Virus record (IMG/VR): IMGVR_UViG_2695420793_000011
Direction: 5' to 3' (one strand)
DNA from: a virus
Lineage: Duplodnaviria; Heunggongvirae; Uroviricota; Caudoviricetes
DNA: 12,246 nucleotides
Shown here: piece after piece, positions 1 through 12,246 of the stretch
How positions within the stretch are numbered: position 1 is the first letter of the stretch
How the letters are laid out: every line of letters begins with the position of its first letter
Notes under the pieces: generated by a model
What the model saw: only the letters and a program-made list of their open reading frames with translations
The model's database searches: none
What the model was told of the DNA's origin: nothing
Program-made: the position numbers and the translations under genes

Positions 1-220
1 AGAGACGCACGCGATAGCGTCCGTCCGGTACGATTTGCAGGTTGTCCAGTTCGGCAAGTTGTTGCTCTCCAAGCCAGACAGGTGGCACGTTATCGCCAGC
101 CAGTCGCCCGTCCTGTTCCTGCCACTGTTTCGCATGTGCCCACGCATCACTACCCGCAAAAATGATGACTTCCGTCATTTTGTCACGCGGCTGGTGTTTT
201 AAATTTGGCGCTTTTTTCAT
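1..220 (-). CDS. hypothetical protein, N-terminal 73 codons only; gene continues beyond window start
   Basis: Minus-strand ATG at 220-218 opens a frame reading MKKAPNLKHQPRDKMTEVIIFAGSDAWAHAKQWQEQDGRLAGDNVPPVWLGEQQLAELDNLQ... with E. coli-like codons and no stop before the window edge. The ATG overlaps the TGA stop of the upstream 99-aa ORF (ATGA), suggesting translational coupling. Not in the ORF track because it is open-ended. Function unknown. Confidence 0.45.
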   Translation of the reverse strand, partial: MKKAPNLKHQPRDKMTEVIIFAGSDAWAHAKQWQEQDGRLAGDNVPPVWLGEQQLAELDNLQIVPDGRYRVRL

Positions 221-516
221 TTCTGCTCTCTCCACGCGGCAATCATGTTTTTTAGTTCCTGTAGTTTTTTATCAACATCCATACATGACACATGGTTATT
301 TCTGGAAAGCGGGATTTCCCGCCTGAATCTGCTAATAAAGATCTCCACGTTCAGCGAACTAAGAAATGAATAGCCATCACGGATAAAATACACACGGTCA
401 AACATCAGTTCTTTTACCGTTACTCTGTTACCGTTCTTATCCAGATAAATAGCGCCGGGGATAATTTGGGGGTGTGCATAACCGCTGGCAGTCAAGCCAG
501 ATAAATACGTTCTCAT
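217..516 (-). CDS. hypothetical protein (99 aa), member of leftward small-gene operon
   Basis: ORF-track frame. It is in the same frame as the upstream 106-aa ORF, separated only by a TAA stop and two codons, and its stop overlaps the next start (ATGA). No family recognised. Confidence 0.5.
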   Translation of the reverse strand: MRTYLSGLTASGYAHPQIIPGAIYLDKNGNRVTVKELMFDRVYFIRDGYSFLSSLNVEIFISRFRREIPLSRNNHVSCMDVDKKLQELKNMIAAWREQK

Positions 517-522
517 GATTAT

Positions 523-843
523 TTATCCCCGATTTGAATCAGTATTCGCTTTCTTTATAGCATTTAATGCATCTGTGGCATTTTCAATGGTGCACCGTAA
601 CGAAATATCAAAATGTCCAAGCATTGCCAGTAACAAACCGATATTACCCATATCAATGCGCATGGCCTTTTCGTCATAGTCCTCATTTTCTGACGCATGC
701 CACATCAGGCTACCAATTGACGCAACAGCCATTGATATATTGTCAGTAGCCCCATCCGCAGCGGAATAAATCTTTTTAGCAATATCATGCTCACAGTTAA
801 AATGCGGATTAATCAGGTACTGGTAATTTGACATATCAGGCAT
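523..843 (-). CDS. hypothetical protein (106 aa), member of leftward small-gene operon
   Basis: ORF-track frame. Its ATG at 843-841 overlaps the stop of the upstream 67-aa frame (ATGCCTGA). No family recognised. Confidence 0.5.
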   Translation of the reverse strand: MPDMSNYQYLINPHFNCEHDIAKKIYSAADGATDNISMAVASIGSLMWHASENEDYDEKAMRIDMGNIGLLLAMLGHFDISLRCTIENATDALNAIKKANTDSNRG

Positions 844-1039
844 GGCACACCCCCTGACGAATACGGGCGGCGAATACCATCACGCAGCCAGCCGGGGATT
901 GCTGGCGTGCTTCCTGTTCGCTGGTGGCCACGATGTGAATCACGCGCGGTTGTGCGGTGCTCAGGGCGATAAAACGCCAGATGTATTTATTCAGGTTGTA
1001 CGAGTCCCGCCCTTGCGGGTGTATGGTATGATTTCTCAT
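836..1039 (-). CDS. hypothetical small protein (67 aa, MRNHTIHPQGRDSYNLNKYIWRF...), probable first gene of leftward operon
   Basis: This is the 3' portion of the 362-aa minus-strand track ORF. An internal ATG at 1039-1037 is preceded by GAGG about 8 nt upstream. The longer upstream extension runs through the AT-rich promoter region and antisense to better plus-strand genes. An alternative start at about 1132 is possible. Confidence 0.35.
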   Translation of the reverse strand: MRNHTIHPQGRDSYNLNKYIWRFIALSTAQPRVIHIVATSEQEARQQSPAGCVMVFAARIRQGVCHA

Positions 1040-1235
1040 AGCTGCCTCGATAATCTTGCTATCGTTGGTGGTTAGAAGCCCCGTTACTGCTCCTACAGTG
1101 CGGGGTTTCGTCGTTTCTGCACCTTGCATTAACAAGGTGTAAGTAACTTTATTTATAGGTGGCTTACATGTCAATGCTTTTATGTAAGACTTTTTATGTG
1201 TATATTGTCTTACACTTTCATTGAGAGGATTACAG
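1040..1235. promoter_or_regulatory. divergent promoter/operator region between the leftward small-gene operon and the rightward regulator-like genes
   Basis: AT-rich intergenic stretch with repeated TGTAAG(A/T)/CTTACA elements, including an inverted pair GTAAGAC...GTCTTAC around 1180-1215 and TTACATGTCAA at about 1164-1176. A short GC stem (CCCCG...CGGGG) at about 1080-1107 lies in the leftward leader. Confidence 0.45.
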
Positions 1236-1541
1236 ATGGCTACAGGTTCAAAAAACGCAAAATCACAATCACTGACAGCTCGGATCCCGCATGATGTTAT
1301 TGAAGGCATGGAATCCGTAAAACTGGACGGTGAAAGCAACGCCGGATTCATAGTAACCGCCATGCGCGGTGAAATCGCCCGCCGCCAGGCAGAAGGAAGC
1401 GGAGAAAACCTCCTGGTTTCTTCGCTCGATGCCCTAGCGCAGGTGGAAAAAATCGGAGTCAAAGCCGCCGAGGAGATCGGGCAACTCGTCACCGTCGCGC
1501 GTGAAGAACTCCAGCGACGCAAGGTCAAAGAGCAGGAATAG
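1236..1541 (+). CDS. small acidic protein, putative DNA-binding regulator of the island (family not confirmed)
   Basis: ATG at 1236 is preceded by GAGAGG at 1224-1229. Codon usage is E. coli-like and a strong intrinsic terminator follows the transcription unit. The N-terminal segment SLTARIPHDVIEGMESV is reminiscent of ribbon-helix-helix-type regulators, but this is an impression only. The track's longer start at 1221 lacks an SD. Confidence 0.5.
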   Translation: MATGSKNAKSQSLTARIPHDVIEGMESVKLDGESNAGFIVTAMRGEIARRQAEGSGENLLVSSLDALAQVEKIGVKAAEEIGQLVTVAREELQRRKVKEQE

Positions 1542-1598
1542 CCACTATCAGCGCCATAGTTTGAGGAACGCAGGCGCATTGCTTTACAGGACAGCACC

Positions 1599-1778
1599 AT
1601 GAGCGACACAGAATCAACCAAAACACCATCACCAACTCGTAAGAGACGACGCAAAAATATAGCGCATGAACATGAATCAGAAAGATTCGCACCTTGTTCG
1701 TTTGCTCTTGAGAAATTCCTTAAAGAGCACAGGAAAAAGCTCTCGTTGCAAACCTTGGAACGAACCAAATCTGACTGA
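1599..1778 (+). CDS. possible small basic protein (59 aa, MSDTESTKTPSPTRKRRRKNIAHEHESERF...)
   Basis: Found by manual translation; below the ORF-track size cutoff. It lies between the 1236-1541 gene and the plus-strand terminator. Weak SD and rare codons (AGA, CGA, AGG, ATA) make it uncertain. Confidence 0.25.
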   Translation: MSDTESTKTPSPTRKRRRKNIAHEHESERFAPCSFALEKFLKEHRKKLSLQTLERTKSD

Positions 1779-1845
1779 TCACATTGCCCACCAGCCGCAA
1801 ATGTGGCATTGTTGGCGATGCGTTCAAGTTTAGTGTGTATCCATT

Positions 1846-1877
1846 GGCGACCGCCCCCGGTCGCCTTTGTTTTATAT
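1846..1877 (+). terminator. intrinsic terminator for the rightward island transcription unit
   Basis: Perfect 8-bp GC-rich stem GGCGACCG / CGGTCGCC with CCCC loop (1846-1865), followed by TTTGTTTTATAT. Confidence 0.6.
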
Positions 1878-1892
1878 GTCATATGCTCCCCT

Positions 1893-2117
1893 TTACGCTG
1901 CCTTACCTGAATTAACGCGGTCACGGCTTTGCACCCAGTCCATAACTTCGGAAAGCAACCAGCCTACAGAACGCCCCCCAAGATTACGGCGAGACGGAAA
2001 GCCCCCTTTCTTCTCCAGTTCGTAGCGTGTAGTACGGCTGACGCCTGTTAACTTACGACATTCATCCTCACGAATTACGCGATCTGTTAGTGATTGAAAT
2101 TGTGTATTTTGATTCAT
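1893..2117 (-). CDS. alpA: AlpA-family phage/island transcriptional regulator (excisionase-like HTH)
   Basis: 74-aa translation with segment LTGVSRTTRYELEKKGGFPSRRNLGGRSVGWLLSEVMDWVQSR, matching the AlpA/Xis-type motif (GxSRsTiY...G.FP....lG.R.v.W...ev..W). Position downstream of a P4-type integrase is typical. Confidence 0.7.
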   Translation of the reverse strand: MNQNTQFQSLTDRVIREDECRKLTGVSRTTRYELEKKGGFPSRRNLGGRSVGWLLSEVMDWVQSRDRVNSGKAA

Positions 2118-2220
2118 AAAAACACCCTCGAACGTAACCGAACAAGGGCATCTTATTTACCATAGCAGTTGGTGCAATATTGGAAAAATAAACTTTATTC
2201 TAATTTATCGTTCTCCATGA

Positions 2221-3075
2221 TTAATTTTCATTAGATAAAATTTTTCTTATTTTTTCTAAAGAATCGCTGCGCATTATTTTTTCTAAGAAGGGTTTTACAG
2301 TCTGAACAATAGCAAAGGTGTCCTTTTCACCATCAGGATACAAAGATACGGCAAGCACCCCTAATGAAATTTTTCTATCTGTAGACAACTCCCAAGATAA
2401 TAAGTCAATTAATGGGATTATCTTATAATCAATAATTTTACGTCGTATGCTCTCCCAACTTCCTGCAATTGGTTTGTCTGGCTCAACAATTGAAAGTTCA
2501 CTACGCCATTTTGGTAATAGTTTTGTAAACGCTTCAATCAACTCATCATCTCTGTTATGTAGTAAGTCAACAGAAACAAGCATATTATCTAATGTATCAG
2601 AAAGGAGATTCACTGGTTCACGCATCACAGCCCAAAACATCCCATTATCTTCTGATATTAAACTTCCAACCATCTCATTATCTATGATGATTGGTTTATC
2701 CTTCCAATATCCTCTTTCCGCAGTCAGTTTATTAATCATTGATATATCAAACCTTGTTACAGGTTTAATTCCATCATCATAACTTAGCTCAATTAACTTC
2801 GGTTGCACTTTATGGTCATATTCTTTTTGTTTATCACAAAACCAATCGTCTTCTTTCAGCTCTCCAAATGGATCCCCGTAATTATTATGCAACGGGTATT
2901 CAGCACCAAACATAAATCCATATTCAGGCATCTCAGAATGTTTCATTGTTAAATCATCTTGTCGCCAATATAATTGGCGAAATAGATCTTTATCCGACAA
3001 GTTTTCTAGGCAATCATATTTGCCTAAATCAAATGACTTTGGTAAATCTTTTTTACTATTTACTTTTTTCGTCAT
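2221..3075 (-). CDS. hypothetical cytoplasmic protein (284 aa), AT-rich cargo gene between integrase and alpA; function unknown
   Basis: Long uninterrupted frame in visibly AT-rich DNA. Its ATG at 3075-3073 overlaps the integrase TGA stop at 3074-3072 (ATGA). No transmembrane segment or catalytic motif recognised by eye. Confidence 0.65.
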   Translation of the reverse strand: MTKKVNSKKDLPKSFDLGKYDCLENLSDKDLFRQLYWRQDDLTMKHSEMPEYGFMFGAEYPLHNNYGDPFGELKEDDWFCDKQKEYDHKVQPKLIELSYDDGIKPVTRFDISMINKLTAERGYWKDKPIIIDNEMVGSLISEDNGMFWAVMREPVNLLSDTLDNMLVSVDLLHNRDDELIEAFTKLLPKWRSELSIVEPDKPIAGSWESIRRKIIDYKIIPLIDLLSWELSTDRKISLGVLAVSLYPDGEKDTFAIVQTVKPFLEKIMRSDSLEKIRKILSNEN

Positions 3076-4292
3076 TGTATCCCTCTCAATATCACAATAT
3101 TTTCATTATATCCTGCAATCATATCAAGACGCTCAACCCATAGATTCAGTGCGTCCCGTTTCGCCTGCAAATAGCGTGAATGGTTATAGGTTTTTTGCTG
3201 ACCTGGCATCTGATGCGCTGTGATGTGCTCCACGATATGCGGATCGACACCTAAATCATTCAGCATAGTTGTAAACGTGTGTCGGAAATCATGCAGCGTC
3301 CAGTGTTCCTGCTTAAGCCGCTTATGCGCATTTCGTCCATATTGCGCCACCGTGGTATCTTTTTTCAGTTCGCCGAGTAATAACCCAGTGTGTGCGTTTT
3401 GCTCCACCAGCTTCTGAATGAACGGCAAAATACCATCAGGAATAGGTCGGAATATTGTTACCTTCGTTTTGCTGTGCTCTTTTGGCACTGTCCACAACAT
3501 TTCTTTCAGGTCCCATTCTTTGATCTCTGAAAGTCTGATCTCTGCCGTTCTGCACCCGAACACAATTAACAAGCGCATTAACGCACTGTAATAGGGAGCG
3601 AACACATCACCATCAATAGCGCGTAGAATTTCTTTTAGTTCGCTGTTGCTGTGCACTCTCTCGCGGATTTCTGCTCTCTTACCCACATCAGTAACGATCA
3701 AATCGTCCAGGGCGTTGCTAAACGCGTAGCGCCGCCTGCGGCAAAACTTTAGCGCCTGTTTGCATGTCTGCATGACATGGCCCGCTGCTACTGGTGCTTT
3801 TTTTCGTACGCGGTCAAAACATGCGATCCACTGCCTTGTATCACACTTATCAAGGGGAATTGCCCCAATATGGCAAATGATGTGCTTATCCATACGCTGC
3901 ACCAGCTTTATGTAATCTTTGCGGTTATCCTTCGCGTATTCCTCCAGCCAGTAGTTAATCGCTTCCTTCACCGTAACGGGTTTTAGTGCTTCCTGTACTG
4001 TGGCGCACAACTCATAACGGGGGTTTTTACCCTCAGCCAGCCATGCCCGGCACAGTGTGCGTTTTTCCCTTGCGGCTTTCAGCGACAATTCAGGGTAAGC
4101 CCCCAGCTTTAACCGCTCTGCGGCAACCTCACGGCCTCCCGTTCGGTACCGGAAATACCAGGTTAATTTGCCGCCCTTTGAGTGTTTAATCTCCAGCCCG
4201 CCCCCGTCGGAGTAAAAACGCTCTTTTTCTGCCTGGACAGCCGCCAATTTTTTTAACGTCGAATCGCTCAGTTTGTTTAGTGCTTTTCCCAC
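3072..4292 (-). CDS. int: P4-type tyrosine site-specific integrase
   Basis: 406 aa. The N-terminal arm-binding-type region (DGGGLEIKHSKGGKLTWYFRYRTGGREVAAERLKLGAYPELSLKAAREKR) resembles P4/CP4-57 integrases. The C-terminus has the HxxR box (HDFRHTF) and a candidate catalytic Tyr (KTYNHSRY). GTG start at 4292 with AGAGGA about 9 nt upstream. Confidence 0.85.
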   Translation of the reverse strand: MGKALNKLSDSTLKKLAAVQAEKERFYSDGGGLEIKHSKGGKLTWYFRYRTGGREVAAERLKLGAYPELSLKAAREKRTLCRAWLAEGKNPRYELCATVQEALKPVTVKEAINYWLEEYAKDNRKDYIKLVQRMDKHIICHIGAIPLDKCDTRQWIACFDRVRKKAPVAAGHVMQTCKQALKFCRRRRYAFSNALDDLIVTDVGKRAEIRERVHSNSELKEILRAIDGDVFAPYYSALMRLLIVFGCRTAEIRLSEIKEWDLKEMLWTVPKEHSKTKVTIFRPIPDGILPFIQKLVEQNAHTGLLLGELKKDTTVAQYGRNAHKRLKQEHWTLHDFRHTFTTMLNDLGVDPHIVEHITAHQMPGQQKTYNHSRYLQAKRDALNLWVERLDMIAGYNENIVILRGIQ

Positions 4293-4328
4293 TATCAGAT
4301 CCTCTTTTCAGTCCTCCAGCCTCAAAAA

Positions 4329-4352
4329 ACTGACCACACAACTGACCACACA
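4329..4352. repeat. tandem direct repeat (A)CTGACCACACA x2 immediately upstream of int
   Basis: Two 11-bp units CTGACCACACA at 4330-4340 and 4342-4352, 12-bp period. Followed at 4369-4386 by CGAACAAC x2 with 10-bp period, within an ACAA-rich tract. Confidence 0.5.
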
Positions 4353-4480
4353 TTTTGTTGAAGCTCTACGAACAACGACGAACAACAACAAACAAGAAAA
4401 CAGGATAATTTATTGTTTATCAAATACATACATAAACAACCACAAGCAACCCCGAACCACAAAAAACACTAAATGAGAAA

Positions 4481-4540
4481 ATACGGGTATTTCTCAGCCT
4501 TCACGCAGAAGGGCACCCCGAGTCGTTTGGTTGCGATGAT
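4481..4540 (-). ncRNA. 5' portion of the thiM TPP (thiamine pyrophosphate) riboswitch aptamer, truncated at the island junction
   Basis: The minus strand reads AACCAAACGACTCGGGGTGCCCTTCTGCGTGAAGGCTGAGAAATACCCGTAT, matching from memory the 5' half of the E. coli thiM leader including the conserved CUGAGA element. After ACCCGUAU the expected CACCUGAUCUGGAUAAUGCCAGCG is replaced by unrelated sequence running into int. Confidence 0.65.
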
Positions 4541-4621
4541 AAATCGCAGAGGAGGATGGTAATGTCCAGCGCACGCGTTGTAAACGAGGAAAAACGGCAG
4601 TTTTACAATCGCGTTAATAAA

Positions 4622-4894
4622 TTATTTGATATATGAATCCAGCACCTTCAGAACGACATCCAGATCTTCTTCACGTTTTAGCTCATCCCCCTGGTGAACG
4701 ATGTGTTCCGTCAGATGACCTTTAATCACTTCCCGTATCAGACCGTTTACCGCGCCACGGATAGCAGCAATCTGTTGTAAAACTGCAGCGCATTCGTGCG
4801 GCTCGTCGAGCATTTTCTTGAGCGCCACGACCTGGCCCTGAATCTTACTGGCACGCGCTTTCAGTTTCTGTTTATCACGGATTGTATGAGACAT
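4622..4894 (-). CDS. rcnR: RcnR, Ni/Co-responsive transcriptional repressor (CsoR/RcnR family)
   Basis: 90-aa translation recognised as RcnR ([52 protein letters not shown]...), divergent from rcnA. Confidence 0.9.
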
Positions 4895-4942
4895 GGCAAC
4901 ACCTGGTTAACAAGAATATGAAAAATCATAGCACTATTAATC

Positions 4943-4977
4943 TACTGGGGGGTAGTATCAGGTACTGGGGGGGAGTA
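4943..4977. promoter_or_regulatory. two RcnR operator sites (TACT-G6/7-N-AGTA) in the rcnR-rcnA intergenic region
   Basis: TACTGGGGGGTAGTA at 4943-4957 and TACTGGGGGGGAGTA at 4963-4977, matching the described RcnR G-tract operator architecture. Confidence 0.75.
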
Positions 4978-5014
4978 GAATCAGATTGCCGAATTAATAC
5001 TAAGAATTATTATC

Positions 5015-5839
5015 ATGACCGAATTTACAACTCTTCTTCAGCAAGGAAACGCCTGGTTCTTCATCCCCAGCGCCATCTTACTTGGTGCGCTTCATGGCCT
5101 GGAACCAGGGCACTCAAAAACGATGATGGCGGCGTTTATCATCGCCATCAAAGGCACCATTAAACAGGCGGTGATGCTCGGACTGGCAGCAACTATTTCG
5201 CATACCGCAGTGGTCTGGTTAATTGCCTTTGGCGGGATGGTGATCAGCAAGCGCTTTACTGCTCAATCAGCAGAACCGTGGCTCCAGCTGATTTCCGCAG
5301 TGATCATTATTGGCACCGCGTTCTGGATGTTCTGGCGTACCTGGCGCGGCGAACGCAACTGGCTGGAGAATATGCACGAGTATGATCATGAACATCATCA
5401 CCACGATCACGAAGATCACCACGACCATGGACATCATCACCATCACGAACATGGCGAGTATCAGGATGCCCATGCACGAGCCCATGCCAATGATATTAAA
5501 CGACGCTTTGATGGTAGAGAGGTCACCAACTGGCAAATTTTGTTATTTGGCTTAACAGGTGGTCTTATCCCCTGTCCGGCAGCAATTACCGTGCTGTTGA
5601 TTTGCATTCAGTTGAAAGCCCTGACACTGGGCGCAACACTGGTCGTCAGTTTCAGCATTGGCCTGGCGTTAACGCTTGTCACCGTAGGCGTTGGCGCAGC
5701 AATCAGCGTTCAGCAGGTCGCAAAACGCTGGAGCGGATTTAACACTCTCGCTAAACGCGCCCCCTATTTTTCCAGTCTGTTGATTGGCTTAGTCGGTGTG
5801 TATATGGGCGTACATGGCTTCATGGGCATAATGCGATAA
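5015..5839 (+). CDS. rcnA: RcnA nickel/cobalt efflux transporter with His-rich cytoplasmic loop
   Basis: 274-aa membrane protein recognised as RcnA. It has the HGLEPGHSKT motif and a His/Asp/Glu-rich loop (EYDHEHHHHDHEDHHDHGHHHHHEHGEY) encoded at about 5390-5460. Confidence 0.9.
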   Translation: MTEFTTLLQQGNAWFFIPSAILLGALHGLEPGHSKTMMAAFIIAIKGTIKQAVMLGLAATISHTAVVWLIAFGGMVISKRFTAQSAEPWLQLISAVIIIGTAFWMFWRTWRGERNWLENMHEYDHEHHHHDHEDHHDHGHHHHHEHGEYQDAHARAHANDIKRRFDGREVTNWQILLFGLTGGLIPCPAAITVLLICIQLKALTLGATLVVSFSIGLALTLVTVGVGAAISVQQVAKRWSGFNTLAKRAPYFSSLLIGLVGVYMGVHGFMGIMR

Positions 5840-6057
5840 CTCAATCCTTTAGGCTTGCATGTTATCTTCAGCCCAGGATGATTCTTAAATCAGCTATTTC
5901 CGCTGACTCTCTGCTCGCTAAGGATGCTTTTAGGGCATCCTTTCATTTACACTTTTTACGAAATCATGGGATCACTAACAAAATATCGCTTGTCAGTTAT
6001 ATTGTATGGCAGGAAAGATATGCGACTGATATTACAGATCCCCAAAGTGGAGAGTTT

Positions 6058-6396
6058 ATGACCATTAAAAATAAGATGTTGCTGGGTGCGCTTTTGCTGG
6101 TTACCAGTGCCGCCTGGGCCGCACCAGCCACCGCGGGTTCGACCAATACCTCGGGAATTTCTAAGTATGAGTTAAGCAGTTTCATTGCTGACTTTAAGCA
6201 TTTCAAACCAGGCGATACCGTCCCAGAGATGTACCGCACCGATGAGTACAACATTAAGCAGTGGCAGTTACGTAACCTGCCCGCGCCTGATGCCGGGACG
6301 CACTGGACCTATATGGGTGGCGCGTACGTGTTGATCAGCGACACCGACGGTAAAATCATTAAAGCCTACGACGGTGAGATTTTTTATCATCGCTAA
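6058..6396 (+). CDS. rcnB: RcnB (YohN) periplasmic protein of the Ni/Co efflux system
   Basis: 112 aa starting MTIKNKMLLGALLLVTSAAWA (signal peptide), ATG at 6058 with GGAGAG SD. The track ORF from 5878 is an upstream in-frame extension without SD. Confidence 0.85.
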   Translation: MTIKNKMLLGALLLVTSAAWAAPATAGSTNTSGISKYELSSFIADFKHFKPGDTVPEMYRTDEYNIKQWQLRNLPAPDAGTHWTYMGGAYVLISDTDGKIIKAYDGEIFYHR

Positions 6397-6425
6397 AAAA
6401 AGCCCCCTCATCATGAGGGGGAAAT
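6397..6425 (-). terminator. intrinsic terminator between convergent rcnB and yehA, with the U-tract on the yehA side
   Basis: Stem CCCCCTCA / TGAGGGGG at 6403-6421. On the minus-strand transcript the hairpin is followed by the T-run complementary to the A-run at 6395-6401. Confidence 0.55.
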
Positions 6426-6477
6426 GCAGACACCTTGTTATTTTTTATTATTAGCCACTTGCTCGTCTTGCTTGTTA

Positions 6478-12246: not shown

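What the first reader, a model, noticed from the sequence alone, without database searches (positions are those of the whole stretch)
1..1039. Leftward operon of four tightly overlapping small genes of unknown function
Four consecutive minus-strand frames are joined by overlapping stop/start codons (ATGCCTGA at 836-843, ATGA at 217-220). This layout is typical of co-translated phage or island modules. None of the products is recognisable to me. The partial last gene has good codon usage and runs off the window, so the module is incomplete here. It could be replication or interference machinery of a satellite-like island.
Basis: partly seen in the sequence, partly recalled or inferred. Interest (0 to 1): 0.6.

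Follow-up and report, generated by a model that had tools for sequence, protein, structure and literature searches.

The report
Phage-satellite (PICI) replication operon
The four leftward genes are the early/replication operon of a common E. coli phage-inducible chromosomal island: an Icd-like gene, an uncharacterised 106-aa gene, an RgdR-family gene and the start of the island's replicase. This is an ordinary member of a known kind of phage satellite, but its control region suggests a repressor switch I did not find described.

Summary
Four consecutive minus-strand genes lie at 836-1039, 523-843, 217-516 and 1-220. The 8-nt (ATGCCTGA) and 4-nt (ATGA) overlaps are where stated. The middle junction is a 6-nt spacer, not an overlap, and the last gene is a 605-aa replicase, not a small gene.

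Three products are recognisable:
- an Icd-like protein;
- a DUF4222 protein of the RgdR family;
- a replicase with the P4-alpha helicase and origin-binding parts behind a different N-terminal domain.

The 106-aa protein belongs to a small Enterobacterales family with no known function.

The window is 100% identical to E. coli chromosomes. There the genes lie in a 10.4-kb island (integrase, AlpA, replicase, iterons, capsid/TerS genes) between thiM and rcnR. Gene order matches the experimentally studied satellite EcCICFT073. The same layout recurs in 112 of 125 related loci, and DUF4222 overlaps the replicase by 4 nt in 111 of those 112.

Beyond the finding, the promoter region (1136-1214) carries repeats that co-vary with a divergent YlcI/YnfO protein. 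The 100-nt leader holds a hairpin with strong covariation.

The parts
836..1039 (-). Icd-like gene (67 aa), first gene of the operon
   Evidence: NCBIfam NF033153 phage_ICD_like, 5.3e-20, 71 bits against a cut-off of 25. 37% identity over 43 aa to phage P1 Icd, pairwise E 6e-7. 92% identical to the Icd-like protein of EcCICFT073. A GAGG Shine-Dalgarno sequence at 1048-1045 precedes ATG 1039 (read).
523..843 (-). ORF106, an uncharacterised 106-aa protein. Its start overlaps the icd stop by 8 nt.
   Evidence: No Pfam, NCBIfam or PADLOC hit; only phrog_15327, of unknown function. The family has about 135 clusters, and every named member comes from Enterobacterales. The AF2 model is a long helical hairpin, pLDDT 80, with no significant PDB fold match. 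Variable sites by codon position are 16/7/19.
217..516 (-). DUF4222 / RgdR-family gene (99 aa). It lies 6 nt after the ORF106 stop, and its own stop overlaps the replicase start (ATGA).
1..220 (-). First 73 codons of the 605-aa replicase. This is the N-terminal domain shared by three PICI replicase types.
   Evidence: The full gene is on the identical chromosome. Pfam finds D5_N, DUF5906 and Pox_D5. The C-terminus matches the P4 origin-binding domain 1KA8, 1.8e-24. Residues 145-595 are 51% identical to P4 alpha. The N-terminal ~140 residues are 69% and 50% identical to those of RepA-type and DUF927-type replicases.
1040..1139 (-). Non-coding 5' leader of the operon with three hairpins: HP1 1120-1139, HP2 1077-1107, HP3 1048-1064
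   Evidence: The MFE fold gives the three hairpins, z = -3.1. In HP2, 10 of 12 pairs change on both sides and none on one side, across 89 distinct leaders. Frame-breaking indels and the lack of codon periodicity show it is not coding.
1146..1174 (-). Sigma-70-type promoter of the operon: TTGACA-N17-TAAAGT
   Evidence: The consensus scan gives 10 of 12 matches. The hexamers stay aligned across diverged islands. The block conserved in many E. coli genomes ends at about 1140.
1136..1214 (.). Four copies of the TGTAAG(A/C)C half-site (1136-1143, 1161-1168, 1183-1190, 1207-1214) in two inverted pairs. One pair brackets the -10 of the operon promoter. The other brackets a TATATT (1201-1206, + strand) upstream of ylcI.
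   Evidence: Repeat search. The island-specific repeat type tracks the YlcI allele one-to-one.
1236..1541 (+). Divergent YlcI/YnfO-family gene (101 aa), the candidate repressor of the operon promoter
   Evidence: NF041551, 4.7e-20. 61% identical to the equivalent gene of EcCICFT073. The N-terminus aligns in register with the Arc repressor beta-strand and helix A, hhalign probability 36%. The beta-strand allele tracks the operator type.
1599..1778 (+). Unannotated 59-aa ORF with an arginine-rich motif, downstream of ylcI
   Evidence: phrog_21027, 5e-15. 68% identical to an annotated 57-aa protein at the same place in EcCICFT073.
1846..1875 (+). Intrinsic-terminator-like hairpin with a T-run, ending the + strand ylcI-orf59 unit. 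There is no T-run on the minus strand.
   Evidence: Terminator scan and the sequence read.
1893..2117 (-). AlpA-family regulator gene
   Evidence: PF05930, 4.8e-16. 66% identical to AlpA of EcCICFT073.
3072..4292 (-). Tyrosine integrase of the island
   Evidence: Arm-DNA-bind_3 and Phage_integrase domains. 66% identical to the EcCICFT073 integrase.
4326..4395 (.). Right-hand 70-nt att direct repeat at the island boundary
   Evidence: A 94%-identical direct repeat lies 10,377 nt away on the identical chromosome: L001 5949-6018 and 16326-16395.

Best explanation
Window 1-1039 holds the promoter-proximal part of the early (replication) operon of a Gram-negative phage-inducible chromosomal island (PICI), of the same type as EcCICFT073. 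The island is 10.4 kb and sits between thiM and rcnR in E. coli.

The operon reads icd-like, ORF106, DUF4222 (RgdR family), replicase, followed by origin iterons that lie outside the window.

Shown:
- the gene identities, the synteny with a validated PICI and the att repeats;
- the conserved stop/start overlaps;
- a near-consensus sigma-70 promoter at 1174-1146;
- a conserved, non-coding, structured 100-nt leader.

Inferred:
- The genes are translated as a coupled train. In particular, the DUF4222 protein and the replicase would be made in fixed proportion through the ATGA overlap.
- In the quiescent island, the divergently encoded YlcI/YnfO protein binds the TGTAAG half-sites that bracket the -10 element and keeps the operon off.
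- After helper-phage induction, AlpA-driven transcription from upstream reads through, antisense to ylcI, into the operon.
- The replicase (helicase plus P4-type origin-binding domain) then replicates the excised island from the iterons.
- The Icd-like product may delay cell division, as P1 Icd does. Its translation may also be needed for expression of the genes behind it, as reported for P1 icd and ant.
- ORF106 occupies a variable slot of small genes. It is most likely an accessory protein-binding factor acting on the host or the helper phage. Its role is unknown.
For: Identity and context:
- The window is 100% identical to E. coli chromosomes. Their annotation gives int, DUF6387, HTH (AlpA), YlcI/YnfO, Icd-like, hypothetical, DUF4222, DNA primase family, protease/capsid fusion and DUF1441 between thiM and rcnR.
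- A 70-nt att repeat flanks the island, and GGTGAACAGT iterons lie just past the replicase stop.

Synteny with EcCICFT073:
- Icd 92%, Pri-Rep 48% over full length, AlpA 66%, Int 66%, YlcI 61% identity.
- In that element alpA, int and pri-rep were shown to be needed for induction, replication and transfer (PMC6092414).
- That paper also states that all analysed E. coli PICIs encode RgdR.

The replicase is 51% identical to P4 alpha over residues 145-595, and its C-terminus matches the P4 origin-binding domain 1KA8.

Recurrence of the layout:
- 112 of 125 loci are complete.
- The DUF4222-replicase overlap of 4 nt is present in 111 of 112.
- One to five variable small ORFs lie between icd and DUF4222.
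- Three replicase types occur.

Coding status is supported by codon-position bias. Promoter. Leader fold and covariation. Operator type tracks the YlcI allele. The + strand terminator is unidirectional. The four-zone PICI organisation is described in PMC10111431.
Against: - No experiment on this island exists. Induction, excision, replication and packaging are all inferred by homology.
- The late region is short: only a protease/capsid fusion, a TerS-like gene and one small gene. The island could therefore be a defective derivative.
- Gram-negative PICIs are described in the literature as transcribed in one direction and without a known repressor. The proposed YlcI switch goes beyond that description.
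- The YlcI ribbon-helix-helix assignment is weak (hhalign probability 36%; no PDB sequence hit).
- YlcI and its operators are physically adjacent, so part of their association could be linkage.
- The Icd-like protein lacks the C4 antisense RNA that accompanies P1 icd, and PHROGs labels the family 'transcriptional repressor'. Its function is therefore uncertain.
- The replicase lacks the P4 primase domain, so the name 'primase' may not describe its activity.
Confidence: 0.85

Rival explanations
1. It is the left (PLE) operon of a P4-type satellite. In that case immunity would work through a CI RNA and the alpha primase-helicase would replicate the element.
For: The replicase is 51% identical to P4 alpha over residues 145-595, and its C-terminus matches the P4 origin-binding domain. 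The island has an integrase and an AlpA/Vis-like regulator. OI-51-type islands have been described as having P4 ancestry (PMC3378721).
Against: The annotation of the identical chromosome names no psu, delta or sid gene, and the three genes beyond the replicase match protease/capsid, TerS-like and unknown families instead. No C4, CI or isrK RNA was found, even in a relaxed local scan. The N-terminal 144 residues do not match the P4 alpha primase domain, and TIGR01613 scores below its cut-off (95 against 108.7 bits). Gene order matches EcCICFT073 instead.
Confidence: 0.04
2. It is a decayed, immobile remnant of such a satellite or of a prophage. The operon would then be retained only for a host-beneficial regulator such as the RgdR-like protein, not for replication.
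For: The late region is minimal. RgdR homologues have host-regulatory effects on type III secretion and motility (PMC3378721). There is no experimental evidence that this island moves.
Against: All genes are intact, and the att repeats are 94% identical. The iterons are present. The replicase N-terminus shows strong third-position bias, 11/11/42. Closely similar modules sit at several different chromosomal sites and occur up to six times per genome, which indicates recent mobility.
Confidence: 0.08
3. The small genes form an anti-phage defence or toxin-antitoxin module carried as cargo, unrelated to replication.
For: Satellites often carry defence cargo. ORF106 and the neighbouring slot are highly variable between islands. 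Icd-type proteins can be toxic to the host (P1 annotation).
Against: No PADLOC model matches any of them. They lie inside the conserved icd-to-replicase transcription unit and are joined to it by overlaps. The known PICI cargo positions are elsewhere.
Confidence: 0.03

Closest known systems
EcCICFT073 (= O-island 51 / CP-933C type), the prototype Gram-negative PICI (Fillol-Salom et al. 2018, PMC6092414)
   Same: The gene order is the same: int, alpA, a divergent ylcI plus small ORF, icd-like, small overlapping genes, DUF4222 (C1493/RgdR), replicase, then late genes. Identities are Icd 92%, Pri-Rep 48%, AlpA 66%, Int 66% and YlcI 61%. The DUF4222-replicase ATGA overlap is the same.
   Different: The integration site differs (thiM-rcnR intergenic region rather than near roxA/phoQ). 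One ORF106 gene replaces four unrelated 73-77-aa genes. The DUF4222 protein is only 33% identical and lacks the RGD motif. The late region has a protease/capsid fusion and a TerS-like gene instead of capsid plus decoration genes. A DUF6387 gene lies next to int.
Phage P1 immI operon (c4 RNA, icd, ant1/ant2)
   Same: A short Icd homologue (37% identity over 43 aa) heads an operon, is preceded by a structured leader, and overlaps the next gene. In P1, icd and ant1 overlap by 4 nt, and icd is annotated as apparently required for ant expression.
   Different: No C4 RNA and no target sites for it are detectable. The downstream genes are replication genes, not an antirepressor.
Satellite phage P4 alpha protein and left operon
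   Same: The helicase and the winged-helix origin-binding domain are homologous. The replicase is the last gene of an early leftward operon.
   Different: The P4 primase domain is replaced by a ~140-aa domain shared with the RepA-type and DUF927-type PICI replicases. There is no CI RNA and no annotated psu, sid or delta gene.
RgdR (ECs1581), prophage-encoded regulator of the LEE in E. coli O157:H7 (Flockhart et al. 2012, PMC3378721)
   Same: Same Pfam family (DUF4222), same 99-aa length, and the same position immediately upstream of and overlapping the replicase gene.
   Different: Only 33% identical. PGA replaces the RGD motif at residues 20-22. The regulatory activity has not been tested.

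Membership tests
Gram-negative PICI (Fillol-Salom 2018) | Integrase at one end and flanking att repeats at a dedicated chromosomal site | tested here: met
   The integrase is at 3072-4292. A 70-nt direct repeat flanks 10.4 kb. Whether prophages ever use this site was not tested.
Gram-negative PICI (Fillol-Salom 2018) | AlpA-family regulator next to int | tested here: met
   PF05930, 4.8e-16. 66% identity to EcCICFT073 AlpA.
Gram-negative PICI (Fillol-Salom 2018) | Pri-Rep replicase followed by an origin with iterons | tested here: met
   48% full-length identity to the EcCICFT073 Pri-Rep. GGTGAACAGT repeats lie within 200 nt past the replicase stop.
Gram-negative PICI (Fillol-Salom 2018) | Small size (about 10-17 kb) without lysis, tail or large-terminase genes | tested here: met
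   The island is 10.4 kb. The only late genes are a protease/capsid fusion, a TerS-like gene and a 93-aa ORF.
Gram-negative PICI (Fillol-Salom 2018) | Unidirectional transcription | tested here: not met
   A two-gene unit (ylcI, orf59) with its own terminator lies on the opposite strand. The same unit is present in EcCICFT073 itself, so the criterion appears to reflect older annotation.
Gram-negative PICI (Fillol-Salom 2018) | Induction by a helper phage and packaging in helper-derived particles | not testable with these tools
   This needs experiments.
Icd (phage P1 cell-division inhibitor) | Sequence membership | tested here: met
   NF033153, 71 bits against a cut-off of 25. 37% identity to P1 Icd.
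Icd (phage P1 cell-division inhibitor) | Control by an upstream C4-type antisense RNA | tested here: not met
   No C4 or isrK hit in the whole window at E <= 1 or in 1000-1260 at E <= 10.
Icd (phage P1 cell-division inhibitor) | Inhibition of host cell division | not testable with these tools
   This needs an overexpression and filamentation assay.
RgdR / DUF4222 | DUF4222 domain | tested here: met
   PF13973, 1.4e-16, 60 bits against a cut-off of 27.
RgdR / DUF4222 | RGD motif at residues 20-22, shown to matter for LEE activation | tested here: not met
   PGA aligns with RGD. The role of the motif is described in PMC3378721.
P4 alpha-type primase-helicase | D5_N plus SF3-type helicase plus C-terminal winged-helix origin-binding domain | tested here: met
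   Pfam D5_N, DUF5906 and Pox_D5. 1KA8 match, 1.8e-24. 51% identity to P4 alpha residues.
P4 alpha-type primase-helicase | N-terminal primase domain of P4 alpha | tested here: not met
   The tblastn match to P4 starts at residue 145. Residues 1-139 match only phrog_2850, of unknown function. TIGR01613 scores below its cut-off.
P4-like satellite | psu, delta and sid capsid-hijacking genes and a CI immunity RNA | tested here: not met
   The annotation of the island names none of these genes, and the three genes past the replicase match other families. No CI/C4 RNA was found.
Ribbon-helix-helix repressors (Arc/MetJ/CopG), considered for YlcI | N-terminal beta-strand, helix A, G-x-S/T turn, helix B | tested here: inconclusive
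   hhalign aligns YlcI residues 9-31 with Arc residues 6-28 in register, probability 36%. Mnt gives probability 1.7%. There is no PDB sequence hit.

The most novel reading that the evidence does not exclude
EcCICFT073-type Gram-negative PICIs, so far described as lacking a repressor and depending on the activator AlpA, may carry an immunity-like switch that I did not find described.
- A divergently transcribed small DNA-binding protein of the YlcI/YnfO family, probably ribbon-helix-helix, has allele-specific half-sites. These bracket the -10 elements of its own promoter and of the strong promoter of the icd-rgdR-replicase operon.
- A conserved structured leader follows the operon promoter.
- AlpA-driven read-through, antisense to ylcI, would flip the switch.

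In the same reading, the variable small genes behind icd (here ORF106) would be helper- or host-specific takeover factors. The Tudor-like RgdR proteins would act with the shared N-terminal domain of the replicases, or on RNA polymerase.
Probability: 0.35. Interest if true: 0.6.

Novelty: new member of a known kind. Interest (0 to 1): 0.33.

Why it matters
As given, the finding is ordinary. It is the replication operon of a very common class of E. coli phage satellites. Matches to part of it occur in about a third of complete E. coli genomes, and RefSeq already annotates the genes.

Its value is as a clean example of the conserved icd-to-replicase architecture. Three open points about Gram-negative PICIs can be tested on it:
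- Is there a repressor? YlcI/YnfO is a candidate, with operators that co-vary with its allele.
- What does the conserved leader hairpin do?
- Why is an RgdR-family protein, known only as a virulence regulator, always translationally coupled to the replicase, whichever of the three helicase types follows?

ORF106 also shows that a whole family is mis-named 'ubiquinol-cytochrome C reductase' in public databases.

Tried and rejected
- **C4/CI/isrK antisense RNA upstream of icd.** Nothing was found in the whole-window Rfam scan at E <= 1 or in a local scan at E <= 10.
- **Giant TPR and Ig-repeat proteins** that scored against ORF106 in the exhaustive search. They are repeat-driven artefacts.
- **tblastn of ORF106 and DUF4222 against deposited phage genomes.** No match.
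- **Fold search of the ORF106 model.** Only generic helical hairpins (spectrin repeat, EsxB, UvsY), none significant.
- **The 362-codon open frame running from 1924 into icd, as a possible Eta/Ash-like long protein.** Rejected: no family hits, frame-breaking indels between islands and no codon periodicity in the leader.
- **Defence-system models.** None matched.
- **Genome-collection scan for ORF106 relatives.** Only three loci were found, and a first attempt failed for lack of a conserved stretch.
- **Sequence search of a YlcI profile against the PDB.** No ribbon-helix-helix hit.
- **The idea that ORF106 always directly follows icd.** Wrong for distant members. The upstream 58-63-aa genes in Klebsiella, Erwinia and one metagenomic locus are not Icd-like, and in Erwinia the icd gene lies two genes upstream.
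- **A resemblance of GCTTCTAACCACC plus hairpin HP3 to a boxA/boxB nut site.** Seen by eye only, not tested and not relied on.
Full report
**Observation.** The minus strand of 1-1039 carries four consecutive open frames: 836-1039, 523-843, 217-516 and 1-220, the last running off the window.
- ATGCCTGA lies at 843..836. The start of the second gene lies 8 nt before the end of the first.
- ATGA lies at 220..217. The start of the fourth gene overlaps the stop of the third.
- The junction between the second and third genes is a 6-nt spacer (TAA at 525-523, ATG at 516), not an overlap.

The first frame stays open upstream to 1924 (362 codons), but the real start is ATG 1039, preceded by GAGG. The upstream extension has no family match. 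It is interrupted by frame-breaking indels in related islands and shows no codon periodicity (14/11/11 variable sites by codon position).

The four genes do show coding-type substitution patterns: 31/29/44, 16/7/19, 11/4/18 and 11/11/42.

**Where it is.** The window is 100% identical to several E. coli chromosomes. Parts of 1-2200 match 1830 of 5426 complete genomes, and 410 genomes carry at least 80% of 1-1240.

On strain Ecol_224 the genes lie in an island between thiM and rcnR. Its annotation reads integrase, DUF6387, helix-turn-helix (AlpA), YlcI/YnfO on the opposite strand, Icd-like, hypothetical, DUF4222, DNA primase family (605 aa), ClpP-like protease/major-capsid fusion, DUF1441 and a 93-aa protein.

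A 70-nt direct repeat, 94% identical, flanks 10.4 kb. Its right copy is at window 4326-4395. Five GGTGAACAGT-type iterons lie within 200 nt past the replicase stop. The rest of the window (rcnRAB, yehA-E) is housekeeping DNA.

**The four products.**
1. *Icd-like, 67 aa.* It scores 71 bits on NF033153 against a cut-off of 25. It is 37% identical over 43 aa to phage P1 Icd.
2. *ORF106.* It has no Pfam, NCBIfam or PADLOC match.
   - A word-indexed search found only close relatives; all the named ones are from E. coli. An exhaustive search added a handful of distant ~100-aa proteins.
   - A profile search found about 135 clusters. Every named one is from Enterobacterales, and many carry the inherited name 'ubiquinol-cytochrome C reductase'. 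I regard that name as spurious, because these small proteins match no Pfam or NCBIfam family.
   - The model is a long two-helix hairpin (pLDDT 80) with no informative fold match.
3. *DUF4222, 99 aa* (PF13973).
   - It is 33% identical to RgdR/ECs1581 of the O157:H7 island CP-933C, and has the same length and position.
   - RgdR activates LEE1, represses motility and binds DNA non-specifically (PMC3378721). Fillol-Salom et al. state that RgdR is encoded by all E. coli PICIs they analysed.
   - The protein here has PGA where RgdR has RGD.
4. *Replicase.*
   - It contains D5_N, DUF5906 and Pox_D5.
   - Residues 145-595 are 51% identical to P4 alpha.
   - The C-terminus matches the solved P4 origin-binding domain 1KA8.
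   - The first ~140 residues, of which the window holds 73, do not match the P4 primase domain. They are shared (69% and 50% identity) with RepA-type and DUF927-type replicases of related islands.

**Synteny.** The validated satellite EcCICFT073 has the same order: int, alpA, a divergent small ORF plus ylcI, icd-like, four small genes, DUF4222 (C1493), Pri-Rep, then late genes. Identities are Icd 92%, Pri-Rep 48% over full length, AlpA 66%, Int 66%, YlcI 61% and orf59 68%. CP-933C and other E. coli islands agree.

I collected 125 loci through a conserved leader motif.
- 112 have the complete chain from icd to DUF4222 to replicase.
- One to five variable small ORFs lie between icd and DUF4222.
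- The 4-nt DUF4222-replicase overlap is present in 111 of 112.
- There are three replicase types: 66 D5-type, 26 RepA-type and 20 DUF927-type.
- At least 305 of 463 junctions overlap.

ORF106 relatives in Klebsiella, Erwinia and a metagenomic locus sit in the same small-gene block. The Klebsiella island is inserted among phage head and tail genes, the Erwinia one is a classical PICI, and the third is a capsid-forming PICI. There they do not always lie directly behind icd.

This matches the published four-zone PICI organisation: Integration, Bro, Replication, Late (PMC10111431). P4-type membership fails. The chromosome annotation names no psu, sid or delta gene, no CI RNA was found, and the replicase has no P4 primase domain.

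**Control region (adjacent to the finding).**

*Promoter.* A near-consensus sigma-70 promoter, TTGACA-N17-TAAAGT, lies at 1174-1146 on the minus strand. It is conserved in position across diverged islands.

*Leader.* The 100-nt leader folds into three hairpins (z = -3.1). In 89 distinct leaders, hairpin HP2 (1077-1107) has 10 of 12 pairs changed on both sides and none changed on one side only. It is 84% paired, against 26-41% for the whole structure when the partners are slid. Cells count sequences, not independent events, and the alleles recombine, so this is strong but not phylogenetically corrected evidence. HP3 abuts the Shine-Dalgarno sequence; it is invariant in this set because the search motif overlaps it.

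*Operators and YlcI.*
- Four TGTAAG(A/C)C half-sites form two inverted pairs. One pair brackets the -10 of the operon promoter. The other brackets a TATATT upstream of ylcI (and by eye).
- Every related island has repeats at the same places but with its own core sequence.
- That core tracks, one-to-one across at least 11 types, residues in the predicted N-terminal beta-strand of the divergent YlcI/YnfO protein.
- The HP2 allele, which lies on the other side of the operators, is shuffled relative to the YlcI type.
- hhalign places the most variable YlcI positions (12 and 14, beside the invariant R16) opposite Arc residues Q9, N11 and R13 (probability 36%). From my own knowledge, these are the residues with which Arc contacts DNA bases.
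- The held literature contains nothing on YlcI/YnfO function.

*Terminator.* The + strand unit (ylcI, a 59-aa arginine-rich ORF, terminator at 1846-1875) ends in a terminator with no T-run on the minus strand. Transcription from alpA can therefore run through it, antisense, into the operon.

**Mechanism.**

*Shown:* the identity, architecture and conservation described above.

*Inferred:*
- The four genes are translated as a coupled train.
- YlcI keeps the operon promoter off in the quiescent island.
- Helper-induced AlpA activates leftward transcription. AlpA is an activator in EcCICFT073.
- The replicase then fires the iteron origin.
- Icd-like may delay division. Its translation may also be needed for downstream expression, as annotated for P1 icd and ant.
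- The roles of ORF106 and the DUF4222 protein in the satellite cycle are unknown.

**Verdict.** The regulatory observations are the only part with some novelty, and they need experiments.

Noticed in passing
window 1136-1214 and 1236-1541: Four TGTAAG(A/C)C half-sites form two inverted pairs that bracket -10 elements. In related islands the repeat core differs and tracks the beta-strand residues of the divergent YlcI/YnfO protein one-to-one across at least 11 types. YlcI is therefore a candidate repressor in a satellite class described as lacking one.
   Followed up: yes
window 1040-1139 (minus strand): The conserved non-coding leader has three hairpins. HP2 (1077-1107) shows changes on both sides at 10 of 12 pairs across 89 distinct leaders. 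No Rfam family matches it. GCTTCTAACCACC followed by hairpin HP3, whose loop is purine-rich in most alleles, loosely resembles a boxA/boxB site by eye.
   Followed up: partly
window 1599-1778 (+ strand): An unannotated 59-aa ORF with the arginine-rich motif TRKRRRK lies downstream of ylcI. It matches phrog_21027 (5e-15) and is 68% identical to an annotated 57-aa protein at the same place in EcCICFT073. A unidirectional terminator follows at 1846-1875.
   Followed up: partly
window 836-1924 (minus strand): A 362-codon open frame is in phase with icd. It starts within the end of alpA and has a good internal SD+ATG at 1882. It runs antisense through orf59 and ylcI. It has no homologues, and the leader part is demonstrably non-coding. 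Why the frame is this long remains unexplained.
   Followed up: partly
window 1-220 and L001:11800-12220: Three different replicase bodies (D5/SF3-type, RepA-type, DUF927-type) carry the same ~120-140-aa N-terminal domain. All are preceded by a DUF4222 gene with an ATGA overlap. The domain matches only phrog_2850, of unknown function.
   Followed up: partly
L001:10212-10400, and L001:7398-7477 with 9934-10013 (outside the window): Five GGTGAACAGT-type iterons lie just past the replicase stop and are the likely origin. Separately, an 80-nt direct repeat (91% identical) has one copy upstream of the capsid gene and one past the origin.
   Followed up: no
window 2221-3075: A DUF6387 gene (284 aa) overlaps the integrase stop by 4 nt, between int and alpA. 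It has no defence-model hit. It may be island cargo.
   Followed up: no
proteins P0036-P0128: Many ORF106-family proteins of Klebsiella, Raoultella, Erwinia and Phytobacter are named 'ubiquinol-cytochrome C reductase' in NCBI and UniRef. These ~105-aa satellite proteins match no such family, so the name looks like a propagated mis-annotation.
   Followed up: partly
L002/L003:1-14321 (Klebsiella): An ORF106-bearing island with its own integrase sits between a truncated major-capsid gene and the tail genes of a prophage. This looks like the helper-embedded PICI configuration described by Mageeney et al.
   Followed up: no
L137 (LR881103.1, 'Escherichia phage vB_KppS-Ant', 16.5 kb): This record is deposited as a phage. 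It carries int, a regulator, a region with Icd-like similarity, a replicase 75% identical to this one, and capsid, portal and terminase genes. That is the gene content of a capsid-forming PICI.
   Followed up: no
window 11541-11588: An AT-rich perfect palindrome (AAAGCCGAAATCATTTATATAAATGATTTCGGCTTT) lies between yehD and yehE. It is probably a bidirectional terminator. It is the source of the spurious microRNA/snoRNA Rfam hits.
   Followed up: no

Follow-up and report, generated by a model that had tools for sequence, protein, structure and literature searches.

Two neighbouring ORFs that share a frame across a single TAA are very probably independent genes of a satellite-like element in Escherichia coli

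The stretch of DNA analysed here, referred to as the window, is the 12,246 nt IMG/VR virus record IMGVR_UViG_2695420793_000011, and its left end carries a run of closely packed minus-strand genes whose coordinates are collected in Table 1. The same element is present in the finished genome of E. coli Ecol_224 (locus L001), where it occupies about 11 kb between thiM and rcnR and has the gene order tyrosine integrase, DUF6387, AlpA-type HTH, divergent YlcI/YnfO, Icd-like, ORF106, DUF4222 (ORF99 in the window) and primase; beyond the window, Ecol_224 has a ClpP-protease/major-capsid fusion gene and a DUF1441 gene. By this gene content the element reads as an integrated E. coli phage satellite. 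It resembles the satellites of Gram-negative hosts (P4-like, PICI and cf-PICI) in having int, alpA and icd-like genes, small ORFs and a primase gene, with the capsid module lying outside the window. Rfam and tRNA scans of the window returned nothing, including no tRNA gene.

Table 1. Features at the ORF106/ORF99 locus (window coordinates).
Feature	Position	Strand	Remarks
DNA primase gene, 5′ part	1..220	minus	ATG 220-218 overlaps ORF99 TGA as ATGA; runs off the window
ORF99	516-217	minus	ATG 516-514, TGA 219-217; 99 aa
Spacer ATAATC, ORF106 stop to ORF99 start	517..522	minus	6 nt; from the sequence
ORF106 stop codon	523..525	minus	TAA in 78/78 related loci and 58/58 metagenome contigs
GGGGA, Shine-Dalgarno-like purine run for ORF99	526..530	minus	within last two ORF106 codons, 9 nt before ATG
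ORF106	843-523	minus	ATG 843-841, TAA 525-523; 106 aa
Icd-like host cell division inhibitor, first operon gene	836..1039	minus	67 aa; annotation and sequence
Candidate sigma-70-like promoter, TTGACA-17 nt-TAAAGT	1146..1174	minus	10/12 consensus match; upstream of icd-like

Some features of the wider element and of its chromosomal site are recorded here as observations in their own right. In Ecol_224 a ClpP-like prohead protease fused to the major capsid protein is encoded together with DUF1441 at 8353-10266, with no portal or connector genes, and the same protease-capsid fusion is found in four further loci (L083-L086), beside a homologue of ORF106 with 41% identity. At the same rcnR-adjacent site, E. 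coli O157:H7 F8092B (L087; NZ_CP038355.1, 1849219-1867279) carries a different and larger satellite, which has separate major capsid, prohead protease, portal, head-closure and connector genes as well as HNH, SSB and PerC genes. Its integrase gene is the same length (1,221 nt) as that of the window element (compare window positions 3072-4894), and the two elements have an icd-like gene in common and differ in the small ORFs between icd and the DUF4222 gene. The rcnR-adjacent site seems to be a hot spot at which related satellites integrate.

The four genes from icd-like to primase are joined by very tight junctions. The TGA of the icd-like gene overlaps the start of ORF106 by 8 nt (ATGCCTGA), ORF106 and ORF99 are separated by a 6-nt spacer, and ORF99 and the primase gene overlap by 4 nt; the Ecol_224 annotation has the last of these in the same form, with the primase gene at 11254-13071 overlapping the DUF4222 gene at 13068-13367. 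There is no promoter-like or terminator-like site between ORF106 and ORF99, and the four genes therefore look like one transcription unit. The candidate promoter upstream of icd-like is the sole sigma-70-like site on the minus strand; such sites are no commoner here than in shuffled sequence, and it is to be read as a consensus match only. A 362-aa ORF with a GTG start (836-1924, minus strand) was considered and discarded as an artefact, as it is simply an open frame running across the icd-like gene, the promoter region and YlcI/YnfO on the opposite strand; on the minus strand within this interval RefSeq has the 67-aa icd-like gene alone.

At the junction between ORF106 and ORF99 the two ORFs lie in one reading frame. 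The minus strand reads AAT CGG GGA TAA ATA ATC ATG AGA ACG across it, so that only the TAA plus two codons separate them, and the distance from start to start (843 to 516) is 327 nt, or 109 x 3. A first-pass annotation of this DNA had described two minus-strand ORFs in one frame with a single TAA between them, and its coordinates, lengths and frame are all confirmed, the lengths agreeing also with the ORF listing of the window. It left three alternatives unranked: the loss of a single gene of about 207 aa to a nonsense mutation, a readthrough site, or two genuinely separate genes. As set out below, the evidence favours the last of these.

How surprising the shared frame is can be judged from simple expectation, since any two adjacent co-directional genes have a prior chance of one in three of being in frame. 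One of the three junctions of this operon is in frame, and so are two of the ten close co-directional annotated pairs in the 26.7-kb region around the locus. The arrangement of ORF106 and ORF99 is therefore not beyond chance expectation.

We examined the conservation of the junction among relatives at several levels. The 751-nt junction region is 100% identical in the finished genome of Ecol_224, where RefSeq has two genes, and at least 80% of this query is matched in 471 of 5,426 complete E. coli genomes; among the 30 matches listed of these 471, all 14 with at least 96% query coverage are annotated with two genes. In each of 78 related loci (77 from IMG/VR plus Ecol_224) the ORF106 homologue, at 89–100% protein identity, is 106 aa long and ends in TAA, and the differences at the junction are point substitutions only. 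The ORF106 genes of the related loci comprise 47 distinct alleles within that identity range, together with a more divergent homologue (67%) in locus L082, which keeps the TAA and the 6-nt spacer with a different spacer sequence. The spacer variants are GTAATA (L082), GTAATG (L222) and GTAATC (one locus). When metagenome contigs were scanned with a query in which the stop codon had been replaced by NNN, all 58 contigs matching the junction flanks had TAA. No allele with a sense codon at this position was present in the 78 IMG/VR and genome loci or in the 58 metagenome contigs.

The presence of TAA in all of these related loci and contigs excludes a recent nonsense mutation or a sequencing error. 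An error of sequencing or assembly in the window as the source of the stop codon is accordingly the least probable of the explanations, to the point of being negligible, since the junction recurs unchanged in a finished E. coli genome (100% over 751 nt), in 77 IMG/VR contigs and in 58 metagenome contigs, that is, in 78 and 58 independently assembled loci. All loci that share the window-type junction exactly are closely related, with protein identity of 67% or above, and conservation of the TAA alone would be weak evidence as to how many genes there are. On the sequence comparisons, the case for two genes rests rather on the more distant relatives and on the absence of any fusion.

If ORF106 and ORF99 were the remains of one ancestral gene, a fused protein of about 207 aa might be sought in other islands, where the first-pass annotation had proposed to look for a single fused ORF; the relatives carry two genes, none of them fused. 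An ORF106-DUF4222 fusion of this size was not found in a search of 5.8 billion proteins or in one of 1.84 billion cluster representatives. In the former, full-length matches to ORF106 are 106 aa long or have extra residues at the N-terminus only, and matches to ORF99 are proteins of 99–104 aa plus fragments. In an exhaustive HMMER search of the cluster representatives the relatives of ORF106 are stand-alone proteins of 100–106 aa, and every full-length match stops at the C-terminus of the matched protein itself. A profile search widens the ORF106 family to 135 proteins, from Klebsiella, Raoultella, Erwinia, Kluyvera, Phytobacter and E. coli, which are 100–108 aa long with the exception of a few fragments, N-terminal Icd fusions and chimeras; the DUF4222 domain is absent from all 135 by profile search, and DUF4222 matches do not exceed 104 aa. 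Some large proteins matched ORF106 in several stretches (P0058 and others), and these were set aside as TPR-repeat or repetitive proteins that are not relatives.

The N-terminal fusions noted above join an Icd-like sequence to ORF106 (...ARIRQGCAMPDMSNY...) and comprise P0001 (171 aa, 36 members), P0003, P0017-19 and P0057, all of which stem from assemblies of Logan reads. At the sequence level the fusion amounts to the run CAGGGGGTG being one G shorter; the same run serves as the Shine-Dalgarno sequence of ORF106, and in the window it is a run of five Gs at about 850-854, within 843-856 on the minus strand, at the icd-like/ORF106 junction. Across 129 assembled loci from IMG/VR, metagenomes and genomes, this run showed no such indel. 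When complete E. coli genomes were queried with a four-G version, the best 12 of 450 matches (at least 80% coverage) were 98.8% identical, which fits a one-base gap. These fusions are probably homopolymer errors, but they may reflect a rare real frameshift allele.

The two ORFs belong to quite different protein families. ORF106 corresponds to RefSeq WP_001113139.1, a 'hypothetical protein'; its residues 1-106 align with positions 1-106 of the 106-position profile of PHROG 15327 (E = 5.4e-71), no Pfam domain was matched, and its family aligns from N- to C-terminus at 100–108 aa. The AlphaFold2 model (pLDDT 85.6) has helices at residues 19-51 and 58-105, and ORF106 is confidently predicted to be a helical hairpin that ends at its stop codon. 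A Foldseek search with this model against the PDB retrieved generic helical hairpins only (best E = 0.45, T4 UvsY), and no function was assigned; a PDB sequence search gave nothing significant for either ORF106 or ORF99. We also observe that dozens of ORF106 homologues in Klebsiella, Erwinia and Raoultella (P0074-P0165) are called 'ubiquinol-cytochrome C reductase' in NCBI and UniRef. The proteins so named come from satellites or prophages, are about 105 aa long and encoded beside primase genes, lack a Pfam domain and are predicted to form a helical hairpin, and the label looks like a propagated misannotation.

ORF99 corresponds to RefSeq WP_001261503.1, a 'DUF4222 domain-containing protein'. 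Residues 17-67 match positions 2-52 of the 53-position profile of Pfam PF13973 (E = 1.4e-16; 60.2 bits against a cut-off of 27), phrog_285 is matched as well, and the ORF begins where DUF4222 proteins begin, with the conserved N-terminus M-x-x-x-x-SGLTASG. Over its full length it is 32% identical to the RgdR-type 99-aa protein of O157:H7 F8092B. An AlphaFold2 model built from a shallow alignment of ten sequences (mean pLDDT 73.3, pTM 0.48) suggests, with modest confidence, a small beta-barrel with a helix at the C-terminus; in a Foldseek search against the PDB the core resembles KOW/SH3 folds, with a best E of 0.018 that is not significant, and no function was assigned. A tblastn search of 50,697 phage records with ORF99 gave no match, and a scan of genome contigs gave only three weak matches in Clostridia (33% identity), which are uninformative.

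Both genes also appear to be maintained. Among loci aligned gap-free to the reference, pN/pS is 0.371 for ORF106 (47 distinct alleles) and 0.367 for ORF99 (46 distinct alleles), and tblastn recovers full-length matches (residues 1-99) to ORF99, with no frameshifts or internal stops, in 72 of 72 loci that have a complete window-type gene. ORF106 and ORF99 are thus under similar purifying selection, with pN/pS close to 0.37 in both; the pairwise values are not independent, and we take them as supportive rather than decisive.

Taken against these observations, the explanation that a nonsense mutation disabled one ancestral gene of about 207 aa, leaving a module in decay, is exceedingly improbable. 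The shared frame, with a single stop plus two codons between the ORFs, is its sole support. It is contradicted by the lack of a fused homologue in either protein collection, by the TAA in 136 of 136 loci, by the membership of the two halves in different families that have different partners elsewhere, by the start of ORF99 exactly at the N-terminus of DUF4222, and by a downstream ORF that is under the same constraint as the upstream one and is free of lesions. The module is intact, and the first-pass suggestion that it might be decaying does not hold.

The two genes can be followed separately in other elements. In L083-L086 the 41%-identical ORF106 homologue (P0059) has TGA as its stop and shares a GTGA overlap, out of frame, with an unrelated 122-aa gene, which is followed by one for an AAA_25 protein, and in Klebsiella (L088) the ORF106 homologue is separated by a 72-aa gene from a DUF4222 gene that also encodes 72 aa. 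No DUF4222 gene follows the ORF106 homologue in Kluyvera, in another E. coli element or in Erwinia (L089-L092), all of which have unrelated genes downstream with overlaps of 4–11 nt; overall, what comes after an ORF106-like gene in the more distant elements is an unrelated gene, which it usually overlaps by 4 nt. Conversely, the RgdR-type DUF4222 gene of O157:H7 F8092B follows an unrelated 80-aa gene, out of frame and with a 5-nt spacer. This 80-aa gene was considered as a possible ORF106 homologue and rejected, as it aligns poorly with the ORF106 family (19% identity).

Two IMG/VR loci (L076, 734-1030, and L077, 3328-3624) have the window-type ORF106 and junction followed by an RgdR-type DUF4222 allele that is only 36% identical to ORF99, and they are therefore mosaics. 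The breakpoint, one of recombination within the 5′ end of the DUF4222 gene, lies after about 12 identical codons (MRTYLSGLTASG) and reveals modular exchange of DUF4222 alleles between satellites.

A broader survey covered 41 unique DUF4222 junctions from viral contigs. The DUF4222 ORFs range from 63 to 104 aa (full-length members 99 aa, short forms about 63–72 aa), the nearest in-frame stop lies 1–11 codons upstream of the start (35 in one case), and the spacer from the upstream gene is 1–19 nt long. The upstream gene is in frames 0, 1 and 2 relative to the DUF4222 gene in 15, 10 and 16 cases, respectively. Near-identical junctions differ by single-A indels (GAGGTAAAAATATG, GAGGTAAAAAATATG and GAGGTAAAAAAATATG), and across loci L239-L279 of IMG/VR the A run in GAGGTAAAAATATG has 5, 6 or 7 As, giving spacers of 9, 10 or 11 nt and thus all three frames. 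The A-rich spacer before DUF4222 genes tolerates slippage. Because such indels shift the frame relation of the DUF4222 gene to its upstream neighbour, this relation is free to drift, which argues against a selected readthrough product.

These data bear directly on whether programmed or leaky readthrough of the TAA might yield a functional 208-aa ORF106-DUF4222 fusion beside the separate proteins. Programmed readthrough is familiar from the A1 protein of phage Q-beta, which is made via UGA, and the likeness of the present junction to that system is one of geometry only, there being two ORFs in one frame with one stop between them. Unlike the Q-beta case the stop here is UAA, the codon recognised by both release factors and the one at which leakage is lowest in E. 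coli; neither context nor structure is conserved, and relatives do not keep the frame. To our knowledge, readthrough in bacteria and phages has been described at UGA or UAG. The predicted fold of the 111-nt junction RNA is not more stable than that of shuffled sequence (z = -0.66), and the local hairpin is neither better than shuffled nor conserved. In the +1 frame there is another TAA 4 nt downstream. The frames in the wider family are random (15/10/16) and altered by single-base indels, and most homologues of ORF106 overlap the gene that follows in a different frame. What speaks for readthrough is that every window-type locus retains the TAA and the 6-nt distance, L082 (67%) included, where the spacer length persists despite a differing sequence; as the window-type loci are without any indels, the kept spacer length carries little weight. 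We regard a readthrough site as very unlikely, if the least improbable of the explanations other than two genes. Were a small fraction of ribosomes to read through the UAA after all, and were the resulting 208-aa fusion to have its own role in the satellite life cycle, selection rather than accident would explain why this satellite lineage strictly keeps a 6-nt spacer.

We therefore consider it highly probable (about 95%) that ORF106 and ORF99 are two independent, functional genes in a tight early/replication operon and that they share a frame by chance. Both ORFs are intact, conserved and of different protein families, and they occur separately elsewhere. The junction is an ordinary gene boundary, already annotated as two genes, and the separate-gene alternative of the first-pass annotation is borne out by the same stop in all 136 orthologous loci together with the two genes in the RefSeq annotation.

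With two genes at this boundary, ORF99 would be translated from its own ATG (516-514), and how ribosomes reach this start can be considered from the anatomy of the junction. The GGGGA run has a predicted duplex with the 3′ end of 16S rRNA of -5.7 kcal/mol, compared with -5.9 for the icd-like site and -6.4 for that of the primase gene; of background 22-nt windows on the minus strand, 17% score -6 or below and 25% score -5 or below, so that about 17–25% of them match it, and the Shine-Dalgarno sequence of ORF99 is a weak one that does not decide the matter. In five loci the sequence is CTGAGA, which is weaker still (-2.7), and the G-rich run before the ATG of ORF106 is a strong Shine-Dalgarno sequence (-13.2 kcal/mol). 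Divergent DUF4222 genes with unrelated genes upstream are preceded by the same arrangement, a purine run, then TAA, an A-rich spacer and the ATG.

We also considered a hairpin that would mask this site, in which the Shine-Dalgarno sequence, TAA and spacer pair with codons 4-6 of ORF99 (nine A-U-rich pairs, -6.0 kcal/mol). Apparent compensatory changes were seen at first in F8092B and Klebsiella; the hairpin was not conserved on later comparison, and it was rejected because across 19 divergent junctions z ranges from -0.95 to +0.94 against shuffled sequence and the stem is often absent.

In translationally coupled gene pairs the stop and start typically overlap (ATGA) or are separated by a short spacer, and reinitiation follows termination, as at junctions of the trp operon. 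The ORF106/ORF99 pair resembles these in its 6-nt spacer, in the Shine-Dalgarno-like run inside the upstream gene and in the lack of an intervening promoter-like or terminator-like site, and the neighbouring junctions of the operon are 8-nt and 4-nt overlaps; it differs from the classic pairs in that the Shine-Dalgarno sequence is weak and a masking hairpin is neither significant nor conserved. Translational coupling is thus likely in the icd-like, ORF106, DUF4222 and primase operon, as inferred from anatomy only. Ribosomes terminating at the TAA of ORF106 would reinitiate at the ATG of ORF99; alternatively, the weak GGGGA in the final codons of ORF106 may draw ribosomes de novo, possibly alongside reinitiation.

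As to what ORF99 does, the closest guide is RgdR (ECs1581), a 99-aa DUF4222 regulator encoded on the P4-like island OI-51 / CP-933C of E. coli O157:H7 (Flockhart et al. 2012, PMC3378721; PMC10877973). When expressed alone in trans, RgdR activates LEE1 and represses motility, and its RGD motif at residues 20-22 matters for T3SS activation, with residue 20 being important (PMC3378721, PMC10877973). ORF99 is similar in being a stand-alone DUF4222 protein of 99 aa whose gene directly precedes that of the primase in an integrated element of P4-like or PICI-like type. The differences are that identity is only about 32–36%, that ORF99 has P20-G21-A22 where RgdR has RGD (the F8092B homologue has CGD), and that RgdR-type genes have a different upstream gene and a 5-nt spacer. 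With PGA in place of RGD, ORF99 is a member of the DUF4222 family and not an orthologue of RgdR in the functional sense. By analogy it probably acts like RgdR, as a small regulator carried on a mobile element.

The early/replication module of this element is thus intact, and the junction is not to be annotated as a pseudogene or as a recoding site. The placement of ORF99 in the RgdR (DUF4222) family provides a starting point for the role of this gene in strains without LEE.

Follow-up and report, generated by a model that had tools for sequence, protein, structure and literature searches.

The control region of a satellite island in the window, by which we mean the whole 12,246-nucleotide stretch of DNA analysed here, very probably contains an RHH repressor/operator switch that would control the island from divergent promoters through predicted binding to four short repeats. 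The repeats hold fixed positions relative to the promoter elements, their architecture is kept across relatives, and their sequence covaries with a short predicted strand in the product of the gene at 1236-1541. The device is mechanistically familiar, being an RHH repressor with operators placed over divergent promoters. It goes beyond the routine in that such a switch is undescribed for the YlcI/YnfO family, it is shared by the prototype Gram-negative PICI, for which the literature searched names no repressor, and it is accompanied by clear natural specificity swaps and a plausible, unannotated antisense RNA.

Gram-negative PICIs are common and spread virulence and defence genes. The window is a piece of E. 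coli chromosome. Positions 4622-12246 contain housekeeping genes, namely rcnR-rcnA-rcnB and the yehABCD fimbrial operon, along with an IS1 fragment, and positions 1-4395 are the right-hand portion of an island of 10.4 kb that has inserted between thiM and rcnR. A 70-nt attachment-site repeat (4326-4395, plus strand) marks the integrase end, and its partner is located beyond the left edge of the window, at a distance of 10,377 bp; in locus L001 the two repeats are found at 7949-8018 and 18326-18395 and are 94% identical. The repeat adjoins a tyrosine integrase gene (3072-4292), which is followed on the same minus strand by a gene for a DUF6387 protein (2221-3075) and one for an AlpA-family regulator (1893-2117; PF05930). 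The leftward operon, also on the minus strand, begins at 1039 with an Icd-like gene (836-1039) and continues with a 106-aa ORF (523-843), a DUF4222 gene (217-516), and a primase gene that starts at 220, with starts and stops that overlap. Facing this operon on the plus strand is the 101-aa YlcI/YnfO-family gene (1236-1541), which encodes the proposed repressor, followed in the same rightward transcription unit by a 59-aa basic ORF (1599-1778; PHROG 21027). The leftward operon and the rightward gene at 1236-1541 are arranged as in the initial annotation. Beyond the window the island holds the remainder of the primase gene, one prohead-protease/capsid fusion gene, a DUF1441 gene, and nothing else.

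The element is a 10.4-kb Gram-negative PICI-type satellite. It falls in the size range of about 10-15 kb, has attachment-site repeats at both ends and an integrase at one of them, carries AlpA next to int as well as a primase, and has few morphogenesis or packaging genes, with no full structural or lysis set. The same gene plan has been described for Gram-negative PICIs (PMC6092414, PMC10111431), and the helper-phage dependence of induction, replication, and packaging has been shown for EcCICFT073, not for this island (PMC6092414). A tblastn search of 50,697 phage genomes returned no match to the product of 1236-1541, which at this level of similarity thus appears to be a protein of satellites or islands. 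The earlier description of the region as a lysogeny-type switch is reasonable because the operon that would be repressed carries the replication genes of an integrated satellite; we infer both the repression and the inducing signal.

Four repeats over two predicted divergent promoters

The interval between the two transcription units had been described as carrying multiple copies of TGTAAG and CTTACA, and four are indeed present. TGTAAG occurs on the plus strand at 1138-1143 and 1183-1188, and CTTACA at 1163-1168 and 1209-1214. The copies span 1138-1214 and alternate in orientation, and because they are 22-24 bp apart from site to site they fall on roughly one face of the helix. The pair closest to the 1236 start is made up of TGTAAGAC at 1183-1190 and GTCTTACA at 1207-1214, with 8-nt arms that are 100% complementary; the pair itself had been recognised correctly, but its gap is 16 nt and not the 17 bp first estimated. 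A second inverted pair (TGTAAG at 1138, CTTACA at 1163) has a gap of 19 nt.

Both pairs are placed over predicted promoter elements. P_L, the predicted leftward promoter (1146-1174, minus strand), is made up of a -35 element TTGACA at 1174-1169, a 17-nt spacer, and a -10 element TAAAGT at 1151-1146, with a start near 1139. In a consensus scan of 800-2300 it is the sole sigma-70-like match, with 10 of 12 positions, and a TTGAC plus a TAnnnT hexamer at 17-18 nt is also present in the relatives inspected by eye. A putative rightward promoter, P_R, is placed at 1178-1206 on the plus strand, with a -10 element TATATT at 1201-1206, a weak -35 element TTTTAT at 1178-1183, and a start near 1213. It was missed by the scan because its -35 element is poor. 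Its -10 element is represented by a TAnnnT hexamer, mostly gtgTATAcT, at the same place in all unique upstream regions. An extended -10 (TGn) for P_R was considered and dropped, as the TG is out of register. A ribosome-binding site, GAGAGGA, lies 6 nt before the ATG at 1236, and the rightward unit ends in an intrinsic terminator (1846-1865, plus strand; GGCGACCGCCCCCGGTCGCC followed by a T-run). The T-run is found on the plus strand only, so transcripts coming from alpA on the other strand may read through.

The four predicted operators fit closely around these elements. Operator A (1137-1145, plus strand; GTGTAAGTA) extends from about -6 to +1 of P_L and lies about 101 nt before the ATG of the ylcI-like gene (-101) in all related loci. 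Operator A' (1161-1169; minus-strand ATGTAAGCC) sits in the P_L spacer, abutting the -35 element, at about -78. Operator B (1182-1190, plus strand; ATGTAAGAC) occupies the P_R spacer at about -56, and operator B' (1207-1215; minus-strand GTGTAAGAC) lies directly 3' of the P_R -10 element, over the predicted start, at about -33. A and A' thereby bracket the -10 element of P_L, B and B' bracket that of P_R, and the outer site of each pair covers a predicted start. The operator-like character first proposed for the repeats is borne out by this placement, with comparative support, at the level of prediction. Site B is the weakest or most degenerate of the four in other classes of sequence, described below, and is missing where the protein is of a short form.

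The window alone is merely suggestive. Four of its six TGTAAG copies fall inside 77 bp, and none of 1500 first-order Markov sequences had four copies of this hexamer within 80 nt. When the look-elsewhere effect over all hexamers is corrected for, some hexamer is clustered four times in 21 of 150 random sequences (about 14%), and it is this figure that limits what the window can say. Comparative conservation of the four repeat positions is the decisive support for the predicted sites. Of 5426 complete E. coli genomes, 1331 (about a quarter) carry a relative of the 221-nt control region, with a match over at least 80% of its length in 303 of them, and further relatives occur at 11 loci of other genera including one Pseudomonas contig; 80 further loci came from IMG/VR and 80 from metagenomes. 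The divergent pair of Icd-like and YlcI-like genes is widespread, and the four positions are kept in about 170 related loci. At least 55 distinct upstream regions share the same layout, in which the sites lie about -101(+), -78(-), -56(+), and -33(-) relative to the ATG, with gTCAA between the second and third sites and TAnnnT between the third and fourth. These regions come from E. coli, Salmonella, Klebsiella, Enterobacter, Yersinia, Photorhabdus, Xenorhabdus, Pantoea, and the one Pseudomonas contig. The idea that clustering is a chance feature of AT-rich intergenic DNA could draw on the total of TGTAAG copies in the window (6, with 6.06 expected) and on the roughly one in seven random sequences with some fourfold hexamer cluster. 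It is already contradicted by the comparative data, in which position, orientation, and spacing are kept across genera and the sequence covaries with a protein segment, and given also the absence of this hexamer's cluster from all 1500 random sequences its probability is practically negligible.

Conservation of the motif in related islands had been proposed as a check. It held for the positions of the repeats in every related locus examined but not for their sequence, which changes as a block, with all four sites switching together and tracking residues 12-15 of the 1236-1541 product. This concerted change also bears on whether the repeats could form RNA hairpins in the two leaders, or serve as iterons of a replication origin, and not act as protein operators. 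In favour of such a function, a hairpin could form from each pair, the leftward leader exceeds shuffled sequences in its degree of structure (z = -3.75), and the origins of PICIs are made of repeats (PMC6092414). However, the predicted starts fall inside the outer arms, so that neither pair would be transcribed whole, and the four sites change jointly and not pair by pair. Site B is often degenerate and a TGT is invariant among the sites, which suits a protein site better than a helix. The repeats of locus L067 differ despite leftward-operon proteins that are 94-97% identical (with the primase left out of the comparison), and a search of the island for further clusters or operator copies of the motif found it at no other place. 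A hairpin or iteron function is for these reasons highly improbable, and protein operators remain the preferred reading of the repeats.

Specificity classes, cassette swaps, and the candidate binder

The strand residues that vary with the repeats are framed by the motif K9-S10-Q11-x-x-x-x-R16-[IV]-P18, and at least 8 specificity classes can be recognised (about 8, not hundreds). Proteins with SLTA, SVTA, or SVTV at residues 12-15 are found with the core TGTAAG, LTTV and LFTV with TGTGTTTC, MTTV with TGTATTTC, and MTTI with GATATACA or GAGATACA. The QISI class has TGTGATT, QLNA has GCGATTC, IKNV has TGTGCAT or TGTGTAT, and the ALKA signature of EcCICFT073 forms a further class with GTGGCCCAC. 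The same core is found wherever residues 12 and 14 agree, despite differences at 13 and 15. Residues 12, 13, and 15 are among the most variable of the protein and are flanked by the invariant N7, K9, S10, R16, and P18. Partial dyad symmetry (GTG...CAC), with a centre that varies, is seen in many of the sites and would fit a symmetric dimer whose conserved residues touch the ends of the site while the variable strand residues read the middle.

Two further loci show the same correspondence. Loci L010 (Superficieibacter) and L012 (Xenorhabdus) encode short RHH-only proteins and Icd-like proteins with divergent N-termini, and they share the TGTAAGAC sites and the S12/T14 strand with the window while the rest of the protein differs. 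Such short-protein variants retain A, A', and B', without B. Some correlation between site and strand is expected, since adjacent DNA and protein segments are co-inherited through linkage. The covariation argument therefore rests on four separate sites changing in concert and on sharp cassette boundaries.

These boundaries are seen in three natural swaps. In loci L035, L081, and L038, identity to the window is about 92-100% over the Icd-like gene and again from about codon 30 of the 1236-1541 gene on, continuing through the 59-aa ORF in L035 and L081, and it falls to 40-76% exactly over window positions 1100-1300. Their proteins match that of the window at residues 25-101 bar one to three and differ in the first 24 residues, and their operators are of other classes. 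The swapped cassette is thus made up of the operators and the first 22 or so codons of the 1236-1541 gene, which are the only coding sequence inside it. Because this N-terminus is the only coding sequence that travels with the operators, the assignment of the 1236-1541 product as the binder is supported, and the swaps are the strongest evidence for it obtainable without experiment. Together with the covariation of residues 12-15 with all four repeat cores, they uphold the protein that had been named as the obvious candidate, as far as sequence comparison can do so.

A second candidate, the 1599-1778 ORF, fared differently. Its product is 100% identical in loci L035 and L042 despite their different repeats, so the 59-aa ORF does not set specificity; it is an accessory gene. 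The same observation weighs on the broader possibility that the repeats are operators for some other factor, whether the 59-aa ORF product, the Icd-like protein, AlpA, or a helper-phage or host protein. The Icd-like family is labelled "transcriptional repressor" (PHROG 6196/1743) and AlpA is a known regulator of these islands (PMC6092414), both of which would favour such a factor. However, L035, L063, and L067 have differing repeats but Icd-like proteins that are 89-93% identical, and L010 conversely has the same repeats with a different Icd-like protein; the identity of AlpA varies independently of repeat class; and neither is encoded within the swapped cassette, to which only the start of the 1236-1541 gene contributes coding sequence. 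We consider another factor quite unlikely. It could also be proposed that 1236-1541 and 1599-1778 form a type II toxin-antitoxin pair, with an RHH antitoxin and a small toxin, and that the repeats merely autoregulate this pair and not the island. The small ORF has no match to any toxin family and turned up in only 96 of 172 loci. In addition, the divergent promoter of the replication operon carries two of the four sites, strong ones included, and the short-protein variants keep the three sites A, A', and B' but not B. A toxin-antitoxin pair is accordingly very unlikely, and the 1236-1541 product as repressor of the island is the reading followed below.

The protein itself probably has an RHH fold. 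Its predicted N-terminal domain contains a strand at about residues 11-17, helices at 19-28 and 35-53, and a G32-x-S34 turn, and is followed by a long C-terminal helix at 59-100. NCBIfam model NF041551 (YlcI_YnfO_N) matches residues 9-50 with 71.4 bits, where the curated cut-off is 30 bits, and RefSeq annotation agrees; no Pfam model matched the protein above threshold. Some homologs carry the database labels "Arc-like DNA binding domain" or "CopG family". An AF2 model built with 41 homologs (pLDDT 80) has an extended N-terminus, helices 19-28 and 35-53 (pLDDT about 87), and a confident 42-residue C-terminal helix. Residues 11-17 are extended in this monomer with no strand called, which is expected because the RHH sheet forms only in the dimer. 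The G-x-(S/T/N) turn of RHH proteins is present as G32-E33-S34 directly before helix 35-53, with E33 and S34 invariant and G32 nearly so. Alignment by hhalign to Arc and Mnt gave low probability and a matching register of the K-S-Q-x-x-x-x-R-[IV]-P pattern, in which R16, T14, and S12 fall on R13, N11, and Q9 of Arc. By this register R16, residue 14, and residue 12 would face the DNA. The protein model had no Foldseek match in the PDB, and a PDB sequence profile found no RHH chain. Residues 45-86 have a marginal match to the helix-hairpin-helix region of Hef (E = 0.006); such a domain is not claimed, because AF2 models these residues as one continuous, confident helix. One homolog weakly matched Pfam HHH_2.

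Proposed mechanism and comparison with known systems

In the mechanism that we propose, P_L and P_R would fire outward and back to back. P_L would drive the Icd-like/DUF4222/primase operon, and with it replication and downstream functions, while P_R would drive 1236-1541. The RHH protein, as a dimer, would use beta-strand residues 11-17 or so to read a 9-11 bp site of the form RTGTAAGNM. The four sites, alternating in orientation and about two helical turns apart, would sandwich the -10 elements, A/A' that of P_L and B/B' that of P_R. Occupied sites would keep the replication operon off and the island quiescent, and would also limit synthesis of the repressor itself. Neighbouring dimers are probably linked through the long C-terminal helix, which could allow cooperative filling of sites spaced at 22-24 bp. 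Repression would most likely be lifted through helper-induced AlpA, which is encoded upstream. AlpA transcripts run antisense through the repressor gene towards the replication operon and could hinder synthesis of the repressor as well as continue into the operon.

Among phages, one close parallel is the immI region of P22, where the RHH repressors Mnt and Arc act on the divergent promoters Pant and Pmnt. In P22 immI, as is proposed for the window, a small RHH repressor gene is divergent from the operon that it controls, and the operators overlap close, opposing promoters. Mnt also has an RHH N-terminal domain followed by a C-terminal helical oligomerisation domain. The similarity does not extend to sequence, where the likeness of Mnt and Arc to the 1236-1541 product is not significant, or to the operators, of which Mnt and Arc each have one compact copy with abutting half-sites, whereas the window has four sites 22-24 bp apart. 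In addition, the P22 operon starts with an antirepressor and that of the window with an Icd-like gene and a primase, and P22 is a phage while the element in the window is a satellite.

RHH operators normally abut, and a spacing of 22-24 bp is unusual. Omega of pSM19035 and plasmid RHH repressors of the CopG/ParG type bind arrays of short repeats, either direct or inverted. These systems resemble the proposed switch in that one RHH dimer is bound per short asymmetric repeat in either orientation, with cooperative filling and autoregulation, and the core of the QISI class, (A)ATCACA, resembles the omega heptad. Omega heptads, however, are contiguous with a 7-bp period, whereas the window has a period of 22-24 bp with promoter hexamers between its sites, and the window protein differs from Omega by its C-terminal 42-residue helix. 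MatP and TraM likewise combine DNA binding through an RHH domain with a helical domain for oligomerisation.

The counterpart in SaPIs and other Gram-positive PICIs is Stl (Rpr), which lies between the integrase end and the replication operon and is transcribed against that operon (PMC6092414). Like the protein proposed here, it presumably keeps the island silent until a helper phage acts. Stl is a large helix-turn-helix protein, unrelated in sequence and fold to the 1236-1541 product, and it is co-oriented with int, whereas in the window int and alpA are co-oriented with the operon that would be repressed. Derepression by a helper protein has been shown for Stl, while AlpA is at least one route of helper action in Gram-negative PICIs.

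EcCICFT073 occupies positions 1,377,930-1,388,654 of CFT073 and is collinear with the island in the window. It is made up of int, an alpA-type HTH gene, a small ORF and a gene for a 59-aa YlcI/YnfO protein on the opposite strand, and then an Icd-like gene, DUF4222, primase, SSB, PerC, and the capsid gene c1499. In its control region, two copies of GGTGTGGCCCAC flank a TTGACG-18-TATAGT promoter, and GTCCCCCAC follows gtgTATACT. Helper-induced AlpA activates the EcCICFT073 cycle, and over-expression of AlpA results in runaway replication (PMC6092414). The 2018 description of this island leaves its global repressor unclear (PMC6092414), and our literature search found no paper naming an EcCICFT073 repressor and nothing describing this switch. 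In a 2026 survey, YlcI/YnfO appears simply as a "prophage-associated protein" (PMC13612085). Should the RHH protein be the repressor, it would explain the silence of these islands, and gene C_RS30120 (CFT073 1,380,473-1,380,652) with its GTGTGGCCCAC sites would offer a testable handle in EcCICFT073. The cassette swaps would then amount to a recognition table for an RHH family, relating residues 12 and 14 to the central base pairs, and the immunity groups of satellites could be classified from sequence alone.

A candidate antisense RNA and a possible second layer of control

The left half of the interval contains a conserved structured RNA element (1037-1120, plus strand) that was absent from the initial annotation. 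In it, a 5' stem-loop is followed by UGGUUAGA and this in turn by a 14-bp hairpin (1075-1089/1096-1109) with a T-rich tail, and the element is antisense to the 5' UTR, Shine-Dalgarno sequence, and start codon of the Icd-like gene. Across 24 diverse sequences, 95.5% of the cells in the 14-bp hairpin are paired and 8 of its 14 pairs have compensatory double changes; none of 500 shuffles reached the observed value, and slid controls gave 40-50%. Structure of the kind looked for in a cis-antisense sRNA is thus conserved, and on one strand. The consensus energy is -22.6 kcal/mol for the plus strand and -14.1 for the minus strand, with 41 G-U pairs against 2 A-C, so the functional strand would be the one antisense to the Icd-like mRNA. 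A covariance model detected the element, each time in this orientation, in all module-bearing loci that were searched, with scores of 58-87 bits in all complete loci but one, and the element is also present in EcCICFT073 (CFT073 minus strand, 1,380,769-1,380,854).

A candidate extended -10 element for this RNA (1024-1032, plus strand; TGGTATGAT) lies inside the Icd-like coding sequence. Its TAnnnT is kept in all classes over differing codons (His CAT, Cys TGT, Ser TCT, and Arg CGT), and the codon that it overlaps always ends in T. No convincing -35 element was seen for the RNA, and the hairpin tail is T-rich but interrupted. RefSeq has no annotation over 1037-1120. Rfam returned no credible family in 1-4600, or in 990-1240 with lax filters; matches to SprD, mt-tmRNA, and mir-92 scored 12-16 bits, far below their thresholds. 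No match to C4 or isrK was obtained even at E up to 10, and because no credible Rfam family was found the element is not taken to be an immunity RNA of the C4/isrK/CI type. On the strength of its conserved structure and position, it is evenly balanced whether 1037-1120 encodes a cis-antisense RNA of about 80 nt over the Icd-like ribosome-binding site and start codon, which may provide a second, RNA layer of control. If it is expressed, an unannotated sRNA family would be added to hundreds of E. coli genomes.

The immI region of phage P1 is made up of the c4 RNA, icd, and ant, and satellite P4 has an immunity based on the CI RNA. Both c4 and CI derive from the strand that encodes their target operon, from which they are cut, and they work by means of short loops of complementary sequence. 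The window resembles these systems in that the first gene of the operon is of the Icd type and a candidate small structured RNA lies where it would block the ribosome-binding site of that gene, and it differs in that its element is on the opposite strand and fully complementary. By analogy, the candidate antisense RNA would be a functional counterpart of P1 c4/icd with another geometry. RNAs of the C4/isrK type have been noted in some Gram-negative PICIs (PMC10111431).

A wider proposal can be made tentatively, and may well not hold in full. The YlcI/YnfO protein could be the maintenance ("master") repressor of many Gram-negative PICIs, including EcCICFT073, within a two-layer immunity. One layer would be formed by exchangeable specificity cassettes, made up of operators and beta-strand, that define immunity groups among co-resident satellites, and the other by the antisense RNA of about 80 nt blocking translation of the Icd-like gene in cis. 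The switch would be flipped by helper-induced AlpA transcription antisense through the repressor gene.

A further stem-loop lies at the predicted 5' end of the leftward mRNA (1120-1139, minus strand; CACCTTG-6-CAAGGTG), with a 3' arm that overlaps the flank of site A. Its arms carry compensating changes, seen by eye, in loci L010, L012, and L152.

Candidate antisense RNA opposite the Icd-like gene

A conserved structured RNA element lies on the plus strand at 1037-1120 of the window, antisense to the 5' UTR and start codon of the leftward Icd-like gene. Covariation within this element is strong, G-U pairs are found on the plus strand only, a T-rich tail is present, and no family in Rfam matches it. 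A -10-like TAnnnT hexamer at 1027-1032 is kept although the overlapping codons differ. The element is a candidate cis-antisense sRNA of about 80 nt. A second copy is found in the metagenomic locus L102 (3172-3255, 74 bits), located about 370 nt 3' of the repressor gene, and its presence suggests tandem or nested modules there.

The structure is also conserved in the model island EcCICFT073, which spans 22931-33655 of the CFT073 locus L175 (1,377,930-1,388,654 of E. coli CFT073), with the counterpart element on the minus strand at 25770-25855 of that locus. EcCICFT073 contains a short YlcI/YnfO gene (59 aa) that is divergently oriented to an Icd-like gene, and its promoter is overlain by GGTGTGGCCCAC repeats. 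No repressor was identified in the published description of this island (PMC6092414).

Leftward leader and additional repeats

A stem-loop, CACCTTG-6-CAAGGTG (1120-1139, minus strand), is located at the 5' end predicted for the leftward mRNA, and its 3' arm overlaps sequence flanking operator site A. Compensating changes in the arms, read by eye, are seen in three related loci (L010, L012, and L152). Possible roles of the stem-loop are stabilisation of the mRNA or competition with repressor binding. A fifth copy of the class-specific repeat is present in loci whose YlcI/YnfO-family protein belongs to the LTTV, LFTV, or MTTI class, named for residues 12-15 (L042, L006, and L129 are examples). 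It lies near position -122 relative to the ATG, within the leftward leader and about 22 bp past site A; the class of the window has no repeat copy at this position.

alpA transcription and the C-terminal part of the proposed repressor

A terminator at 1846-1865 (plus strand) separates the window's 59-aa ORF (1599-1778) from alpA (1893-2117, minus strand). Its T-run is on the plus strand only, and therefore alpA transcripts may read through it, pass antisense to the repressor gene, and continue towards the Icd-like/primase operon, a possible convergent-transcription switch.

Residues 45-86 of the repressor gene (1236-1541) product, encoded by nt 1368-1493, match the sequence of the Hef nuclease marginally in its helix-hairpin-helix region (E = 0.006), with the pattern L..VE.IG.KAA.EI; the AF2 model forms a single continuous helix across these residues. 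This stretch may contact DNA or may serve in oligomerisation only.

Other island and flanking features

An IS1 transposase fragment (11853-12230, minus strand) adjoins yehE at the right window edge and is unrelated to the island. The interval between integrase and alpA, which in satellites often holds cargo or anti-phage genes, is occupied by a DUF6387 gene (2221-3075, minus strand) found in only 8 of the 172 related loci. Outside the window, the same island (locus L001) has two 80-nt direct repeats that are 91% identical (9398-9477 and 11934-12013), one on each side of a prohead-protease/capsid fusion gene. These may be a duplicated promoter/terminator or, alternatively, scars that recombination left around a capsid gene acquired by capture.

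Follow-up and report, generated by a model that had tools for sequence, protein, structure and literature searches.

The riboswitch fragment that lies beside the integrase gene int in the stretch of viral DNA analysed here (12,246 nt, hereafter the window) is, by sequence comparison, the left junction (attL) of the known satellite EcCI224, a 10.6-kb phage-inducible chromosomal island (PICI) whose insertion site is inside the thiamine (TPP) riboswitch of E. coli thiM. The arrangement is real, its scope is modest, both the element and its att block having been catalogued before, and the regulatory idea attached to it, namely that transcription from the thiM promoter (thiMp) reads through into int, is plausible, with any such read-through probably being a by-product of the insertion site. 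On balance, we lean towards a reading in which EcCI224 splits the riboswitch and thiMp transcripts reach int at some level, blind to TPP, with no designed circuit behind this input and no essential role for it. The P4-type integrase recombines within the 14-bp AGAAATACCCGTAT inside the thiM TPP aptamer, which leaves the thiM promoter and the P1-5'/P2/P3 portion at attL, upstream of the co-oriented genes int, DUF6387 and alpA, and relocates the P4/P5 half to attR along with thiMD and the expression platform.

A satellite junction inside the thiM aptamer

Positions 1-4494 of the window constitute the left part of EcCI224, and strain Ecol_224, in which the island is positioned between rcnR and thiM, matches the window at 100% identity. 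The two 14-bp att repeats lie 10,609 bp apart, the same block is present as a single copy in the empty site of K-12, and the far junction (attR) consists of the 3' half of the aptamer together with thiM. On the host side, positions 4481-4640 are identical to the K-12 rcnR-thiM intergenic region at 160 of 160 nucleotides (features are collected in Table 1). The intact K-12 aptamer comprises 97 nt and scores 71.2 bits against RF00059; the half retained at attL holds the P1 5' strand, P2, P3 and CUGAGA, and P4, P5 and the P1 3' strand are missing there and located at attR, such that the crossover falls exactly between the two sensor arms. With 50 of 97 aptamer nucleotides present, the DNA upstream of int does not encode the complete three-way junction of a functional TPP sensor, and the half at attR scores 33 bits, compared to a gathering score of 54. 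The fragment in the window is too short to give an Rfam TPP match, even at E<=1, and the riboswitch was therefore recognised through the comparison with K-12. It had originally been predicted that the aptamer is truncated and its 3' sensor half gone; that half is indeed missing from the window, but it is not lost, being found at attR, 10.6 kb away.

Judged from these sequences, the truncated aptamer is the outcome of site-specific integration of EcCI224, and not of degradation. That there is no integration junction at all, and that a deletion remnant or assembly artefact has come by chance to lie beside an unrelated integrase gene, is suggested by nothing except the look of the truncated aptamer in one window, and is extremely improbable given that the same junction recurs in 76 complete E. 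coli genomes, that the junction base is identical in Salmonella, and that the element is catalogued in the literature (PMC6092414). A deletion remnant in particular was rejected on account of the exact 14-bp direct repeats and of the other aptamer half, which sits with thiM at the far end of the island.

EcCI224 is listed in Table S1 of Fillol-Salom et al. (2018, ISME J; PMC6092414) with the att block AGAAATACCCGTAT, a size of 10.6 kb, and coordinates 1961620-1972242 in the same strain, Ecol_224 (CP018948.1), the location being given there as 'frmR-thiM'. The term riboswitch has 0 occurrences in that paper and its supplements, which do not note that att lies inside a TPP aptamer and are silent on both the split aptamer and the thiM promoter ending up before int. 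Literature searches combining thiM, riboswitch, integrase, att and satellite returned no paper that calls this attachment site a riboswitch. The status of EcCI224 as a helper-inducible PICI comes from the Table S1 listing (PMC6092414). Besides int, DUF6387 and alpA, the island carries an Icd-like gene and a primase, and its only structural genes are those of a protease-capsid fusion and of a small terminase subunit. This content agrees with what defines Gram-negative PICIs (Fillol-Salom 2018), in that int, a Phage_AlpA protein (4.8e-16) and a primase (phrog_864, 3.1e-192) are all on the minus strand in locus L001, and the element shares the unidirectional int - alpA - primase - packaging order of this group. 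It also falls within the expected size of about 10-15 kb, is flanked by att sites, and is devoid of tail or lysis genes.

The product of int carries an Arm-DNA-bind_3 domain (PF13356, 1.9e-17, residues 8-94) and a Phage_integrase domain (PF00589, 8.1e-17, residues 216-374, profile positions 5-170 of 172), along with the HxxRH and C-terminal Tyr motifs of a P4-type integrase. PGAP makes the identical gene call in Ecol_224, and the N-terminus is conserved among relatives. The 284-aa gene said to overlap int is DUF6387, and the overlap, which takes in the int stop codon, measures 4 nt; the two genes are likely to be translationally coupled, and the same overlap, followed by alpA, is also seen in Serratia and Citrobacter/Enterobacter islands. 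For the DUF6387 protein, PADLOC gave no defence-system match and no fold match was obtained; its AlphaFold model has a pLDDT of 80.6.

Table 1. Features at and around the left junction of EcCI224, in window coordinates.
Feature	Position	Strand	Basis and remarks
alpA-like regulator/excisionase gene	1893..2117	-	Pfam Phage_AlpA 4.8e-16; PHROG excisionase and transcriptional regulator
DUF6387 gene, 284 aa	2221..3075	-	Pfam DUF6387 4.7e-31
int, P4-type tyrosine integrase, 406 aa	3072..4292	-	GTG start; Shine-Dalgarno AAGAGGA 4306-4300
Island arm of attL (P' arm), the untranslated leader before int	4293..4480	-	Composition; conserved architecture
70-nt block repeated near other island end, 94% identity	4326..4395	-	Family D2, L001 13949-14018 and 24326-24395
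Tandem 11-mers TGTGTGGTCAG x2	4330..4352	-	Sequence reading; 24 nt upstream of int Shine-Dalgarno
att identity block AGAAATACCCGTAT (crossover region)	4481..4494	-	Direct-repeat family D14, 100% identity, copies L001 13872-13885 and 24481-24494
5' 50 nt of 97-nt thiM TPP aptamer	4481..4530	-	Host DNA up to crossover; K-12 comparison
thiM promoter candidate TTTACA-17-TACCAT	4556..4584	-	-35 4584-4579, -10 4561-4556; identical to K-12
rcnR (Ni/Co repressor), host gene upstream of thiM promoter	4622..4894	-	Pfam Trns_repr_metal 1.5e-20; PGAP in Ecol_224

The leader between the thiM promoter and int

The original prediction placed int on the same strand as the thiM promoter and riboswitch fragment, directly downstream of both, at about 190 bp from the fragment and with no terminator hairpin in between. 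This geometry holds: 188 nt separate the end of the fragment (4481) from the start of int (4292). The thiM promoter candidate matches 9/12 positions in a consensus scan and has the top sigma-70 score of the interval (PWM 10.2); its Salmonella counterpart, in the same position, reads TTTACA-17-TATGCT. Transcription would be expected to start near 4549, and upstream of the crossover there is one more -10 candidate, TATCAT (4541-4536). The promoter is one that we take to be constitutive. On the 3' side of rcnR, a pattern scan found no minus-strand terminator-like site in 4556-4622.

The expected lack of a terminator was borne out as well. No terminator-like site was returned by the pattern scan of the minus strand from 4293 to 4622, the fold of 4270-4550 (minus strand) was unremarkable (z = -1.1) and held no GC-rich hairpin with a U-tract, and the best d'Aubenton-Carafa-type score between thiMp and int was -30.2, where a canonical terminator at another place in the window, taken as control, scored +27.2. 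The corresponding leader of the Salmonella relatives likewise contains no terminator-like site. A terminator made by the junction itself, in which the P2-P3 arm (-9.4 kcal/mol) is followed by the island sequence UAUUUUCUCAUUU, was rejected as a canonical one (d-score -59), and the hairpin of the core inverted repeat scored -35; the P2-P3 arm and UAUUUUCUC, with the same d-score of -59, might still act as a weak composite, partial terminator.

The island arm contains 19 C, 50 G and 83 T among its 188 nucleotides and is thus U/G-rich and C-poor, with an AT-rich centre, and the C/G ratio stays at 0.26-0.73 in every 78-nt segment over the arm, a test of composition only. Because it is C-poor, the arm would be a poor Rho substrate, and by composition the leader holds no rut-like stretch (C-rich, G-poor, about 80 nt of untranslated RNA). 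Its architecture is conserved in six Salmonella relatives (alignment A1). The 70-nt blocks near the two island ends are, by analogy with the arm sites of lambda and P4, putative arm-type Int-binding sites on both attP arms. The frame of the TGTGTGGTCAG 11-mers is invariant across relatives apart from one variable base, which is equal in both copies within an island and differs from island to island. A search of the arm for an island-internal sigma-70 promoter for int gave no candidate above the shuffle median (best TTTATG-18-TAAATT, 6.7 vs 8.4).

Rho is known to target thiM within its first 34 codons (PMC5499598). This target, the stem that sequesters the SD and AUG, and the P4/P5 half are all on the 3' side of the crossover and have thus ended up at the far island end. 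Since the control elements of thiM are so placed, thiMp transcripts that enter int would be TPP-blind, and the proposed escape from TPP control follows. As the 257-nt leader has neither a terminator nor the look of a Rho-loading region, transcripts from thiMp, and perhaps those of rcnR too, most likely enter int at some level. Two features of the arm favour such read-through, namely its poor quality as a Rho substrate and its best sigma-70 match being below the shuffle median; on the other hand, Int and IHF bound to the arm, or H-NS on AT-rich DNA, could act as a block to RNA polymerase.

What read-through would contribute can be framed by the model PICI EcCICFT073, in which int is not under the control of AlpA but AlpA by itself sets off int-dependent excision (PMC6092414). 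Int must therefore be on hand in the resident state of that element. By extension, thiMp read-through may supplement a weak island promoter and so contribute to the basal Int that Gram-negative PICIs require before AlpA triggers excision, and we would expect EcCI224 to be independent of this input. Appreciable read-through would also carry a risk of self-induction via alpA, a process reported to be harmful (PMC6092414): the DUF6387-alpA interval (1893-2221, minus strand) has no terminator-like site, and since nothing of the kind separates int-DUF6387 from alpA, the PICI inducer, strong read-through would be harmful to the element.

Relatives at thiM and at sites closed to host transcription

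Of 5426 complete E. coli genomes, 76 have the int gene together with attL; carriers include Ecol_224, SMS-3-5, ETEC-2264 and O114:H49 90-9280. In Salmonella, six loci whose integrases are 67-74% identical have the crossover at the same thiM base, and nine IMG/VR contigs show the same crossover; an integrase protein search and an attL junction pattern search found no match in the species-representative genomes, from which the element is absent. In every relative examined, int is co-oriented with the host leader. As it follows from the way attP and int are laid out, and is seen throughout, this co-orientation provides no evidence of regulatory design.

Phage P4 and P4-type islands have the same Arm-DNA-bind_3 plus Phage_integrase protein and, like EcCI224, repeated arm sites on both sides of the core; at tRNA and tmRNA genes their int lies beside att and reads away from it, co-oriented and downstream of a structured-RNA target, just as it does here. 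An element inserted into a tRNA gene brings its own version of the 3' end that it displaces, and the target gene thereby stays intact. EcCI224 differs in sharing only 14 bp with its target, the RNA being left as two non-functional halves, and in that this target is a cis-regulatory mRNA leader, whereas P4-type islands use a stable RNA gene. P4-type islands are commonly located downstream of tRNA genes. In PMC7286903, chromosomal int::yfp fusions in E. coli 536 are reported without detectable signal in five of six P4-type islands, and P4 int is described as having its own promoter, repressed by Int and Vis, with an IHF site. If the silent islands do lie behind tRNA genes, strong upstream read-through is usually ineffective.

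Further islands share the int-DUF6387-alpA module. PICIs at the fis site and other such islands have integrases about 55% identical to that of EcCI224, and the same 4-nt overlap, with alpA following after about 110 nt; their arm is built in the same way, tandem 11-mers before int included. The fis-site islands, unlike those at thiM, are inserted at the 3' end of fis (core TACGGCATGAAC...), where int points away from yhdJ and is antisense to the fis fragment; at the Serratia site, two host terminators precede the att core. As int faces away from host promoters or is shielded from them at these sites, host read-through is impossible there, and these relatives must have an int promoter in the homologous arm.

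It could be, then, that int is insulated in EcCI224 as well, host transcription not reaching it to a meaningful extent, a weak Int-repressed promoter in the arm driving it as in P4, and thiMp yielding only a short dead-end leader RNA. We consider this doubtful, though it draws on several lines of evidence: the P4 precedent and the silent fusions in strain 536 (PMC7286903); the function of the same module at fis and in Serratia, where no host promoter feeds int; a -10-like element, TATGAT or TAATGA, kept in position at the AT-rich arm centre of relatives; and the continuation into alpA to be expected of strong read-through. In EcCI224 itself, however, the candidate island promoter is degenerate, the conserved -10-like element reading TTTGAT and the best match in the arm staying below the shuffle median as noted above, and the leader offers no terminator or rut-like stretch by which int could be insulated, so that a protein roadblock must be assumed.

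A second island type and the thiMD side

A second type of island also attaches within the thiM riboswitch. [quoted passage not shown] This integrase is unrelated to that of EcCI224 (435 aa, PF00589 only, BLASTP E = 0.24), and the identity block spans about 46 bp, compared to 14 bp for EcCI224. The island brings its own 5' aptamer half, in which P3 is different yet base-paired, and the aptamer in front of thiM is therefore still complete; two TPP riboswitches are annotated at the locus by PGAP.

These observations bear on the proposal that the EcCI224 clade targets the aptamer adaptively, capturing a TPP-free thiMp as the main selected driver of int, with the island end transcribing thiMD in return. 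Such promoter capture could account for an arrangement that is invariant among islands of E. coli and Salmonella whose cargo differs, for the depletion of sigma-70-like sites on both att arms, and for a crossover between the sensor arms that strips TPP sensing and the expression platform from the int side, and it has a parallel in the cis read-through proposed, as a hypothesis, for helper-embedded PICIs (PMC10111431). It is nonetheless very unlikely, as shared integrase specificity alone explains the invariance, the same module works elsewhere with no input from the host, and one copy (L013) is placed behind a remnant of the second island type and not behind the native thiM promoter. Nor was an outward promoter to thiMD found at the far island end (best PWM 4.7, none in the consensus scan), where the final 370 bp come after a terminator-like hairpin, and the unrelated second island type rebuilds the riboswitch rather than exploiting its loss. 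The helper-embedded case (Tommasini, Mageeney and Williams 2023, PMC10111431) rests on the same idea, put forward as a hypothesis there as here, that transcripts of the target operon run on into the integrated satellite and through its integrase gene; its target is a late gene of the helper prophage, and read-through would therefore be timed by the helper, whereas the target of EcCI224 is a housekeeping leader and the input would be continuous.

If thiMp read-through is real, the resident state of the satellite is wired to a host housekeeping promoter, and the levels of Int and of the uncharacterised, conserved DUF6387 protein are set by the host and not by the element. A stronger version holds that the thiM riboswitch is a distinct class of att site, which two unrelated integrase families have come to use independently, and that EcCI224 integration is a reciprocal rewiring: int-DUF6387 would come under a TPP-free constitutive thiMp, with Int always on hand and excision gated by AlpA only, and thiMD would be left without promoter and sensor, carriers being auxotrophic or unregulated until excision. 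We regard this version, taken as a whole, as unlikely.

Whatever the transcripts show, a riboswitch aptamer can be an attachment site, like tRNA, tmRNA and 4.5S RNA genes, and this one has been recruited twice by unrelated integrases, one leaving the sensor broken and the other rebuilding it with a spare half-aptamer. In about 1.4% of complete E. coli genomes, and in some Salmonella, thiMD is severed from its promoter and half of its sensor, which predicts a thiamine phenotype in carriers that would be reversible if the island excises. When the hybrid and native thiM leaders were folded, the predicted 3' domain was the same in both.

Island identity and the attL junction

The truncated aptamer marks a junction made by site-specific recombination. 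The window matches E. coli strain Ecol_224 at 100% identity; in that genome, rcnR and thiM are separated by an island of 10,609 bp that has a perfect 14-bp direct repeat (AGAAATACCCGTAT) at its ends. K-12 has this block once, inside the TPP aptamer. Beyond the far copy of the repeat lie P4, P5, the P1 3' strand, the expression platform and thiM-thiD (two genes annotated as intact), and the hybrid thiM leader at this end scores 33 bits, where the gathering score is 54 (RF00059). Decay is ruled out as the cause of the truncation, as the island is repeat-bounded and the remaining aptamer half is at its other end; a deletion remnant or an assembly artefact, to which we assign practically no probability, is likewise excluded by the perfect 14-bp repeat at the junction and the presence of the other aptamer half, with thiM, at the far end.

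The element, with its P4-type integrase, is an already known PICI: it is 'EcCI224' in Table S1 of Fillol-Salom et al. 2018 (PMC6092414), where accession, coordinates, size and att block all agree and the location is given as 'frmR-thiM'. The word riboswitch is absent from the text and supplements of that work. Besides int and DUF6387, the island has genes for an AlpA regulator, a primase and an Icd-like protein, together with a small terminase subunit and a protease-capsid fusion. Variants in SMS-3-5 and in an O114:H49 strain share the left end but have a full module for capsid formation.

Along the minus strand of the window, rcnR is followed by 140 bp of host intergenic sequence and then by int. 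All 160 bases of window 4481-4640 are identical to the K-12 rcnR-thiM intergenic region, and Salmonella has TTTACA-17-TATGCT at the position corresponding to thiMp, the thiM promoter candidate. The original prediction placed int about 190 bp downstream of the riboswitch fragment on the same strand and described the 3' sensor half as missing, and was accurate on both counts: 188 nt separate the fragment from the int start codon, and the window holds only the first 50 nt of an aptamer that in K-12 spans 97 nt (71.2 bits against RF00059). An Rfam scan of the window gave no TPP hit, even with the threshold relaxed to E<=1.

Features at the attL junction (window coordinates)
Feature	Position	Strand	Remarks
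rcnR	4622-4894	minus	
thiMp candidate, TTTACA-17-TACCAT	4584-4556	minus	best sigma-70-like site of the interval
TPP aptamer fragment, first 50 nt	4530-4481	minus	P1 5' strand, P2, P3, CUGAGA
Tandem 11-mers, TGTGNGGTCAG x2	4330-4352	minus	just upstream of int Shine-Dalgarno
int, 406 aa, GTG start	3072-4292	minus	Arm-DNA-bind_3 and Phage_integrase domains
DUF6387 gene, 284 aa	2221-3075	minus	ATG overlaps int stop by 4 nt

The arm, the island DNA between the crossover and int, has a layout that is conserved in an alignment of Salmonella relatives: the core, two repeat-like blocks around an AT-rich centre, the tandem 11-mers, a Shine-Dalgarno sequence and the start codon. The 11-mers form part of a 70-nt block that recurs at 94% identity and in direct orientation near both island ends (window 4326-4395; 13949-14018 of L001, the Ecol_224 locus) and would therefore lie on both arms of attP, the appearance expected of arm-type integrase sites. 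In the same alignment, TGTGNGGTCAG has one variable base (T, A or C), on which the two copies of an island always agree while islands differ from one another, a pattern that suggests co-evolution with a DNA-binding protein, be it the Int arm domain or AlpA.

Elsewhere in the island, a 362-aa ORF from a mechanical ORF list (window 836-1924, minus) is without a Pfam match, overlaps PGAP genes on both strands (Icd-like, 836-1039; YlcI/YnfO, 1236-1541) and is unlikely to be a real gene. Beyond the window, the capsid and primase genes are each followed by a copy of an 80-nt GC-rich repeat (91% identical; L001 15398-15477 and 17934-18013), and a field of GGTGAACAGT iterons with inverted repeats downstream of the primase gene (L001 18167-18400) looks like a putative island replication origin.

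Possible access of host transcripts to int

No terminator-like site was found on the minus strand in 4293-4622, which bears out the earlier remark that no terminator hairpin lies between the riboswitch fragment and int; every hairpin in this interval has a discriminant of -30 or lower, compared with +27 for a canonical terminator elsewhere in the window. The discriminant formula is reportedly that of d'Aubenton-Carafa et al. 1990. The fold proposed alongside that remark, run on 4270-4550, was unremarkable (z = -1.1), and the Salmonella relatives are likewise without terminator-like sites. The 188-nt arm contains 19 C versus 50 G, with a C/G ratio of 0.26-0.73 in every 78-nt segment, a composition contrary to what a Rho loading site would show. 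Its best sigma-70 match (TTTATG-18-TAAATT) scores 6.7, below the shuffled-sequence median of 8.4; thiMp scores 10.2.

A transcript entering int from thiMp would be TPP-blind. The idea of such read-through has a published analogue in helper-embedded PICIs, for which transcription of the target operon is hypothesised to continue into the satellite integrase (PMC10111431). In the model Gram-negative PICI, int is not controlled by AlpA, yet AlpA alone triggers int-dependent excision (PMC6092414), and Int must therefore already be present in the resident state.

Two further observations concern the promoters around the junction. The 38 nt from the end of rcnR to the thiM -35 are without a terminator-like hairpin (window 4556-4622, minus), and Ni/Co-regulated rcnR transcripts could therefore enter the thiM leader and int. 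Salmonella attL loci carry a junction-made sigma-70-like site, TTGTGA-17-TATTTT (L003 2788-2816; L004 and L009 2765-2793), with its -35 in the host P3 loop, its -10 across core and island, and a PWM score of 9.05, near that of thiMp (9.93); no site of this type is present at the E. coli junction.

Incidental arrangement or designed circuit

The thiMp-int arrangement is not evidence of a designed circuit. As int adjoins attP and reads away from it, the co-orientation returns with each insertion by this integrase clade. The fis site, too, holds an int-DUF6387-alpA module with this arm layout and 4-nt overlap; int there is directed away from yhdJ and antisense to the fis fragment. Another such module lies at a Serratia site, where two host terminators precede it. 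Placed beyond host transcription in this manner, these elements must carry an int promoter of their own in the arm homologous to that of the window. Relatives have a -10-like TATGAT or TAATGA at a position kept in the AT-rich centre; the version in the window is degenerate (TTTGAT). A less likely alternative is that int is insulated and transcribed from an island promoter only, with Int/IHF or H-NS blocking host transcription. One report describes P4 int as having its own promoter, repressed by Int and by Vis, with an IHF site, and chromosomal int::yfp fusions in E. coli 536 as silent for five of six P4-type islands (PMC7286903); set against this are the terminator-free interval and the poor promoter match of the arm in the window.

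Other observations likewise give no sign of a designed circuit, and we consider an adaptive capture or swap of the host promoter less probable than insulation. No terminator was found between DUF6387 and alpA, and strong read-through would therefore run into the inducer gene alpA; uncontrolled PICI induction is reported to be harmful to the cell (PMC6092414). In one IMG/VR contig (L013) int lies behind the remnant of a second island type and not behind native thiMp, which counts against promoter capture.

The most likely reading, held with moderate confidence, is an incidental arrangement in which some thiMp transcripts, TPP-blind, would enter int-DUF6387. Transcription of rcnR may perhaps contribute as well. 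Such host input would supplement a weak island promoter but would not be needed. The layout first reported is confirmed, and the proposed read-through is partly supported. Junction identity, the split aptamer, base composition and the lack of canonical terminators are established from the sequence, and all that concerns actual transcription is inferred.

At the far island end (L001 13790-14281, outside the window), thiMD is separated from its promoter and 5' aptamer half; a terminator-like hairpin (L001 14281-14256, minus) precedes the last 370 bp of the island, in which no sigma-70-like site was found. Islands of the P4 type that target tRNA genes restore their target. The EcCI224 clade, in contrast, has only 14 bp in common with its target and leaves the riboswitch as two non-functional halves. 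No paper placing this or any integrase att site in a riboswitch was found in open-access text; what is new here is an att site that is a riboswitch aptamer left split, and the use of the same site by a second integrase family.

Distribution, the second island type and DUF6387

Among 5426 complete E. coli genomes, int with attL of this type is found in 76 and the thiM att site is intact in 4728. The same junction occurs in nine IMG/VR contigs, and six Salmonella loci cross over at exactly the same base, their integrases being 67-74% identical to that of the window and their int genes lying 129-222 nt downstream in the same orientation.

In strain c1-17, a 13-kb island in the thiM riboswitch (L011 16108-17578, 29215-29311) was brought by an unrelated tyrosine recombinase (435 aa; BLASTP E = 0.24 against the window int). 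This second type has an identity block of about 46 bp and brings its own P1-5'/P2/P3 half-aptamer, with a P3 that is different yet base-paired, so that the TPP aptamer of thiM stays complete. In c1-17 two TPP riboswitches are annotated by PGAP, and the second-type int lies 69 nt downstream of the end of the host aptamer. With its integrase, the second type is present in 43 genomes at >=80% coverage (69 with any match), and integrase-less right-end remnants are found in about 431 of the 5426, including O157:H7, O55:H7 (L012) and E. coli B. At L013 350-540 (IMG/VR UViG 2703718798_000014), a window-type PICI occupies the rebuilt riboswitch at the right end of such a remnant.

The 4-nt overlap of DUF6387 with a P4-type int, with alpA about 110 nt downstream, recurs in Serratia and Citrobacter/Enterobacter islands at other att sites; DUF6387 is a conserved partner of these integrases and not random cargo. 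Its AlphaFold model (pLDDT 80.6) had no fold match in the PDB, and PADLOC gave no defence-system match. Finally, an integrase with 67% identity, from a protein cluster of 858 sequences, adjoins the McaS small-RNA gene, downstream of abgR (L005 2641-3001). The position corresponds to the PICI site that Fillol-Salom 2018 (PMC6092414) calls 'lysR-smrA'; the att sequence given there, CGGTGTAGTTAATGGTGTAGTTAATT, is the tandem repeat that immediately precedes int.

Follow-up and report, generated by a model that had tools for sequence, protein, structure and literature searches.

Gene content of the int-alpA region

The DNA analysed here, which we call the window, is a stretch of 12,246 nucleotides from the IMG/VR virus record IMGVR_UViG_2695420793_000011. 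On its minus strand it carries, in co-oriented succession, a tyrosine integrase gene (int, 3072-4292), a gene for a protein of 284 amino acids (2221-3075) and alpA (1893-2117). The integrase contains Arm-DNA-bind_3 and Phage_integrase domains according to Pfam and PHROG matches and RefSeq annotation, and alpA, the master activator/excisionase gene of Gram-negative PICIs (PMC6092414, PMC10803314), was assigned to the Phage_AlpA family (Pfam PF05930, E = 4.8e-16). The gene that occupies the slot between them is already represented in RefSeq, where its product is entered as WP_060614944.1 under the name 'DUF6387 family protein'. Its ATG start codon (3075-3073) overlaps the TGA stop codon of int (3074-3072), so that the sequence at 3072-3075 on the minus strand reads ATGA.

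The DUF6387 gene has a GC content of 33.5% and is more AT-rich than both of its neighbours (0.335 versus 0.483 for int and 0.484 for alpA), with GC fractions at third codon positions of 0.27, 0.52 and 0.41 for the DUF6387 gene, int and alpA, respectively. The encoded protein is acidic and soluble (pI 4.97, GRAVY -0.5), and no hydrophobic segment was found in it, the maximum Kyte-Doolittle value over 19 residues being 0.91. An earlier sequence-only reading of this DNA had described the open reading frame, its overlap with the int stop codon, its AT-richness and the character of its product in the same terms, and all of these points were confirmed. In two moderately diverged pairs of related DUF6387 genes we obtained dN/dS values of 0.06-0.20, and because of these values the gene is judged to be a functional coding gene under purifying selection. 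Conservation and dN/dS likewise led us to reject the notion that 2221-3075 is a spurious open reading frame. A promoter scan returned three sites, including one weak sigma-70-like site at 3127-3099, just upstream of the DUF6387 gene; since this is fewer than the 7.2 sites expected by chance, we claim no internal promoter.

Positions 1-4900 of the window are 100% identical to the chromosome of Escherichia coli strain Ecol_224, in which the island is inserted between thiM and rcnR. In this genome the order is int, DUF6387, alpA, a divergent YlcI/YnfO gene, an Icd-like gene, a hypothetical gene, DUF4222 and a DNA primase gene with iterons just past it, followed by a ClpP-protease/major-capsid fusion, DUF1441 and a final hypothetical gene. 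Within the window, the YlcI/YnfO family gene (1236-1541, plus strand; NCBIfam NF041551 and RefSeq) diverges from the alpA operon and marks the regulatory or 'Bro' zone. Three genes on the minus strand form the satellite early region at 217-1039, namely the Icd-like gene (836-1039), the hypothetical gene (523-843) and DUF4222 (217-516), as assigned from the RefSeq annotation of the identical region together with Pfam and PHROG matches. The primase gene begins near position 220 and continues beyond the left edge of the window. A repeat search identified the attL-side copy of a 70-nt direct repeat at 4326-4395; its partner adjoins thiM, outside the window, and in the numbering of locus L001 the two copies lie at 13949-14018 and 24326-24395, are 94% identical and are separated by 10,377 bp from start to start. 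Co-oriented int, alpA and primase genes, a size in the range of about 10-15 kb, direct repeats, a capsid-related late gene and the absence of tail and lysis genes all agree with a PICI-type element, and the layout matches the published four-zone organisation of Gram-negative PICIs with Integration, Bro, Replication and Late zones (PMC10111431; also PMC6092414). Judged by its gene content, the host element is thus a 10.4-kb Gram-negative PICI-type phage satellite.

In addition, a terminator-like hairpin followed by a T-run that ends at the alpA ATG occupies positions 2118-2156 on the minus strand, as indicated by its fold z-score and an alignment of relatives. This region of the window folds with z = -2.6, and the only GAGG Shine-Dalgarno-like sequence lies within the 3' arm of the hairpin. 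A GC-rich hairpin with an A-rich run before it and a T-run after it, abutting the alpA ATG, was present in all islands with an occupied slot that we checked, and an alignment of 12 sequences gave a consensus stem of 13 bp with compensatory changes at 6 pairs. A simple terminator scan did not call the hairpin, probably because of an internal TT/TT mismatch, and Rfam returned no RNA family, whether the gathering threshold or E<=1 was applied. The hairpin likely marks the 3' end of an int-DUF6387 transcript and may also act as an insulator or leader for alpA. This terminator reading fits the model proposed for the PICMI satellites of Vibrio, in which int and the gene overlapping it are constitutive and alpA is induced by phage (PMC10803314). 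Co-transcription with int, which had been considered probable from the window, is therefore plausible, given that the ATGA overlap is kept even by unrelated occupants and that the hairpin follows the slot gene.

The DUF6387 family and its linkage to alpA

The sequence-only reading had regarded the protein as an orphan with no recognisable motif, and this proved wrong. The target protein matches Pfam PF19924 (DUF6387) over its full length (model positions 2-252 of 258) with E = 4.7e-31 and 108.7 bits against a gathering cut-off of 28.9, and an exhaustive profile search found 1,247 representatives of 50%-identity clusters that match DUF6387 at E<=1e-3. A word-indexed search returned 57 homologues of the target protein, 57/57 of which carry PF19924, and a scan of genome contigs yielded only five loci. 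Seeding a homologue search with the distant family member P0113 gave no match except itself. NCBIfam contained no match for the target protein, and in PHROGs it matches only an unknown-function family.

Of the HMM and structure-based searches that had been proposed, the former led to the Pfam family, and the latter returned no match in the PDB or among viral structures. The AlphaFold2 model of the target is mostly helical (mean pLDDT 85.7), and Foldseek comparison of this model with the PDB and BFVD gave no match at E<=0.001, the similarities to winged-helix domains being weak. A profile search of PDB sequences with DUF6387 also gave no match, and when the family was examined for features of excisionases or recombination directionality factors (Phage_AlpA, HTH_17, Xis), no winged-helix or MerR-like HTH was recognised by sequence or structure. 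In a comparison of 143 diverse members, conservation was seen at residues 5-40 and 165-270, with a hypervariable, indel-rich stretch at 41-160; the only near-invariant positions are R38, R191, D224 and several aromatic residues. We saw no catalytic signature, effector motif or partner gene. A crude estimate of dN/dS for the middle region (0.06-0.21) showed no sign of positive selection, and one locus (L015) carries two DUF6387 paralogues in tandem. Every DUF6387 gene that we examined has a GC content of 32-40% and adjoins int and alpA genes at 46-55%. The low GC of the target gene had been taken to suggest separate acquisition, but it is a trait of the whole family and hence not specific evidence, and we reject it as proof of recent acquisition.

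What distinguishes the family is its position. In every readable context, of which about 20 are independent, DUF6387 immediately precedes alpA on the same strand. Enterobacterial satellites of Klebsiella, Salmonella, Yersinia, Enterobacter, Winslowiella, Tenebrionibacter and Buttiauxella share one layout, in which int overlaps DUF6387 by 4 nt and approximately 75-145 bp separate DUF6387 from alpA; the overlap was read as ATGA in the Klebsiella, Salmonella, Yersinia, Enterobacter and Buttiauxella loci. Downstream of the DUF6387-alpA pair, these satellites differ in their replication modules (D5-type primase, AAA_25 or DUF927) and in their capsid modules (gpE/gpD-like, ClpP-MCP fusion or a full HK97-type set), and their attachment sites are different too. 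The order DUF6387 then alpA is also kept in marine Gammaproteobacteria, at L115 (next to smpB), L118 (Psychrosphaera) and L119. At the latter two loci other small genes lie between int and DUF6387, and the gene that overlaps int at L119 is a different one, of 152 aa; the gene downstream of DUF6387 at L119 is only weakly AlpA-like (BLASTP E 2e-5 to the L115 AlpA, no Pfam match).

The pairing also holds in two published mobilisable islands in which int lies elsewhere. In ICEKp258.2 (PMC10763509, Table 1), DUF6387 and alpA are found at the end opposite int, and in a Serratia island they precede recombinase genes, with int downstream (PMC9964261). The phage and plasmid collections contained only two DUF6387 matches each; of the plasmid matches, one adjoins an integrase in a record of 17 kb and the second is partial, on a 310-kb plasmid; among all contexts read, including those from these collections, no DUF6387 gene was seen away from the position upstream of alpA. 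In a pair of related Yersinia loci, dS was 0.33 for DUF6387 and 0.20 for alpA, far below the value of 1.12 for int, and DUF6387 and alpA have therefore travelled together in that pair. Strict synteny of the kind seen between DUF6387 and alpA is not a feature of ordinary cargo.

Exchange of occupants in the int-alpA slot

Islands whose integrases are 95-97% identical carry the 284-aa DUF6387 gene, a 331-aa DUF6387 gene whose product is 30% identical to the target, an unrelated 239-aa gene or nothing between int and alpA. Among IMG/VR contigs with at least 95% Int identity, the target gene was found in six loci, the 331-aa DUF6387 gene and the 239-aa gene in one locus each, and one locus had a gap of 409 bp with no ORF of at least 60 aa. 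In a wider sample of Int relatives from IMG/VR, the slot was empty in 71/80 related loci (no ORF of at least 60 aa; gap of 200-420 bp). The proposal that the int-alpA interval is a slot for accessory cargo was thus borne out, and the survey of related islands suggested with it revealed variable content: far from holding the same gene in all of them, the position differs between near-identical integrase lineages and is mostly vacant.

Strain UMNF18 has an island at the same thiM-rcnR site with a closely related Int (903/935 bits) and a near-identical AlpA, and there the 239-aa gene fills the slot, again overlapping the int stop codon by 4 nt. A 257-aa relative of this gene, located at the cspD site, overlaps int by 4 nt as well. 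No Pfam domain was found in this second family, whose members combine an HTH-like N-terminus and a conserved C-terminus with a middle part that varies. We considered it as a remote homologue of DUF6387 and rejected this, hhalign giving a probability of 0.1-0.2% with single sequences and with a 21-sequence profile. The sequence of the hairpin and repeat upstream of alpA does not co-vary with the family of the occupant.

Among 5,426 complete E. coli genomes, 1,260 matched a query spanning int to alpA (1893-4292), mostly through a related int. DUF6387 was present in only 55 genomes, 50 of which have the target allele (at least 99% identity); the remaining five encode a 70%-identical DUF6387 protein in cf-PICIs at the fis site. 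Relatedness of Int and of DUF6387 is decoupled, with Int at 97% accompanying DUF6387 at 30% and Int at about 55% accompanying DUF6387 at 70%, which shows, at the level of these comparisons, that DUF6387 is exchanged as a cassette between islands. For the satellite family as a whole, DUF6387 is dispensable.

Candidate functions of the slot gene

The closest described counterpart of this arrangement is the class of integrase-overlapping genes (iolg) of the Vibrio PICMI satellites (Barcia-Cruz et al., PMC10803314), which lie between int and alpA and overlap the int stop codon by 1, 4 or 13 nt, ATGA being the most frequent form. Among 35 PICMI subfamilies, 21 have an iolg, four have a contiguous gene (icg) and three have none, and the iolg occupants belong to 13 unrelated families (PMC10803314). 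In PICMI115, deletion of iolg abolished excision, packaging and transduction, and the authors ask how AlpA, Int and 'probably IOLG' interact (PMC10803314). Complementation was achieved only with int and iolg together (PMC10803314), and a polar effect of the deletion on int is possible for this reason. The DUF6387 gene shares with iolg both the same-strand position between int and alpA and the ATGA overlap, and its slot likewise exchanges unrelated families and is left without a gene in some elements. The likeness to the IOLG of PICMI115 that is drawn here is one of position and overlap. The host elements differ as well, the DUF6387 gene residing in E. coli, in a larger PICI-type island that has a capsid gene and probably temperate helper phages, and unlike iolg, DUF6387 is separated from int by small genes in the two marine loci mentioned above. 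Scans seeded with the PICMI115 AlpA brought up no PICMI115-like locus, giving no viral-contig match and six metagenome loci with only 36-54% AlpA identity, none with DUF6387. By analogy, DUF6387 resembles these Vibrio genes more than any known anti-phage gene.

We tentatively favour an explanation, with a probability of a little under 0.4, in which DUF6387 would be an accessory of the AlpA/Int excision module that is co-expressed with int. It would be the enterobacterial counterpart of the iolg class and a non-enzymatic factor in integration or excision, a role that we infer from the analogy with PICMI115 and not from homology. Translation of the protein would occur on the int mRNA by way of the ATGA overlap and, because of this, it would be made constitutively during quiescence of the island; the transcript would probably end at the hairpin just before alpA. 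Once a helper phage switches alpA on, DUF6387 may assist or gate AlpA/Int-dependent excision. Such a role in excision or induction would account for the alpA linkage as well as the int coupling, and PICMI115 provides an experimental precedent for it.

In favour of an excision role, DUF6387 stands directly before alpA in every context examined, even in islands with int far away or downstream, and the conserved ATGA overlap, the conserved hairpin, the dN/dS values of 0.06-0.20 and the joint travel of DUF6387 and alpA in the Yersinia pair point in the same direction. The family was also not found off such elements and has no catalytic signature. Against it, near-identical Int and AlpA proteins work with a 30%-identical DUF6387, with a member of an unrelated family or with nothing, which fits badly with the idea that DUF6387 is an obligate part of the excision complex. 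The slot is empty in most related satellites, and the phenotype of the iolg deletion in PICMI115 may be polar on int.

A single-gene anti-phage or anti-satellite defence or interference function, with the gene expressed constitutively alongside int in the integrated island, is in our judgement somewhat unlikely, although it comes next to the excision role. On this reading, DUF6387 would protect the host and the helper by binding a component of a competing phage, with the hypervariable middle setting specificity. The slot is hotspot-like in its unrelated or absent occupants and in the decoupling of DUF6387 from int, and like the loci of known systems it varies among close relatives. The family-wide AT-richness, the conserved ends around an indel-rich segment at residues 41-160 and the tandem paralogues at L015 would also suit a defence gene. 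PICIs reportedly have antiviral hotspots, described by Fillol-Salom et al. in Cell in 2022. Defence hotspots are likewise carried by P4-like satellites (Rousset et al. 2022, PMC9122126), and up2 of PICMI115, another gene that had no known function, turned out to act in defence (PMC10803314). The int-alpA slot resembles such hotspots in being a variable locus beside the integrase with conserved core flanks and a turnover of AT-rich cargo, but it differs from them in holding single, same-strand genes coupled to int, none of which matches a known defence system.

Indeed, the target had no family match in PADLOC-DB 2.0 at E<=1, the alternative occupants had no meaningful PADLOC match, and neither fold, PDB nor viral structure comparisons nor any effector or enzymatic motif pointed to defence. 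DUF6387 is confined to one position, just upstream of alpA, which is unusual for defence genes. Recognisable defence-like genes of sister islands occupy other slots and the opposite strand, namely an AbiJ-like protein at the 3' end of Klebsiella islands (PADLOC E 8e-21) and, in E. coli SCU-123, a HEPN protein located between primase and capsid. The PICMI defence systems known so far similarly have their hotspot between prim and fis and are not placed in the int-alpA interval (PMC10803314). The sequence-only reading had put forward this gene as the best candidate for an anti-phage or abortive infection function and had named a core role in the island as an argument against it. Positive evidence for defence was found neither in PADLOC nor in fold or PDB comparisons, and the reported need for iolg in PICMI115 excision (PMC10803314) touches on such a core role. 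The picture of an orphan defence gene that had been proposed is not borne out. If DUF6387 were nonetheless a true defence protein, it would represent a new single-gene system with an unrecognised fold.

A role outside both excision and defence, for instance in host physiology, satellite competition or anti-defence, or as a selfish hitch-hiker linked to int, appears unlikely. Dispensability at the family level, the lack of functional clues in sequence and structure, and the presence of genes without assigned function in the same interval of other elements (YfjH in CP4-57 and the small EcCIMP1_002 gene) are compatible with it. It fits poorly with purifying selection on DUF6387, and the family's very broad occurrence, with synteny that does not vary, points to a function linked to the element.

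Distinctly improbable, in our view, is that the slot protein serves as a helper-phage sensor or specificity factor that couples infection by a particular helper to alpA activation or excision, acting for example on the leader hairpin, a promoter or Int, with a variable middle that recognises a phage protein in the manner of the divergent Stl repressors of SaPIs. Strict adjacency to alpA and the variable middle between conserved ends would be expected of such a factor, the 239-/257-aa family with its HTH-like N-terminus has a comparable architecture, and weak structural matches connect DUF6387 to winged-helix domains. Moreover, the mechanism by which helpers turn on alpA in Gram-negative PICIs has been stated to be unknown (PMC6092414, PMC10803314). 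Most related islands have an empty slot, though, and characterised PICIs without a slot gene appear, from PMC6092414, to be helper-induced all the same. A confident DNA-binding domain was not found in DUF6387, the hairpin and repeat sequence upstream of alpA does not follow the occupant family, and the crude dN/dS test of the middle region gave no sign of positive selection.

A broader version of this idea, which we hold to be just as improbable, would make DUF6387 and the families that replace it modular gatekeepers of satellite induction that decide which helper phages trigger excision. Docking on Int, AlpA, att DNA or the leader hairpin of alpA would fall to the conserved N- and C-terminal parts, and the hypervariable middle would recognise a protein of particular helper phages. 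Such gatekeeping would account for the iolg requirement reported in PICMI excision, and if true, the slot proteins would correspond in function, on the Gram-negative side, to the diverse Stl sensors of SaPIs.

The presence of DUF6387 in Pfam and RefSeq is already known, and a class of int-overlapping satellite genes has been published for Vibrio. Three observations appear to be new: that DUF6387 fills the int-overlapping slot in enterobacterial PICIs and cf-PICIs, that its linkage to alpA is strict in satellites and mobilisable islands alike, and that E. coli harbours a natural series of occupants. The two papers that name DUF6387 do not mention its position upstream of alpA or a role in a satellite slot. 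The same int-overlapping slot as in PICMIs thus exists in E. coli PICIs, and a family of approximately 1,250 clusters at 50% identity fills it from Enterobacterales to marine Gammaproteobacteria. The slot matters for the question of how phage satellites of Gram-negative bacteria detect their helper and build an excision complex. The thiM-rcnR site holds either the target gene or the unrelated 239-aa gene, and lineages with 95-97% Int identity also include a distant DUF6387 or an empty slot; with this natural allelic series in E. coli, the question is directly testable in a tractable host.

Finally, intervals next to the integrase are occupied in other elements too. The archetypal alpA element, CP4-57 of E. 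coli K-12, has the order intA-yfjH-alpA, and YfjH resembles DUF6387 in this position but its gene lies on the opposite strand; we rejected it as a DUF6387 homologue, with an hhalign probability of 0.8% and no Pfam DUF6387 match. EcCIMP1 carries a small unrelated gene, EcCIMP1_002, in its int-alpA interval. The positional equivalent in SaPIs, from integrase to master regulator, is the int-stl interval, which holds virulence or other accessory genes (PMC6092414); in contrast to DUF6387, the occupants in these Gram-positive islands are unrelated to it in sequence and uncoupled from int.

Occupants of the int-alpA interval

In sister islands, the interval between int and alpA that holds the DUF6387 gene in the window carries alternative occupants of 239 aa (L020 12318-13037, minus strand; the UMNF18 island at thiM-rcnR) and 257 aa (L021 12316-13089, minus strand; the cspD site), which form a family of their own. 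The family has no Pfam domain; the N-terminus of its members is HTH-like (MKLPKRLYYPLPEAAEKLGC...), the middle is hypervariable, and the last 74 aa are 100% identical across islands whose integrases differ. The label of orphan suits this family better than the DUF6387 target gene, to which the sequence-only reading had applied it. On one metagenomic contig, the interval contains two DUF6387 paralogues in tandem, of 307 and 276 aa (L015 8001-9741), which share 38% identity. The intA-alpA interval of CP4-57 in E. coli K-12, the archetypal alpA element, holds yfjH (318 aa; L117 5145-6101), which lies on the opposite strand and is unrelated to DUF6387.

A conserved hairpin upstream of alpA

A hairpin followed by a T-run lies at 2118-2156 of the window, on the minus strand, and is conserved in loci L002-L024, L031, L040 and L045. 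In all occupied-slot islands checked, the hairpin and T-run end exactly at the alpA start codon. The consensus stem comprises 13 bp, with compensatory changes at 6 pairs, and the sole GAGG Shine-Dalgarno-like sequence sits in the 3' arm. This element could serve to control alpA, whether as terminator, attenuator or translational leader.

Repeats, tandem satellites and further variable slots

The island boundaries are marked by a pair of 70-nt direct repeats, 94% identical (window 4326-4395 and 13949-14018 of L001, a locus spanning the whole island), which are unusually long, exceeding the usual att core length; no tRNA gene is involved at these repeats. Outside the window, a second pair of direct repeats (80 nt, 91% identical; L001 15398-15477 and 17934-18013) sits either side of the island's ClpP-protease/capsid fusion gene. 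A single Klebsiella genome carries a tandem pair of complete satellites of the same type (L008 1-19021), the second of which opens with int-DUF6387-alpA.

Defence-like genes in sister islands occupy further variable slots. These include a HEPN-domain protein between the primase and capsid genes of E. coli SCU-123 (L023 4205-4918, plus strand) and, in islands of Klebsiella, an Abi_C/AbiJ-like protein at the 3' end (L009 18630-19394, minus strand; PADLOC E 7.7e-21). The primase-capsid gap of the window's own island holds just one 57-aa ORF.

An overlapping ORF and the right end of the window

The mechanical ORF list includes a 362-aa ORF at 836-1924 on the minus strand, overlapping the opposite-strand YlcI/YnfO gene. 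This ORF is probably spurious, since the RefSeq annotation covers just its 3' portion (836-1039), as an Icd-like protein. At the right end, a gene for an IS1 transposase (DDE_Tnp_IS1 in Pfam, E 4e-71) and the adjoining yehE span 11612-12230. The 5' end of yehE is missing (DUF2574, model positions 17-93 of 93) and the gene is intact in Ecol_224, the best-matching genome, indicating that the window derives from a different strain.

Follow-up and report, generated by a model that had tools for sequence, protein, structure and literature searches.

We propose that the two short tandem repeats lying between the integrase gene and the chromosomal junction of this DNA probably form the P arm, i.e., the half nearer to int, in the attachment-site arm module of a PICI-type satellite island resembling P4, which sits in the leader of the host gene thiM. 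The original prediction had read them as possible arm-type sites of the integrase. This reading appears well supported by a copy of the repeats at the far end of the island, by their counterparts in related islands, by an Arm-DNA-bind_3 domain in the integrase and by the annotation of equivalent arm repeats in phage P4.

The window, i.e., the whole stretch of 12,246 nucleotides analysed here, has two parts. Positions 1-4480 represent the right-hand end (4.5 kb) of a mobile island; besides int, this part carries genes for a DUF6387 protein, an AlpA-family protein, an Icd-like protein and a DUF4222 protein as well as the end of a primase gene. From position 4481 onward follows E. coli chromosome with rcnR, rcnA, rcnB and the fimbrial genes yehABCD. 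The features referred to below are the following.

1893..2117, minus strand: small helix-turn-helix protein of the AlpA/Vis family, 74 aa, a candidate recombination directionality factor (RDF; Pfam Phage_AlpA, 4.8e-16)
3072..4292, minus strand: int, P4-type tyrosine integrase, 406 aa, GTG start, with an N-terminal domain of the arm-binding type (ORF and Pfam)
4326..4395, plus strand: 70-bp arm block with a direct-repeat copy at the far (thiM-proximal) island end (blastn and alignment)
4329..4352, plus strand: P-arm doubled motif, two 12-bp units ACTGACCACACA, candidate Int arm-type half-sites
4368..4395, plus strand: 10-bp-period repeat, two copies of CGAACAAC and a degenerate third one, matching a family-wide motif of approximately TAAAC..GAACAA
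4406..4430, no strand assigned: two overlapping matches resembling the IHF consensus, one mismatch each, weakly suggestive
4481..4494, plus strand: att core or identity block ATACGGGTATTTCT, 14 bp, common to both island ends and the empty site
4481..4530, minus strand: 5' half of the host thiM TPP riboswitch aptamer, severed by the island (Rfam)
4556..4584, minus strand: sigma-70-like site TTTACA-17-TACCAT, presumably the host thiM promoter (consensus match only)

An identical stretch is found in the complete genome NZ_CP018948 (L001), where the island comprises approximately 10.6 kb between thiM and rcnR and encodes a primase and a protease/capsid fusion protein; because of these two genes, we regard it as a P4-like or PICI-type phage satellite. 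It is carried by 72-76 out of 5426 complete E. coli genomes. The islands of L001, L003, L004, L005 and L006 have the int/arm/core module in common and differ in their cargo. Some carry the P4-like protease-capsid fusion together with DUF1441, others have head genes of the HK97 type, either accompanied by terminase or lacking it, and thereby resemble capsid-forming PICIs. Such different cargo on one int/att module indicates modular exchange. On the chromosomal side, an IS1 InsB-like ORF (11853-12230, minus strand) abuts a shortened yehE ORF (11612-11851) in the region 11612-12230; in L001, yehE is intact and no IS1 is present there, and the window thus stems from a different strain. A further tandem repeat, imperfect and of 9/18 bp, lies within rcnA (5387-5452); it is a coding repeat of the ordinary type and specifies the histidine-rich loop of this efflux protein for nickel and cobalt.

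The junction between island and chromosome lies at position 4481, since island-free E. coli genomes, of which there are thousands, match the window from this position onward only. When the island ends of L001 are compared with the empty site in L002, the block ATACGGGTATTTCT is found at the junction of the window and again next to thiM, and the crossover in all likelihood falls within these 14 bp. In L006 (NZ_CP182331), an identical integrase and arm are located next to yphG (14172-14200) with the junction ATACGGGTtgTTCT, which looks like a secondary attB with two core positions different; this genome has four arm copies, i.e., two islands. The secondary-site junction fits active site-specific recombination within the ATACGGGTATTTCT block. 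A tRNA gene as target was ruled out, as there is none in the window and the target is the thiM leader.

More precisely, the island is located inside the TPP riboswitch aptamer of thiM. The intact aptamer of the empty site (L002, 2454-2550) scores 71.2 bits with the Rfam TPP model, while the separated halves reach 20.6 bits (5' half in the window) and 33.3 bits (3' half next to thiM; L001, 10826-10960), both below the gathering threshold of 54.3 bits. The island supplies no replacement for the 5' half, and thiMD is thus left with half a riboswitch. In the literature searched, we found no report of thiM or of a riboswitch as an integration site, and the split thiM riboswitch is a more unusual observation than the arm repeats.

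The repeats themselves can be read directly from the sequence: CTGACCACACA at 4330-4340 and 4342-4352 with a period of 12 bp, and CGAACAAC at 4369-4376 and 4379-4386 with a period of 10 bp. Tandem Repeats Finder reports the first array at 4328-4352 (period 12, 2.1 copies, 100% match) and the second at 4368-4395 (period 10, 2.8 copies, 88%). In 5000 dinucleotide-preserving shuffles of the 188-bp spacer between int and core, a self-match run of at least 13 at any period from 8 to 14, the level of the 12-bp pair, occurred once, a period-10 run of at least 9, the level of the 10-bp pair, occurred 17 times, and both runs together never. The 12-bp pair is also the sole exact tandem run of at least 11 (periods 8-14) in the whole 12.2-kb window. 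Both tandem repeats are hence real and beyond chance, at the two periods and the positions originally predicted, and their predicted location between the junction and the int start is borne out by the start codon at 4292 and by the junction as defined against island-free genomes. The int start is 37 bp downstream of the 12-bp pair, and the start of the core is approximately 152 bp away on the other side. As for the IHF-like matches between the arm block and the core, 23 of this kind are observed across the window versus 19 expected, which is not above chance; an ATCAA motif at a similar offset recurs in relatives.

The far island end is not part of the window, and its sequence was taken from genomes that carry this island. 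Approximately 80 bp inside the second core copy, the far end of L001 reads ATGACCACACAACTGACCACACATTTCGTTGAAGCCCTACGAACAACGACGAACAATAACAAACAA. This block is a copy of window positions 4326-4395 in the same orientation and includes both tandem repeats. Its 12-bp pair, the P' pair, is found at 10953-10976, approximately 80 bp after the core copy, and the situation in L003 and L005 is alike. These two islands share the int/att module of L001, one of them with different cargo. Aligned with each other by blastn, the two arms are 94% identical over 70 bp in L001 (E 6e-28), 99% in L003 and 87% in L005. The 10-mer CTGACCACAC, with up to one mismatch allowed, occurs at the two arms in each of these 28-42-kb loci; elsewhere in them there is one further match, with one mismatch, in chromosomal DNA outside the island. 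The repeat units are hence present near the other island end, where the original prediction had proposed to look for them, co-oriented and within the 70-bp block.

Related islands were collected in two rounds. In the first round, integrase homologues with 50-74% identity were traced to their contigs, which gave 11 relatives. In all 11, int is preceded at a distance of 14-60 bp by a pair with a 12-bp period; the unit sequences are lineage-specific, and at least six different ones occur. Units of named loci are as follows.

L007 (Salmonella, same riboswitch site as the window): CTGACCACAC
L008 (Salmonella, same change in both copies): CTGACCTCAC
L009-L011, L013 and L014 (abgR/smrA, phoQ/roxA, prophage site and others): TTAACTACAC
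L015 and L016 (fis site): CTGACTGCAC / CTGACTACAC
L012 (excised 16.5-kb capsid-forming element deposited as a phage): TGTTTATACA

Conservation in the P-arm alignment of the E. coli and Salmonella relatives, the core aside, is highest in the doubled motif. This motif is invariant except for a concerted A-to-T exchange in L008, which affects the same position of both copies (CTGACCACACA in L007 versus CTGACCTCACA in L008). The second round was a wider scan with one genome per species and yielded 80 loci, 36 of them with at least 40% integrase identity, from other genera. A 12-bp tandem with at least 11 of 12 positions matching is located within 80 bp of int in 22 of these 36 relatives, versus 5 of 7090 random windows of the same loci. 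New units were found in Serratia, Klebsiella, Xenorhabdus, Shewanella, Vibrio and Photobacterium, most of them with a (T)ACAC core. Upstream of int in L044 (Shewanella sairae), both doubled motifs occur 234 bp apart on one contig; this attP-like arrangement points to an element in excised or tandem form. In L046, ATGTACCCCCAT occurs four times in tandem, not twice. Many lineages and also P4 have a similar 10-bp-spaced GAAC/GGAC motif at a matching distance from the 12-bp pair; this motif (approximately TAAAC....GAACAA) varies less from lineage to lineage than do the 12-bp units. Absence of the units from related islands had been named as a refutation of the arm-site reading; what we find is that the 12-bp doubled unit is kept at the same place, with a lineage-specific sequence.

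Wherever both island ends or an intact attP can be read, there is exactly one further co-oriented pair. From pair start to pair start, the distance in the reconstructed or actual attP, the latter in case of the excised element L012, is 232-234 bp in 11 of 13 cases, spanning at least seven attB sites and eight unit sequences; the island of the window has 232 bp. Typically, 149-152 bp separate the P pair from the identity block and 80-84 bp the block from the P' pair. The two exceptions are L050 with 242 bp and L056 with a sum of 142, the latter based on an 8-bp core match whose assignment is probably spurious. Between the pairs, the sequence is otherwise poorly conserved. Such constancy of spacing would be expected from a folded nucleoprotein complex.

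These data bear on the notion that the repeats have no function at all and result from slippage in an A/C-rich spacer, or are left over from an ancient duplication or tandem insertion by which one arm was copied to the other end. The tract has a biased composition, rich in ACAA, and the whole 70-bp block is duplicated in the island, for which a single duplication could account. Against this, the shuffles, which preserve dinucleotide composition, rarely reproduce the repeats; in L010, identity between the arms is confined to the 26-bp doubled motif, the remainder of the block having diverged; and independent lineages with unrelated units show the same geometry of a pair of pairs. We therefore give this explanation hardly any credence.

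Under the preferred reading as integrase arm sites, the N-terminal domain of Int is the expected partner of the 12-bp units. The integrase matches Arm-DNA-bind_3 (PF13356; 1.9e-17, residues 8-94) and Phage_integrase (8e-17); the former is the only N-terminal Pfam match at E <=0.01, and there is no lambda-type Int N-terminal domain. The N-domain is homologous to the structures 3jtz and 3rmp (E 1.8e-8) and 3ju0 (E 5e-6) in the PDB. A natural mosaic is provided by the integrases of L007 and L008 (10001-11227), which are 94% identical after residue 95, approximately 70% identical in the N-domain, and associated with different units. The converse holds for the window and L007, where the N-domains are 88% and the C-terminal parts 71% identical and the units are the same. 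Other discordant pairs behave likewise: conserved N-domains go with matching units, conserved C-terminal parts with different ones. The partial rank correlation of the unit is 0.36 with the N-domain given the C-terminal part and 0.12 with the C-terminal part given the N-domain. Counter to this trend, L014 and L009 have the same unit despite an N-domain identity of just 66%. The correlation is confounded by physical linkage and shared ancestry, as the N-terminal codons are approximately 40 bp away from the P-arm pair and, once the element is circular, no more than approximately 270 bp from the P' pair. The closer correspondence of the units to the N-domain than to the catalytic part is hence a supportive observation only. 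A K/R difference in an N-domain beta-strand (EIKHS versus SVRHS/SARVS) tracks CTGAC versus TTAAC units, which is anecdotal since the lineages are not independent.

A different reader is conceivable. The repeats, or at least the 10-bp pair CGAACAAC, might be sites of an AlpA/Vis-type excisionase rather than Int arm sites. The AlpA-family gene is located downstream of int with the DUF6387 gene in between, and its product aligns with P4 Vis at 39% identity. According to a published account, RDF sites are typically direct repeats one helical turn apart (PMC7498355), which makes AlpA a reasonable candidate reader of the 10-bp repeat, and AlpA has been proposed among the readers of a doubled motif (PMC10111431). 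The GAAC-type 10-bp motif and the helix-turn-helix region of AlpA are both conserved across lineages, and conservation of the 10-bp repeat where the 12-bp units differ fits a reader other than the variable arm domain. Furthermore, L008 and L014, which have the most similar AlpA proteins of any cross-lineage pair (73%), resemble each other in the segment after the 12-bp pair, so that AlpA similarity might follow this downstream segment, judging from few cases. As a determinant of the 12-bp unit, however, AlpA similarity was rejected: L014 and L009 share the unit at 53% AlpA identity, and L014 and L008 have different units at 73%. In addition, a tetramer of arm domains would be matched by the four half-sites, which the two arms carry at a fixed distance of 232-234 bp, and the P4 record names the equivalent units arm repeats. 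For the repeats taken together, an excisionase role in place of arm binding is thus unlikely; the 10-bp repeat by itself could be either a further Int site or an AlpA/RDF site.

Arm binding by Int, which we favour, leaves room for a role of the repeats in int expression. The original prediction had offered regulatory sites as the alternative to arm sites. A regulatory role does stand, as a complement to arm binding like that in P4 and KplE1; its exclusiveness does not. In its strict form, this alternative holds that the repeats are merely parts of an operator or promoter controlling int and have no recombination role. They are positioned 37-100 bp upstream of the int start, the integrases of P4 and KplE1 are autoregulated through such a region, and GAACAA reads TTGTTC on the int-sense strand, weakly resembling a -35 element. 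Yet the same block with its pair is also present at the far end, at a distance of approximately 10 kb from int, and no int gene is located there that it could regulate; moreover, the geometry relative to the core is conserved to approximately 1 bp across lineages. A promoter scan, whose only match is the thiM-promoter-like site at 4556-4584, found no sigma-70-like site between core and int, nor one in the P' arm ahead of thiM; an operator in the spacer would thus lack a mapped promoter to act on. We consider the strict form very improbable.

As a function added to arm binding, Int occupancy of the 12-bp pair probably also regulates int, by analogy with two characterized cases. In P4, Int and Vis repress Pint, as stated in PMC7286903 citing Piazzolla et al. 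2006, and in KplE1 the promoter of intS, which the arm and RDF sites overlap, is under negative autoregulation (PMC2951348). Given the distance of the 12-bp pair from the int start codon, its occupancy would be expected to damp int transcription. Furthermore, the promoter-like site of thiM is now directed towards int, across the truncated riboswitch and the arm repeats, and could provide int transcription specific to the integrated state.

Putting these elements together, a heterobivalent Int would act with its catalytic and core-binding domains at the 14-bp core 4481-4494, while its N-terminal Arm-DNA-bind_3 domains would dock on the 12-bp units. The two units described here and the two on the other arm would offer four half-sites to an Int tetramer. 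The pair spacing of 232-234 bp, probably helped by bending of the DNA between arm and core, would let the arms fold back on the core to form an intasome for integration, and the same assembly together with the AlpA-type directionality factor would carry out excision. Int bound to the pair 37 bp upstream of the int start may at the same time dampen transcription into its own gene as a negative autoregulation. We infer which protein binds which repeat, and likewise the autoregulation.

The consequences are graded. For the window, the nature of the spacer between int and the junction is settled in so far as it most likely forms an attachment-site arm and does not just hold a stray repeat. The doubled motif with its 12-bp period, which had been reported to be confined to helper-embedded (HE-) PICIs, may well be a general feature of P4/PICI-type integrases, as its distribution among the relatives suggests; a general motif with near-invariant spacing would help to define island ends and attP sites automatically, and orthogonal pairs of integrase and arm are possible tools for genome engineering. 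As a tentative extension, which we hold to be possible rather than likely, the whole P4/PICI clade would use an "arm code" made up of a lineage-specific 12-bp unit, the 232-234-bp spacing and a swappable N-domain, in which recombination within int re-pairs arm and core specificity (compare L007 and L008), combined with a gating by the arm of thiM read-through across the split riboswitch into int. If true, this gating would place int under a control specific to the integrated state.

Among known systems, the arm sites of lambda Int (P1, P2, P'1-3) share the general logic, i.e., a heterobivalent integrase bridging arm and core, arms on both sides of the core, and bending and RDF proteins setting directionality (established knowledge; PMC2951348). 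The N-domain family and the number, spacing and orientation of the sites are all different, and the likeness is one of mechanism, not membership. The known mechanism of heterobivalent tyrosine integrases is left unchanged by our findings. The HPI/CP4-like arm-binding domains (PDB 3jtz, 3rmp, 3ju0) resemble the Int studied here in the protein domain only; they stem from different islands with different arm sequences. With KplE1 IntS, the island shares that int abuts att. In KplE1, the arm and RDF sites consequently overlap the int promoter region, which results in negative autoregulation by Int and RDF (PMC2951348). This was demonstrated there by experiment with a mapped promoter, whereas for our island it is a prediction from the sequence; integrase lineage and site sequences differ as well.

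For HE-PICIs, Tommasini, Mageeney and Williams (2023) described a doubled motif tgTGTATTGCantgTGTATTGCa with a 12-bp period in the attPs, present in two co-oriented copies 81 and 132 bp from the attP centre, for which the four arm domains of an Int tetramer or AlpA were proposed as reader, and which was reported absent from other PICIs including fis PICIs (PMC10111431). The 12-bp doubling, the two co-oriented copies placed asymmetrically about the crossover, the integrase clade and the int-alpA module all agree with our island. Its distances of approximately 80 bp from core start to P' pair and approximately 134 bp from P pair end to core centre are close to 81 and 132 bp, bearing in mind that the measuring convention of that paper may differ. 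The HE-PICI doubled core TGTATTGC is not found in the window; the unit is CTGACCACAC instead, of which only ACAC resembles the reverse complement GCAATACAca. HE-PICIs are integrated in a late gene of the helper prophage, our island between thiM and rcnR. One relative (L054) carries the HE-PICI motif itself, as GCAATACACA, and equivalent doubled units of different sequence with the same geometry occur in the fis, thiM, abgR/smrA and phoQ/roxA islands.

In phage P4, attP arm sequence repeats were reportedly described by Pierson and Kahn in 1987 (cited via PMC7286903). The P4 record (NC_001609) lists a 12-bp "attP arm sequence repeat" as tandem pairs at 3942-3965 and 4151-4174 on either side of the core (4078-4097); the int start is at 3926, and the first pair lies 16 bp from it. 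As in our island, the int gene borders on att and points away from it, a 12-bp tandem pair is located just upstream of int and a second co-oriented pair beyond the core, and the first pair is followed by a 10-bp-period motif of the GGAC/GAAC type, which in P4 reads ACGGACAACC TCGGAAGACG. An RDF of the AlpA/Vis type and an Int with Arm-DNA-bind_3 N-domain are likewise common to both. The differences concern the unit (ATGCCCCCAA in P4 versus CTGACCACAC), the pair-to-pair spacing (209 versus 232 bp), the integrases, which are only 22% identical, and the target, tRNA-Leu in P4 versus the thiM riboswitch here; P4 furthermore has extra single arm copies at and inside int, none of which is seen in our island. 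Judged from the sequence, the four hallmarks of P4-type attP arm repeats, namely the N-domain, the pair between int and core, the co-oriented P' pair and the common core, are all present. The arm repeats described here are thus most likely an ordinary feature, one for which phage P4 and related islands provide known examples.

Follow-up and report, generated by a model that had tools for sequence, protein, structure and literature searches.

A phage satellite integrated within the thiM TPP riboswitch aptamer of Escherichia coli

The viral record analyzed here, a stretch of 12,246 nucleotides (hereafter the window), holds the left attachment junction (attL) of the phage satellite EcCI224, a Gram-negative PICI whose P4-type integrase recombined at a 14-bp core within the aptamer of the thiM TPP riboswitch. 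We assign this reading a probability of roughly 0.85. Integration of EcCI224 splits the aptamer and parts thiMD from its native promoter and TPP sensor. The element is not a new system, as its coordinates and 14-bp core were previously published: Table S1 of Fillol-Salom et al. 2018 (ISME J, PMC6092414) lists EcCI224 in E. coli Ecol_224 at CP018948.1:1961620-1972242 (10.6 kb), with att core AGAAATACCCGTAT and att gene 'frmR-thiM', and these coordinates coincide with the core positions found here. The present analysis adds three points: the site is a riboswitch, integration breaks the sensor instead of rebuilding it, and a second integrase family occupies the same aptamer.

On the minus strand, rcnR is followed in the window by a promoter-like site for thiM, then by 50 nt from the 5′ end of the TPP aptamer, and finally by island DNA. 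rcnR (4622..4894, minus strand), a 90-aa ORF annotated in both Ecol_224 and K-12, forms the chromosomal flank upstream of the thiM leader. The promoter-like site, TTTACA-17-TACCAT (4556..4584, minus strand), was detected by consensus scan just upstream of the annotated riboswitch and is the top PWM match (10.2) within the K-12 rcnR-thiM spacer. The 5′ half-aptamer, CCAAACGACUCGGGGUGCCCUUCUGCGUGAAGGCUGAGAAAUACCCGUAU, occupies window 4530..4481 (minus strand), is truncated after ...ACCCGUAU and was recognized both by a partial TPP match and by identity to the 5′ 50 nt of the K-12 riboswitch (L002 1871-1967; L002 coordinates refer to the K-12 locus and L001 coordinates to the Ecol_224 locus). It holds the 5′ strands of P1 and P2, the P3 hairpin, the CUGAGA junction and the 3′ strand of P2. 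Because these 50 nt are the K-12 leader itself, the resemblance is not due to chance, and identity to the characterized thiM leader shows that the segment derives from a bona fide TPP riboswitch.

Homology to K-12-type genomes ends exactly after ...CUGAGAAAUACCCGUAU (window 4481|4480), beyond which lie island DNA and the P4-type integrase gene. The AT-rich left arm of the island, from the core to int (4293..4480, minus strand), has no relation to K-12 from 4480 downward and is kept in Salmonella relatives. A three-way alignment of the K-12 attB, the window attL and the far-junction attR placed the break directly after ...ACCCGTAT and left AGAAATACCCGTAT as the sole segment common to all three; this attL core (14 bp, 4481..4494, minus strand) recurs as a perfect direct repeat at the far island end. 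When window 4900..4300 was used as a megablast query against 5,426 complete E. coli genomes (5,415 matched), K-12-type genomes aligned to query positions 1-420 only, i.e., up to window 4481, and 72 of the 5,426 genomes aligned straight across the attL junction. The first-pass annotation had proposed, from the window alone, an island inserted in the thiM TPP aptamer at 4470-4545. This proposal was borne out: the interval brackets the junction, the break is exact at 4481 and the K-12 leader diverges after ACCCGUAU.

Covariance model searches gave a consistent picture. Across the whole window, no Rfam family scored at or above its gathering threshold. With relaxed settings, a scan of 4300-4700 returned a TPP match of 20.6 bits (E 0.089) that covers the 5′ half of the model to ACCCGUA, the remainder being spanned by an insertion. 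With the same model (RF00059), the intact K-12 site at L002 1871-1967 scores 71.2 bits; the RefSeq annotation has a TPP riboswitch there, immediately before thiM. Against the gathering score of 54.3 bits, both the half in the window (20.6) and the half at attR (33.3) fall short of a full aptamer, and the search with RF00059 suggested in the first-pass annotation likewise found no full-length TPP aptamer here. Matches to snoR12, SBRMV1, Ms_IGR-8, ST7-OT4_3 and MIR1508 were below threshold and were dismissed as chance.

Window positions 1-11839 are 100% identical to E. coli Ecol_224 (CP018948), in which the insertion spans rcnR to thiM and the island measures 10,623 bp counting both cores. A repeat search located the perfect 14-nt direct repeat AGAAATACCCGTAT at L001 20407-20420 (window 4494..4481) and L001 31016-31029, the two copies being 10,609 bp apart, start to start. 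Beyond the far junction, ...ttagtaAGAAATACCCGTATcacctgatctgg..., come the remaining 3′ half of the aptamer, then the expression platform and the start codon (ATG) of thiM, so that these parts and thiMD are now 10.6 kb off at attR. Extension to the other junction, which had also been suggested, thus recovered the direct repeat, thiM at the other end and a true island boundary, and the claim that the thiM promoter and half-aptamer are separated from thiMD holds in Ecol_224, where the distance is 10.6 kb.

It had further been suggested that either thiMD has lost its native regulation or the far island end rebuilds the leader. The first part stands, in that thiMD has lost its native promoter and aptamer; the second does not, as the far end repeats the 14-bp core only. 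A functional rebuilding, by which TPP control of thiMD would be kept as in the replacement pieces of tRNA-targeting islands, finds some support in the bases leading up to the PICI attR junction, 15/17 of which match the riboswitch (GUAAGAAAUACCCGUAU vs CUGAGAAAUACCCGUAU), and in a second, unrelated island family that does rebuild its target (see below). However, the 33.3 bits of the attR region (threshold 54.3) come almost entirely from the 3′ half, with the P1, P2 and P3 pairs flagged as non-canonical and their 5′ strands absent, and in the island sequence before the attR core GUAAGA replaces the conserved CUGAGA. Of the aptamer, the right end of the island contributes just the 14-bp core, and both a G-rich P2 strand and a P3 hairpin are missing there; the last ~280 bp of the island are conserved across three variants and contain nothing aptamer-like. 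In addition, RefSeq annotates a riboswitch at empty sites and at 0/60 occupied attR junctions among the matches listed. The low score and the missing helices rule out a rebuilt aptamer at the far end of EcCI224, and we regard retention of TPP control through a rebuilt leader as extremely improbable.

Rebuilding was instead observed in the second family. In the ExPEC genome CM172609, one of those lacking the intact locus, the leader is kept to ...GGATAATGCCAGCGTAG, where an integrase gene other than that of the PICI follows, and a second copy of AATGCCAGCGTAG stands at the far junction beside thiM. This second core is set 27 nt farther downstream than the PICI core, within the same 97-nt aptamer, and the corresponding attL was found in 188 genomes. 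The island of this family found in a strain labelled E. coli C is ~11 kb long, its cargo includes a SIR2-family gene and a HigB-family toxin gene, and it carries a 77-bp aptamer copy, with both junctions above the TPP threshold (60.5 and 73.2 bits). Since this copy gives an above-threshold riboswitch next to thiM, it is the second family that realizes the idea of a far end rebuilding the leader. By BLASTP, the integrase of this family shows no similarity to that of the PICI; it lacks an arm-binding domain and matches Pfam in the catalytic domain only. Two unrelated integrase families have converged on the DNA of the thiM TPP aptamer, and this DNA may be a recurrent attachment target with a role like that of tRNA genes. 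A further variant of the locus was seen in O157:H7, where a 2.3-kb insert replaces the native thiM promoter region; the right 590 bp of this insert are 83% identical to the right end of the E. coli C-type island.

The position occupied by EcCI224 is a true, recurrent, site-specific attachment site. The attR junction was detected in 75 of the 5,426 complete E. coli genomes (93.5-100% identity) and attL in 72; thus, ~75 genomes (~1.4%) have satellites at the thiM-aptamer site. The intact 261-bp K-12 locus is present in 4,728 genomes and absent in 698 (~13%). Carriers of attR came from humans, poultry, pigs, wildlife and fresh water and include ST131, ST648, ETEC strains and SMS-3-5. At the same site, SMS-3-5 has an identical integrase protein and a different packaging module, annotated as capsid, protease, portal, head-tail connector, HNH, TerS and TerL, and LH50-c has a different integrase protein and a third module, whose capsid gene differs and which includes a head-decoration gene. 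Viewed through the window, in which nothing beyond a single junction is visible, the junction might have come from a single rearrangement or deletion that became fixed in one clone. This reading is already refuted, and its residual probability is negligible: a perfect 14-bp direct repeat stands at both ends, 4,728 genomes retain the intact locus, and the 72-75 genomes with the same junctions come from varied hosts and strain types and differ in cargo. Moreover, Salmonella relatives join at the same junction nucleotide, and the site was published as a PICI att site.

These relatives were found through the integrase. For Salmonella-labelled integrases in the protein database that are 69-74% identical to that of EcCI224, the leader again ends ...CTGAGAAATACCCGTAT|TTTCTAAT, at the same nucleotide, and the contig of one further integrase (70% identical, without a species label) shows the same leader end. 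Integrases 66-67% identical sit elsewhere, at ordinary intergenic sites by cspD or a lysR-family gene, contexts similar to two sites in Table S1 (PMC6092414), cspD-clpS and lysR-smrA. Because these integrases occupy other contexts, the clade switches targets readily, with non-tRNA sites as its norm. Among species-representative genomes, neither an integrase peptide scan nor a search with the exact attL junction string yielded a relative. The att entries in Table S1 (PMC6092414) are genes or gene pairs, such as ycfD-phoQ, tqsA, cspD-clpS and yicC-dinD, and none is labelled as a tRNA gene. The first-pass annotation had called the attachment site unusual; this is apt insofar as the site lies in a riboswitch aptamer, but non-tRNA sites are normal for this satellite family (Table S1, PMC6092414).

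The int gene (3072..4292, minus strand; WP_000513574.1) encodes a 406-aa protein and is co-oriented with thiM. Its domain architecture is that of a P4-type (arm-domain) tyrosine integrase, as had been proposed: Arm-DNA-bind_3 (PF13356, 63.6 bits) covers residues 8-94 and Phage_integrase (PF00589, 62 bits) residues 216-374, with an additional match to PF22022 below its cut-off (18.9 bits). The catalytic-type motifs CRTAEIR (Arg), HDFRHT (His-x-x-Arg-His) and C-terminal YNHSRY (Tyr) can be seen by eye in the translation. The attachment core lies in the thiM leader and not at a tRNA/tmRNA 3′ end, which is the usual but not the defining target of P4-type integrases. Core AGAAATACCCGTAT encodes the J3/2 junction and the 3′ strand of P2 in the thiM TPP aptamer, and the integrase would have recombined this 14-bp core of the island with the identical chromosomal sequence.

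Candidate binding sites for the integrase were found on both sides of the core. A 70-nt arm repeat (4326..4395, minus strand), a candidate arm-type integrase-binding region, lies 86 bp inside attL, and its second copy lies 64-133 bp before the attR core (L001 20506-20575 and 30883-30952; 94% identity). Within it, a motif scan revealed a doubled motif, TGTGTGGTCA(G), with its two copies 12 bp apart (4331..4352, minus strand; 4352..4343 and 4340..4331). Four perfect copies of TGTGTGGTCA occur in 40.6 kb, all in the two arms of the island and two per 70-nt repeat. In the Salmonella relatives whose integrases are 69-70% identical, both motif copies read TGTGAGGTCAG. The doubled motifs in the 70-nt repeats flanking the core are taken to be putative arm-type sites for the integrase. 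In the reconstructed attP core, AAGAAATACCCGTATTTTCT, an imperfect palindrome is visible, which would fit inverted core-type sites about a central overlap. Because the crossover falls inside the 14-bp identity, excision by Int and AlpA would restore an intact riboswitch.

Gene content and layout also agree with a PICI. Directly downstream of int is a DUF6387 gene (2221..3075, minus strand; Pfam PF19924, 108.7 bits), followed by alpA (1893..2117, minus strand; Pfam Phage_AlpA, 58.8 bits), which encodes an AlpA-family regulator; AlpA controls induction of Gram-negative PICIs (PMC6092414; bioRxiv 10.1101/2022.09.08.507074). The sole island gene on the opposite strand in the window is a YlcI/YnfO-family gene (1236..1541, plus strand), known from RefSeq annotation of identical sequence; the longer mechanical ORF at this place had no Pfam match. 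An Icd-like cell-division inhibitor gene (836..1039, minus strand; RefSeq annotation of identical sequence), a hypothetical gene (523..843, minus strand; ORF list and annotation) and a DUF4222 gene (217..516, minus strand; Pfam PF13973, 60.2 bits) follow, and positions 1..220 (minus strand) hold the start of a D5-type primase/helicase gene that continues past the window (L001 24681-26498; D5_N, DUF5906, Pox_D5). Past the window, a dense cluster of GGTGAACAGT iterons lies just downstream of the primase (L001 26497-26734). Farther on are two 80-nt repeats resembling published PICI cos sequences, a ClpP-protease/major-capsid fusion, a DUF1441 gene and a small conserved ORF.

At 10,623 bp, the island falls within the ~8-15 kb of PICIs and has their layout, with int at the left, then alpA, and mostly rightward genes: int, DUF6387, alpA, icd-like, DUF4222, primase and capsid genes are on one strand, and two small genes are opposite. 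As in PICIs, it also has its own primase/replication gene (D5_N, DUF5906, Pox_D5), with the iterons as the putative adjacent origin. The annotation of the EcCI224 island includes neither tail nor lysis genes, and the 14-bp core was seen with satellites only.

The consequences for thiMD depend on what transcribes it at attR. A consensus scan detected no sigma-70-like site in the last 1.1 kb before attR. By PWM, no site in the final 600 nt scored above 5.9, compared with 10.2 for the native thiM promoter; this lies below the 5th percentile (7.0; median 9.2) of the best scores from shuffled versions. Both scans would miss weak or non-sigma-70 promoters. An outward promoter at the right end was considered and rejected on these results; a candidate TATGCT hexamer noticed by eye has a spacer of 13 nt and is not conserved. 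Transcription of thiMD may thus rest on read-through from the rightward genes of the island, so that expression would probably be low and TPP-blind; we consider the chances of this to be about even.

Predicted folding bears on translation. With the aptamer helices enforced, the wild-type Shine-Dalgarno (SD) had an unpaired probability of 0.0. The attR leaders were predicted to form an alternative helix that ties up the anti-SD, and the mean unpaired probability of the SD was 0.62-0.91 for 4/6 of the 5′ ends tried (0.28 and 0.55 for the other two). This result is suggestive and depends on the assumed 5′ end. If the predicted fold is right, the truncated leader would default to an 'ON' state in which the Shine-Dalgarno is free and translation is permitted. 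With the aptamer split, we infer that TPP is no longer able to regulate thiMD.

A stronger effect would be that integration silences thiMD and that carriers need external thiamine, the island being tolerated only because gut E. coli import thiamine. The native promoter is 10.6 kb distant, and no promoter-like site was seen in the last 600-1100 nt. A hairpin of 11 pairs (8 G-C) with a weak T tract, present in 2/3 variants (L001 30620-30645), would also favor silencing, as would the description of PICI genes as helper-phage-induced, which implies that read-through may be small without a helper. On the other hand, both thiM and thiD are annotated as intact in each of the three carriers inspected. 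All three strains share one ThiD protein (WP_000822274.1) with K-12, and their ThiM proteins have three different accessions, one of them common to K-12. Carriers belong to many lineages and come from diverse habitats, fresh water and wildlife among them, and the attR leader is predicted to permit translation. On balance, silencing seems to us rather less probable than not. thiD is required for de novo thiamine synthesis. Because thiD is needed and yet the island persists in many lineages, thiMD may be expressed better than its sequence suggests.

At the other end of the island, the thiM promoter-like site and the 5′ half-aptamer remain beside rcnR and now point into int. The site is co-oriented with int, which lies ~260 nt downstream, and a scan called no terminator-like site between the two; therefore, thiM-promoter transcripts should run into int. 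A terminator created by the junction was considered and rejected, as the GAGAAA/UUUCUC hairpin over the core looked weak by eye and the scan called no terminator before int. From these features, one could picture a PICI wired into host physiology, whereby the thiM promoter feeds int, thiMD is TPP-blind and tied to satellite transcription, and excision restores control; we consider this unlikely. A regulatory form of coupling, in which the thiM promoter drives int and reversible excision toggles TPP control of thiMD in a manner similar to 'active lysogeny', would draw on the same orientation and spacing and on the exact restoration of the riboswitch expected upon excision. It also has a published precedent for cis coupling in helper-embedded PICIs, which are co-oriented with the interrupted gene (PMC10111431). 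However, the reconstructed excised attP junction had no match in IMG/VR or in metagenome contigs (the attL string is present in 7 IMG/VR contigs), and no sign of programmed excision was found. In addition, use of ordinary intergenic sites (cspD, lysR-family) by integrases 66-67% identical suggests that the target follows sequence and not function. Such toggling therefore appears quite improbable.

PMC6092414 gives the integration site only as 'frmR-thiM'; the location of the core in the aptamer and the effect on thiMD are absent there, and the word 'thiM' does not occur in its main text. Similarly, 'riboswitch' is absent from the cf-PICI preprint, and 'EcCI224' appeared in no main text searched, the site being found only in the supplementary Table S1 of Fillol-Salom et al. 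A literature search limited to open-access text yielded no paper describing a riboswitch as an integration site or thiM as an att site. Because the 'frmR-thiM' site is the middle of a textbook riboswitch, thiMD of every carrier is cut from its promoter and TPP sensor. Carriers (~1.4% of complete E. coli genomes and some Salmonella) thus represent a natural loss-of-regulation allele whose thiamine phenotypes are directly testable. The presence of two families at one aptamer offers a side-by-side contrast between breaking the target and rebuilding it. The 698 of 5,426 genomes without a K-12-type rcnR-thiM spacer (~13%, including those with the O157:H7 insert) bear on the use of the K-12 riboswitch as a model for the species. 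If the reading of the aptamer as a target is true, the DNA of the thiM TPP aptamer parallels tRNA genes as an island target.

Compared with known systems, the element is the same as EcCI224 among the Gram-negative PICIs (PMC6092414): genome, coordinates, 10.6-kb size and 14-bp core agree, and EcCI224 shares the typical layout of int leftmost and pointing inward, alpA, an icd-like gene, primase with iterons, cos-like repeats and capsid-related genes. The cf-PICIs, with EcCIEDL933 as prototype (bioRxiv 10.1101/2022.09.08.507074), share att sites with classical PICIs (same preprint), and the SMS-3-5 element at the thiM site has the full cf-PICI set. EcCI224 differs from them in that it has only the ClpP-protease/capsid fusion and the DUF1441 gene and thus falls short of a full head and packaging set.

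The integrase of satellite phage P4 and those of islands targeting tRNA and tmRNA genes show the same architecture of Arm-DNA-bind_3 and tyrosine recombinase domains as int of EcCI224. In both cases, arm motifs flank a short core, and the target DNA encodes a conserved structured RNA. In contrast, the target of EcCI224 is not a tRNA gene but a cis-regulatory aptamer in a 5′ leader, and it is broken while the element is integrated because the element brings no replacement for the displaced part. The second (E. coli C-type) island family resembles the PICI in that its att site is also in the thiM TPP aptamer, with int beside attL and co-oriented with thiM; it differs in its unrelated integrase, in its core, AATGCCAGCGTAG, 27 nt downstream, and in that one variant carries the 77-bp aptamer copy.

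Helper-embedded PICIs (Tommasini, Mageeney and Williams 2023, PMC10111431) likewise lie inside, and are co-oriented with, an interrupted transcription unit, and, like EcCI224, they have a DNA motif that occurs twice, at a set spacing, around the core of attP. The former interrupt late genes of the helper prophage, whereas EcCI224 interrupts a host riboswitch leader, with a putative effect in cis. Finally, SPbeta in spsM and the sigK intervening elements also break a host function that precise excision would restore, as predicted for EcCI224. Those elements break a coding frame, whereas EcCI224 breaks a regulatory RNA and its linkage to the promoter.

The thiM TPP riboswitch aptamer harbors a second attachment core, AATGCCAGCGTAG, located 27 nt downstream of the core used by the PICI EcCI224. 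This second core is used by a tyrosine integrase unrelated to the PICI integrase and was occupied in 188 of the 5,426 complete E. coli genomes. Its junctions were located in E. coli ExPEC NZ_CM172609.1 (thiM-locus regions L020, 3560-3760, and L022, 44150-44680) and in a strain labelled E. coli C, NZ_CP029371.1 (L023, 15890-16150 and 26980-27320). The E. coli C-type island is approximately 11 kb in size, and its contents include genes for a SIR2-family protein and a HigB-family toxin. Because this island brings a 77-bp copy of the aptamer, two TPP riboswitch matches (60.5 and 73.2 bits), both above the Rfam gathering score of 54.3 bits, were detected in the strain that carries it.

Other elements were observed at the 5′ edge of the riboswitch. 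In O157:H7 ECP19-2498 (L005, 1730-4140), rcnR is separated from the 5′ edge of the riboswitch by a 2.3-kb insert, which replaces the native thiM promoter region and whose genes encode an outer-membrane protein, a hypothetical protein and an HTH-like protein. The right 590 bp of this insert and the right-hand terminus of the E. coli C-type island are 83% identical, and on the basis of this similarity the insert looks like a remnant of that island family. In addition, in E. coli PSS-07 (L021, 1-3630), another element, with IS4 and a short integrase gene on the opposite strand, adjoins the 5′ edge of the riboswitch, which is still annotated there; homology to K-12 begins at GACTCGG.

The exact attL junction string of EcCI224 was present in seven IMG/VR viral contigs (L013-L019), and thus the satellite and its chromosomal flank get binned together as viral. 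The 100% match of the window to Ecol_224 ends at position 11839, and no alignment was obtained for the last ~400 bp (11840-12246), towards yehD/yehE, so that the window may derive from a sister strain or from a variable segment.

Within the window, an ORF of 362 aa with a GTG start was called mechanically on the minus strand (836-1924). This predicted long form overlaps the annotated Icd-like gene, the end of alpA and, on the other strand, the YlcI-like gene; RefSeq annotation is limited to the final 67 codons of the ORF. On the plus strand (1846-1865), 3′ of the YlcI-like gene, GGCGACCGCCCCCGGTCGCC forms a strong hairpin of terminator-like type, with TTTGTTTTAT after it; the 3′ end of alpA lies slightly beyond this site.

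Beyond the window, the Ecol_224 region with the whole EcCI224 (L001) contains a dense cluster of GGTGAACAGT iterons in direct and inverted orientation (26497-26734), directly downstream of the primase gene. This cluster is probably the replication origin of the satellite. Two 80-nt direct repeats, 91% identical (L001, 26888-26967 and 29424-29503), lie on either side of the protease/capsid gene. These repeats are similar to the cos sequences of PICIs given in the supplement of Fillol-Salom et al. (2018; PMC6092414), which start with TTTATGGGTCC and include GGGGCGG.

Follow-up and report, generated by a model that had tools for sequence, protein, structure and literature searches.

Attachment sites of EcCI224 and related elements

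The core sites recognised by lambda Int are designated C-O-C' in attP and B-O-B' in attB, and each consists of a 7-bp overlap located between imperfect inverted core-type sites. The phage-inducible chromosomal island (PICI) EcCI224 was described previously (PMC10111431; Helper-embedded satellites from an integrase clade..., NAR Genom Bioinform 2023) and is listed as 'rcnR_thiM.EcCI224' in the supplementary attL/attR files, where the block AGAAATACCCGTAT is in upper case and the integrase-proximal junction is named attL. The helper-embedded PICIs examined in that study carry a doubled motif, tgTGTATTGCantgTGTATTGCa, whose copies lie at -81 and +132 relative to the centre of attP; it was suggested to bind integrase arm domains or AlpA and was stated not to have been detected in other PICIs (PMC10111431). 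Elements that integrate at tRNA, tmRNA and ffs 4.5S RNA (PMC12540744) genes use a conserved, partly symmetric RNA-encoding sequence as attB.

The stretch of DNA analysed here (the window, 12,246 nt) contains a palindrome at an island-chromosome junction, which probably represents the recombinant core at the integrase-proximal junction of EcCI224, inserted into the thiM TPP riboswitch aptamer by the tyrosine integrase of the satellite, with a 7-bp overlap and inverted half-sites predicted from the junction sequences. The element is the same as that in PMC10111431, with the same strain (Ecol_224), flanks and 14-bp block, though the earlier listing, unlike the model developed below, includes no overlap or half-site assignment. 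The palindrome finding is minor in itself, this being an ordinary, textbook-type tyrosine-integrase core site of an already catalogued satellite, with a block that had already been tabulated.

The complete genome of strain Ecol_224 (L001) is identical to the window through position 11839, and in it the island was found between thiM and rcnR with a length of 10,609 bp (~10.6 kb) core to core. The genes left of the junction in the window encode a tyrosine integrase (3072..4292, minus strand) with a P4-type arm-binding N-terminus (PF13356) and a PF00589 catalytic domain, followed by a DUF6387 protein, an AlpA-family excisionase/regulator (1893..2117, minus strand) and a DUF4222 protein. The distance from the core to the start of the integrase gene is 189 bp. 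To the right of the junction are rcnR (4622-4894, minus strand) and rcnA. In addition to Int and the AlpA-type excisionase/regulator, the island encodes an Icd-like protein, a D5/P4-alpha-type primase, a TerS-like DUF1441 protein and a ClpP-protease/major-capsid fusion, and nearly all of its annotated genes are on one strand, with two short CDSs on the other. From this gene content and shared orientation, EcCI224 has the organisation of Gram-negative PICIs, with a size in the 10-20 kb range, co-directional int, alpA and pri-rep genes and an incomplete virion gene set. The head genes gave nucleotide matches to mEp460/cdtI-like lambdoid phages, and none of the deposited phage records was found to cover the island, the matches being partial and confined to the head genes and the primase.

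Some further features of the window were recorded. The DUF6387 gene (2221-3075, minus strand) has a GC content of 33-35% and lies between int and alpA, a position like that of an accessory-cargo slot; a PADLOC search found no defence-system match for it. A mechanically called ORF of 362 aa (836-1924, minus strand) with a GTG start had no Pfam or PADLOC match and overlaps several short RefSeq genes, including that for the Icd-like protein, and YlcI/YnfO on the other strand, and its full length is unlikely to represent a real gene. The two minus-strand ORFs nearest the 3' end (yehE and yehD by synteny) are separated by an AT-rich gap, in which a perfect 18-bp palindrome (AAAGCCGAAATCATTTAT/ATAAATGATTTCGGCTTT; 11547-11582) with A and T runs on its flanks resembles a bidirectional intrinsic terminator. 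Over positions 11840-12246, the ungapped comparison with L001 breaks down, with 313 mismatches, which indicates an indel or variable segment near yehE, and the window may therefore derive from a different island-bearing strain.

The palindrome and the att core

A hairpin scan of the window identified the palindrome at 4474-4496, where the plus strand reads TGAGAAAATAC-GG-GTATTTCTCA. The original prediction had reported it at 4474-4497, one base too far at its end. It consists of 10 pairs, one bulge and a 2-nt GG loop, with the inner pairs extending from C4484-G4487 out to A4479-T4492 and the outer pairs, beyond the bulged A4478, from G4477-C4493 out to T4474-A4496. One arm had been described as riboswitch sequence and the other as mostly island sequence, and this agrees with the assignment of 4487-4496 to the riboswitch, 4474-4480 to the island and 4481-4484 to a core shared by both. 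The inner ATAC-GG-GTAT belongs to the riboswitch itself, being found in K-12 too, and is lengthened by six island-specific bases within 4474-4480.

When palindromes of comparable quality (10 or more pairs, no more than one bulge and a loop of up to 6) were counted in dinucleotide-shuffled versions of the 12.2-kb window, 0.67 were expected per window and 47% of the shuffles had at least one. The palindrome by itself is statistically unremarkable and is not rare window-wide; its non-random aspect is its location on the 14-bp identity block of the att site (4481-4494). By our own estimate, the chance of the six-base island extension would be ~3 x 4^-6, roughly 7e-4.

The 14-bp identity block (4481..4494) is ATACGGGTATTTCT, or AGAAATACCCGTAT in the thiM/int sense, and the block in upper case in the published files is thus its reverse complement. 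It was found at both ends of the island, at window positions 4481-4494 (L001 20282) and at L001 9673-9686, and the K-12 empty site has a single copy with contiguous flanks. Anchored on the block, the chromosomal flanks of both junctions matched the K-12 empty site at 60/60 positions on each side, and the island flanks at only 17/60 and 10/60. The original prediction had suggested that the inverted repeat is centred on the crossover point and may be the att core, and had named comparisons with the second island junction and with an empty site as its tests. The att-core reading came through both, as the same 14-bp core is present at the second junction and comparison with the empty site puts the junction at 4481-4494, within the palindrome. 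A direct repeat at both ends, an empty site with one copy and an adjacent recombinase gene are the features of a tyrosine-integrase att site, and an identical identity block was independently listed for EcCI224 in a supplementary table (PMC10111431).

A 701-bp query across the junction gave full-length matches in 72 complete E. coli genomes out of 5,426; the far junction, on the thiM side, was found in 75 genomes of this set. The island is present in some and absent from others of otherwise syntenic genomes, which lends indirect support to recombination. The exact attP pattern had no match in viral contigs or metagenome contigs, and a generalised attP-only pattern gave 7 matches in metagenomes, all with unrelated flanks and about as many as chance would produce with 19 specified bases. 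As no excised attP form was detected in the viral or metagenome collections, recombination activity of the EcCI224 core is inferred. The attP is predicted to contain ...TTAGTAAGAAATACCCGTATTTTCTCATTTAG...

Candidate arm-type sites were found in a co-oriented repeat of 74-76 bp, with the integrase-proximal copy at 4320..4395 (minus strand) and a second copy at ~L001 9745-9819, which correspond to -140 to -66 and +92 to +168 relative to the centre of the core in the predicted attP. Each copy includes a tandemly doubled GTGTGGTCAG, seen on the plus strand as CTGACCACAC at 4330-4339 and 4342-4351 in the integrase-proximal copy, plus a doubled TGTTCGT. In two Salmonella relatives, both halves of the doubled GTGTGGTCAG were changed in concert to GTGAGGTCAG. 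The doubled arm motifs are likely to serve as arm-type sites bound by integrase or AlpA. Like the helper-embedded PICIs, EcCI224 has two co-oriented copies of a doubled motif, one in each attP arm and asymmetrically placed (-95/-83 and +137/+149), but the motif is GTGTGGTCAG and is set within the longer arm repeat.

Predicted overlap and half-sites

A sibling PICI was used as a second att system. Its integrase (P0008) is 66% identical to that of EcCI224, and 365 complete E. coli genomes were found to carry it between yljB and clpS. Like EcCI224, it has the same capsid/TerS late module and is co-oriented with the downstream gene, in this case clpS. The junctions (L019 16300-16350 and 27170-27200) and the K-12 empty site (L020 235-275) define an 11-bp identity block, ATGATAGTTAT, for this element; a perfect 9-bp inverted repeat, TAGATGATA/TATCATCTA, was also observed at its junction. 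A further candidate (L010; integrase P0027, beside dppA) was left out as a third test system because it lacks an empty site.

All placements of a 6-8-bp overlap inside both identity blocks were searched, and the agreement of the eight flanking 9-mers was scored. The best solution was a 7-bp overlap, ACCCGTA in EcCI224 and GATAGTT in the clpS sibling, with a score of 53/72 (runner-up 47, mean 40). The search was extended to five systems by adding the phoQ, tqsA and smrA PICIs from published att files, and among 7,824 registers the same solution was obtained with a score of 130/180 (runner-up 123, mean 92.4, SD 5.7), 6.6 SD above the mean. The switch from system-specific overlap to conserved arm coincides exactly with the predicted boundary in each of the five systems. 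The half-sites have T6 in 20/20, T2 in 19/20 and A8 in 18/20, giving a consensus over the five systems of (A/T)TTTAT(C/A)AT, which is inflated by the AT-richness of all the sequences compared. The chromosomal half-sites, which are mutually non-homologous, share AT at positions 1-2, T6 and A8.

Strand exchange in EcCI224 would accordingly be placed in the 7-bp overlap at window 4482-4488 (4482..4488; TACGGGT on the plus strand, ACCCGTA in sense), the best register over two and over five att systems. This overlap would be flanked by two inverted 9-bp integrase half-sites, one chromosomal and the other island-borne. The island core-type half-site (4473..4481, minus strand; TTTTCTCAT in sense) would form the left arm of the palindrome and has a leave-one-out P of ~0.002, and the chromosomal core-type half-site (4489..4497, plus strand; ATTTCTCAG) would form the right arm, with P ~0.01. 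ATTTCTCAG is the complement of the riboswitch sequence CUGAGAAAU, which includes the conserved CUGAGA motif. At the level of sequence, inverted core-type half-sites thus surround an overlap of 6-8 bp within the identity block, and the junction reads as a near-palindrome because both half-sites approximate the family consensus. The interval covered by this model (4473-4497) is almost exactly that flagged in the original prediction. The inverted repeat around the crossover is retained from that proposal, but the crossover is better placed in the 7-bp overlap, and the functional arms are probably the 9-bp half-sites at 4473-4481 and 4489-4497 rather than bulged arms of 10-11 nt.

A weight matrix was derived from the four systems excluding EcCI224, and with it three EcCI224 half-sites gave P values of ~0.002, 0.01 and 0.014. 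The fourth, TCACCTGAT on the thiM side, does not match the consensus (P ~0.25). Of the 236 positions scored in the intergenic region, the matrix alone placed the true attB register 7th, and hence the fit of the half-sites does not explain the choice of target. The half-site model is supported but alone gives no account of target choice, which must also depend on overlap identity and on preferences specific to the clade. Of the five systems, only EcCI224 has a C at position 5 of all four half-sites, and it may be speculated that this C marks a specificity shift of EcCI224.

The integrase-side arms of EcCI224 (TTTTCTCAT-TTAGTG) and the clpS sibling (ATTTATCAT-CTAGTG) are homologous, and homologous arms were found in four other PICIs, namely EcCICFT073 (phoQ), EcCI042 (tqsA), EcCIIHE3034 (clpS/cspD) and EcCIEC2733 (smrA). 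EcCI224 shares with these the conserved integrase-side arm TTTTATCAT-TTAGTGTTTTTTG and the same predicted geometry, the likeness of the five integrase-side arms reflecting descent and so not counting as independent evidence. In contrast, the overlap sequence and the target of EcCI224 are entirely different from those of the four reference PICIs, and among the five only EcCI224 targets a riboswitch aptamer. As in lambda, the EcCI224 identity block holds the predicted 7-bp overlap between inverted half-sites, here of 9 bp, one bacterial and one from the element, and arm-type repeats and an excisionase (AlpA) accompany the core. Unlike lambda Int, the EcCI224 integrase has a P4-type arm-binding domain (PF13356) and the half-site consensus is (A/T)TTTAT(C/A)AT, with the positions of binding and cleavage predicted computationally.

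The thiM riboswitch as integration target

The intact K-12 site was identified as a TPP riboswitch (RF00059) with a score of 71.2 bits against a gathering threshold of 54.3. When the window was searched with Rfam, no match was found at the gathering threshold, and permissive settings revealed a partial match of 20.6 bits. This is the retained 5' half of the thiM TPP aptamer (4481..4530, minus strand), truncated by the insertion and made up of the P1 5' strand, P2, P3 and CUGAGA. The half on the thiM side scored 33.3 bits, with P1 5', P2 5' and P3 missing. Neither half reached the score of at least 54.3 bits taken to indicate a complete aptamer, and the riboswitch is therefore split. As the predicted overlap falls in the 3' strand of P2 and the beginning of J2/4, the split lies between P2/P3 and P4/P5; the insertion parts the pyrimidine-sensor helices (P2/P3) from the pyrophosphate-sensor helices (P4/P5), and these are not restored by the island. 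The identity block is just 14 bp with no replacement segment, which differs from target-restoring att sites of the tRNA or icd type. Like integration at tRNA, tmRNA and ffs (PMC12540744) genes, EcCI224 uses a conserved, partly symmetric RNA-encoding sequence as attB, but unlike in those cases the target is a cis-regulatory aptamer rather than an RNA gene, and it is left split.

The word 'riboswitch' does not appear in the paper and supplements of PMC10111431, where the site is labelled only as the rcnR/thiM intergenic region. In the open-access literature, no report was found of thiM or a riboswitch as an att site or of a mobile element splitting a riboswitch, and EcCI224 was named in the main text of no paper found. 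The element and its att identity block were already known; that the target is a riboswitch, which is cut in two, has apparently gone unremarked in the open-access literature searched.

Integrases sharing 67-74% identity with that of EcCI224 were found in Salmonella contigs at the equivalent position beside rcnB. The four Salmonella loci read have a common junction, ...GGCTGAGAAATACCCGTAT|TTTTCTAA..., with the island arm variants TTTTCTAAC or TTTTCTAAT, and the same junction with integrases that differ to this extent suggests that the riboswitch target is conserved across a diverged integrase clade. The Salmonella island arm (TTTTCTAA) is one base off, making the palindrome weaker, and the near-perfect symmetry is not conserved. 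Among species-representative genomes, an integrase-based locus search yielded no confirmed relative and a DNA pattern specific for the far junction gave no match.

A promoter-like site (4556..4584, minus strand; TTTACA-17-TACCAT), found by a consensus scan only and presumed to be the thiM promoter, is kept on the rcnR side and is now directed through the att core into int. The island genes are co-oriented with it, and no terminator was predicted between it and int. The thiMD genes are separated from this presumed promoter by the 10.6-kb island, and the thiM and thiD ORFs are intact. In the corresponding thiM-side region (L001 9590-10100, outside the window), no consensus promoter was found in the last 700 bp of the island, which include a terminator-like hairpin (L001 10082-10057, minus strand). 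In the predicted fold of the leftover thiM leader, GGGAAG is paired with the anti-SD and AGGAG is free. In the TPP-free, translation-ON form of the thiM riboswitch, nt 71-86 pair with nt 108-125 (PMC1920254), and the modelled fold of the leftover leader would correspond to this state.

Three other accounts of the palindrome were considered. The outer-arm symmetry could be incidental, with the 14-bp block serving as the att core and the TGAGAAA/TTTCTCA match arising by coincidence or as an AT-rich by-product and not used as half-sites. Such an origin would fit the ~0.67 comparable palindromes expected per shuffled window, the mismatch in the island arm of the Salmonella relatives, the thiM-side half-site that is off consensus and the 7th rank of 236 given to the true site by the matrix. 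However, the five-system register search selected exactly the inverted-half-site geometry, at 6.6 SD above the mean register, the non-homologous chromosomal half-sites agree at positions 1-2 (AT), 6 (T) and 8 (A), and we estimate the conditional chance of the island extension at <1e-3. The five-system result makes coincidence in the outer arms less likely, and it is a possible but unlikely explanation.

Both of the accounts in which the palindrome or its neighbourhood acts in RNA are considerably less probable. A hairpin in a chimeric transcript from the thiM promoter, for example a terminator or attenuator shielding int from host read-through, would be in keeping with the direction of the promoter-like site (4584-4556, minus strand) through the junction toward int and with the U-rich stretch, UUUAGUGUUUUUUG, directly after the hairpin, but the hairpin is weak (-5.9 kcal/mol, with a 7-bp AU-rich stem), lies in a 113-nt context that is not unusually stable (z = -0.04) and offers competing pairings, and was not called as a terminator-like site. 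An intrinsic terminator has a stable GC-rich hairpin and a U tract, and a role of this kind is very improbable and was rejected. The original prediction had also offered as an alternative that the element carries a partial mimic of the riboswitch segment, by which the riboswitch and thiM regulation would be rebuilt after integration as at many tRNA and icd sites. Although the far island end places GTAAGAAATACCC, which resembles the native GCTGAGAAATACCC, beside the 3' half, only TAAGAAAT is supplied next to the core, the identity block is short, and nowhere in the island-bearing locus did an Rfam match reach the gathering score, the thiM-side aptamer (33.3 against 54.3 bits) lacking P1 5', P2 5' and P3. 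A functional mimic is not supported, and restoration of the riboswitch, which is scarcely credible, was likewise rejected. The preferred reading is that of an att core with inverted half-sites in a split riboswitch.

ThiD is required for de novo thiamine synthesis, and carriage of the island could therefore have a metabolic phenotype; island carriers may have an altered thiamine physiology. A broader and tentative proposal, which we consider rather doubtful as a whole, is that integration rewires two units. The thiMD genes would be cut from their promoter and from TPP sensing, with the leader of any transcript that still reached them locked in the translation-ON state, and the constitutive thiM promoter with the 5' half-aptamer would drive int and the early genes. 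Carriage would then alter thiamine physiology and excision would restore control, and the EcCI224 integrase clade would have moved toward half-sites with C at position 5 so as to make use of the CUGAGA motif that all TPP riboswitches share. If this were true, carriers would be dependent on external thiamine, or ThiM/ThiD would be deregulated in them.

A riboswitch target that was catalogued as an intergenic region is thus split in ~1.3% of complete E. coli genomes, and also in Salmonella by elements with diverged integrases. The core-site model would apply to a whole clade of Gram-negative PICI integrases, and could help to predict or re-target their integration sites.
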